35,251 nt of DNA, from the IMG/VR virus record IMGVR_UViG_2757320370_000007, positions 137,719 through 172,969 of that record. One strand, written 5' to 3'. Of this stretch, positions 1-35,251 are shown in pieces (the first letter of the stretch is position 1; each line of letters starts with the position of its first letter). A program made the position numbers and the translations under genes. The stretch comes from a virus. Below the pieces are notes generated by a model, which ran no database searches, was not told where the DNA came from, and worked only from the letters and a program-made list of their open reading frames with translations.

Positions 1-1
1 C

Positions 2-235
2 ATTATTGAGAATGATAAGTGGATTTTTGAAAATAACGATGAACGACTTAAAGAAATTCAAGACCTGAGTTTCGAAGAAATTTACATCGAGCAAAATGAA
101 GAAAATAAAAAGATGCTTCTCTCAGTTAAAGAATCGGTATTGAACCGTGGTCCTTCTGAATTAGAAGGTAAAGATGCAGACGTTTACGATTGTTTGGCTG
201 AAATTGTAGAACAAATTACATATGAAGACCAGTAA
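2..235 (+). CDS. 3' end of a phage hypothetical protein, DUF1617-like (truncated at window edge)
   Basis: Open frame IIENDKWIFENNDERLKEIQDLSFEEIYIEQNEENKKMLLSVKESVLNRGPSELEGKDADVYDCLAEIVEQITYEDQ*, stop TAA 233-235, followed by a terminator. Family call is from recall of the motif. Confidence 0.65.
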   Translation: MIENDKWIFENNDERLKEIQDLSFEEIYIEQNEENKKMLLSVKESVLNRGPSELEGKDADVYDCLAEIVEQITYEDQ

Positions 236-262
236 GAAGAGATTTTAAATCTCTTCTTTTTT
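234..262 (+). terminator. Rho-independent terminator
   Basis: AAGAAGAGATT-ttaa-AATCTCTTCTT type hairpin followed by a T run, directly at the stop codon. Confidence 0.75.
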
Positions 263-302
263 ATATTTCACTTAAATATCAAAAGGAAGTGGTTTAAACA
301 TA

Positions 303-3300
303 ATGGCAAACCCATTGGCAATACTCATATCGGCTAAGCTAAATTCAGGTCTCGCACTGAAAGACCTTAACGCTTCAATTAGGGCATTAAGCAAGCATCC
401 TTCCCTCCAAAAAATTGATTTAAAACTTAATATAGATAAGTCATTTATAAATAACATCCAATCATTGTCAAAGAATCTTAATACTATTACCTCTCAGCTT
501 CAACAACAAAGTACGGCCAATAATGCTGTTAATAATAGCTCAAAGAACACTACTCAGAGCATCCAAGATCAAACAAAAGCCACAAATGAAGCTATTAAGG
601 CAGAACAAAAGTGGCAAATTGAACGCGAAAAAACCAACAGTAAGGGCATTCGTACCGTTACATCAGGGAATAACGTTGATAATTCTAAGCAAACTGTTAC
701 CTATTTACCAGATAATTCTATTAAGAATATTGATAATATCACAAATCAACTAAAGGACTATAAAGCACTTGAGGCATTGGATAGAGATCATTACAACGCA
801 CTCAAAACGAATCAATCTAGAATTGAAGCTATGGATAAACTTCATTATCTAGCACTTCAAAAGAATCGCGACCTAGATTGGAAGAATCTCCAGGCATCAA
901 ATAAACAAGCAGAAGCAACAGATAAGGCTCACTATCAAGCAATCAAAATGAACAATGATATGATTGCCAAGAATCAAAAACAAACTCAGTCATTAATCAA
1001 TTCCGCTTTCTCTGGTAAACAAAATACAAATAGCGCCTCTAGTGGCGTTGCTGAAGCCAAGGCTCTCGATATTCTCAATAGACAATACGATAAAGTATTG
1101 AGCAATCTTAATGCTGCTAAGAATAGTGGCAAGCAATTAACTGATAGTGAATTGACTGGGATTAATCGAAGAATAGAAGCTTTGAATAATTTAGCTTCGA
1201 GACAAAAAACAGTTGAAAAAGATCGTGCTACCCTCTCCTCTACTCAATTACGTACAGAGACCCAGATTAACAATCTGCTTTCGGGTAGGCATAAGGACAA
1301 GGTTGATTCAAGCCAATTGACAAGTTTGTTGGCGCAATTAAAAAGCTTAGACACTCAAACAGCCAATTTCAAGACTAAGTCAAAAGAAATTACCGATCAG
1401 ATTAATCGTATTGGTGCAGAGGCTAGAAATGCGTCTCCTAATGTCCAAGGACTAGGAAATATATTAAAAACGACCTTTAGCAGCATGCTTATGTATGCTG
1501 GTGTGGGTAGTTTGTTCTATGGTTCTATTAATGCTTTAAAACAGATGACGCAAACAATTATTGAAGTCGATTCGCAATTGACACAACTTAAGCGTGTTAT
1601 GGATGAAGATACTGACTTCGATAGCATGTTGACAAAAAATATAGGACTAGCTAATGAGTTAGGTAGAAGTATTAAAGAGGTAAACGAAAATGCGATTGGC
1701 TTTGCCAGAATGGGTTTTGATGAAAATCAAACTGTTGAGCTTGCTAAGACTGCAACTCTATTTCAAAACATATCTGATTTAACACCAACCGAGGCTGTTG
1801 ATACGCTAACGGCATCAATGACCGTATTTGGTGTTGAGGCTGGTAAAAGTATCGAAGTAGCGAATAAAATTAACGAAGTAGATAACAATTTCGCAGTAAG
1901 TTCGCAAGGTCTTGCATTGAGTATAAATAAATCTGCTTCAGCCGGAAAGACCTTTGGTGTTACTATCGATAAATTAATCGGAGACACAACAGCCATTACA
2001 ACAGCAACTAGAGAATCAGGAGCAGTGGTCGGTAAACTTGTTGCCGCTTAATCAAGTGATTGATTAATGAAAACTTTGCTATATCGGTGGAAGCGTTGGG
2101 GAACGTAATACCGAGGGAAGATATATTGTTATTAATATACGTTTTATAGATTGGACACTACTTAGATAGGAGATTAAATTGAAAATCACAGAACAAAAAA
2201 TATTGGTTAATTGGCATGGTAATACTAAACAACACTATGAAGAACTTGGGTATAAATTCACTAAATATGGGGATGTATTTGAGGCAAGTTTTATTGAGGT
2301 TCCCAAAAGTTCTAAGATCAAAGCAGATGTTAAATGTGATGTTTGTAGAAAAATTTATAAACTTCAAATTCATCAAATTAATAGAGCAGAGAATCATATA
2401 TGCTCTCAAGAATGTAAATATTTATTTGGTAAAACACTACTACATAGGTGCGGAATTTGTGATAAATCGTTTTACAGAAATAAAACTCAATGTGATAAAA
2501 GCGAAAGTGGTCTCTATTTCTGTTCAAATAAATGCGTTGGAGAATATAACAAAAGACAGAGGACACAGAACATCACTAAAAATTGTCTAATATGTAATAG
2601 TGAATTCAAAGTAAAAGCTAGTACATATGATAATCAGATCACTTGTTCAAGAAAATGTCAAGGTTTATGGCAGTCAAGAGAACGGATAGGTGAAAAATCA
2701 AGCAATTTTAGAGGCGGAAAAATCGAAAAGGAATGTTTTGAATGCAAAGATAAGTATTTCACTACCCGTCATGCATCGAAAACTAGCAAATTTTGTTCTC
2801 AGTTCTGCAAACAAAGATATTGGGCTAAAAACATTATAGTGAAAGAATCATTTAAAATTGCCAAATATAAAGGAAATGAAAAATACAGAATGACAAAAGG
2901 TGAAACTCTTCCTGAAAAAATGGTTAAAGAGTGGCTATTAAAAAACAATATTCCTTTTCTTCAGGAGCAGGGATTTTTCCATAAATACTACGCTGATTTC
3001 TATCTACCAAATACCAATATTATTGTTGAAGTTTTTGGAGACTATTGGCATACTAATCCAGATATATACGGAGATAATTTAATACAACCAAATGAGCATC
3101 AAATTGCTCAAGTAGAAAAAGATAGGATAAGAATTGAGACATTTAATAAATATGGATTCAAGGTCATAGTTCTTTGGGAACATGAAATTTATGAAAATAT
3201 TGAGAGTCTATTAAAAAGCAAAATAATAACAATATATCCCCGTAACGACTACACGCAGAGCATCTAGTATTTCTAGATGAAGATATAGTCTGATCTTGTG

Positions 3301-6300
3301 CCATAACCCAGATACAAAAAAGCACAGAGAGGCGGTCAAGTGTAAAGACACTTTAAAGGAGTACCGCCTCCGCTATACTTCTATTTGTAAGTATAGTCAG
3401 TAGGATCTGTCAATAAAGATCTGAAAGTAACAGGATGAACGCACTGAAAACAATCTATTCTCGCTTAACAACAATGAGTAAATCAGAATCAACCCTCGCA
3501 GCCGTTGGTATTAAAATGAGAGAACTGAATGGAGAAGTTAAAGATGCTCCGGTTATTCTCGATGAATTGGCCTCTAAGTGGGGAAGTCTATCTAAGGAAC
3601 AACAACAAAATACTGCTGTAAATTTGGCTGGCCGATTTCAGCTCTCCAGGTTCCTCGCGCTCATGCAGAATTACCAGATATCGGTAAATGCGACAGAAAC
3701 AGCTTTACATTCACAAGGGTCTGCCGTATCTGAAAACGAAAAATATATGCAATCACTTGAAGCCAGAATTCAAAAGATGAAAACAGCTTGGGATACACTT
3801 GCACTGGCTATGGGAAATGCAATTATTTCGGACTCGGTTGTGGTTATAACATCACTATTAACAAGCTTGGGGAATGTTCTCGCATCCACAGTGGAACACT
3901 TTGGTCTCCTCCCTGTCTTATTCGGTGTTTCTTATGCTGGATTAATGTTATTAAGCACTGGTTTTAGGATTTTTATAGTTAACATTACAACCACAATTGC
4001 CAGTCTTTTTGGTATGACTGCTGCTGCAAGTGGCGCAAGAATGGGACTAATGGGATTGTCTGCTTCCGCAAAACTTGCCGGAATAAGTTTAAAGAGTATG
4101 TTGATTAGTACTGGTGTTGGGGCAGCTCTTGTTGGTCTGGGTTGGATACTTGAGAAAGTTATAGGACATTTCGCGAAAACATCCGAAGTTGTTGATGAAG
4201 CAGGATCAAGTCTTGATCAACTTAAAGAGAAAACAGGAAATCTAAAAGAGCTTCAAGATTTGTCCAATGAATACAATGAATTAGCAAATAAAACGAATCT
4301 AACCACGCAAGAAAAAATTAGACTTGCTGGCGTTGAATCCGATCTAGCATCAAAACACGGCGTAACAATGAAAACTGTCGAGGATCAGACTGATGCTGTA
4401 CAGGCCAACACTGCCGCCATAGGCGATAGAATCGACAAATTAAAAGAAGAAGCAGCGATTGAGCAACAAAGAGCATTGGATGAGTACAAGGCCAATAAGA
4501 CACAGATAAATTCTGACATTCAAACTCAAGAATCAGCAAGAAAAACGGCTCAAGCAAAACTTGATGAATTAATAAAACAGCAGAAGTACATTGAAGACAG
4601 TGTTGCAAATAAAACCGTAATTAAAAACGACGCAGGGCAACTACCTTACACTCAGAACGCACTCCTTGAAATCGACCCCAATGACGCTAAAAACACAAAA
4701 AGAGCCATTGCGGATCTCAGTGAAGATATTGCTCAAGCAATTATCGATGCCAGAAAAACTTTAGAAACTGCTGGAACCGAACTTGACAAAGTAGTAAGTA
4801 AAAGAGAACAAGCATTTAAGGCCCAATTCTCTGCCTACGCCGACACCATCGAGGCTGGTGGTACTGAGGTTAAAGCGTCTACAAGAGTTCTTGCCGATGG
4901 GTTTGCGTCTATCGTTGCTACAGCAAAAACAGACGATCTAGAAGTATTAAATAAGTTTAAAACTGAATTGTTCAATACATTCCAAAAGACAGATGTAAAT
5001 TCGATGGATGATGCTGTTGCATCCCTTGAAAAAGTGGCTGGTGCTGCCGGACTAACAAAAGATCAATACAACATTCTCCAAGTTGCAATTAGTCAACTCA
5101 ATTTTCAAGGTGTAAATGATGGCGTCGAAGGAGTCGGTGACACCGCCGAAGATTCAAAAGACGAAATTATTTCTCTGACGGATGCTATGAAGGCACTGGA
5201 TGACACCATGAATGGAACGTCAGATGAGATGACTGCATTTGTAAAGTCTATCTCCGATTCATCTGATGAAATTGAACTTTTAACATCTGCTCAGAATGAA
5301 TTGAAAAAATCTAACAATCTTTCTACTTCTACTATTACCAAAATGAATGAAAAATACGGAGACTTTATAAAGGTTACTGGACTTAGTAAAGATAAGGTAT
5401 TAGAGTTCATTAAGTCTAAGAAGGATGAGAAAATAGCTGTTGTTAATGCTGAAATAGCTATGACAAAACAGGCTATTGATGGTGCTAAAAAACGGATTGA
5501 AGCAATGGAAATTGAAGTTGCTGCAATCAATAAAAAACGAAAAGCACTAGCTCAAGAAAGAATTGATTCTTTAAACGCCGGAGTTTCAGATGGAACCATT
5601 AGCGAATCGTTAGCTGAAAAACAGGTTGCTGCTATTTTGAGAAATGGTGATGATACCGTTCTCGATCTGTCTATTGAAAAGTCCGGTCTTGATGCATTGT
5701 CTGCAAAACTTAGCATCCTCAACTCTGTAAAAGAAGACTTTGTTACTGTAGCAAATAAAACAGAAAAATCAACAAAAGATTCCACCAAAGCCAATAACAC
5801 AAACTACGACTCAGTATCCAATACCGTAGAAATCCTCACTGATCTTCAGAAAGAACTCCTCGCTGTTGATGTTGCACAAAAGAAGCTCCAGAACTCTCAG
5901 GATAAACTCAAGGATGGCTCTAAGGAACGTCAGGAATCCATCAGCAAAGAGATATCCTTACTCAAGGAACAGAAGCGACTCTATGAAGAGGGTATTAAAG
6001 ATCCATCAAAGTTAGTTTCCACTAAAGTTACGACCACGGTTAAAACTAAAGCATCTGATTCCGACTCTACCGCCTCCACTAGCGCCATTGCTAATATGGT
6101 TGATGCTGCACGTAGCCTCCAAGGTAATTTCACCTACGGGCAAGTCGGGGGTAAGTTTAAGGGTACTTACGATCAATTTGTCGATGGAGCAGTATCGGAT
6201 TGCTCTCAGTTTATCCAAGAAATGTTTGATGAATTTCTTGATGTAAAAGTACCCCGCACAGCAGCAGAACAAGCCAAACAGGGTGTTGCTGTTTCTAAGG

Positions 6301-8936
6301 CGGATCTAAAGGCTGGGGATCTGGTATTCTTTAATACTACCGGGAAGGCAAATTCCCACGTTGGTATGTATACCGGAAACGGCAAGTTTATTCAAATGGG
6401 GAACAAGGGGCTTAGTGAGCAAGATTTAAATAGCAAGACATGGACACAGAAGTATAAATACGAAGGTGCTAGACGCGTTGCTTCTGATTCATCTTATACC
6501 CCTCTCTCCTCTTCCTCCGATGGTAAGTCTACGTCTAAAGTTGGTGGAAAAACTGTTAAAACTGACAACGCTACGGCAAAGGAAAAAGCTGATGCAAAAA
6601 CAGAGGCAGAAGACAAACTTGTTGCTCTAGATTCTCAGATCCACACTGCTTATATTAAGAGTCTGGATAACACTAAAACAGGGTTTGAACAGTTAATTGC
6701 CGACCAAGAGAGCGCAATTGAAGCATCTAAGAAAAAACAAGATACTCTTGATCCCAACTCTGCTGAATGGCGCAATGAGAACAATAAACAAATTAATTCT
6801 CAGAGCAAAATCCAATCGATCAAAAGTGATGAGAAGAATCAGCTCCAATACATGATGGATGCTTTAGGCGTTCAATTTGCTGATTATGACGCTTATTTAA
6901 AGAAATTGTCTTCAGATTGGTTGGATGTTCAGGCTGAAAAACTGTTTAAGGTGTATGCAAACATCACCTCTTCCATTGACTCATCGAAGCAACGCATTTC
7001 TGATCTTGGAAATGTAATTGATAGCTCCAAGAATAAGATGTCTCAGCTTGAAGAAGGATCATCTGACTATAACAAAGAACTGAATATTCAAATTGCCACT
7101 ACTAAGAAGCAAAAAACTGTTAATGATGAGTTGATTGTAAGTACGGAAAAACAACTAACAAATCAGAAGTTGAATGCTAAACAGAAATCCGACTTGAATA
7201 AAATACTAGATGAAGCCAAATTAGAAGATTATACTGCGAAGATTAAGGATTTAAACGCAGAGTTAATCAACTCTAAGTCTTATCCTCTAGAGAATGAATT
7301 GTCTGAATTGAATCATCAATTGGATCTCTCAGAAGCAAAGATGAAGGGTTATGTAGAAGGATCGGAAGAGTATAATCAAGCAATTAAAGATCAGGTTTCT
7401 ATTCTTAGTGATAAGATTTCGGTTACCAAAAAACTTATCGACTATGAGGAAACCCAGTCGAGAAATGAAGAATTAACAGCATCGGCTAGAGAAGAACATA
7501 GAAACAAACTTAGAGAATATACTCTGAGTCTTTATGAATACTCGGATGCGGTTAAATCACTTCGAGAAGATTATGCTGATAAAATAATTGAGAATTATAA
7601 AAAGTTACTTCAAGAACAGCAAAAAATCCAGAAAGATGCATATGAAAAAGAAAAAGAATTAGAAAATGAACGCCACGAAACCAGAATTAATAATCTAGAG
7701 TCTGAGTATCAGGCGTTCGAGAATAATATTAATGCTCAGTCTAAAAGTTTAGATCGAGAAGTTTCTGAAGATGATTATAAGAAACAATTAGCTATACTAC
7801 AAAAAGAAAAGGCAGAACTTGATGCTAAGTTTAGTAGTAAGCTATTAGATGATTCCCTTGAAGCCAAAGCACAGCGCGTCGACATCCAAAAAGAGATTGA
7901 TGCCAAAGCAGAAGAAATCACAAAACTCCAACGCGATAGAGAAATAACTATTCGCAAGGATGGTTTGTCAGATCAACTTGAGGATCGTAAGAATGCTGTT
8001 GATAAAGAGAAAAAGCTTGAAGATGATAAGAATAAATCGTTCATCAGGAATATTGATAGTCTCATAAAGATTAATGACGATTATTATAATGGCCTACTCA
8101 ATGACGAACAGTATTTTTATAATATGAAGCAATCCCTAATGAGTGGCGACACCGTTAGAATACAGAATGAGTTAGGCATTGTTCAGGCTGCTTATACAAA
8201 TTTTTATCAGGAGTTAGAAAAAAACTCTAAATTATACGCTGATAAGATTTCTTCTAATCTTAAATATGCGATGAGTGTTGATGAAAAATATGCTCAAAAC
8301 TATCCCCTAGCAGACAAAAGCAACAATGATACGGGTACTGGATCAGGCATTGAATCGGGCAATGGGAATACCAACCCTGTAACTGGCGGCAGATCAGAAA
8401 AACAGACCGCTTGGGATAGTTATCTCTCTAACAAACAAAAAGCAGAACAGCTTAAGGCTGATATGCGTACTTTAATAAAAAATTCTGCTGATTATAAAAA
8501 TAAACAGGCTCAATTTGAATCATTAAATAGCACAAATGTCGGATATCGTACTAAATATGGGTTCCCTGATGGCTCATACGAGGAATTAAAGAATAAGGTG
8601 TTTTCTGCAAAAATGGGCGGTATGACCCCCGCTGGTATGCCAGATGAAGGTCAATTCCTACTCGCGCATGAAAAAGAGCTTGTATTGGATAAATTCGATA
8701 CCTCTAAATTATTAAAGATAATTAATATTTCGAGAGATGTTTTCAGTAGTTTGGGTAACAATATTGCCAATATTCTTCCGCAGGGTATATTCAACAATAA
8801 CGTCAAAACACCACAAGCAATTGACAATAGTTTAAGCATTCGTATTGACAATATTAAGGGAGACAAGGAAGGAGCCAAGATCGTCACCGACAGCATTGAG
8901 GAACTGTGGAATAAAAAAACAAAACAAGGATGGTAA
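303..8936 (+). CDS. Tail tape measure protein (SPbeta YomI/CwlP-like), join(303..2033,3438..8936), 2409 aa after splicing, with internal NlpC/P60 peptidoglycan peptidase
   Basis: TP901-type core (IIEVDSQLTQLKRVM...NKINEVDNNFAVS...ATRESGAVVG) continues in frame as NALKTIYSRL once the intron is removed. Hydrophobic segments, long coiled coils, C-terminal LAHEKELVL motif. Confidence 0.93.
2034..3437 (+). mobile_element. Group I intron (1404 nt) in the TMP gene, with homing endonuclease ORF in P6
   Basis: Exon ends in U (GGT, 2033); intron ends in G (3437). P1 CGGU/GCCG with U.G at 2043. P10 UGUU/AACG. P2 TTAATCAA-gtga-TTGATTAA. P3 CTTTGC/GCAGAG. P4 TCGGT/ACCGA. P6a GATATATTGTTATT/AATAACAATATATC. 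P7 AcGACTA/TAGTCT with J8/7 GAAGATA. P8 CATCTAG/CTAGATG. P9 hairpins at 3293-3430. Confidence 0.95.
2179..3267 (+). CDS. Intron-encoded homing endonuclease: CxxC...CSxxC zinc-finger repeats plus C-terminal Vsr/DUF559-like (EDxHD-type) nuclease
   Basis: AGGAG RBS and TTG start; four CxxC-(n)-CSxxC units; TLPEKMV...YADFYLP...VEVFGDYWH...EKD...IVLWEHEI nuclease signature; lies inside the P6 loop. Confidence 0.85.
   Translation: MKITEQKILVNWHGNTKQHYEELGYKFTKYGDVFEASFIEVPKSSKIKADVKCDVCRKIYKLQIHQINRAENHICSQECKYLFGKTLLHRCGICDKSFYRNKTQCDKSESGLYFCSNKCVGEYNKRQRTQNITKNCLICNSEFKVKASTYDNQITCSRKCQGLWQSRERIGEKSSNFRGGKIEKECFECKDKYFTTRHASKTSKFCSQFCKQRYWAKNIIVKESFKIAKYKGNEKYRMTKGETLPEKMVKEWLLKNNIPFLQEQGFFHKYYADFYLPNTNIIVEVFGDYWHTNPDIYGDNLIQPNEHQIAQVEKDRIRIETFNKYGFKVIVLWEHEIYENIESLLKSKIITIYPRNDYTQSI
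6084..6479 (+). other. NlpC/P60 cysteine peptidase domain within the TMP
   Basis: DCSQF...PRTAAEQ...LKAGDLVFF...HVGMYTGNGKFI...ARRV, flanked by Ser/Thr/Lys-rich linkers. Confidence 0.9.
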
Positions 8937-8942
8937 AACATT

Positions 8943-8971
8943 GGGGCTGGTTATTTAAAACAGCCCTCTTT
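8943..8971 (+). terminator. Weak terminator-like hairpin after TMP
   Basis: GGGCTG...CAGCCC followed by TCTTT. Confidence 0.4.
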
Positions 8972-8987
8972 AATATGGAGGAGTTTT

Positions 8988-11900
8988 ATGCTAGGAGATA
9001 TAGATTATTTCAAAAAGCCGTATAAGCCCAATTACTTTCTAGCTAAACCAAATAAAGAAATTATCAGCAAATTGAGTGAGGCATACGGGGACAATTTAAA
9101 GACACCAGTAAATGAAACGAATGAGCTTTCATTAAATATCCCCTACTACATTGATGATAATCATGCTCTACGTAAAAATAAAAATATTGATTTAGTTAAA
9201 GAAAACTATCTTATTAAGATGGTCTTTGGTAAAAGTATTAACTGGTACATGATAACTGCAATTAATGAAGTTATGACTGATACGTCCGACTACAAACAAA
9301 TTACAGCACTAAGTTTGGAATTTGAGTTAGCAAAGCGAATTCTTAAAGGATATAAAGCAGAATCAAAAGGTGCTAGAACCGTACTAAATGAAATCCTAGA
9401 TAAAACGGTTTGGGAAATTGGTGATGTAGATGTAGACTTTGAACTATCTAAAAGAAGTTTTGAATTCTTAGATAATAAAATTCTTGGTGCAATCTATGAT
9501 GTTGGGAATACCTACAATGCGGTAACTATATTCAATACCGAGAATAAAACAGTAAATATGAAAAAGCCCGAAGTATTTGGGTTGGATACTGGGCTAACTT
9601 TTTCATATGAAAGTTTTCTTAAGAGTTTTGATAAGAAGTCTGACGCTAACGAGGTTGTTACTAGACTTTATCTCAAAGGAAAAGATGGGTTGACTATCAA
9701 CTCTATCTCCCCTACTGGACAAAGTTATCTGGAAGATTATTCGTATTTTATGTATCCATTCAGCAGGGATGTAAACAAAAATGTAATTGAGCATAGTTAT
9801 CAAATGTCAGATTCTTTATGTCACGCAATTTTAGATTATCAAGAACTAGTTGAACAGAATAAGAATCAATTCCAATTATTAAAAACCCAAAGAGATAATT
9901 ATAGTGTAGTAATCTCAACCAAAGAAAGTGAATTAACAGACAGGCAGAATGAACTTAAAGCGATACTAACGATTGTAGATAATTATCAACTGGGAAATAA
10001 CAATTCTCCCACTATGTTTTTTGAATCTATGAATCATAATGGTACACCAAGTACTATTGATTTCACATCTCTTCAAACCATGTATAAGTACGGTGTTATG
10101 GTGAAAGTTTCAAATGCTCAAAACGTACAAGTCTCATTGAATGGTAACTTAAAAACGGCTACATCTAACAAGTGGACCCTCTTAGGTAAAATTAAGGACT
10201 TAACTACTTCAAGTGTTCTTATAACAGGCAGCGGTTCATCGGTAATTGATATCCAACTCACAGCTATTAATGATAATGAGTTTGACGCACCCAATAATGA
10301 CGACGTGATTATCAATCGCTACTCTCCCAGTAACAAACAAATGCAGATTGATTCGAAAAAAGCGGAGATCGGAGAACAAAAGAGTTATCTTACTACAATC
10401 ATGACTCAGATAACACAGTTACAAAGTCTATTATCAAGTGGTAAAAACTTTACTCCCGATCAATTAATCGAGTTACAATCCTTTGTAAAAGAAGATACAT
10501 ATAGCAACGATAGCTGTATTGATCCTAAAGATTTGCTGACAGAGGGACAAAAGCATTTTGATGAAGTTAAAGTGCCTCAATTGACCATGAATATTGATAT
10601 TATTAATTTTTTGTCAGTAATCGAGGAACAGTCAAAGTGGGACAAACTTGTATTGGGCGACTATATTACTGTTAGATACGAACGAATGGGCGTCAGAGTC
10701 AAAGCAAAGATAATTGAAATAAATTATGATTTTGAAGGCGAAAGCATCTCTTTAACAATTGCCAATGTTAGAAATGATGGCTCTACTGTATCAAAGATGA
10801 ATGATTATTTGAAGAAGAATGCAAACTATTCAACTACTATAGATGCTAATAAAAAAGATTGGTTAAAAGCAGTCGTTGATGTTTCAGATATGAGTTTATT
10901 GTTCGACCAGTTTTGGGACAAAGTTACGAATCAGATTAATATGAGTATTAACAATACAACTACCATTGATAATCGTGGAATAACTGTTGTTGACCCAAAT
11001 GACCCATTGAGATTTATCAGGATGACATCAGGAGCCATTGGCCTCACAAAATCAGGTGGACAGCGATGGGAAACTGCGCTCACCGCAGATGGGATAATTG
11101 CAGAGACGTTATATGGAAAAATTATCCTTTCACAGCGAGTCATTGTTGGTGACGCAGCAGGGATATGGCTAATGGAAGGCCCAAGAACTACTATTAAAGA
11201 TCGTTATGGTCGAATTGCAATGCAACTAGGTTTGTATGAAGAGAATCCTGACAAGTTTGGGATGATAATTAATCGTTATAATAGTAATGATATTAACTCT
11301 ACCCTTATAAACAAGGTCATTGCTGACAGTGATGATGGATTTAAGATTCAACGGTATAATGGTCATTCATTTGTGGACGTATTCAATGTCGATATTAATG
11401 GCTTCCTGTATAGCGAAGATATGACAACAAAACGCCTGAAAATTTTATCTGATCAAAATGAATTGCTTTTAGATAGCTATACTAAGCAGATGAATATTGG
11501 AAAGTTTACTGAAATAATTACCGATGGTAAGTTAACAGGGATTGAAAAGCTTCAGGTATTAGGTGAAAGAACCAGAATAATATCTGAATACGCTAAGTTG
11601 TTTGATCAAGCCAATATCTATAAGATCACAAGCAGAGATGCACTGATTATGATTGATATCCCCCCTTTTACTCTTGCCTACAATAATCTGATTGCCTACC
11701 TCTCTCCTCTTCTCGCTGACAACAACATGACTACAACATCTGATATTGATCGTGATGAGTTCATTTTGAAATTTAAAGTATACTATGATCAAGTTGTTGC
11801 TATTGTTCAGGCGATTAATGATTCTATTAAATATAGTAGTTTGCAATTGGGTTCGCTATATAACAACGTTTTGCTCGATGCCTTGGATGGTATAACTGTT

Positions 11901-13415
11901 ACACGTTCCGATGAAATGTATCGAACAAGGCTCAACGCAACCGATGGCATCTCCATAGAAAAACAAGTCAACGGAAACTGGATTAAAAAGTTCTACATTA
12001 ACGTTGAAGACAGTCGGCTTTGGGTTGAAGAGTTGGTCGCCAAAAAGTTAACGATTGTTAACGATTTTAATGATGTGTTCCTTGATATTGATTCAAGCTA
12101 TCTCAATATCGGACGTTTTACGAATATTATCACAGATAATAAACTCACTTCCATTGAAAAATTAACTCTGAAGCAGGAATGGCAAACTATTCAAACTGAA
12201 TATGTTAAACTGCTACAGCAAGCGAATCAGTATAAAACGTCTCAGCGTGACAATTACACAAAAGTGCTTATAGACATACCCCCATTCACTACTGCTTTCA
12301 ATAATCTCGTTGCCTACGTAATCCCCCTACTGGCTGATATGAGTGCAACAACTGACATTGATAGAGATGTGTTCGCCAACAAGTTTCAGGCATACTACAA
12401 TCAGGCGCAGAGAATCATTAATGAGATAACAGATGCTGTCAAATGGAGCAGTTTACAACTTGGCGAAAGCTATAATAAAGTGGTTGTTGACGCATTAAAC
12501 GGTATTACAGTTACTCGCTCAGATAATATCGTAGAAACTGTACTAAATGCCACAGATGGAATCTCAATTAAGCGTAACGGAGAAAAGGTGTTCTATGCAG
12601 ACACTTATGGTGTACTCCATGCAATTGATTTGGTTGCTAAGCGGTTAAAAATCACGAGTGATCCATTTGGCGGAGAATCAGAAGATGCATTGATGATTGA
12701 TGCTTCAACAAAAAGGCTTTATTTAGACAGGTGGGATCTCGTGGGTGCGTCGCGCATAGACGCAGAGATGTTAGCGGCTTCTATAGTGTCGGCAGAATTT
12801 GGGTTCATAAGCAACCTTACGGCGCAACGTCTCTCGACTATGACTCGCTCGGCAATTGGTAGTTGGGCTAATTTCATTAACATCGAAGGCAACTCTATCC
12901 AATGGATAACTGGTATTGCAGCACAAGGAGCACACAAAACCCTTTCAGATGGAAGACCTCTTTATTGGGTTGAATCTTCACAGACCGGACGAATGACAAC
13001 AGATGTCACCCCTTGGCCTGTATATGAATATACCATTGATAGTGCCAATAAGAAAATCAAGGCAGAATTTGCATTTGACGGAACAGGCGATAGTGCGAAC
13101 CCCTTTATTTCAATGGGTATTGGTGATGGGGCAACAGCAACAAGTGGTAGAGGCAAAATAAGCAAATATAATGGTGGTTTGAAGATAAACTACGGGAATA
13201 GTAATTATGGTCATGACAGAAGTGTCGACTTGAGGGATGATGGAGTTTTTGTTAACTCTGATGGTAGTAAAACGCAAGTTACCACTAAAGATTTTACAGT
13301 CACCTCCGATAATGGAACAATCAAGATTGGGAACACAACTGGTGCATTATTTGAAATAAGACCAGATAATAAAATGGTTTTCAAAGGATCGGAATTCCTT
13401 TTTGAAAATATTTGA
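8988..13415 (+). CDS. Tail tip/spike protein (Tal, SPbeta YomG-like prophage tail protein) with internal duplication and beta-rich C-terminus
   Basis: GGAGGAG RBS; LAKPNK...[36 protein letters not shown]...[12 protein letters not shown]; later [12 protein letters not shown] motif; directly follows the TMP. Confidence 0.85.
   Translation: [1475 protein letters not shown]
11490..12713 (+). repeat. Tandem duplication with a 204-aa (612-nt) period inside the tail tip protein
   Basis: [21 protein letters not shown]...IDIPPFT...DIDRD...SSLQLG...GITVTRSD at 11490 recurs as [21 protein letters not shown]...IDIPPFT...DIDRD...SSLQLG...GITVTRSD at 12102. Confidence 0.9.
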
Positions 13416-13505
13416 TACTAATCTTTTAGTATTAAAATACCGATACATATGGTATATACTGTAACTAGATATATACCATATGCAAAACCGGGAGGTACAT
13501 ATTTT

Positions 13506-14216
13506 ATGAAGAAAGTTTCAACGTTTGCTCTAGGTCTAATTGTAGGTGTAACTTTAACAGCCGGAACTGCCGTAGGCGCTGCGACATACCTAAAAGCGAT
13601 TCCAAAAACAGTCAAAATAGTGGTCGGCAACAATCAGTCATCCGTGGAAGCGATGAACGTAAATAATAAGTTGTACGTTCCAGTTCGTGATGCAGGTAAT
13701 TCATTTGGTTATTCTGTTGCTGGCGTAACATCTTCGGCAGTTACTTTTAAAGAGGGGGCGACAACAACTGCCAAATCGGGCGACGCTACCAAGAATGTAA
13801 GCACAGCAACAACTAAAACAGGAGGGGAATATGTGCAAGGGCTACATGACAAATACTCAACAGAGGGCAAACTGGATGCAAATAAGATTAAAGTAGGAAT
13901 TGCAGCAGGAGAAATAACAGCAAACTCCATTGATAAAGAAACGGGTAATAGCCTTTTACATTTTGTAGTTCTGGAAGATAACTTTGCAGTATACTCTATC
14001 ATTAAGGTCAATGCTTTAAATGTAAATGTTCAAAATAGTTCTGGGCAAACACCGCTTATGTTAGCTGTAATTAACGAGAGTATATTTTATCAAGGTGAAT
14101 TAACAAATCAATATAAATCAGATGCTACAATCAAAGATAACGCTGGAAAGCAAGCTATTGATTATGCTACAAAGGGAACATCAACCTACAATGGGTTGCA
14201 GGGTTATATGATGTAA
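13506..14216 (+). CDS. Secreted protein with a copper-amine-oxidase-N/stalk-like domain and ankyrin repeats (moron)
   Basis: GGAGG RBS then MKKVSTFALGLIVGVTLTAGTAVGA signal peptide; NNKLYVPVRD motif; ankyrin motifs GNSLLHFVV, GQTPLMLAV, GKQAIDYA. Confidence 0.8.
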   Translation: MKKVSTFALGLIVGVTLTAGTAVGAATYLKAIPKTVKIVVGNNQSSVEAMNVNNKLYVPVRDAGNSFGYSVAGVTSSAVTFKEGATTTAKSGDATKNVSTATTKTGGEYVQGLHDKYSTEGKLDANKIKVGIAAGEITANSIDKETGNSLLHFVVLEDNFAVYSIIKVNALNVNVQNSSGQTPLMLAVINESIFYQGELTNQYKSDATIKDNAGKQAIDYATKGTSTYNGLQGYMM

Positions 14217-14253
14217 CACACCATCCCATATCCTAACTCAATGCTCCACAAAT

Positions 14254-14281
14254 AAGCCAGCATACCAATGTTGGCTTTTTA
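14254..14281 (+). terminator. Rho-independent terminator
   Basis: AAGCCAGCAT-acca-ATGTTGGCTT followed by Ts. Confidence 0.75.
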
Positions 14282-14315
14282 CTATGTGAACTCTCATTTA
14301 ACATTATTTATTATA

Positions 14316-14335
14316 TATATGTTTACTTTATAAAT
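14316..14335 (+). repeat. 20-bp element TATATGTTTACTTTATAAAT (exact inverted copy at 15546-15565), putative operator
   Basis: Exact reverse complement at 15546-15565; 13-bp partial copy at 15223-15235. Confidence 0.75.
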
Positions 14336-14350
14336 TCCTTGTGATATATT
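14322..14350 (+). promoter_or_regulatory. SigA-like promoter of antirepressor 1
   Basis: TTTACT-17 bp-TATATT with TGn extended -10. Confidence 0.55.
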
Positions 14351-14399
14351 ATATTTGCGGATACTTATTCGTAAATATAATAACAGGGAGAATGATAAT

Positions 14400-15236
14400 T
14401 TGAAAAATGGTCAACTGCAAATGTTTGAAGGAAACGAAGTAATGATCTTGACCAAGGAAGATGTGAGCTTTGGGTTTAAGGGTGATTTTTTAATCAGAGC
14501 AAAAGACGTATCTGCTGCCTTAGATTATGAACGAGTTGAGAATGTTATTAAGCTATGTAAGAGCGATCAAGTGTTTAAGGTTAAAAATTCCGATTTCGCT
14601 AATACGGCGAAAACGAAATTAAACAACACCGGAGAATCTTTTTTCACTAATCTAGCTCTAAATCGTGTTTTGGGTAAATCCGAAATGCCAAACGCGGAGC
14701 CATTCCAAGATTGGTTGTTTGAAGAGGTATTGCCTTCTATCCAAAAGACAGGAACATATGGTATCGTTACTAATGCTCCGTCTTACATGATAGATAATCC
14801 TATTGAACGTGCTAAGAGATGGATTCAAGAACGCGAAGAGACGGAATTGCTTCAAACCAATAATCTCATACTCGAACAAGTCGTTGCAGAATACACTCCA
14901 AAAGTAACTTACTTTGATACCATTCTAAATGCTAAAGATGCTATTTTGATTAGTCAAATTGCTTCAGATTATGATTTAACACCTCAGAAGTTAAATAAGA
15001 TATTAAATGAGGAAAAAGTTCAGCATAAACTAAATGGTCAATGGTTGTTGCTAAAGAAGCATTTACATCAAGGGTATACTAAATCAGAAACCCATCACTA
15101 CAAGGATAGTCTTGGAGTGGATCAAACGAAAATGAATACAAAGTGGACTCAAAAAGGAAGATTGTTTATACATAGTATATTGGAGAAGTTAGAGATCAAA
15201 CCAGCGATGGATAAGTTTAATGAAGTAAACATATAA
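14400..15236 (+). CDS. Phage antirepressor (Bro-N plus ANT/KilA-C)
   Basis: GGGAG RBS and TTG at 14400; AKDVSAALDY...FQDWLFEEVLPSIQKTGTY (Bro-N); PKVTYFD...KLNKIL...TKWTQKGRLFI (ANT). Confidence 0.88.
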   Translation: MKNGQLQMFEGNEVMILTKEDVSFGFKGDFLIRAKDVSAALDYERVENVIKLCKSDQVFKVKNSDFANTAKTKLNNTGESFFTNLALNRVLGKSEMPNAEPFQDWLFEEVLPSIQKTGTYGIVTNAPSYMIDNPIERAKRWIQEREETELLQTNNLILEQVVAEYTPKVTYFDTILNAKDAILISQIASDYDLTPQKLNKILNEEKVQHKLNGQWLLLKKHLHQGYTKSETHHYKDSLGVDQTKMNTKWTQKGRLFIHSILEKLEIKPAMDKFNEVNI

Positions 15237-15283
15237 ATAAAACATTCACTTTTATGTACATACAATAATGAATATATATTATT

Positions 15284-15313
15284 AAAAGCGCCATTTATTT
15301 CGGCGCTTCTTTT
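15284..15313. terminator. Bidirectional terminator between convergent genes
   Basis: AAAAGCGCC-atttatttc-GGCGCTTCTTTT. Confidence 0.7.
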
Positions 15314-15324
15314 GATATCCCGCA

Positions 15325-15528
15325 TTAATCTTCAACGTATTCGATCAATTCAGATAATGAGCAATTGAATACTTTGCACATCCTGTCTAACCACTCCACT
15401 TCAATTCTTTTGATTTTTTCATCATATAATAACCCTATTGTATTTTGTCTAATACCAGTTAAGTCAGACAAATCCTTTCTGCTCATCTTGTGTTTTCCAA
15501 GCATTTCTGCCACCTTAATTTTTATCAT
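15325..15528 (-). CDS. XRE/Cro-like HTH transcriptional regulator
   Basis: MIKIKVAEMLGKHKMSRKDLSDLTGIRQNTIGLLY...LDRMCKVFNCSLSELIEY; AAGGTGG RBS on the minus strand. Confidence 0.9.
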   Translation of the reverse strand: MIKIKVAEMLGKHKMSRKDLSDLTGIRQNTIGLLYDEKIKRIEVEWLDRMCKVFNCSLSELIEYVED

Positions 15529-15545
15529 AAAATACGACCACCTTT

Positions 15546-15565
15546 ATTTATAAAGTAAACATATA
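15546..15565 (-). repeat. Inverted copy of the 20-bp putative operator, in the xre leader
   Basis: ATTTATAAAGTAAACATATA is the reverse complement of 14316-14335. Confidence 0.75.
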
Positions 15566-15573
15566 CACTTTTA

Positions 15574-15637
15574 ATTATATACTAATAAGAATAAATTAAC
15601 AATATCTGTTTACAAATATCTATTAGCGTTGTACAAT
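15574..15637. promoter_or_regulatory. Divergent SigA-like promoter pair
   Basis: Leftward TTGTTA (15602-15597)-17 bp-TATAAT (15579-15574); rightward TTTACA (15609-15614)-17 bp-TACAAT (15632-15637). Confidence 0.55.
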
Positions 15638-15678
15638 ATCCCTAGAAGATATTTAATATTACTAGGAGATGGTAATCA

Positions 15679-16068
15679 ATGAACACTAAAGTTCAGTTAA
15701 TAGCTCCACTCGATTCCGACACAGATTTAAACATTTATTATGTAAGAGATCAGTTTGGACGCACATGGAATACGGTAGCAAGTGATGCAAAACAAGCCAA
15801 AGACAATATTACACACGGTGAAGATGTTCTGACTTATAAATTATACACTACCGCCAAGATGGGCGAAAGTCTTCCAGAATATGATTTCAAAAATCTTATA
15901 TTAGGCATGATGGAGGAAATGAATCTCCAAGATACATATGAATATGAGGAGGTTATTGGATGGGATCGGGAAGATGTTTTTCAGTTCTTTAGAGAGTCCT
16001 CTCTTCGACCTTGTAATACTTTAATTGAGATTCATAAATTCTTACATAAAAGGGGAGTGTGGAAATGA
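15679..16068 (+). CDS. Hypothetical protein
   Basis: AGGAG RBS, 129-aa ORF, ATGA overlap with the next gene. Confidence 0.75.
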   Translation: MNTKVQLIAPLDSDTDLNIYYVRDQFGRTWNTVASDAKQAKDNITHGEDVLTYKLYTTAKMGESLPEYDFKNLILGMMEEMNLQDTYEYEEVIGWDREDVFQFFRESSLRPCNTLIEIHKFLHKRGVWK

Positions 16069-16808
16069 GCTTAATTAAATTCGAGAATTTTGAGGTTGAT
16101 ACTTTAAATGAAGACGGTAGTCTATGGGATGGGAGCGGAGATGCTTGGTTTATTCCTAAGCAAATTGCAGAAGCACTTAGCGCTTCGAACCCAAGAAAAT
16201 ATGCAAACGAGTTAATCAGAAAGAATTTTGAGAGATTTGAGGGTTTTTCAGTTGGCTGTAAACTGAGGTCAACTGATGGAAAGAGTTATGACACTAACAT
16301 TATTAATGAAAATGGATTATATATATTTTTAATGGCATCAAATCTTCCTCAAGCAATATCTTTTCAGCGTCAAGTATCAGAAATGATTAAAAAGATAAGA
16401 AAAGATAAGATACAAGTATTTAAATCAATCCCTCAAAATTATAAAGAAGCCGTAGCCGCACTGCTAGGACAATTAGAGGAAAATGATAAACTTCAGGAAG
16501 AAATTCAAGAACAAAAACCTAAAGTTCAAATCTATCACAGAATGATTGATGCTGAAAGCAATCAAACATTTAACGAGGTTGCAAAGTCATTGAAAATTGG
16601 AAGAAATAAAATGTTGAAAATACTGCGAGATAAAAAATTTCTTATGTGGAATAATCTACCCTACCAGAAATATTTAGAAAGCAATCATTTTTTCGTTAGA
16701 GAAGTTACTAAGAATGGAAAAAACTTTACTCAAACATTGGTTACAGCGAAAGGGCTAGACCTTTTAGGTAGACTTTTTATCTCATCAAAAGAAGTTATCA
16801 AAGTTTAA
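16065..16808 (+). CDS. Second phage antirepressor (Bro-N plus ANT/KilA-C)
   Basis: WFIPKQIAEAL...IINENGLYIFLMASNLPQAISFQ; IPQNYKEA; KPKV...VAKSLKIGRNK...PYQKY...QTLVTAKG. Confidence 0.85.
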   Translation: MSLIKFENFEVDTLNEDGSLWDGSGDAWFIPKQIAEALSASNPRKYANELIRKNFERFEGFSVGCKLRSTDGKSYDTNIINENGLYIFLMASNLPQAISFQRQVSEMIKKIRKDKIQVFKSIPQNYKEAVAALLGQLEENDKLQEEIQEQKPKVQIYHRMIDAESNQTFNEVAKSLKIGRNKMLKILRDKKFLMWNNLPYQKYLESNHFFVREVTKNGKNFTQTLVTAKGLDLLGRLFISSKEVIKV

Positions 16809-16810
16809 AA

Positions 16811-16921
16811 ACAACACTCCTCATCCGCATCCCCTACTGGGAATTTGATCGTATTGAAGAAATACTGGATGAGGAGTTGTCAAAGTTAGGGACCATTAAA
16901 TCTCAATTGCAAATCAATTAA
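16811..16921 (+). pseudogene. C-terminal relic of a Vsr-like/PD-(D/E)xK homing endonuclease gene
   Basis: Start-less frame reads TTLLIRIPYWEFDRIEEILDEELSKL...*, matching the LIRIPYW-F--IE-IL end motif that I recall from phage homing endonucleases. Confidence 0.6.
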
Positions 16922-16932
16922 TTCTCATTCAC

Positions 16933-17250
16933 TTACTTAAGCAGCGGAGTGTCATTCATTCTCTTTTGATACTCCTTCTCTTTATATTCCATAAAATTGT
17001 TGTAGTCTTTTCGCGTCCAATCTTTCACCTCTTTTGCTTTCGGACTTGATATATTACATGAACCCAATGAAAAAAGAAAGTAAGGGATCAAAAAAGCGAT
17101 CCCAGCATATGCAAGATAGTCATACACTGATCTTTTGTTTGGCCTTGTATTGAAATCTATTACGGGTGCAGAACTATCAATTTCACTTCCGCAACTAAAA
17201 CAATATCTATTATCTCGCGGCATCTCATAGCCACATTTTTTACATTTCAA
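16933..17250 (-). CDS. Zinc-ribbon membrane protein (moron)
   Basis: AGGAG RBS and TTG; CKKCG...YCFSCG zinc ribbon; one TM segment YLAYAGIAFLIPYFLFSL. Confidence 0.75.
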   Translation of the reverse strand: MKCKKCGYEMPRDNRYCFSCGSEIDSSAPVIDFNTRPNKRSVYDYLAYAGIAFLIPYFLFSLGSCNISSPKAKEVKDWTRKDYNNFMEYKEKEYQKRMNDTPLLK

Positions 17251-17368
17251 AAAGTCATCTCCTATATTTGGTAGTGAAATTATTGTAGCATTTAGTATAT
17301 GTTTATGGAACATTTTTCAGTGTGATTTTTCGATGGTAAAAAAGTAGAAAAAATCTAGTCCAAAAAGC

Positions 17369-17411
17369 ACCATAATTTCAAGTACTAAAAGCAGTTAAAT
17401 TATGGTACAAT
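17369..17411 (+). promoter_or_regulatory. Inverted repeat overlapping the extended -10 promoter of the TA operon
   Basis: ACCATAATTT (17369-17378) / AAATTATGGT (17397-17406); TGgTACAAT at 17403-17411. Confidence 0.5.
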
Positions 17412-17523
17412 TAAGAAGCGCCAATTCTCCCCTCTTTTTTAACTCTATTTTTAATAGAGGTTTTAAACATCATTTAGAGGGCATAATTATAACCAAGCGA
17501 ATTTAGCTTGGGAGGTGTAAAAC

Positions 17524-17718
17524 ATGAGTAGTAAAAACGAGGAGGAAAAAGATATGTCAGTTGTCCTCAAAAACAAATATGCCCACCTCAAAAACAAACT
17601 TGATGAAATAAGTAAAGACGCACCTAAGCTCAAAGGCAAACGGGGAATGATTGAGCTTGATCCATCAAATAAGCACCATGTTGAATGGTTTGAAAAAGAT
17701 CATTATAAAGGTGAGTGA
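17524..17718 (+). CDS. Putative antitoxin (small protein upstream of the PemK-like toxin)
   Basis: GGAGGTG RBS; 64 aa; GTGA overlap with the toxin gene. Assignment is positional only. Confidence 0.55.
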   Translation: MSSKNEEEKDMSVVLKNKYAHLKNKLDEISKDAPKLKGKRGMIELDPSNKHHVEWFEKDHYKGE

Positions 17719-18098
17719 AGTTTGTTGTGAGTAAAGATCCAGAAATTTCCGAAATGTGGACAGCAAGAATTTATTTCAAAGGTACAAGTGGAACAAGTAA
17801 ACCGCGCCCCGTACTAGTAATCAATTTCAGTGAAGATACAGGATTATACACTATACAAGAGATCACTAGTATAGGGCCAAAAACACCACCTATTCATTAC
17901 GATGGTTTTAAACAGGTCATTGAGCAATGGAAAAACTCTGGACTGGATGAAAAATCATACGTTAAATGTGCTCCAGAAAATACGCATAATGTTGAAAGAA
18001 TTCGTTTAAAAAGTTACATAGGTGTTTCTGATGAAGATGACTTTGAAGCAATTATCCAAAAAATACTTGAGTCAAGAAAGAAACAGTCACTCAGATGA
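17715..18098 (+). CDS. PemK/MazF-like endoribonuclease toxin
   Basis: W-A-IYF...SKPRPVLVI...ITS...W--SGLDEKSYVK...IG motifs of the PemK fold. Confidence 0.78.
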   Translation: MKFVVSKDPEISEMWTARIYFKGTSGTSKPRPVLVINFSEDTGLYTIQEITSIGPKTPPIHYDGFKQVIEQWKNSGLDEKSYVKCAPENTHNVERIRLKSYIGVSDEDDFEAIIQKILESRKKQSLR

Positions 18099-18109
18099 GT
18101 GGCTTTTTT
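18085..18109 (+). terminator. Terminator overlapping the toxin stop codon
   Basis: AGTCACTC-agat-GAGTGGCT followed by TTTTT. Confidence 0.7.
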
Positions 18110-18208
18110 GATGTCTTTCTTCACAAGATAAAATAACAATTTCATAGTGATTCAACAACTCTAAAACCCTTATAAACAAAGGGTTTTTTATTATGCCGTT
18201 TTAAGGAT

Positions 18209-18700
18209 GTGAGTCAAATCGCTAAAGTTGCAGTAAATGGATCAAACATAACAGAAGCAATTAAGTCAGGTCATGTAACATACTCAATTGAAAATTATGT
18301 AGAAGAATATTGTATTGCGTATGACGAAAACGGTGCCTGTATTGATTATGATGGAGGTTACTGGCAGTCTGGTGGCTCAGGCAGCACAGGTGCAAAAATA
18401 ACGGGTACAATCGTGGCTCAAAACAGCAAGTTAAAAGTAGGTGGTAAAAATGTAGCTGTCATTGGAGATCAAACTAATGAGGTATGGGAAGCCGACCCTC
18501 CAATCCCCTCAAGCGATAGTTCTACAAGATATACAGCAACTTCCTCCACCTCCGGTAGCGGCCAAGGAACAATTACAGGTGGCAACAACAAGAATGCAAA
18601 ACTTAATGGACAACTTATTGCCGCAGTTGGGTCTGAGGTAACAACTTGTCTGGGAAGCACAACTACAATTGCTGATGGTGAGAATTCAATGAACATGTAA
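18209..18700 (+). CDS. PAAR-like spike-tip protein
   Basis: Three degenerate PAAR repeats (KVAVNGS, KVGGKNVAVIGD, KLNGQLIAAVGS), GQGTITGG, and ending TCLGSTTTIADG. Confidence 0.65.
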   Translation: MSQIAKVAVNGSNITEAIKSGHVTYSIENYVEEYCIAYDENGACIDYDGGYWQSGGSGSTGAKITGTIVAQNSKLKVGGKNVAVIGDQTNEVWEADPPIPSSDSSTRYTATSSTSGSGQGTITGGNNKNAKLNGQLIAAVGSEVTTCLGSTTTIADGENSMNM

Positions 18701-18713
18701 AGAAGGTGAACAA

Positions 18714-19319
18714 ATGACAATACGTGACTCCCTCTTCTTCTCTTTTGCTGGTGAGAAATCAACTAAATATGGGATTTACAACGTGAACATGGATAGTGGC
18801 ATGCAAGAAGAAATATTTGCTCCATCAGCAGAAATTATCGAGGAAACGGTAAGGGGTCGAGATAAGCCATATTTCCAAGGGATAAAACGCAGTCCATTAA
18901 AGTTCCCGGTTAGTTTTGCATTTATGGATACTTGGGATACTCGTAAGATAAGTGAAGTTGCTCAGTGGCTAACATCGCCTGACTATTATCAGGAATTGTA
19001 TTTCACTAATGAAATAGGCAACAACCCTGAACGAATATTTTATGCAGTAGTCGTAGATGATGCAACTCTTGTACATAACTGTCTAAAGCAAGGATATGTA
19101 AAACTAACCTTTAGATGTGATTCCCCTTACTCCTACACACCTATAACAACAAGTCGTGAATACATATGGGATAAATCCTCTGAATCGGTTGGACTAACTG
19201 ATTTTTCACAAGGAGAAAAGAAATCACTCATCGTGAATGGTTCGGGACACCTAACCCTGAACCCGATCAAGCCAAAATGGAGTGACTACCCCAAAGGAAC
19301 AAAATGGAGTGATCTTTAA
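18714..19319 (+). CDS. Distal tail protein (Dit, YomH-like), N-terminal half
   Basis: FFSFAGEKSTKYGI...EETVRGRDKPYF...VAQWL...YAVVVD...GYVKLTFRCDSPYSY. Confidence 0.82.
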   Translation: MTIRDSLFFSFAGEKSTKYGIYNVNMDSGMQEEIFAPSAEIIEETVRGRDKPYFQGIKRSPLKFPVSFAFMDTWDTRKISEVAQWLTSPDYYQELYFTNEIGNNPERIFYAVVVDDATLVHNCLKQGYVKLTFRCDSPYSYTPITTSREYIWDKSSESVGLTDFSQGEKKSLIVNGSGHLTLNPIKPKWSDYPKGTKWSDL

Positions 19320-19335
19320 GAAAGGAGAATGAATT

Positions 19336-19971
19336 TTGGCAACAACATCGAATAAGCTCGGTTTAAAAATTCCTTCATACACCGATGAAGTTGAAGCTAC
19401 TATAAATGATTTAGCAAATAATTTTCAAACTTTAGATGATTCATCTGAAGAGTATGCTTCAAAGCCACCAACAGAAGGATTGTATCAGGCGGGAGAACGA
19501 TTTTGGAACAATTATTCGTTAACCCAAACTCATGCTGGATGGTCAAATATACGAACAGGGACAAGCGCACCTATTTGGGGGCCTTCAAAAGTATACGTTG
19601 TTGGACAAAAAGTTGTACCCGAAAGAGACAACGGACATTTTTATGAATGTATCCAAGCAGGCAACTCTGGTGTCACAGAGCCTATTTTCCCTGTATCAAC
19701 AAATGGACAAGTACAAGATATCAGGGGTTCAAATACTTGGATTGCATCACATCAATACAAAGTCAATGACATTGCATTGCCAAGTATCGACAATGGCCGT
19801 TTCTATCTTTGCGTACAAGCAGGAGAATCTAATGCCTCTGAGCCTGTTTGGTCTTTAGTAGATGGTAATACAACCTATGATAAAAATGCAGCATGGAGAA
19901 GTTATCGAATTGCAAAATGGAAAGAATCTGGCCCAGCAGCCTTGTTTAAAGCATTTGGAAAGTTTGATTGA
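19336..19971 (+). CDS. Short fibre/carbohydrate-binding protein with two CBM5/12-like repeats
   Basis: MATTSNKLGLKIP fibre-type N-terminus; W--S--Y-V---V-P--DNG-FY-C-QAG-S---EP occurs twice. Confidence 0.75.
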   Translation: MATTSNKLGLKIPSYTDEVEATINDLANNFQTLDDSSEEYASKPPTEGLYQAGERFWNNYSLTQTHAGWSNIRTGTSAPIWGPSKVYVVGQKVVPERDNGHFYECIQAGNSGVTEPIFPVSTNGQVQDIRGSNTWIASHQYKVNDIALPSIDNGRFYLCVQAGESNASEPVWSLVDGNTTYDKNAAWRSYRIAKWKESGPAALFKAFGKFD

Positions 19972-19982
19972 GGTGATAAGTA

Positions 19983-20624
19983 ATGACTAACTGGAAAAGT
20001 ATTTGCAATCTCACTGGATATTACACCTCTCCCATTATTACTATTCCTCTTAACTGTGATGGTGCTTTGAGTCGTATTACATGGAGCCAGACTGTTGGTG
20101 AAGGTGATCGAATCGTAGTTCAATCACGAATTTCTCAAGATGGCTACAATTGGTCTGAATGGCGGGAATGTGTAAATGGTGGAAGTATTCCTGAAATAAG
20201 TGAAGATACATATATGAATAATACTAGGTTAACCCTACGCATAATCGTTGACGCACAAGATCACCTCTCTCCTCCCACTATTCAAAATAACATCCTCCTG
20301 TATTTTGAGCCTGTCATTGTCTTCAATAATAAGGGTAACGTCCATTGTAAACCCGAGATATGGATTACGAAAATTGAAAACGGAGATTTGAGCATAATCA
20401 ATACTTCAAGAAGTAATGACGTATTCAAGTTCGTTTCTCTTGTGAATCAAGAAACTGTTTATGTAAATAACGAACGTGAAGATATTCAAACTAGCCACGC
20501 TGTTACATATCGTTATAAGGATTTTAATGACAATTATCTTAACTTCCCTCCTGGAAAGAACATCTTAAGGATAGAGGGAAAAGCAAAAATCAAGTTCAGA
20601 TATCAGTTTGGACTACTTCAATAA
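19983..20624 (+). CDS. Distal tail protein C-terminal half, preceded by part of an inserted beta-sandwich domain
   Basis: FNNKGNVHCKPEIWI...ETVYVNNE...RYKDFNDNYLNFPPGKNILRIEGKAKIKFRYQF matches the Dit/YomH C-terminus as I recall it. Confidence 0.8.
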   Translation: MTNWKSICNLTGYYTSPIITIPLNCDGALSRITWSQTVGEGDRIVVQSRISQDGYNWSEWRECVNGGSIPEISEDTYMNNTRLTLRIIVDAQDHLSPPTIQNNILLYFEPVIVFNNKGNVHCKPEIWITKIENGDLSIINTSRSNDVFKFVSLVNQETVYVNNEREDIQTSHAVTYRYKDFNDNYLNFPPGKNILRIEGKAKIKFRYQFGLLQ

Positions 20625-20646
20625 CTCTAGATAAGGAGGTGATATA

Positions 20647-21798
20647 TTGGCAGATGTTCAAAAGTATTTAGAATACAATGATCCACTCACAATTATTGTT
20701 CGCTCAGGCAGTCCTACTGACCCCTACAAAGATCGAGCCGACTCATTGCCTGTTATTAATAATATGATAACACTCTTGGAAATACCATCAAAAGCAGATC
20801 GGGTAACGATAGCTGGAATGACTGAAATTGACCAAGAAGTATTTGAAAATCGTCCCCACCTCTCCCCCACTGAATTCCTCGTTAACTACTCCATTGGTGC
20901 TGTACAAGTACATAGCTCTTTAGAGGGAACAGCGCAATTATGTCGATTTAAAGGCAAGGGATTAATTATGTATCCTGCGAGCCGTATCTATGCTTTGACA
21001 AATAGGAATCCAGACGTTGTTGTCACATTGCAAGATTACATAGAAGAGATTCAAGTGAAATTAAATGAAACGTATGATGGTATTGCTCGACTGGAACAAA
21101 CGATATTGCAGTCTGTTGAAGCCACTAATAATGCAATTCTAGCTACAGATAATGCGAATAAAGCAACTCAGGATGCCCAATCCGCAGCAGAATTGGCTCG
21201 AAGTGCTTACGACACAACTAGACTCGTATTCAAAGAACCCGTTGCTACTCTTCAGAATATTCCTTCAAAGTACCCCTCTCCCCTTGTTGGTTGGACAGTC
21301 CAAACATATAAAGATGGTAAACGATACAGATTTGATGGAAGCCGATGGATTGAGATTGATGTTTTCGGCTCTAATCTGCAAGTTGTGAATGAGTTCAAGG
21401 ATGGATTGATGTCGGTTTTAGATTATCAAAAATTAAAGTCATTTCCTGTTGATCTCAAAGAACAAGTAATAGCCTTCTCCCTCCCCGATGCTGTTCAAGG
21501 GGTAATTGAAAACTTCATCCCCTTTCCATTTAGCGGAGAGATAACTGAGTTGAGTGGTTATTGTGCTACTTCAGGAGAAATGGTAACGTCCTTATCTCTT
21601 GAGCGCACAAGGGACTTGAAGAATTGGTCAGAGGTAACAGACCGTAGATTACAATTTGAACCCAATCAAAATTTCGATGATAAGAAAGTGACGTTTAAGA
21701 GTTCGATTGTCTCGAAAGGTGATATTTTTAGGATTAACCTGAATCAACAAGGGTTGGGGATTTATAACATAACGGTTTTATTAAAGATAAAAATATAA
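20647..21798 (+). CDS. SPbeta YomF-like tail/baseplate-associated protein
   Basis: YNDP...GSPTDPY...LLEIP...PASRIY; coiled coil; YPSPLVGWTV...YRFDG--WI. Confidence 0.72.
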   Translation: MADVQKYLEYNDPLTIIVRSGSPTDPYKDRADSLPVINNMITLLEIPSKADRVTIAGMTEIDQEVFENRPHLSPTEFLVNYSIGAVQVHSSLEGTAQLCRFKGKGLIMYPASRIYALTNRNPDVVVTLQDYIEEIQVKLNETYDGIARLEQTILQSVEATNNAILATDNANKATQDAQSAAELARSAYDTTRLVFKEPVATLQNIPSKYPSPLVGWTVQTYKDGKRYRFDGSRWIEIDVFGSNLQVVNEFKDGLMSVLDYQKLKSFPVDLKEQVIAFSLPDAVQGVIENFIPFPFSGEITELSGYCATSGEMVTSLSLERTRDLKNWSEVTDRRLQFEPNQNFDDKKVTFKSSIVSKGDIFRINLNQQGLGIYNITVLLKIKI

Positions 21799-21828
21799 AC
21801 AACTTAATTAAAAAGGAGAAATACATAT

Positions 21829-22718
21829 ATGGCGAATCCTGTGATAATTTGGATGAACGCAACAAATTCGGCACCAGTCACAACACCATTCAATTTTGGG
21901 GTAATCGATGCAGATGATGTGTCCGATCCACATACTTTTAATATTTGGAATAATAAAGGCGGAGCAACCGATGTATCAAAAATGGAAGATTGCACAATCA
22001 CAACTCGTGATATGTCCGGTGGACTTGGTAACACGGTGGGAAGTGAGATTGAGGTAGTTAAGAACAACTGGTTCCATGTACAAGTAGACTCTATGGGCGA
22101 GACCGATCTAGCTCAAGAGTCTTCACGTATTGGTAAAGATTATACCAAACCTCTTGGTACGACTGGCACTACAAAGAAGGATAATACTGGTGCATCATAT
22201 CCAACTCCACTCAAACCAGGAGCGAAAGAAATTTTAGGAGTTAGAAATAATGGTATTGCTCTTGATGCTGCTGGTAACTTCGTTACAGTCACTCTTCAGG
22301 CAGATGTACCACTGGAAGCTAAGAGTGGACAACAAGCGTTCAAAATTCGGGTTAACTTTGTAAAACTGGCCCCCTATATCGGTAACGATGTGGCGTAAAT
22401 TCTTTAAATTGCTGGAACCCCCTAAAGATTTTCATACTACAACGTGACTGGTAACGGTGAGCGTGAACGTGGTCGAAAGACGGAAAAAAATGAAAATATG
22501 GTCTATGCTGAAATAAAAGCCATACTTACTTAGATGGTGCTAAGGACTTCTAATGGGAAATCGTAGCAGGGAAATCTCTTGTTTAAGAGAGACCTTCAAC
22601 GAGCGTAATAGGAATATCCCTGTGGGATAATGGTGCGCTCTACTCCGACTCAGACAATATGAGTGTAAATATCTCGAAAGAGACGGTATTCATAATAAGC
22701 AGTTATCGTTACGTTTAA
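21829..22718 (+). CDS. Putative virion structural protein, join(21829..22352,22700..22718), 180 aa ending FKIRVSYRYV
   Basis: AAGGAG RBS; beta-rich protein. Removing the intron joins CGG GT|C AGT TAT CGT TAC GTT TAA. A terminator follows exon 2. Confidence 0.82.
22353..22699 (+). ncRNA. ORF-less group I intron (347 nt)
   Basis: IGS AACTG-G-CCC (22364-22372) pairs with 5' exon GGGU (U.G) and 3' exon CAGUU (P10). P2 with GUAA loop. P element AAATTGCTGGAA, Q element TAGCAGG. P3 ATTCTT/AGGAAT. P6a TCTCTT/AAGAGA. P7 AcGAGCG/CGCTCT. P8 TATCCC/GGGATA. P9 TCTC-gaaa-GAGA. Terminal G at 22699. Confidence 0.9.
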
Positions 22719-22743
22719 AAGATAAAAGTATTAAGTACATACT

Positions 22744-22774
22744 AAAGAGGCACGTTTATTTGTGTCTCTTTTTT
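22744..22774 (+). terminator. Rho-independent terminator
   Basis: AAAGAGGCAC...GTGTCTCTTT followed by Ts. Confidence 0.75.
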
Positions 22775-22811
22775 GTTTTTATAAACTCACAATACAATGT
22801 GGAGGGATTTT

Positions 22812-23432
22812 ATGATTTTAGGAAACCAACATTACAGGTATTCGCCTGTCAAAGAAGCTCAAGATTGGGTATGGATTGCGGAATACGCAGATGGATCTCA
22901 TCTACCAGAATATAATTTTGATAACAGAATAAAGAATGACTATTACTCAATTGATAGAAATCAGCTCATCAGATTTGGGCTTATCGGTATGGGATCTCAA
23001 ATTTATTTTGATGTTGCTAACGGAATTTTTAATATTAATAAGAATCGAATTCAGATGTCCTACATTGCAAATGGTATTGAGTACCCTCTTACAGGTAGAA
23101 CATATTTATATAATGATATCATTCAACAAAAAGTTGCTATTGGAGATGGAAAACTTTTATCTAAAACAGCAAGCGGAAGAATTAAAGGACATATTATTGC
23201 ACATTTAATTGGCTACAAAAAGAAAATGGAATTAGATGAAGTTAATATCAATTTTCAAAATATTCTTTACATCCCTCAGAATGAGCAGCCCTCTTACCTA
23301 GAAGTGAAAATATCGGCAGATAAGGATTTAGATGGTGAATTGGTAATTAGAGTAAATGGATTTGTAGCCAATAGGATACATGCCCCGTTACTCAAAAATC
23401 GTTCAGGAATATACAATTGGGAACTTTTATAA
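22812..23432 (+). CDS. Hypothetical phage protein in the tail module
   Basis: GGAGG RBS before ATG 22812; ~206-aa ORF. Confidence 0.75.
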   Translation: MILGNQHYRYSPVKEAQDWVWIAEYADGSHLPEYNFDNRIKNDYYSIDRNQLIRFGLIGMGSQIYFDVANGIFNINKNRIQMSYIANGIEYPLTGRTYLYNDIIQQKVAIGDGKLLSKTASGRIKGHIIAHLIGYKKKMELDEVNINFQNILYIPQNEQPSYLEVKISADKDLDGELVIRVNGFVANRIHAPLLKNRSGIYNWELL

Positions 23433-23451
23433 ATGAAAGGAATGATACATA

Positions 23452-23802
23452 ATGGAAAATTTTTATACAGATAATTATGGTCGAGTTTGGGGAAATAAAG
23501 CCATTGGCAATGTCTCAGTTGTTACCACTTCGAACAATGAAATTACCATTTCATCGGGATCTCATGACTACAGTTTCACTATTCCCACAGGCACATACGC
23601 CTCTATGTATGCAACCGGAATGTCAGAATTGGTTGACACTATAAAGACTGTTGTTCAGGCGCAATCCTATCCTATAGAGGTATTTTTGGGTGGTAATCAC
23701 AAGGACGTAAAATACAATTCAATTGTATTCCGACTTACTGATGGTGCCGAAATTGACAACATTACTGGCACGTTTTTTGATGCCTTTTTTGATTCGATAT
23801 AA
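23452..23802 (+). CDS. Hypothetical phage protein
   Basis: AAAGGA RBS; 116 aa; co-oriented with neighbours. Confidence 0.75.
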   Translation: MENFYTDNYGRVWGNKAIGNVSVVTTSNNEITISSGSHDYSFTIPTGTYASMYATGMSELVDTIKTVVQAQSYPIEVFLGGNHKDVKYNSIVFRLTDGAEIDNITGTFFDAFFDSI

Positions 23803-23818
23803 TAAGGAAGTGGAATAA

Positions 23819-24373
23819 ATGGCAACACAAGAAATAGGAATCCCGATTGATTTGAGTCAAGGGACTTTCAATAACACTGTCTTCCAGGATGGAAAATTGC
23901 AACTCCGTGAACTAGGTAAAGATGATCTAGGCACATCCATTTACGCTCCTGAAGGTTACTGGATCTCTGAATCTATTAGAATTGCTGACAAGGTTGCATT
24001 GTTTAAATACATCGCAAAAACCATGAGTGGTACTGGAACATATAAAATTTTTACTCAGTCAAGCAATGACGGATTTGTATGGACGGATTGGATTGAGATA
24101 AATACGGATGGATCAATTAATACTCCTGTCGGTTATTACGCTAAAATAAAAATCTTCATCATCCCCTCTTCTACACTAGTCTCTATTTCCATCGATCAAT
24201 TCACAACTCCCGATAAATATACCAATCCGTTTATCAACGCATCTTCTGGAGTATTGGAGCTAAAAAAAACATACACCTCTCCTTATGCAATCGACAATGC
24301 TTGGACAGATGGAGTGTTGATTAAAGCTTTGGTGCAAAAGAGTCAATTTAAGAAAATAGATAAATTAAAATAA
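23819..24373 (+). CDS. Putative tail appendage/adaptor beta-sandwich protein
   Basis: IDLSQGTF-N----GKLQL...GYWISE...SSNDG--WTDW motif, also present split across the two Dit halves. Confidence 0.65.
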   Translation: MATQEIGIPIDLSQGTFNNTVFQDGKLQLRELGKDDLGTSIYAPEGYWISESIRIADKVALFKYIAKTMSGTGTYKIFTQSSNDGFVWTDWIEINTDGSINTPVGYYAKIKIFIIPSSTLVSISIDQFTTPDKYTNPFINASSGVLELKKTYTSPYAIDNAWTDGVLIKALVQKSQFKKIDKLK

Positions 24374-24387
24374 GATGAGGTGATTAT

Positions 24388-25026
24388 ATGACAGTTCCAG
24401 CTACAGCTGGAGTCTTGAGAGAAAGATTGAGTGATATGAAAGTTGGCGACTACATTGTTTGTAAGTATGTCGCTACAAATGGTGCAGTTGGTACATTTAG
24501 CGAATTGGGAACAAGTGTTGCAACTGAAATTCCAGTCACAGGAGCAGCAATTCCTAATGGAATATTCTATTTTGTGAAAACGAACAAGGGATTGCTTTTT
24601 TCAGATAGAGTTGTCCAAACCAACATTAGTTGGGATGTACTGAATGCTGAGAAAGCAATCCAAGGTAAGCCTCAGACTTTTGATATGACCGTAGGAACTC
24701 TTCGCTCTTTATCTGGTGGAGTTGCTTGGGCTGATGAAAATGGCAATAGTTCCACCACGGATAAGGGATTTGGTGCTTGGCCTGCAAATAATGAATGGGA
24801 CAGATATATTGTTGGCTTTCCTAGTAATTTGATTCAAACAGGAAAAACTCTATATGATGTATTTAATCACTATGATGCTTTCTCTTGGACACAAGATACA
24901 CCTATATCGATAATTGCTGCATCGACGTTGCGGACAATAAGAACTAGGAATACGATTAATCGAAATATATCAAATGGAATTCCTACTAACGTTGGTTTTC
25001 GCCCTGCATTTGAGTACAAAGAATAA
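24388..25026 (+). CDS. Putative adhesin, C-type-lectin-like domain ending VGFRP
   Basis: DR-VQ--ISWD-LN...R-L-GG...NEW--YI...SWT...R--R...VGFRP; paralogous to an internal domain of 25042..27216. Confidence 0.6.
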   Translation: MTVPATAGVLRERLSDMKVGDYIVCKYVATNGAVGTFSELGTSVATEIPVTGAAIPNGIFYFVKTNKGLLFSDRVVQTNISWDVLNAEKAIQGKPQTFDMTVGTLRSLSGGVAWADENGNSSTTDKGFGAWPANNEWDRYIVGFPSNLIQTGKTLYDVFNHYDAFSWTQDTPISIIAASTLRTIRTRNTINRNISNGIPTNVGFRPAFEYKE

Positions 25027-25041
25027 AAGGAGGTGTAAATT

Positions 25042-27216
25042 ATGGCAACACTAGGGCAAGCATTAACAACACCAGAAAGTGGGTGGAAGAGAATAGAAGA
25101 TACCCACCCATATATTTCCTACTTAGGGAAAACGGGCATATCTACTAGCTCTGTATATACAGATAGTCACATTACTTATACAAATCCTGATGCTATCGGG
25201 ACTTCCAAAATTAGCTTTAAGTTTTACGGAACAAAAATAAGACTTATTACACAGATTGGTGGTTTTGCCACAACTGTAAAAGTGAAAATTGACGGTATTA
25301 TTGAAAGCCATTCACAGGACGCATCACCAGTGGTATATCGGGGCTTAGCCTACGAAAAGACAGGATTAATACTTGGTTTGCACACTGTCGAAATATACAA
25401 TGACACAGATAATATGGGGTTTAGTCTTGATGCCATTGACGTTGATGACATCGGGGGATTATCTGCCCCCATTGGTGCTGTGGTAACTTCGCCAGATGCA
25501 GGGTGGAAGAGATATGATGCTAGCTTTGCCCTATTAAAACCTAATGGTGTATGGGGATCAAATTCGAATTCACTCGCCTACAATGCAACACTAATTTTCA
25601 CAGATAAAAAGAATAGTCTTAAATTTAGTTTTAATGGCACTAAAATAAGACTATTAGGTGTAGCTAATAACGGATATTCTGATTCTGTTAATGTAATAGT
25701 CGATGGAGTTTCAGAGACTTTTTCAACAAGTTATGGCGCGTCCGGCTACCAGACTTTATTGTATGAAAAGGCAGGTTTGCAGAACGATTTTCATTCTGTT
25801 GAAATTATTAACAATAAAGAAATTGTTATTTATTTGGACGCAATCGATATTGACTCTGCTGGTCGCCTATATCATCCTGACGAAGTCACAGAAATTAAAG
25901 ACTTAGCTGTTGGAAAACGTATCAGATGTCATTATCAAGCATCTTCAGGCTCTGTAGGAACATTTAGTGGACTAGGGAAAGAAACATCAGATTTTATTCC
26001 TGCCGCAAGTTCTGCAACTCCAAACGGAGATTTCTATTGGATAATGGTTGAGGATTGGAATAAGAATAAAATATTAGTTGCAGATAGAAATGTGCAGCAC
26101 TCAATATCTTGGGATGCTCTTAATACTGTTGGAGTGGCCTCGGGTAGTGGTCTTCCAATTAAAATTGAAGGGGTGCAAAATAGTATATTTGCCACACTAC
26201 GATTGTTGACAGGTGGTGTCTCAGTCTCAGACAAGGACAATGAGTGGGAAAAATATATTGCTAACTTTACTCTAAATGGAGTGGCGGGAGATAATAATGT
26301 TTGGAATTGGCAAGGGATATTTAGTTGGACGAGTACAACTATATCTGGAACAAACACGAACAGAGTAAGAAGAGGAACTACAACCGTAGCAACACATGCA
26401 TCAGGACAGTCAGGTGCAGGTGGTGTGGGGCAAGGCGTTGGTTTTCGTCCAGTTCTTATCATTGAATCTAAAGCGCAATATAAATCAATAATCAAATATG
26501 ATAATAAATATAAAAAGTGGGTTGAGGGTGGTACGCCAGCAACTTATGTTGATTTAACCACTGCTTTATCAGGTAACAACATGGCTCCGTACTCTGCGTT
26601 TGCAAGCAGTGAGGTTGCTGGTTATGAAGCCTATAGGGCGTTTAACAAAGTAAAAGATGCTGGTTGGCAGACTGCTAATGCATCTGGAAATAACAAAGGT
26701 TGGATTATGTTGGATATGGGTGTAGAAAAATTAGTAACCATGTATGCAATTACGGCATCAAATAATGATTCAGCAATTCGTTCTCCGAAAGATTTTAAAC
26801 TTTTGGCTTCTACTGACAATGCTACTTGGGTGCAATTAGACAGTCAAACTGGTATAACATGGATAGATTTGCAGAGACGAGAGTTTATTGTTTTCAATAC
26901 TATTCCTTATCGTTATTACAAGCTTGATATAATCATAAACAATGGTAATAGCAATTTCACGAATGTTGGTGAGATTGAATTTTATAATATCTCGTCTCCA
27001 GCAACACCTTCCTCATGGAACACCATTTCAACAACTTTACCTTCCAAAGATACTTTTATTAGTGAAGGTATGGATGATCTATCGGTGTTAGATCGTAAGC
27101 CTACTAATTTTGTGGAAACCATGAGCGATAATGGTGTATTGGGTGCTGGCGAAGTGTTTAAGAAATCAGTTGACTTGAAGAAATTGTTTGAGATAACGAA
27201 TATTAAAATTGAGTAA
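25042..27216 (+). CDS. Modular adhesin: two beta-sandwich repeats, CLec-like domain, F5/8 type C (discoidin) domain, C-terminal conserved tail
   Basis: GWKR...F-F-GTKIRL...YEK-GL---H-VEI...LDAID occurs twice; ISWD...VGFRP; AYRAF...SPKDFKLLASTD...YRYYKL. Confidence 0.75.
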   Translation: MATLGQALTTPESGWKRIEDTHPYISYLGKTGISTSSVYTDSHITYTNPDAIGTSKISFKFYGTKIRLITQIGGFATTVKVKIDGIIESHSQDASPVVYRGLAYEKTGLILGLHTVEIYNDTDNMGFSLDAIDVDDIGGLSAPIGAVVTSPDAGWKRYDASFALLKPNGVWGSNSNSLAYNATLIFTDKKNSLKFSFNGTKIRLLGVANNGYSDSVNVIVDGVSETFSTSYGASGYQTLLYEKAGLQNDFHSVEIINNKEIVIYLDAIDIDSAGRLYHPDEVTEIKDLAVGKRIRCHYQASSGSVGTFSGLGKETSDFIPAASSATPNGDFYWIMVEDWNKNKILVADRNVQHSISWDALNTVGVASGSGLPIKIEGVQNSIFATLRLLTGGVSVSDKDNEWEKYIANFTLNGVAGDNNVWNWQGIFSWTSTTISGTNTNRVRRGTTTVATHASGQSGAGGVGQGVGFRPVLIIESKAQYKSIIKYDNKYKKWVEGGTPATYVDLTTALSGNNMAPYSAFASSEVAGYEAYRAFNKVKDAGWQTANASGNNKGWIMLDMGVEKLVTMYAITASNNDSAIRSPKDFKLLASTDNATWVQLDSQTGITWIDLQRREFIVFNTIPYRYYKLDIIINNGNSNFTNVGEIEFYNISSPATPSSWNTISTTLPSKDTFISEGMDDLSVLDRKPTNFVETMSDNGVLGAGEVFKKSVDLKKLFEITNIKIE

Positions 27217-27247
27217 GAGTAGAGATTAATTACCTCTACTCTTTTTT
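27215..27247 (+). terminator. Rho-independent terminator
   Basis: AAGAGTAGAG...CTCTACTCTT followed by Ts. Confidence 0.75.
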
Positions 27248-27286
27248 GGATTAAATAATGCTAATAATTAGAAAGGAGATGATTTT

Positions 27287-28516
27287 TTGGCAACTACAAC
27301 TTGGAGGTCTTACCCCAATGTTACTCTTTCAAATAGCAACCTAACTGCAAGTGCAACCAGTTTATCTTATTCAACTATTGCCAGCAATGGAAGAAGTTCA
27401 GGAAAATGGTATTGGGAAGTAATTGCTGATACACGATCTATGGTTGGGATAACCAATATCCAAAGCGGAGGACGGATATATGATAGCGTAAGCCATAGAG
27501 GATATTTTCCTGATGGTAAAAAATGGTCTGGTTCAGCTGGTAGTATTTACGGTTCAACATTTACTTTAGGAGATACAATTAGTATTCTCCTTGATATGGA
27601 TAATGGAATATTAGAGTTCTGGAAAAATGGCGTAACTCAAGGCGTTGCATTTACAGATATTAAACCCCTTGGCACAGTATATCCCTCACACACAAGCGGA
27701 AGCGACACTACCTCTTCTAGTGTAACGGCAAATTTTGGTGCGACACTATTCAAGTATGCTATTCCAAATGGGTTTAAGGTTTACAATGGCAACCATAAAA
27801 TCTTACTTTCAAGTGGTGAAAAAATACAATCAGTTTCAATAGGGTCGGGATTATATTCTGAAAATGTTATCCCAATCATGAGTTCGAATACTTCATTGGC
27901 GGGGATTTCAAGTGCAAATTTAATATCAACTGTCGAACTTGATGCATGGAAAGCATTTGATGGTAGCAGTTCGACTTATTGGTATACAAACTCTGGAACC
28001 GGAGGGTGGTTACAGTTTAAATTCAATATACCAATCAAAATCGAAAAATATAAAGTATTATCTTTAGGTGCGTCGTACCCAGGTAATAATATTAAAAATT
28101 GGACATTTGAAGGAAGTAATAACGGATCAAATTGGAATGTCCTTGACACTAAAACAAATGTTTTGGATTGGATAACTGGAATGTTTAAAGAGTTTGCGAT
28201 AACTAATGACAGCACATATATCTACTATAGATTAAATATAACTGCAACAGGTGCTGCGGCTCCCCCAGCTATATGTGAATTGACGATGCACACAAAAACA
28301 GATTCAAAATTTACTTTTTTAAATCTTGATAGTTCAACTGAGAATACATTCTTGAGGTACGGGCTGGATGGCTCATCAAATGGATTAAACTTAACAAAAA
28401 ATATTTTTACAAAAAAATATGTCAAATCAGGTACTTCATTATTAGGTTCAGGAAAAACATTTGAACATACAATTGATATGTCGAAACGACGAGTTGATAA
28501 AATTACGCTGGGATAG
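27287..28516 (+). CDS. Modular adhesin: SPRY/B30.2 domain plus F5/8 type C domain
   Basis: SGKWYWEV...GDTISILLDMDNG-LEFWKNG...ANFG; AWKAFD...KNWTFEGSN...YYRL. Confidence 0.8.
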   Translation: MATTTWRSYPNVTLSNSNLTASATSLSYSTIASNGRSSGKWYWEVIADTRSMVGITNIQSGGRIYDSVSHRGYFPDGKKWSGSAGSIYGSTFTLGDTISILLDMDNGILEFWKNGVTQGVAFTDIKPLGTVYPSHTSGSDTTSSSVTANFGATLFKYAIPNGFKVYNGNHKILLSSGEKIQSVSIGSGLYSENVIPIMSSNTSLAGISSANLISTVELDAWKAFDGSSSTYWYTNSGTGGWLQFKFNIPIKIEKYKVLSLGASYPGNNIKNWTFEGSNNGSNWNVLDTKTNVLDWITGMFKEFAITNDSTYIYYRLNITATGAAAPPAICELTMHTKTDSKFTFLNLDSSTENTFLRYGLDGSSNGLNLTKNIFTKKYVKSGTSLLGSGKTFEHTIDMSKRRVDKITLG

Positions 28517-28533
28517 TTAAATAATATAATATC

Positions 28534-28570
28534 AAAACACATCTTCTGATCCCAATTGAAGATGTGTTTT
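28534..28570. terminator. Terminator-like hairpin
   Basis: AAAACACATCTTC...GAAGATGTGTTTT, 13-bp perfect stem. Confidence 0.65.
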
Positions 28571-28592
28571 ATTTAGTTTAAAAAGAAGGGAT

Positions 28593-29810
28593 GTGTATGA
28601 ATTTATGGTAACTTATACGATTCAACTCGAAGGCTGCTATAGTGGGAATTGCATAAGGCTGAATGAGTTAGAGCTTTATAATAAGATTGGTAAAATTAAT
28701 TACACTATTATTGATGCCTTTGATTCTAGAGTTGGCGCTGTACCTTATTATTGGAATCAAGGTACGACCTTCGGGAAAGCAGGATTGAACGATGGAAATA
28801 AGACATATGCTGCTGCAACTGCAATGGTTCTTTTATATAGTTCTAGCGCTCCAACTGTCACTCCATCAGATGGGAATTTTGTTAGAATTAGTGTAACGTG
28901 TACAGAAGCTCCTACTATTGTTATTTTGAATTTCACTGGCAGAAATTCTACAGTTGGTGGTGTTGCGAAGTATGTAACGCTGTTTCAAGATGGAGTTCTA
29001 TCCACAAAAGATAGCGGTACTGTAATTTTATCAAAAAAAATAATAGCAAATGAGTTTACTGAACAGACATTTGTTTCACATTCTAATAAATTCTTGATTT
29101 CATCAGGTGATGAGTATTTTCATTGTACTTCTTATTCAGAGTCTAATGATGTTATACCTGCAATGACTAGCAACAATTCACCTTATGGTATGGCTATTTC
29201 TAGTGGTGAATATGCCGGATATTTAGCCTGGAATGCATTTGACAAGTCTCCAATAACGCCAGATGCCACGAATTCATGGGTATCTGAAACCTTATCTGAG
29301 GGCTGGATTGGTTATGATTTTTTGATTCCAATTGTAATCGATAAATATACTATCACAGGTAGATCAGATGCGTATTACAACGTTTGTCCGAAAAATTGGA
29401 CATTTGAAGGTTCAAATGATGGGACAACTTGGATGGTATTGGATAAACAAGAAAACATAACAAACTGGAATGTTGAACAGATTAAAGTTTTCGCATTCAG
29501 TAATACAAAAAAATTTAAAATGTACAGACTAAAAGGAGAAAGTAATAATAGGGCAGAAAGATTGTTGGTCAAAGAACTGAAATTGGGACGACCAAATCAA
29601 GGTGATAAATTAATAAATATAGGAGGCGATATTACTGAAGATACTTTTTTGGGGAATGGTATGAATAATAACGACTTCATTGATCTTAATTCATTTTTTT
29701 ATGAGAAATCCTTTCTCTTATTTTCTTTTGCTCAAATTGGCTCAGGAAAAGTATTCAGAAAAACAATCGATACATCAAAAATACCAATTAAAAAAGCGAC
29801 AATCACATAG
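28593..29810 (+). CDS. Modular adhesin: unknown N-terminal domain plus F5/8 type C domain (start uncertain, GTG 28593 or ATG 28605)
   Basis: AWNAFD...GWIGYDF...PKNWTFEGSND...YRL; shared C-terminal IGSGKVF motif. Confidence 0.75.
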   Translation: MYEFMVTYTIQLEGCYSGNCIRLNELELYNKIGKINYTIIDAFDSRVGAVPYYWNQGTTFGKAGLNDGNKTYAAATAMVLLYSSSAPTVTPSDGNFVRISVTCTEAPTIVILNFTGRNSTVGGVAKYVTLFQDGVLSTKDSGTVILSKKIIANEFTEQTFVSHSNKFLISSGDEYFHCTSYSESNDVIPAMTSNNSPYGMAISSGEYAGYLAWNAFDKSPITPDATNSWVSETLSEGWIGYDFLIPIVIDKYTITGRSDAYYNVCPKNWTFEGSNDGTTWMVLDKQENITNWNVEQIKVFAFSNTKKFKMYRLKGESNNRAERLLVKELKLGRPNQGDKLINIGGDITEDTFLGNGMNNNDFIDLNSFFYEKSFLLFSFAQIGSGKVFRKTIDTSKIPIKKATIT

Positions 29811-29873
29811 TTATTTCTCATTAGAATGATTGTTCTATTTAGAATTTAGAAAAAATAAAAGAAGGTGATTTAT

Positions 29874-31937
29874 ATGATTAACACATTTAAGTTCCCTATT
29901 AATACTTCCGCTCCGTTTTCTGGGAACTCCTCTACAACGGTGGCACACAGACTTCGTTTTTCAAAAAACACCACTATCTCAGCTTTATATTGGTATAGGG
30001 GTAACACCACATACGCCCCGATTGTCACGCCTAGAATATACGAATTAAGTGGAAAGGTTATTGGTACAGGGAATGGAACTATAGAATCAAGTTTCCTATT
30101 GGGATGGTATAGATTACCTCTAACGACGCCTGTAGAGTTGATTGCAAACACAGATTATTTAATAGGTTGTTTTTTCAGTATTGGCGCTCCTATTGGATAT
30201 TCAAATCTTGCTGTTGGTAATTACACTTATGACATTGGTGGAGATTTATCCATGACCTTATCAGATGGACTATATTGGAGTAATGGAGGAAGTGGTGTTG
30301 ATGTTGTACCAATAAGGCAAGGTGGTGGGAATTTAATTTCTATTGGATTTGATGGTGTAAGCTACAATAGAAAGGTATTAGTTTTTAATAAAAATCAATA
30401 CAAAAAGTATACAAATACTTGGGAAAATATATCAACTAACCCCATAGAAAGCGACTATATTAGTGGGAATACGCTCGAACAATTAAGCCTTATACCCGAA
30501 TCCGCATGGTCACAACTAACAGGAAACGTTGAACTGTGTTATTACACCGATGATTCAACCAAAACAGAAGCACAATTTAATATTGAAACCACTCCCTTCA
30601 CTTTAGCAGAAGAATGGGAGGATAAAGAAATAAAAATAATTGAATACACCGATGATCCCAATCAATCAGAATCGACTATAACTTTAGAAACCGAACCATT
30701 CTCACTATATGATGAACTTGGTGATACTGTAGATGTTTTATACTACACTGACGATCCATCCAAAACATCAGCTAATCTAAATGTTACAGCCAACTACTCC
30801 CCTCTCGATGAGATTGTGGGAGATTTTGATGTTGTCACCTGGACAGATGATGAGGATATTGCTGTGGGTAATGAGCCAACTTTGGAATATGGCGCATTAC
30901 CATTTGAACAACTTATTATTCAGCCTTCAGATTTTTCGTCATATGGTACGGTTAAGTCATTTGTGGCAAGCAAAATTGGCGATGCAAGATTGAGATTTAT
31001 CACAAGTTTTGATTCAGGTACAACTTGGAAAATTTATCGTTTTGGCAAATGGAGATTAATTAATAAAGCTGATTTGCTTATTGTCAGAAAAAAAGGAATG
31101 AGCGTTGATGAATTAAATGTGATACCCGAAAAGGATTTAATTGGAGCAAATAGGTTAGGTTATTATCTGGATAACAGCATTCATAATAGTGCTGAAAATG
31201 TGCAGCTGGATTATGTCAAAGTTAGTTCGTTAGCTCCTACTCAGGATGTTAAGTTTAGCGATGTGGCATTTTATTTGCTCAACACTACGGCTACGATTCA
31301 AATAGCTCTACAGGGTAATAAGATTGTCGGAACCTTAGATGATACTGATACAGGTAGGGTCCAATACAGAGTTATTTTAAATGGTAATCCCTACTATCCT
31401 GCCTCTGGTGATTTCTCACCGTTGATGCCTTCCCCTTTAAATATTCGGTTGAATATCTCTGAAAAGGACGTAGTGTTTGGACAAGATAATACATTAAAGG
31501 TTGAGTTCCAGGATTATTGGGGTCAAACCGATTTCTGGCAAACAACTTTTGTTGGAACGTATTCTGGGATAATGTTCAAGGATGAGACAGGTCAATTTCT
31601 ATCAAACTCATTTGGAGAAATCTTGAAACACCTGGATTTCGGTGTGGTTATTGCTGGTCAAACCACATTAGAGCAAAAGGTGATTGTGAAGAACCAACTA
31701 GGAATCCAGGTTCAGAATCTAATCCTGGAAGTCCAAAAGGAGAAACTGCCTGAAGGAGTTAAAATTGAATTGTCTCGTTCAAACTTCCCGTTCACTCCAG
31801 AGGACCCATTGCTGTTTAACATGTTTTTTGACGAGAATGAAGAATTTGAATTTTATACTAGGATCTTAACCGACATTCAAGCTCCTCCAGCAGCCAATGG
31901 TGAGTTTGAAGTAAGAGCTAAAGCAGATCCAGTATGA
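29874..31937 (+). CDS. Large tail-associated protein: DUF4082-like N-terminal domain, acidic YTDD repeats, beta-rich C-terminus
   Basis: AAGGTG RBS; GWYRLPLTTPVEL-ANTDY; four (Y/W)TDD units at about 30530-30850. Confidence 0.65.
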   Translation: MINTFKFPINTSAPFSGNSSTTVAHRLRFSKNTTISALYWYRGNTTYAPIVTPRIYELSGKVIGTGNGTIESSFLLGWYRLPLTTPVELIANTDYLIGCFFSIGAPIGYSNLAVGNYTYDIGGDLSMTLSDGLYWSNGGSGVDVVPIRQGGGNLISIGFDGVSYNRKVLVFNKNQYKKYTNTWENISTNPIESDYISGNTLEQLSLIPESAWSQLTGNVELCYYTDDSTKTEAQFNIETTPFTLAEEWEDKEIKIIEYTDDPNQSESTITLETEPFSLYDELGDTVDVLYYTDDPSKTSANLNVTANYSPLDEIVGDFDVVTWTDDEDIAVGNEPTLEYGALPFEQLIIQPSDFSSYGTVKSFVASKIGDARLRFITSFDSGTTWKIYRFGKWRLINKADLLIVRKKGMSVDELNVIPEKDLIGANRLGYYLDNSIHNSAENVQLDYVKVSSLAPTQDVKFSDVAFYLLNTTATIQIALQGNKIVGTLDDTDTGRVQYRVILNGNPYYPASGDFSPLMPSPLNIRLNISEKDVVFGQDNTLKVEFQDYWGQTDFWQTTFVGTYSGIMFKDETGQFLSNSFGEILKHLDFGVVIAGQTTLEQKVIVKNQLGIQVQNLILEVQKEKLPEGVKIELSRSNFPFTPEDPLLFNMFFDENEEFEFYTRILTDIQAPPAANGEFEVRAKADPV

Positions 31938-31975
31938 TTTATGATCTCAATACAATGAGATAAGGAAGTGTGTAA

Positions 31976-33898
31976 GTGGATGAAATCGATGAAATAAGTA
32001 GTATTATCACTATTAAAAACAGACTCTCTAACCAAATGGCAGGGAGTTTTAAACTATATCGTCCGATGACAGATGATATAGAGGCTGAATTCATTGTTAA
32101 AAAGAGTACTGGTGACGACCTAAGAAGTATCATCGAAGTCAGAGTTGAAAAATATGCCGATGTTAACGCAACAATGGATATTATGTATCGAGGCAATAGC
32201 GATGCTGAGGGAGAAATAGAAGCCATTGCTGCAAACTACATAGATGGGTTAATTGAAGTAAGACCACATAATCGTATGTTTGGTAAGTTTGAATTAATGG
32301 GCGCTCCCAAAGTCAGTGTGACTCTCCCTCCTATTGCTGATGCAACTACAAGAAGTCGTGAGGATTTACGGACAATAAACTATGGTGATACTAGAAGTAT
32401 GTTGACTGGTAAAACCATAGATGAAGAATTTGGAGCATTTGTACAATTTGCTGATTTTGTAGAATCTATTCCTGATTTAAAGTTTATTGAATCAGCCAAG
32501 CTAAGATTATATTATACAAATGTACATTCTGAAGCAAATATTGAATTACATCAGCCCAATACTATATGGCGAGAATTAGGTATCACCGATGCCAATAAAC
32601 CTCAATCAGTTGAAAAGCTTAGTGATACATTCACGATCAATACTGTTCAGCGATATGTTGAATTTGATGTTAAAGATATCGCTAAAAGATGGCAGGATGG
32701 TACTTTAGATAATTATGGGTTTATTATCTCAACTAGTGATGATGTTCGATACACATTATTTACTCGGGAGTCAGATTATCCTCCTCAATTAATTGTTGAC
32801 TACATTACGTCACAGGTATTTAGCATAGGACGCAGTGAACTTGAGTGTGGAATATTTGTTTATGGTAAAGGCGATAGTGATTTGTCTGCTAGATTGACTG
32901 TAGATAGCGATGTAGGGATCAATAATATGGAATCCTATTTATATGTCCATCGTTCTGCTGATTTTATGCATAGTGATGTCGTAAGTAATATGCCAATTTC
33001 TAAACCAGACTTATTCTCTAGGATGACTGTACAGAGACGAGAGTTTACTGATTTAGAATCAGTGATAACGGTTGGCGTTCGAAGTATGACTGAAATTGAT
33101 TCAAGCATTGGTATTAGTATTCCAGATATAGACTCTTGGTTGACTGTTGATCCCAATATGTCATTGGCAAGTATTATTAATGTTCCAGCGCATGAGTATC
33201 TAGATTCATACATAGCCGTATCACAGCCCGACTTAAACGCTACGCTGACAGTCTCAGACCATACAAGGGTAAATAGTTATATGGATTCTGTACTAACCGT
33301 TAGAACCGAATATGAGTCCATTATAGACTCAACTATAGATGTATCTGTCAGAGATTTGGCTGGTCTCATAAGTATTAGAGGGATTGCTGAAACAGAGATG
33401 GATGGGATTCTACAAGTTCCAGACAGATACGATGTAGATAGTACACTGGGCTATTCTCATCCAGATATGAATGCCACTTTAACAATTAGAGCCATAGGTG
33501 ATAGTGGATTAGATGGTCTTATTGAGGTTCCATATTATGAGGACATGGATTCTACTTTTGGATACTCTCGTCCTGATTTGAATGCTATGTTGACCGTTAC
33601 ATATACTTCAGAGGTTGAGAGTGAGATATATGTTAAGGATAAAGAATACTTAAATTCAATGATTGATGTTAAGAACATTAGTGAAATGTCTGGTGTACTC
33701 ATGATCAAAGCTGTCAATCAGATTGATGGAGAAATGACCGTTAATAATCCTGAGTTGTTTGGGTATTTGATACCCAGAGTTACCGGAGACAGCGATTTGG
33801 TCGGACAGATGCTGATTAAGAAAAGGAACGTTGCAGACTTGAATAGCTATATTAGTGTTCGAGGTAAGGGAAATAGAAATTTTGTAATCATGTTTTAA
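31976..33898 (+). CDS. DNRLRE/CBM96-like domain protein with acidic beta-repeat stalk (putative fibre)
   Basis: LPPIADA...NYG...AKLRLY...W-E-GIT--N-P...FDV...W-DG---NYGF...RES---PQL-VDY; repeated D(L/M)(D/N)(S/A)-(L/I)-V units. Confidence 0.72.
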   Translation: MDEIDEISSIITIKNRLSNQMAGSFKLYRPMTDDIEAEFIVKKSTGDDLRSIIEVRVEKYADVNATMDIMYRGNSDAEGEIEAIAANYIDGLIEVRPHNRMFGKFELMGAPKVSVTLPPIADATTRSREDLRTINYGDTRSMLTGKTIDEEFGAFVQFADFVESIPDLKFIESAKLRLYYTNVHSEANIELHQPNTIWRELGITDANKPQSVEKLSDTFTINTVQRYVEFDVKDIAKRWQDGTLDNYGFIISTSDDVRYTLFTRESDYPPQLIVDYITSQVFSIGRSELECGIFVYGKGDSDLSARLTVDSDVGINNMESYLYVHRSADFMHSDVVSNMPISKPDLFSRMTVQRREFTDLESVITVGVRSMTEIDSSIGISIPDIDSWLTVDPNMSLASIINVPAHEYLDSYIAVSQPDLNATLTVSDHTRVNSYMDSVLTVRTEYESIIDSTIDVSVRDLAGLISIRGIAETEMDGILQVPDRYDVDSTLGYSHPDMNATLTIRAIGDSGLDGLIEVPYYEDMDSTFGYSRPDLNAMLTVTYTSEVESEIYVKDKEYLNSMIDVKNISEMSGVLMIKAVNQIDGEMTVNNPELFGYLIPRVTGDSDLVGQMLIKKRNVADLNSYISVRGKGNRNFVIMF

Positions 33899-33905
33899 AG
33901 GAACT

Positions 33906-33934
33906 AGAGAGGTGTCATTTGGCATCTCTCTTTT
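33906..33934 (+). terminator. Rho-independent terminator
   Basis: AGAGAGGTGTC-attt-GGCATCTCTCT followed by TTT. Confidence 0.75.
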
Positions 33935-33951
33935 ATTTTGGGGGAACTAAA

Positions 33952-34410
33952 TTGAAAGATTTTAATTTTAAACTATTGGCGAACAAAGACTACTCTTTTC
34001 TCTATGCGTTATCAGGTGCTGGAGGATCAATTTTGTCCTATTCGTTTGGAGGTTGGAGTGGACTATTGGAAATATTACTATTGATGTTTGCGATTGATTA
34101 TATTTCAGGTTGTGTTGCAAGTTTAAAATCTGGGAAAGGATTAAAAAGCAGTATTGGATTTTGGGGATTGATAAAGAAAGGCATGATGCTGTTAATGGTT
34201 CTATTGGGCCATAGAATTGATTTAGCCCTAAATATGAATCTGGTCATGAATGGCACAATTGTTTTTTGGATATCAAATGAATTAGTCAGTATATTTGAAA
34301 ATTATGGAAGGATGAAAATTAACATCCCTCCGATTTATAAAAAGATATTTACAATTTTCAAGGACAGGGCTGAAGCAGCAACAAAAGATGAAGATAAACC
34401 AGAACAATAA
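33952..34410 (+). CDS. Phage holin (Phage_holin_4_1 / toxin secretion-lysis family)
   Basis: FGGW...IDYISG...LKSSIGFWGLIKK...NELVSIFEN; TTG start after GGGGA. Confidence 0.9.
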   Translation: MKDFNFKLLANKDYSFLYALSGAGGSILSYSFGGWSGLLEILLLMFAIDYISGCVASLKSGKGLKSSIGFWGLIKKGMMLLMVLLGHRIDLALNMNLVMNGTIVFWISNELVSIFENYGRMKINIPPIYKKIFTIFKDRAEAATKDEDKPEQ

Positions 34411-34504
34411 AAGACAACATTATTGTATCGCCCTGCTTGAGCATCCACAGTAAAGTTGTCCCAAAGAAATTATATCATATAAATTGTAAAAGGAGATAGT
34501 CTAA

Positions 34505-35251
34505 ATGAAGGAAATAGTTTATTACAGTCAAAAAAATCCAAAATGGAAAAATACGATGTACTCCAGTCGCGGTGACACAACACAAACTATAGGAGCTTCT
34601 GCTTGTGGCCCCACAAGCGCTGCAATGGTTATTAGTACATTGACCAACAATGTTCTTCTTCCTACTATGGCAGCAAAATACGCTATTGAAAATGGGTTTC
34701 GTACAAGTAATGAGGGAACATCCTGGGGATTCTTCTCTAGCATCGCTGAAAAGCACGGATTGACCTGTTCCCAAACATCTGGGCTTAATGAGGTCAAAAC
34801 TGCTCTTTCTAAAGGAAAATTGGTTATCGCCTCCATGAAAAAAGGTCACTTTACAGGTGGTGGACACTATATCCTTCTTGTTGGCATCAACGGTGCCTGG
34901 ATTGATGTTTATGATCCCAACCATAGTAATAGAAGATATGGTTCAGATGGCCTTGTTGACCAAGGAGTCAAAGATGATGGAAAAGTTAAATCTAAAGAAT
35001 CAGTATTTAGTGCTGAGTGTAAACAGTATTGGATCTTCGATACTGTTAAAAAAGATGATACGAAAACAACACAATCAACAATAAAGGATGATGAAGAAGT
35101 GCAAACAGTAAAGATGATTCTGACCAAGGACAATAGTGTAGTTGAAGGATTCATGAAGGATAATGCTAACTATATTCCTGTAAGTGTCCTAAAGGAATTG
35201 GGTCATAGGGTTACTTGGGATAATGAGAATAAGAAATTGTATATTAGCTAA
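34505..35251 (+). CDS. Endolysin: C39-like cysteine peptidase plus C-terminal stalk-like binding domain
   Basis: YYSQ--P-W...ACGPTSAAMV...GHFTGGGHYILL...DP; NYIPVS---ELG--VTWD; follows the holin. Confidence 0.85.
   Translation: MKEIVYYSQKNPKWKNTMYSSRGDTTQTIGASACGPTSAAMVISTLTNNVLLPTMAAKYAIENGFRTSNEGTSWGFFSSIAEKHGLTCSQTSGLNEVKTALSKGKLVIASMKKGHFTGGGHYILLVGINGAWIDVYDPNHSNRRYGSDGLVDQGVKDDGKVKSKESVFSAECKQYWIFDTVKKDDTKTTQSTIKDDEEVQTVKMILTKDNSVVEGFMKDNANYIPVSVLKELGHRVTWDNENKKLYIS

Follow-up and report, generated by a model that had tools for sequence, protein, structure and literature searches.

This locus raises the question of whether two neighbouring open reading frames, one of 582 aa (positions 303–2051) and one of 1833 aa (3435–8936), are separate genes or the two parts of a single tape measure protein (TMP) gene, and what occupies the sequence between them. 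The window, by which we mean the whole stretch of 35 251 nt that was analysed, holds this locus in the setting of a large SPbeta-like prophage, and the exons, intron elements and endonuclease gene described below lie on the plus strand. The first-pass annotation had read both frames as exons, and both were found as it described them. Our study indicates that a group I intron, in which a homing endonuclease gene is carried, very probably splits the tape measure gene at window positions 2034–3437. This reading was examined through the split of a protein domain, uninterrupted homologues, covariation, related introns that score above the Rfam cut-off and the fold of the endonuclease.

Exons and proposed splice joint of the tape measure gene

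Exon 1 occupies positions 303–2033 (577 codons) and closes on a whole codon, while exon 2 is in frame from 3438 and runs to 8936 (1832 codons and a stop) and includes an NlpC/P60 peptidase domain. Joining 2033 to 3438 computationally gives 2409 aa and a stop and restores the motif ATRESGAVVG|NALKTIYSRL, as had been predicted. Read-through into the intron meets an in-frame stop at 2049–2051, five codons beyond the 5′ splice site and within the 5′ strand of helix P2, and this agrees with the earlier statement that unspliced RNA would yield only a stub of 582 aa.

The domain content of the two frames gives the same picture. Residues 449–577 of exon 1 match positions 3–135 of the Pfam profile PF10145, ending at the last residue of the exon, and residues 2–66 of the second open reading frame match positions 136–201, so that the profile is broken at the proposed joint between the adjacent positions 135|136. 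Exon 1 alone scores above the PF10145 cut-off (56 bits vs 33.2), and once the exons are joined the complete PhageMin_Tail (PF10145) domain is present in one polypeptide. Alignment to intron-less homologues, which the first-pass annotation had proposed as a check, shows no gap across the junction: exon 1 aligns without gaps, and SPbeta YomI, the TMP of Bacillus phage pW2 and a paralogue from another prophage in this genome (54 % identical and uninterrupted) all continue ungapped over the joint 2033|3438.

The first two bases of the intron are the same as the first two bases of exon 2, so that protein alignment would allow the joint to be shifted by as much as 2 nt. It was fixed at 2033|2034 and 3437|3438 by group I rules only, namely that the U before the 5′ site is paired with a G in P1 and that the last intron base is G. 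The ATG at 3435, with which the second open reading frame begins, forms the last three bases of the intron, as proposed, and in the alignment G3437 coincides with the final G of every related intron. These results support one tape measure gene that contains a group I intron and an endonuclease gene, with joints exactly where they were originally placed.

Structure and comparative support of the intron

The intron spans 1404 nt (2034–3437) and comprises a ribozyme of 313 nt and an insert in loop L6a; its identification draws upon a match to the Rfam model RF00028, homology and covariation. The claim that all helices from P1 to P10 could be paired by eye held, as every one of them was placed at coordinates and comparative support was added. 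The P1 hairpin (2030–2046) is formed by the last four bases of exon 1 and the first two of the intron (2030–2035), paired with the internal guide sequence (2041–2046). The 5′ splice site is marked by a U2033–G2043 wobble that is kept in all six of the relatives compared, among which the remaining P1 pairs vary with the insertion site. Bases 2039–2042 of the guide form P10 with the first four bases of exon 2 (3438–3441). The P1/P10 guide bases change from one insertion site to another and in each case match the exons around the intron, and in two relatives at other sites the P10 guide bases fit their own 3′ exons.

P2 (2048–2067) is a hairpin of 8 bp with a GNRA tetraloop, and five of its seven scored pairs show compensatory changes. 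The 5′ strand of P3 (2074–2079) finds its partner at 3255–3260, across the endonuclease gene, with compensatory changes in four of six pairs and none broken. P4 (2084–2089 with 2109–2114) encloses P5 (2093–2097 with 2102–2106), and is followed by the 5′ strands of P6 (2115–2117) and P6a (2121–2133), the partners of which lie at 3225–3241. P6a, with 13 bp, seals off the loop in which the gene lies, and every relative has the same long-range stem in a different sequence.

The catalytic core at 3242–3290 corresponds almost base for base to the Rfam consensus. It consists of J6/7 (3242–3246), the 5′ strand of P7 (3247–3251), the 3′ strand of P3 (3255–3260), P8 (3261–3267 with 3273–3279), J8/7 (3280–3285) and the 3′ strand of P7 (3286–3290). 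The expected pseudoknot is present, with P3 (2074–2079 with 3255–3260) crossing P7 (3247–3251 with 3286–3290), and there is no room between P3 and P8 for P7.1 or P7.2. Bases 3279–3296, which include J8/7 and the guanosine-binding P7, are nearly identical to the consensus, with posterior probabilities at maximum. The peripheral 3′ domain (3291–3422) is made up of P9.0 (3291–3292 with 3431–3432), P9 (3295–3301 with 3322–3328), P9.1 (3329–3336 with 3363–3370), P9.1a (3338–3343 with 3348–3353), P9.2 (3373–3380 with 3389–3396) and P9.3 (3403–3408 with 3417–3422). A conserved 3′ tail (3423–3437) ends in the terminal G, and in 38 of 80 IMG/VR loci the 11 bases with which it starts are found again after a related endonuclease gene.

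Covariation was assessed with RNAalifold on the six closest relatives after excision of their open reading frames, and P1, P2, P3, P4, P5, P6, P6a, P8, P9.0, P9.1, P9.1a, P9.2 and P9.3 were recovered. Across 82 pairs, 96.7 % of cells were canonical and 47 pairs showed compensatory changes, the structure having been predicted from the same six sequences; slid controls gave 37–43 % canonical cells and 5–11 compensatory pairs. Compensatory changes were found in P3, P4, P5, P6 and P8, all pairs of which are kept in the window sequence, and among the relatives in P9.1, P9.1a, P9.2 and P9.3. P7 is invariant in 12 relatives and the P9.0 pairs are likewise without variation, so covariation supports neither, and P9, which was misaligned by MAFFT, is supported by pairing by eye. 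When MAFFT and RNAalifold were applied to twelve divergent 3′ halves, only P7, P9.2 and P9.3 were recovered, because P8 and P9 were misaligned.

RF00028 matched the intron with 29.7 bits (E-value 3e-5 when the region was searched and 3.9e-5 for the whole genome) against a curated cut-off of 50 bits, which is an operational threshold and not a structural definition, and only the 3′ core was truly aligned. Searching the whole window with Rfam at the gathering level gave no match, and the intron was found by a permissive search. The low score arises because the model cannot span the 1.1 kb gene in L6a. A relative without an open reading frame in the TMP gene of Bacillus sp. T33-2 scores 87.1 bits (E-value 8e-23), and one at the same site as the window intron, in locus L102, scores 40.9 bits.

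Introns of this kind recur at the same and at nearby sites in other phages. The 3′ part of the window intron shares 74 % identity with an intron of the Microcystis phage MaeS TMP gene and 68.5 % with the T33-2 intron. Introns occupy the identical codon boundary in four metagenomic phage contigs (IMG/VR loci L098, L099, L102 and L141), two of which, L102 and L141, have ORF-less copies, and related introns lie at two or more further sites within the tape measure domain. An insert of approximately 300 nt in the TMP gene of Geobacillus virus E3 shares its upstream insertion site with the MaeS intron and gave no Rfam match at an E-value of 0.01 or better. A DNA search of 60 related genomes found no closely related copy of the prophage, and for this reason no recent pair of alleles with and without the intron is available. 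Within the window, a candidate second intron at approximately 22353–22718 has no sequence similarity to the tape measure intron. A promoter and terminator scan returned nothing above chance, with no terminator-like site on the plus strand within the intron.

The endonuclease, rival readings and proposed mechanism

An intact homing endonuclease gene of 362 aa (2179–3267) lies, according to the helix coordinates, in loop L6a. It is preceded by a ribosome-binding site (2168–2173), 5 nt before its TTG start. In the encoded protein, a Vsr-like (EDxHD-type) nuclease comes after cysteine-rich repeats. The closing codons of the gene double as the 3′ strands of P6a and P6, J6/7, the 5′ strand of P7, the 3′ strand of P3 and the 5′ strand of P8. 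As the gene runs through P6, P7, P3 and P8, its translation could interfere with folding.

Full-length homologues of the endonuclease share 51–59 % identity, and residues E246, D273, H291 and D315 are invariant in an alignment of 11 members. Pfam assigned DUF559 to the window endonuclease and Vsr to seven of the 11 family members. Searching the PDB by sequence returned weak zinc-finger matches only and no nuclease. The AlphaFold model (pLDDT 83 overall and approximately 90 in the C-terminal domain) had 1cw0, 1vsr and 3r3p as its top Foldseek matches, that is, Vsr and the catalytic domain of I-Bth0305I, with probability 1.00. At the level of this predicted model, a Vsr-like fold with conserved catalytic residues is shown. 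The enzyme would be expected to cleave DNA, with its target in the tape measure gene.

Three other readings of the locus were weighed. The intron could be a decayed one in a cryptic prophage, group I by descent, splicing inefficiently and leaving the tape measure gene in effect a pseudogene. An RF00028 score under the cut-off, the lack of a near-identical prophage in the 60 related genomes and the overlap of the endonuclease frame with the ribozyme core are what such decay might produce. However, the low score is explained by the 1.1 kb insert in L6a, the core and peripheral helices of the window sequence are all intact in every pair, and J6/7, P7 and J8/7 fit the consensus. Both exons are also open over 2409 codons, and the endonuclease is full length with all of its family-invariant residues; decay is therefore an unlikely account of this locus.

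A gene in pieces is more improbable still. Here a free-standing endonuclease gene would have split the TMP gene, and polypeptides of 582 and 1833 aa would cooperate without splicing. The downstream frame does open with the ATG at 3435, and phage genes split into separate working polypeptides are known, a case being cited in PMC10448857. Against this, a complete covarying ribozyme flanks the endonuclease gene on both sides, L102 and L141 have ORF-less introns at this very site, and the interruption separates neighbouring profile positions of a conserved domain. The ATG at 3435 also lacks a spaced ribosome-binding site, the sole purine-rich run abutting it. Some other insertion (intein, insertion sequence or assembly artefact), which nothing specific favours, has a negligible probability: the in-frame stop after five codons excludes an intein, the same architecture recurs in independent phage records and metagenomic contigs, and the genome is a single closed contig.

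Under the preferred reading of a spliced group I intron, the tape measure gene would be transcribed as one RNA, in which the intron would fold into the usual core from P3 to P8, including the pseudoknot of P3 and P7. The guide sequence at 2039–2046 would hold the 5′ exon through P1 (U2033–G2043) and the 3′ exon through P10, and two guanosine-initiated transesterifications would join 2033 to 3438 in an mRNA for the 2409-aa tape measure protein, while RNA that remained unspliced would give the 582-aa fragment only. Splicing would be expected in vivo, and its efficiency may limit virion production. The endonuclease would be translated from its own ribosome-binding site as tandem cysteine-rich, zinc-finger-like DNA-binding modules joined to a Vsr-like nuclease. 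During co-infection the enzyme would presumably cleave this conserved tape measure site in copies that lack the intron, after which the intron would be copied in by repair. Because the endonuclease frame crosses P6, P7, P3 and P8, ribosomes upon it might unfold the ribozyme, making endonuclease synthesis and splicing exclusive on each RNA, with the intron and the 582-aa product setting the timing or dose of full-length TMP; we consider this rather doubtful. In a broader version of this doubtful reading, the zinc-finger and Vsr-like endonuclease and its intron would represent a lineage that has specialized on the conserved tape measure domain and spread, in phages of both Bacillota and cyanobacteria, to a minimum of three sites.

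These results matter for annotation, as gene callers would present the split gene as two unrelated proteins and a hypothetical protein, and the intron escapes Rfam at the curated threshold. Public records are already affected: the record of Geobacillus virus E3 lists an N-terminal and a C-terminal tape measure gene, and that of Microcystis phage MaeS has hypothetical proteins. Tail length would be mispredicted from either TMP fragment. Judged from its sequence, the locus would add a case in which virion assembly depends upon RNA self-splicing. The conserved tape measure domain is shown to be a recurrent landing site for one lineage of intron and endonuclease in distant phages, and the Vsr-like (EDxHD-type) enzyme, with its unusual array of cysteine-rich modules, may interest those who study or engineer DNA-targeting enzymes.

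Comparison with known systems

The td intron of phage T4, which carries I-TevI, is a group I intron with its endonuclease gene looped out of P6a; its enzyme is of the GIY-YIG type, P7.1 and P7.2 are present, and the host gene belongs to nucleotide metabolism. The first-pass annotation considered group I introns less common in structural genes of phages, which overstated their rarity, since they were described in prophage tape measure genes in 2008 (Tourasse and Kolsto; PMC2504315) and tape measure genes are reported to be frequently interrupted, with splicing in phage ICP1 demonstrated by RNA-seq and RT-PCR (Barth et al. 2023; PMC10448857). The arrangement is thus already described in other phages, and the window intron is a further example that does not overturn current understanding.

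Like TMP-IVS1, -IVS2 and -IVS3 of B. cereus-group prophages (PMC2504315), the window intron interrupts a conserved part of the TMP gene and has an early in-frame stop, which lies in P1 or P2 in those introns and in P2 here. In both sets, related introns lie at different sites with P1 and the guide adapted to each, and copies with a homing endonuclease gene occur alongside ORF-less ones. The host of the window intron lies outside the B. cereus group and, to judge by the name given to one homologue, probably belongs to the Paenibacillaceae, and a search of the phage collection found no DNA similarity between this intron and B. cereus-group phage introns. The endonucleases of that study are H-N-H in TMP-IVS3a and GIY-YIG in a related terminase intron, whereas the window enzyme is Vsr-like. 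The phage introns of that study are assigned there to IA1 or IA2; the window intron lacks the space for P7.1 or P7.2. In Vibrio phage ICP1 (PMC10448857), too, a homing endonuclease gene within an intron interrupts the tape measure gene, although ICP1 belongs to another phage group, has an HNH enzyme and has demonstrated splicing, which we infer here.

A known parallel to the enzyme is I-Bth0305I, an EDxHD-family homing endonuclease that Bacillus phage 0305phi8-36 encodes in a group I intron of its recA gene (Taylor et al. 2011; PMC3239194; PDB 3r3p). Unlike I-Bth0305I, the window enzyme has, in its N-terminal DNA-binding part, four or five cysteine-rich repeats in place of NUMOD motifs, its host gene encodes a tape measure protein and not RecA, and a plain sequence search finds no connection between the two. 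Both are intron-encoded and have a C-terminal Vsr-like catalytic domain (Foldseek TM-score 0.75–0.78 on the target, probability 1.00). The invariant residues have the Glu, Asp, His, Asp order of the composite catalytic motif, and in this order and in the first two spacings they resemble the residues of I-Bth0305I (E170, D196, H213 and D222; PMC3239194), to which E246, D273, H291 and D315 may correspond residue by residue.

Two exons of one tape measure gene

Both of the ORFs from which the first-pass annotation had argued for an intron-split prophage gene for the tape measure protein (TMP) were found at the positions and sizes claimed, the upstream one at 303-2051 (582 aa) and the downstream one at 3435-8936 (1833 aa). 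Exon 1 up to 2033 comprises 577 complete codons, and exon 2, read from 3438, keeps the frame of the apparent start at 3435; scripted joining of 2033 to 3438 gave 2409 residues and a stop, and restored the TMP motif that the annotation had quoted. In unspliced RNA, the reading frame enters the insert for five codons and stops at 2049-2051. The Pfam tape measure domain PF10145 is divided between the ORFs, with exon 1 residues 449-577 covering profile positions 3-135 and second-ORF residues 2-66 covering positions 136-201, and the proposed joint therefore coincides exactly with a break between two neighbouring positions of this conserved domain. When the stretch of joined protein that spans the junction was aligned to intron-less homologues by tblastn, there was no gap at the joint against either SPbeta YomI (47 % identity) or the TMP of Bacillus phage pW2 (50 % identity).

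As intron bases 1-2 are the same as exon 2 bases 1-2, protein alignment alone can place the joint only to within 2 nt, and it is group I rules that fix its position beyond this limit. No properly spaced ribosome-binding site was found upstream of 3435, which argues against a second, separately translated polypeptide. The TMP also carries an NlpC/P60 peptidoglycan peptidase domain (6192-6455, second-ORF residues 920-1007, Pfam E 7e-21).

A second, SPbeta-like TMP gene was identified approximately 0.9 Mb off in the same genome, on the minus strand (G000:C1:3245193-3248886; loci L096 and L097). This paralogue has 54 % protein identity over 310 residues and is uninterrupted at all three intron sites of the relatives. 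Its DNA has many differences from that of the window near the insertion site, and the paralogue may for this reason not be a target of the intron endonuclease.

Ribozyme core and splice sites

A covariance-model search for group I introns had been proposed in the first-pass annotation. Rfam at curated thresholds returned no match in the whole window, but permissive settings gave an RF00028 match at 3149-3312 (29.7 bits, E 3e-5; E 3.9e-5 in a whole-genome search). The truly aligned portion of this match is limited to J6/7, P7, P3', P8, J8/7 and P7', and from J6/7 through P7' the agreement with the RF00028 consensus is near base-for-base. The score is weak because a 1.1-kb gene, which the model is unable to span, lies inside the ribozyme. 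No sequence similarity to this intron was detected at approximately 22353-22718 of the window, a candidate for a second group I intron, ORF-less and within a tail-module gene, which Rfam at curated thresholds likewise does not list.

On sequence comparison, we consider that the relatives settle the identity of the insert as a group I intron. Its 3' part shares 74 % identity with an unannotated insert in the TMP gene of Microcystis phage MaeS and 68.5 % with an ORF-less insert of 312 nt in the TMP gene of Bacillus sp. T33-2, which itself matches RF00028 at 87.1 bits (E 8e-23); further relatives were IMG/VR loci reached via the endonuclease. Six introns, five of them gene-bearing with the loop interior excised by coordinates and one ORF-less, were aligned and folded with RNAalifold, giving a consensus of P1, P2, P3, P4, P5, P6, P6a, P8, P9.0, P9.1, P9.1a, P9.2 and P9.3. 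Standard pairs occupied 96.7 % of cells in this structure (82 pairs), compared to 37-43 % when the 3' partners were slid by 1-3 columns, and compensatory changes were seen in 47 columns, compared to 5-11. P7 is missing from the nested fold because it crosses P3, and is invariant among twelve relatives. The earlier claim that the core helices can be paired held, with coordinates set for every helix. The pairing of P3 and of P6/P6a spans the endonuclease gene, and P6a forms a long-range stem of 9 to 14 bp whose sequence is different in each intron.

At the 5' splice site, the U2033-G2043 pair of P1 is present in all six introns. The last intron base is G3437, as expected of the terminal (omega) G that had been claimed, and it closes a tail of 15 nt, the first 11 bases of which were found again behind related endonuclease genes in 38 of 80 IMG/VR loci. 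Guide bases 2039-2042 pair with exon 2 bases 1-4 to form P10. The MaeS and T33-2 introns, which occupy other sites, have different guide bases, which in each case fit the exons upstream and downstream of that intron, as would be expected of a functional guide sequence.

The ORFs, in-frame join, PF10145 break and uninterrupted homologues confirm the first-pass observation, and its interpretation as an intron-split TMP gene is supported by the relatives, the covariation and the splice-site rules. We have high confidence that 2034-3437 is a group I intron in the TMP gene. Splicing in vivo by the standard mechanism is inferred, as are homing and any consequence for the yield of virions. No terminator-like site was found on the + strand inside the intron.

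A Vsr-like endonuclease in loop L6a

The endonuclease gene (2179-3267) lies in loop L6a and has TTG as its start codon, with a strong ribosome-binding site (2168-2173) 5 nt upstream. Its last 14 codons (3225-3267) are at the same time ribozyme core sequence, from P6a through P8, and encode the 3' strands of P6a and P6, J6/7, the 5' strand of P7, the 3' strand of P3 and the 5' strand of P8. Four of the ten homologues (P0002-P0004 and P0007) share the C-terminal residues encoded there, apparently because it is the RNA rather than the protein that is constrained.

Full-length homologues share 51-59 % identity; Pfam assigned DUF559 to the window endonuclease and Vsr to 7 of the 11 family members. 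The top structural matches of its AlphaFold model (mean pLDDT 83) were E. coli Vsr and the catalytic domain of I-Bth0305I (probability 1.00, target TM-score 0.75-0.78). Residues E246, D273, H291 and D315 are invariant in the family alignment and fit the composite catalytic motif by which the EDxHD homing endonuclease family is defined (PMC3239194). The N-terminal 240 residues form four or five cysteine-rich beta-hairpin-plus-helix modules, whereas I-Bth0305I has NUMOD motifs. The gene appears to be intact, which suggests that the intron is probably still mobile.

Related introns and known tape measure introns

Introns at the identical codon boundary were found in four IMG/VR contigs, with an endonuclease gene in two (L098 and L099) and short and ORF-less in the others (L102 and L141; 40.9 bits on RF00028 for L102). 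Related introns also lie approximately 54 codons upstream of this site (MaeS, L102 and L126) and approximately 72 codons downstream (T33-2, L141 and L126). Among the top 80 IMG/VR loci for the endonuclease family, 50 had TMP-like sequence nearby and 22 were flanked by it on both sides. Several large phage contigs (L102, L126, L141, L104-L108 and L110) carry two introns of the lineage per TMP gene, typically one with an endonuclease gene and one ORF-less.

The MaeS insert (L001, MT362618.1, approximately 1866-3178) is unannotated, and the TMP pieces and intron endonuclease gene of that phage are labelled hypothetical proteins. Geobacillus virus E3 (L004, NC_029073.1) is annotated with separate N- and C-terminal TMP genes and has an unclassified insert of approximately 300 nt (approximately 2744-3041) at the site approximately 54 codons upstream, for which Rfam returned no match with E at or below 0.01. 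Downstream of the T33-2 intron (L088, NZ_PGVB01000002.1, 3503-3814), the core or tail motifs occur again near 4442, 5279 and 5359, which suggests one or two additional introns. Many genome bins of Saccharibacteria and other Patescibacteria (genome contigs L077-L094) also contain the exact core motif (J6/7-P7 through J8/7-P7'), presumably in group I introns of broadly the same type within other genes.

Group I introns have been described at three sites in prophage TMP genes of the Bacillus cereus group, with in-frame early stops, with copies both bearing and lacking an endonuclease gene, and with guide sequences adapted to different sites among related introns (Tourasse and Kolsto 2008, PMC2504315). 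TMP genes have been reported to be frequently interrupted, and splicing has been demonstrated in phage ICP1 (Barth et al. 2023, PMC10448857). The window TMP gene shows the same pattern, although the host differs, as does the endonuclease, whose Vsr-like class is not that of the endonucleases in earlier descriptions of TMP introns. The intron is a new example of a kind already described.

Follow-up and report, generated by a model that had tools for sequence, protein, structure and literature searches.

A predicted ORF-less group I intron close to the 3' end of a tail-module gene in an SPbeta-like prophage

Where does the protein encoded by the plus-strand ORF at 21829-22398 of this DNA end, and what occupies the stretch behind it? 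The DNA analysed, referred to here as the window, is 35,251 nucleotides long and corresponds to positions 4161557-4196807 of a single-contig 8.54-Mb genome. Read without interruption, the ORF encodes 189 amino acids and ends RVNFVKLAPYIGNDVA (the end of the peptide is also given as ...NFVKLAPYIGNDVA). An earlier sequence-only reading had pointed to a gap of about 400 bp behind this ORF, and indeed 398 bp separate it from the next gene start at 22797; within 22399-22699 the ORF list shows nothing of at least 30 aa for either strand. From sequence comparisons we conclude that positions 22353-22699 of the plus strand very probably constitute an ORF-less group I intron that is functional and self-splicing, with splice sites at 22352/22353 and 22699/22700. 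This intron of 347 nt would interrupt codon 175 of a 180-codon tail-module gene, 15 coding nt ahead of the stop. The splicing chemistry assumed for it is that of the group I family, by analogy.

This part of the genome encodes the tail module of an SPbeta-like prophage, with a tape measure protein 48% identical to SPbeta YomI and neighbouring genes carrying YOMG_N, YomF_N and Dit-like domains. Judging by the names of the homologues, the prophage host is probably a Paenibacillus. In a PHROG search the interrupted gene's product matched phrog_11814 (E 9e-64 over residues 1-177), a family in the function category unknown, and Pfam gave no match. AlphaFold predicts a beta-sandwich for an intron-less homologue (pLDDT 96.8), with KIRVSYR as the last strand and the splice junction mid-strand. 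Structure searches were of little help in naming the protein: Foldseek against PDB returned nothing at E <=1e-3 (the best being FimA-type pilins, TM ~0.36), VIA-align gave Z <=6.6 (TLP-1b, WxLIP, TasA and PapD-like domains), a range that the tool itself assigns to a common arrangement, and a BFVD search returned the protein's own family alone. A 'donor-strand' reading of the last strand, taken from the pilin and TasA look-alikes, was rejected as unsupported at these scores. We describe the product as a predicted beta-sandwich tail-module protein, with no more specific name. The features of the gene are as follows.

21829-22352, plus strand: exon 1, codons 1-174 and the GU of Val175 (ORF list, PHROG match, homologue alignments)
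22353-22699, plus strand: predicted intron (full-length RF00028 match, same-site orthologues, relatives, covariation)
22396-22398, plus strand: in-frame UAA closing the unspliced 189-aa reading, directly 5' of P3
22699, plus strand: omega-G, the terminal guanosine, a G in 7/7 same-site copies and immediately 5' of the mini-exon
22700-22718, plus strand: coding portion of exon 2, which completes Val175 with its third base and adds Ser-Tyr-Arg-Tyr-Val and UAA
22744-22781, plus strand: intrinsic-terminator-like hairpin and T run

The guide AACUG-G-CCC, which had been proposed to pair with both exons, can be read directly from the letters at 22364-22372 and does so. Its GCCC part (22369-72) pairs with GGGU at the end of exon 1 (22349-22352), including a U22352-G22369 wobble, and its AACUG part (22364-68) is complementary to CAGUU at 22700-22704, the start of exon 2 right after G22699. 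Joining the sequence at the splice sites that had been named yields a reading frame of 180 aa ending ...KIRVSYRYV-stop. The predicted junction is ...AUUCGGGU joined to CAGUUAUCG, also written ...ATTCGGGT/CAGTTATCG. The last exon had been described as 19 nt long, which holds for its coding part with the stop included; as RNA, however, the 3' exon would be at least ~80 nt long, reaching to the terminator. The latter does lie close to exon 2, as had been noted: a hairpin of 11 pairs with a T run is located at 22744-22771, 25 nt past the exon-2 stop. All factual elements of the earlier description were thus found correct on inspection.

In the mechanism that we propose, the late transcript of the tail operon would fold into a group I core comprising P1-P9. 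Free guanosine bound in P7 would attack after U22352, held in P1 by GCCC with the U-G wobble, and the freed end of exon 1 would then attack after omega-G22699, with exon 2 aligned by P10 (CAGUU/AACUG). The ligated mRNA (...KIRV-SYRYV-stop) would complete the final beta-strand of a beta-sandwich protein conserved within these phages.

The predicted spliced ending is the one that the family uses. RVSYRYV had been presented as the proper C-terminus, and about 60 of the 76 database homologues, nearly all from Paenibacillus, end R(V/I)SYR(Y/F)V; most of those ~60 are exactly 180 aa long. The suggested tblastn check of homologue ends gave the same picture for phages of Brevibacillus (Sundance, Jenst, SecTim467), Bacillus (G, SP-15, EZ-2018a) and Listeria (LIS04), whose homologues are uninterrupted and end RVSY(R/Q)(Y/F)x. 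The closest of them, from Sundance, is 63% identical and ends FKLRVSYRYV. The nearest relative of all, P0004 (87% identical), is without the intron and reads ...CGT GTC AGC TAC CGT TAC GTT TAA; the sequence of the intron-less allele around the site is ...CGTGTCAGCTAC... The PHROG profile is consistent with this: it has 174 positions, of which the unspliced ORF matches only those through 171 (residue 177), and the remainder can accommodate the spliced ending. Endings of the NFVKLAPY type, which the sequence-only reading had singled out as speaking against splicing, were seen in intron-bearing alleles only, each of them with a downstream mini-exon.

Those alleles belong to seven other protein clusters among the database homologues, whose reading departs from the family at the same codon and runs on into 'N...' tails. 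Six of the loci were fetched as DNA (L021-L026). All six carry an insert of 327-348 nt after GG(G/A)U, with G as its last letter, and in all six the mini-exon SYR(Y/F)(V/I)-stop follows right after the insert. The intron of the window has no endonuclease ORF, and all seven introns are 327-348 nt long. It had been predicted that ORF-only annotation would miss the intron, and the public records do carry the read-through tail, as in the 186-aa P0002. Intron identity among the seven copies is 63-90%, and the frame, peptide and stop of the mini-exon are kept in all. The codons vary over the seven copies (Ser AGU/UCU/UCA, Arg CGU/CGC/AGA, Tyr UAU/UAC), and just two replacements occur, both conservative (one Y to F, one V to I) and both known from intron-less homologues too. 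With the peptide kept while its codons differ, the mini-exon is under purifying selection for being translated in frame with exon 1, and this selection in turn requires splicing.

The P1-P10 fold was drawn by hand on the window sequence; its elements are listed below, with pairing and both-sided changes as counted over the seven copies.

22349-52 / 22369-72, plus strand: P1, exon GGGU with guide GCCC, paired in 7/7 same-site copies; its loop contains the P10 guide AACUG (22364-68)
22374-22393, plus strand: P2 hairpin of 8 bp closed by a GUAA loop, all cells paired (100%), both-sided changes at 3 pairs
22399-22404 (AUUCUU) / 22610-22615 (AGGAAU), plus strand: P3, 100% paired, 3/6 pairs changed on both sides
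22410-22568, plus strand: P4-P5 domain with its extension, 70-77% identical to Enterococcus, Lactococcus, Shewanella and other phage introns, with visible compensation
22410-15 / 22561-62 + 22565-68, plus strand: P4, enclosing P5
22420-22 / 22555-57, plus strand: P5, bearing an extension of ~130 nt
22428-35 / 22490-97, plus strand: P5a in the P5 extension, 7/8 pairs changed on both sides
22443-63 and 22470-83, plus strand: two GNRA-capped hairpins in the P5 extension
22484-89, plus strand: A-rich strand in the P5 extension
22501-04 / 22544-47, plus strand: P5d, 100% paired, 3/4 pairs changed on both sides
22504-08 / 22539-44, plus strand: 11-nt-receptor-like motif UAUGC/GCUAAG
22519-23 / 22534-38, plus strand: P5e
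22569-22594, plus strand: P6 (GG/CC) and P6a (UCUCUU/AAGAGA), ~91-93% paired, both-sided changes at 5 pairs
22601-06 (GAGCGU) / 22635-40 (GCGCUC), plus strand: P7, the guanosine-binding helix (region 22601-22640), 100% paired
22645-22686, plus strand: P9 three-way junction with P9 (CCG/CGG), 93-100% paired, both-sided changes at 5 pairs
22648-52 / 22660-64, plus strand: P9a
22672-83, plus strand: P9b, its GAAA loop (22676-79) invariant

P7 encloses the 3' strand of P3 (22610-15), P8 (22616-28) and J8/7 (22629-34); pairing in these three core helices is 91-100%, and both-sided changes number 3 in P3, 3 in P7 and 4 in P8. The spacer between P7 and P3' has only 3 nt (AAU, 22607-09), so that P7.1 and P7.2 helices are absent, in contrast to introns of the IA2 type (T4 td, Twort), which have both at this place. 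The large peripheral element is here the P5 extension instead; its P5b hairpin is 98% paired in the seven-copy alignment, with 4/7 pairs changed on both sides, and the GAAA loop of P9b may dock on the receptor-like motif at 22504-08/22539-44. A minimum-free-energy fold of 22340-22720 was unexceptional (z -1.27) and did not recover the pseudoknotted core.

Covariation was counted on a MAFFT alignment of the seven same-site introns for the 94 hand-assigned pairs, with slid controls in which the 3' partners were shifted by 1-3 columns. Cells were paired in 93.1% of cases vs 35-49% in the controls, and changes on both sides were found at 43/94 pairs vs 5-9; none of 500 shuffles matched the observed values. 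Deriving the structure from the window and from an alignment of related sequences inflates the share of paired cells, but not the count of double changes relative to the slid controls. Covariation extends to the exon guide: L024, whose protein carries Ile in place of Val, has GGAU/GUCC instead of GGGU/GCCC in P1. Four variants of P7 exist over the seven copies (GACUAU/AUAGUC, GACUGU/ACAGUC, GACCAU/AUGGUC and GAGCGU/GCGCUC), the last of them in the window and L021 only. Within P7, the pairs G22601-C22640 and A22602-U22639 are invariant in the seven copies and the next three covary. The first two P7 pairs of known group I introns include the G-C pair that binds guanosine, and by its position this pair appears to be present in the window intron. 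The U-G wobble at the 5' splice site is likewise present in 7/7 copies. In P10, AACUG/CAGUU makes 5 bp in the window; L022 has an offset pairing of 6 bp, and the remaining five copies reach 2 bp. As it amounts to 5-6 bp in these two alone, guide pairing with exon 2 does not appear to be a conserved feature.

If the intron is spliced, what is the role of the 189-aa product? The sequence-only reading had suggested that both isoforms are made, that is, that splicing is deliberately partial and that the ratio of the 180-aa and 189-aa forms, distinct in their last beta-strand, serves as an assembly switch. In favor of this idea, the junction falls inside the last predicted strand, and the NFVK of the window resembles SYRY in pattern; AlphaFold, given the 189-aa form, retains the strand through NFVK with moderate confidence (residues 171-180, mean pLDDT 87), residues 181-189 being disordered. 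Translation of an unspliced phage pre-mRNA into an exon-1 product has also reportedly been seen for T4 td. The structural comparison of the two isoforms that had been proposed does show that they fold alike in AlphaFold models, a result that discriminates neither for nor against a switch. Against it stand the read-through tails. Translation of the unspliced transcript ends at a UAA 44-46 nt into the intron of the window and, in the six fetched loci, at stops 2 to 19 codons into theirs. The tails of the seven other clusters (N, NC, NLDSPLYQ, NNMAPYIGNDVA, NKMAPYTSNGVAKIL, NDIAPYIGNSVAKIL and NTIAPYTGNSVAQILKIA) are 1-18 residues long, two being just N or NC, and neither their length nor their sequence is conserved.

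The part that some tails do share, 'APY...GN.VA', is the translated 3' strand of P1 followed by P2. Differences between tails follow compensatory RNA changes in P1 and P2: in P2, for instance, AUC GGU AAC GAU has become ACC AGU AAU GGU, which is compensatory and yet non-synonymous at three codons. As the tail differences are compensatory P2 changes, the read-through stretch evolves as RNA and not as protein. Moreover, most relatives, the sister allele P0004 included, have no intron and thus only the 180-aa form, so any switch would have to be dispensable. We therefore consider a deliberate assembly switch very unlikely, and the suggestion that both isoforms are made for that purpose found no support. 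We read the 189-aa product as a by-product of translation before splicing and not as a designed isoform; a minor second form of this length is possible, and nothing indicates selection for it.

It also seems very unlikely that the intron is kept at this unusual site, inside the last beta-strand, because the efficiency of its splicing is useful, either by setting the ratio of complete to C-terminally altered protein or by gating the supply of the protein. In the latter version, the conditions of RNA folding during prophage induction (GTP, Mg2+, coupling to translation) may be what matters.

In a search of 651 nt (22200-22850), RF00028 matched over its full length (model 1-253) at 22343-22686 with 24.1 bits (E 5.7e-4), under the gathering score of 50 bits. 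Scans of the whole 35-kb window, at the gathering threshold and by E-value, gave no match, and such blank scans are uninformative for the RF00028 family. The six same-site orthologues score 66.3, 56.8, 53.0, 46.4, 43.7 and 29.1 bits, three of them above 50, and the lowest scores belong to the copies with the divergent P7, those of the window (24.1 bits) and L021 (29.1 bits). Rfam treats P7 as unpaired consensus sequence, the P3/P7 pseudoknot being beyond its model. The low-score pattern fits this way of scoring, and we attribute the low score of the window intron to the three compensated pair changes that its P7 carries. By itself the sub-threshold match would be weak; together with three independent lines, namely the predicted spliced product, the same-site copies and the RNA structure, the case made from sequence comparison is strong.

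The same low score and non-consensus P7 might be taken, along with the lack of a homing endonuclease gene, as signs of decay. One could then propose that the intron has ceased to splice, that either the 189-aa ORF is functional or the gene is dead, and that the SYRYV codons are a relic. We consider this highly improbable. In the window the core helices, the U-G wobble and the omega-G are all intact, and the P7 changes are three exact compensations common to L021, whose gene is 86% identical to that of the window. In addition, a relic would hardly retain its mini-exon frame, peptide and stop in seven copies despite many synonymous changes.

Membership in the group I family is also what the distant relatives point to. 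A distant-mode blastn search matched the P3-P6 region to 96 phage records, the best at E 2e-29; megablast against phages found a 71-nt match alone, to the polB intron of BpSp. The relatives split genes for RNR (Enterococcus phage phiM1EF22, Brochothrix phage A9), the B-family DNA polymerase polB (Bacillus phage BpSp), pol III alpha (Lactococcus phage AM1), RNAP beta (Shewanella phage FishSpeaker) and tape measure protein (Thomasclavelia phages), and score 39-87.5 bits with RF00028. The introns of the RNR and polymerase genes are 68-77% identical to that of the window over P3-P6, cover up to 82% of it, and have the same P4-P5 extension with GNRA hairpins, which are compensated among the relatives (ACUG-GUAA-CGGU, AUCC-GCAA-GGAU, GCAA-GUGA-UUGC). 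They differ from the window intron in their host genes, since the latter sits in a function-unassigned tail-module protein gene, 15 coding nt before the stop, and in its non-consensus P7; BpSp and A9 introns further have an extra insert after the 5' strand of P7, absent from the window intron. The notion of another structured RNA (an sRNA, a riboswitch or other 3'-UTR element) that merely resembles a group I intron, to which the lack of a match at the gathering threshold in whole-window Rfam scans might lend some credit, appears effectively refuted by the full-length RF00028 match with no other family credible, by same-site orthologues above the cut-off, by relatives that interrupt conserved genes, and by the conserved reading frame of exon 2.

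How unusual is an intron of this kind? The window itself contains a second one, in the tape measure gene (2034-3437, 1404 nt), encoding a 362-aa DUF559 (Vsr-like) ORF. The two have in common the prophage, the tail module, the group I P1/P10 layout (P1 CGGU/GCCG and P10 AAC/GUU in the tape measure intron) and the terminal G. They differ in that the tape measure intron has a P7 of consensus sequence, whereas the 347-nt intron has no ORF and a non-consensus P7, and blastn detects no similarity between them. In Cluster J mycobacteriophages, group I introns are located in capsid and minor tail genes; that of the BAKA minor tail gene is ORF-less and its splicing was demonstrated by RT-PCR, and capsid-gene introns are known in LittleE and Tuc2009 (PMC3706429). 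Like the window intron, these are small, endonuclease-free and placed in a virion or tail gene, exon 1 ends with U and the intron with G, and their distribution among close relatives is patchy (PMC3706429). The host phylum and the gene are different. Among Bastillevirinae phages, group I introns occur in DNA polymerase, terminase, thymidylate synthase and RNR genes, most of them with an endonuclease ORF, and none was reported in a tail gene (PMC11878797). They resemble the window intron in belonging to Bacillus-group phages and in having ORF-less ribozyme parts of ~350 nt on average, and some carry Vsr-type endonucleases, as the tape measure intron of the window does (PMC11878797).

Group I introns in phage virion genes are thus already documented, and the window intron joins a known kind. 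What is particular about it is its site 15 coding nt before the stop, its sub-threshold Rfam score with a compensated P7, and the wrong C-termini in public records. We know of no report of so short a terminal coding exon.

A maximum-likelihood tree of 62 homologues, from which 14 ids (fragments and partial-coverage rows) were left out, shows scattered intron states. The seven intron-bearing rows need seven state changes, well-supported branches forcing at least six, and the intron label shows no clustering beyond that of shuffled labels; the sister of the window allele is the intron-less P0004 (99/92 support). At the same time, the identity of the introns correlates with that of their host genes (Spearman 0.82 for 21 non-independent pairs). 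Taken together, the scattered states and this correlation appear to agree better with an intron long resident in this gene lineage, repeatedly and precisely lost or locally re-acquired by recombination (or both), than with recent spread of a single copy. The intron was found in 2/116 species genomes of the genus, and BLAST of the same genome revealed no further copy of the 347-nt intron. A separate DUF2726/zinc-ribbon ORF lies behind exon 2 in L022 and L024 and could encode a free-standing homing endonuclease.

The understanding of how group I introns work is unchanged by these results. Their practical meaning is that C-termini are wrong in public records wherever the intron is present, here in eight protein clusters with a RefSeq-type genome entry among them, and that pipelines relying on the Rfam threshold miss the window intron, as the compensated P7 changes halve its score. 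The seven same-site copies and the intron-less sister alleles constitute a natural set for covariation, including that of the exon guide, and the same seven copies bear on the persistence of ORF-less introns. For the phage, a tail-module gene of an SPbeta-like prophage would join the phage genes dependent on RNA self-splicing, and, with the tape measure intron counted, the prophage would depend on splicing twice to assemble its tail.

The tape measure gene of the window is interrupted by a second group I intron, which itself contains an open reading frame:

2034-3437, + strand: second group I intron, splitting the tape measure gene
2179-3267: 362-aa DUF559 (Vsr-like) ORF inside this intron

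This assignment draws on several features of the sequence. The PF10145 domain is split between two ORFs: positions 3-135 are matched in ORF 303-2051, ending at residue 577, and the match resumes in ORF 3435-8936 with positions 136-201, from residue 2. SPbeta YomI runs without a break across the insertion site (ESGNIVGNSLKTIF vs ESGAVVG | NALKTIY in the window). P1 is formed by CGGU/GCCG and P10 by AAC/GUU, the omega-G, the intron's terminal guanosine, coincides with the last base of the apparent ATG (3435-3437) of ORF 3435-8936, and the group I intron family RF00028 (gathering threshold 50 bits) matches 3149-3312 with 29.7 bits. Despite the presence of two group I introns, Rfam returned no match for the whole window, whether the gathering threshold or a limit of E up to 1 was applied; the two introns are detected only in scans of short sub-regions.

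In two relatives bearing the ORF-less intron of the tail-module gene, a separate gene (ORF of 370-403 aa) follows the mini-exon:

L022:2453-3573 and L024:2444-3531: ORF after the mini-exon

Its product combines a nuclease-like domain (DUF2726) and a CapR-like domain with motifs of the zinc-ribbon and treble-clef types. It may be a free-standing homing endonuclease, partner of the ORF-less intron. BLASTP found no significant similarity between it and the DUF559 ORF of the window. At an intron-less allele locus from a Paenibacillus sp. genome (L027:152-231), we also observed a "skipping-rope" RNA match (RF02924; 38.1 bits, above the gathering score of 36.7) upstream of YonK/YonJ-like genes.

Because the intron went unrecognised, read-through tails replace the spliced C-terminus SYRYV in public records of the tail-module family (P0002, P0009, P0011, P0023, P0034, P0045 and P0059), for instance in the entry for a "hypothetical protein" of 186 aa from Paenibacillus tianjinensis.

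A tandem pair of RF00028 matches (542-871, 26.6 bits; 938-1229, 48.0 bits) was noted in Staphylococcus phage Terranova (MH542234), directly 3' of the annotated 122-aa tail tube gene, in a stretch without annotated CDS as far as the terminator. Possibly, introns have led to a shortened C-terminus in the annotation of this tail gene as well.
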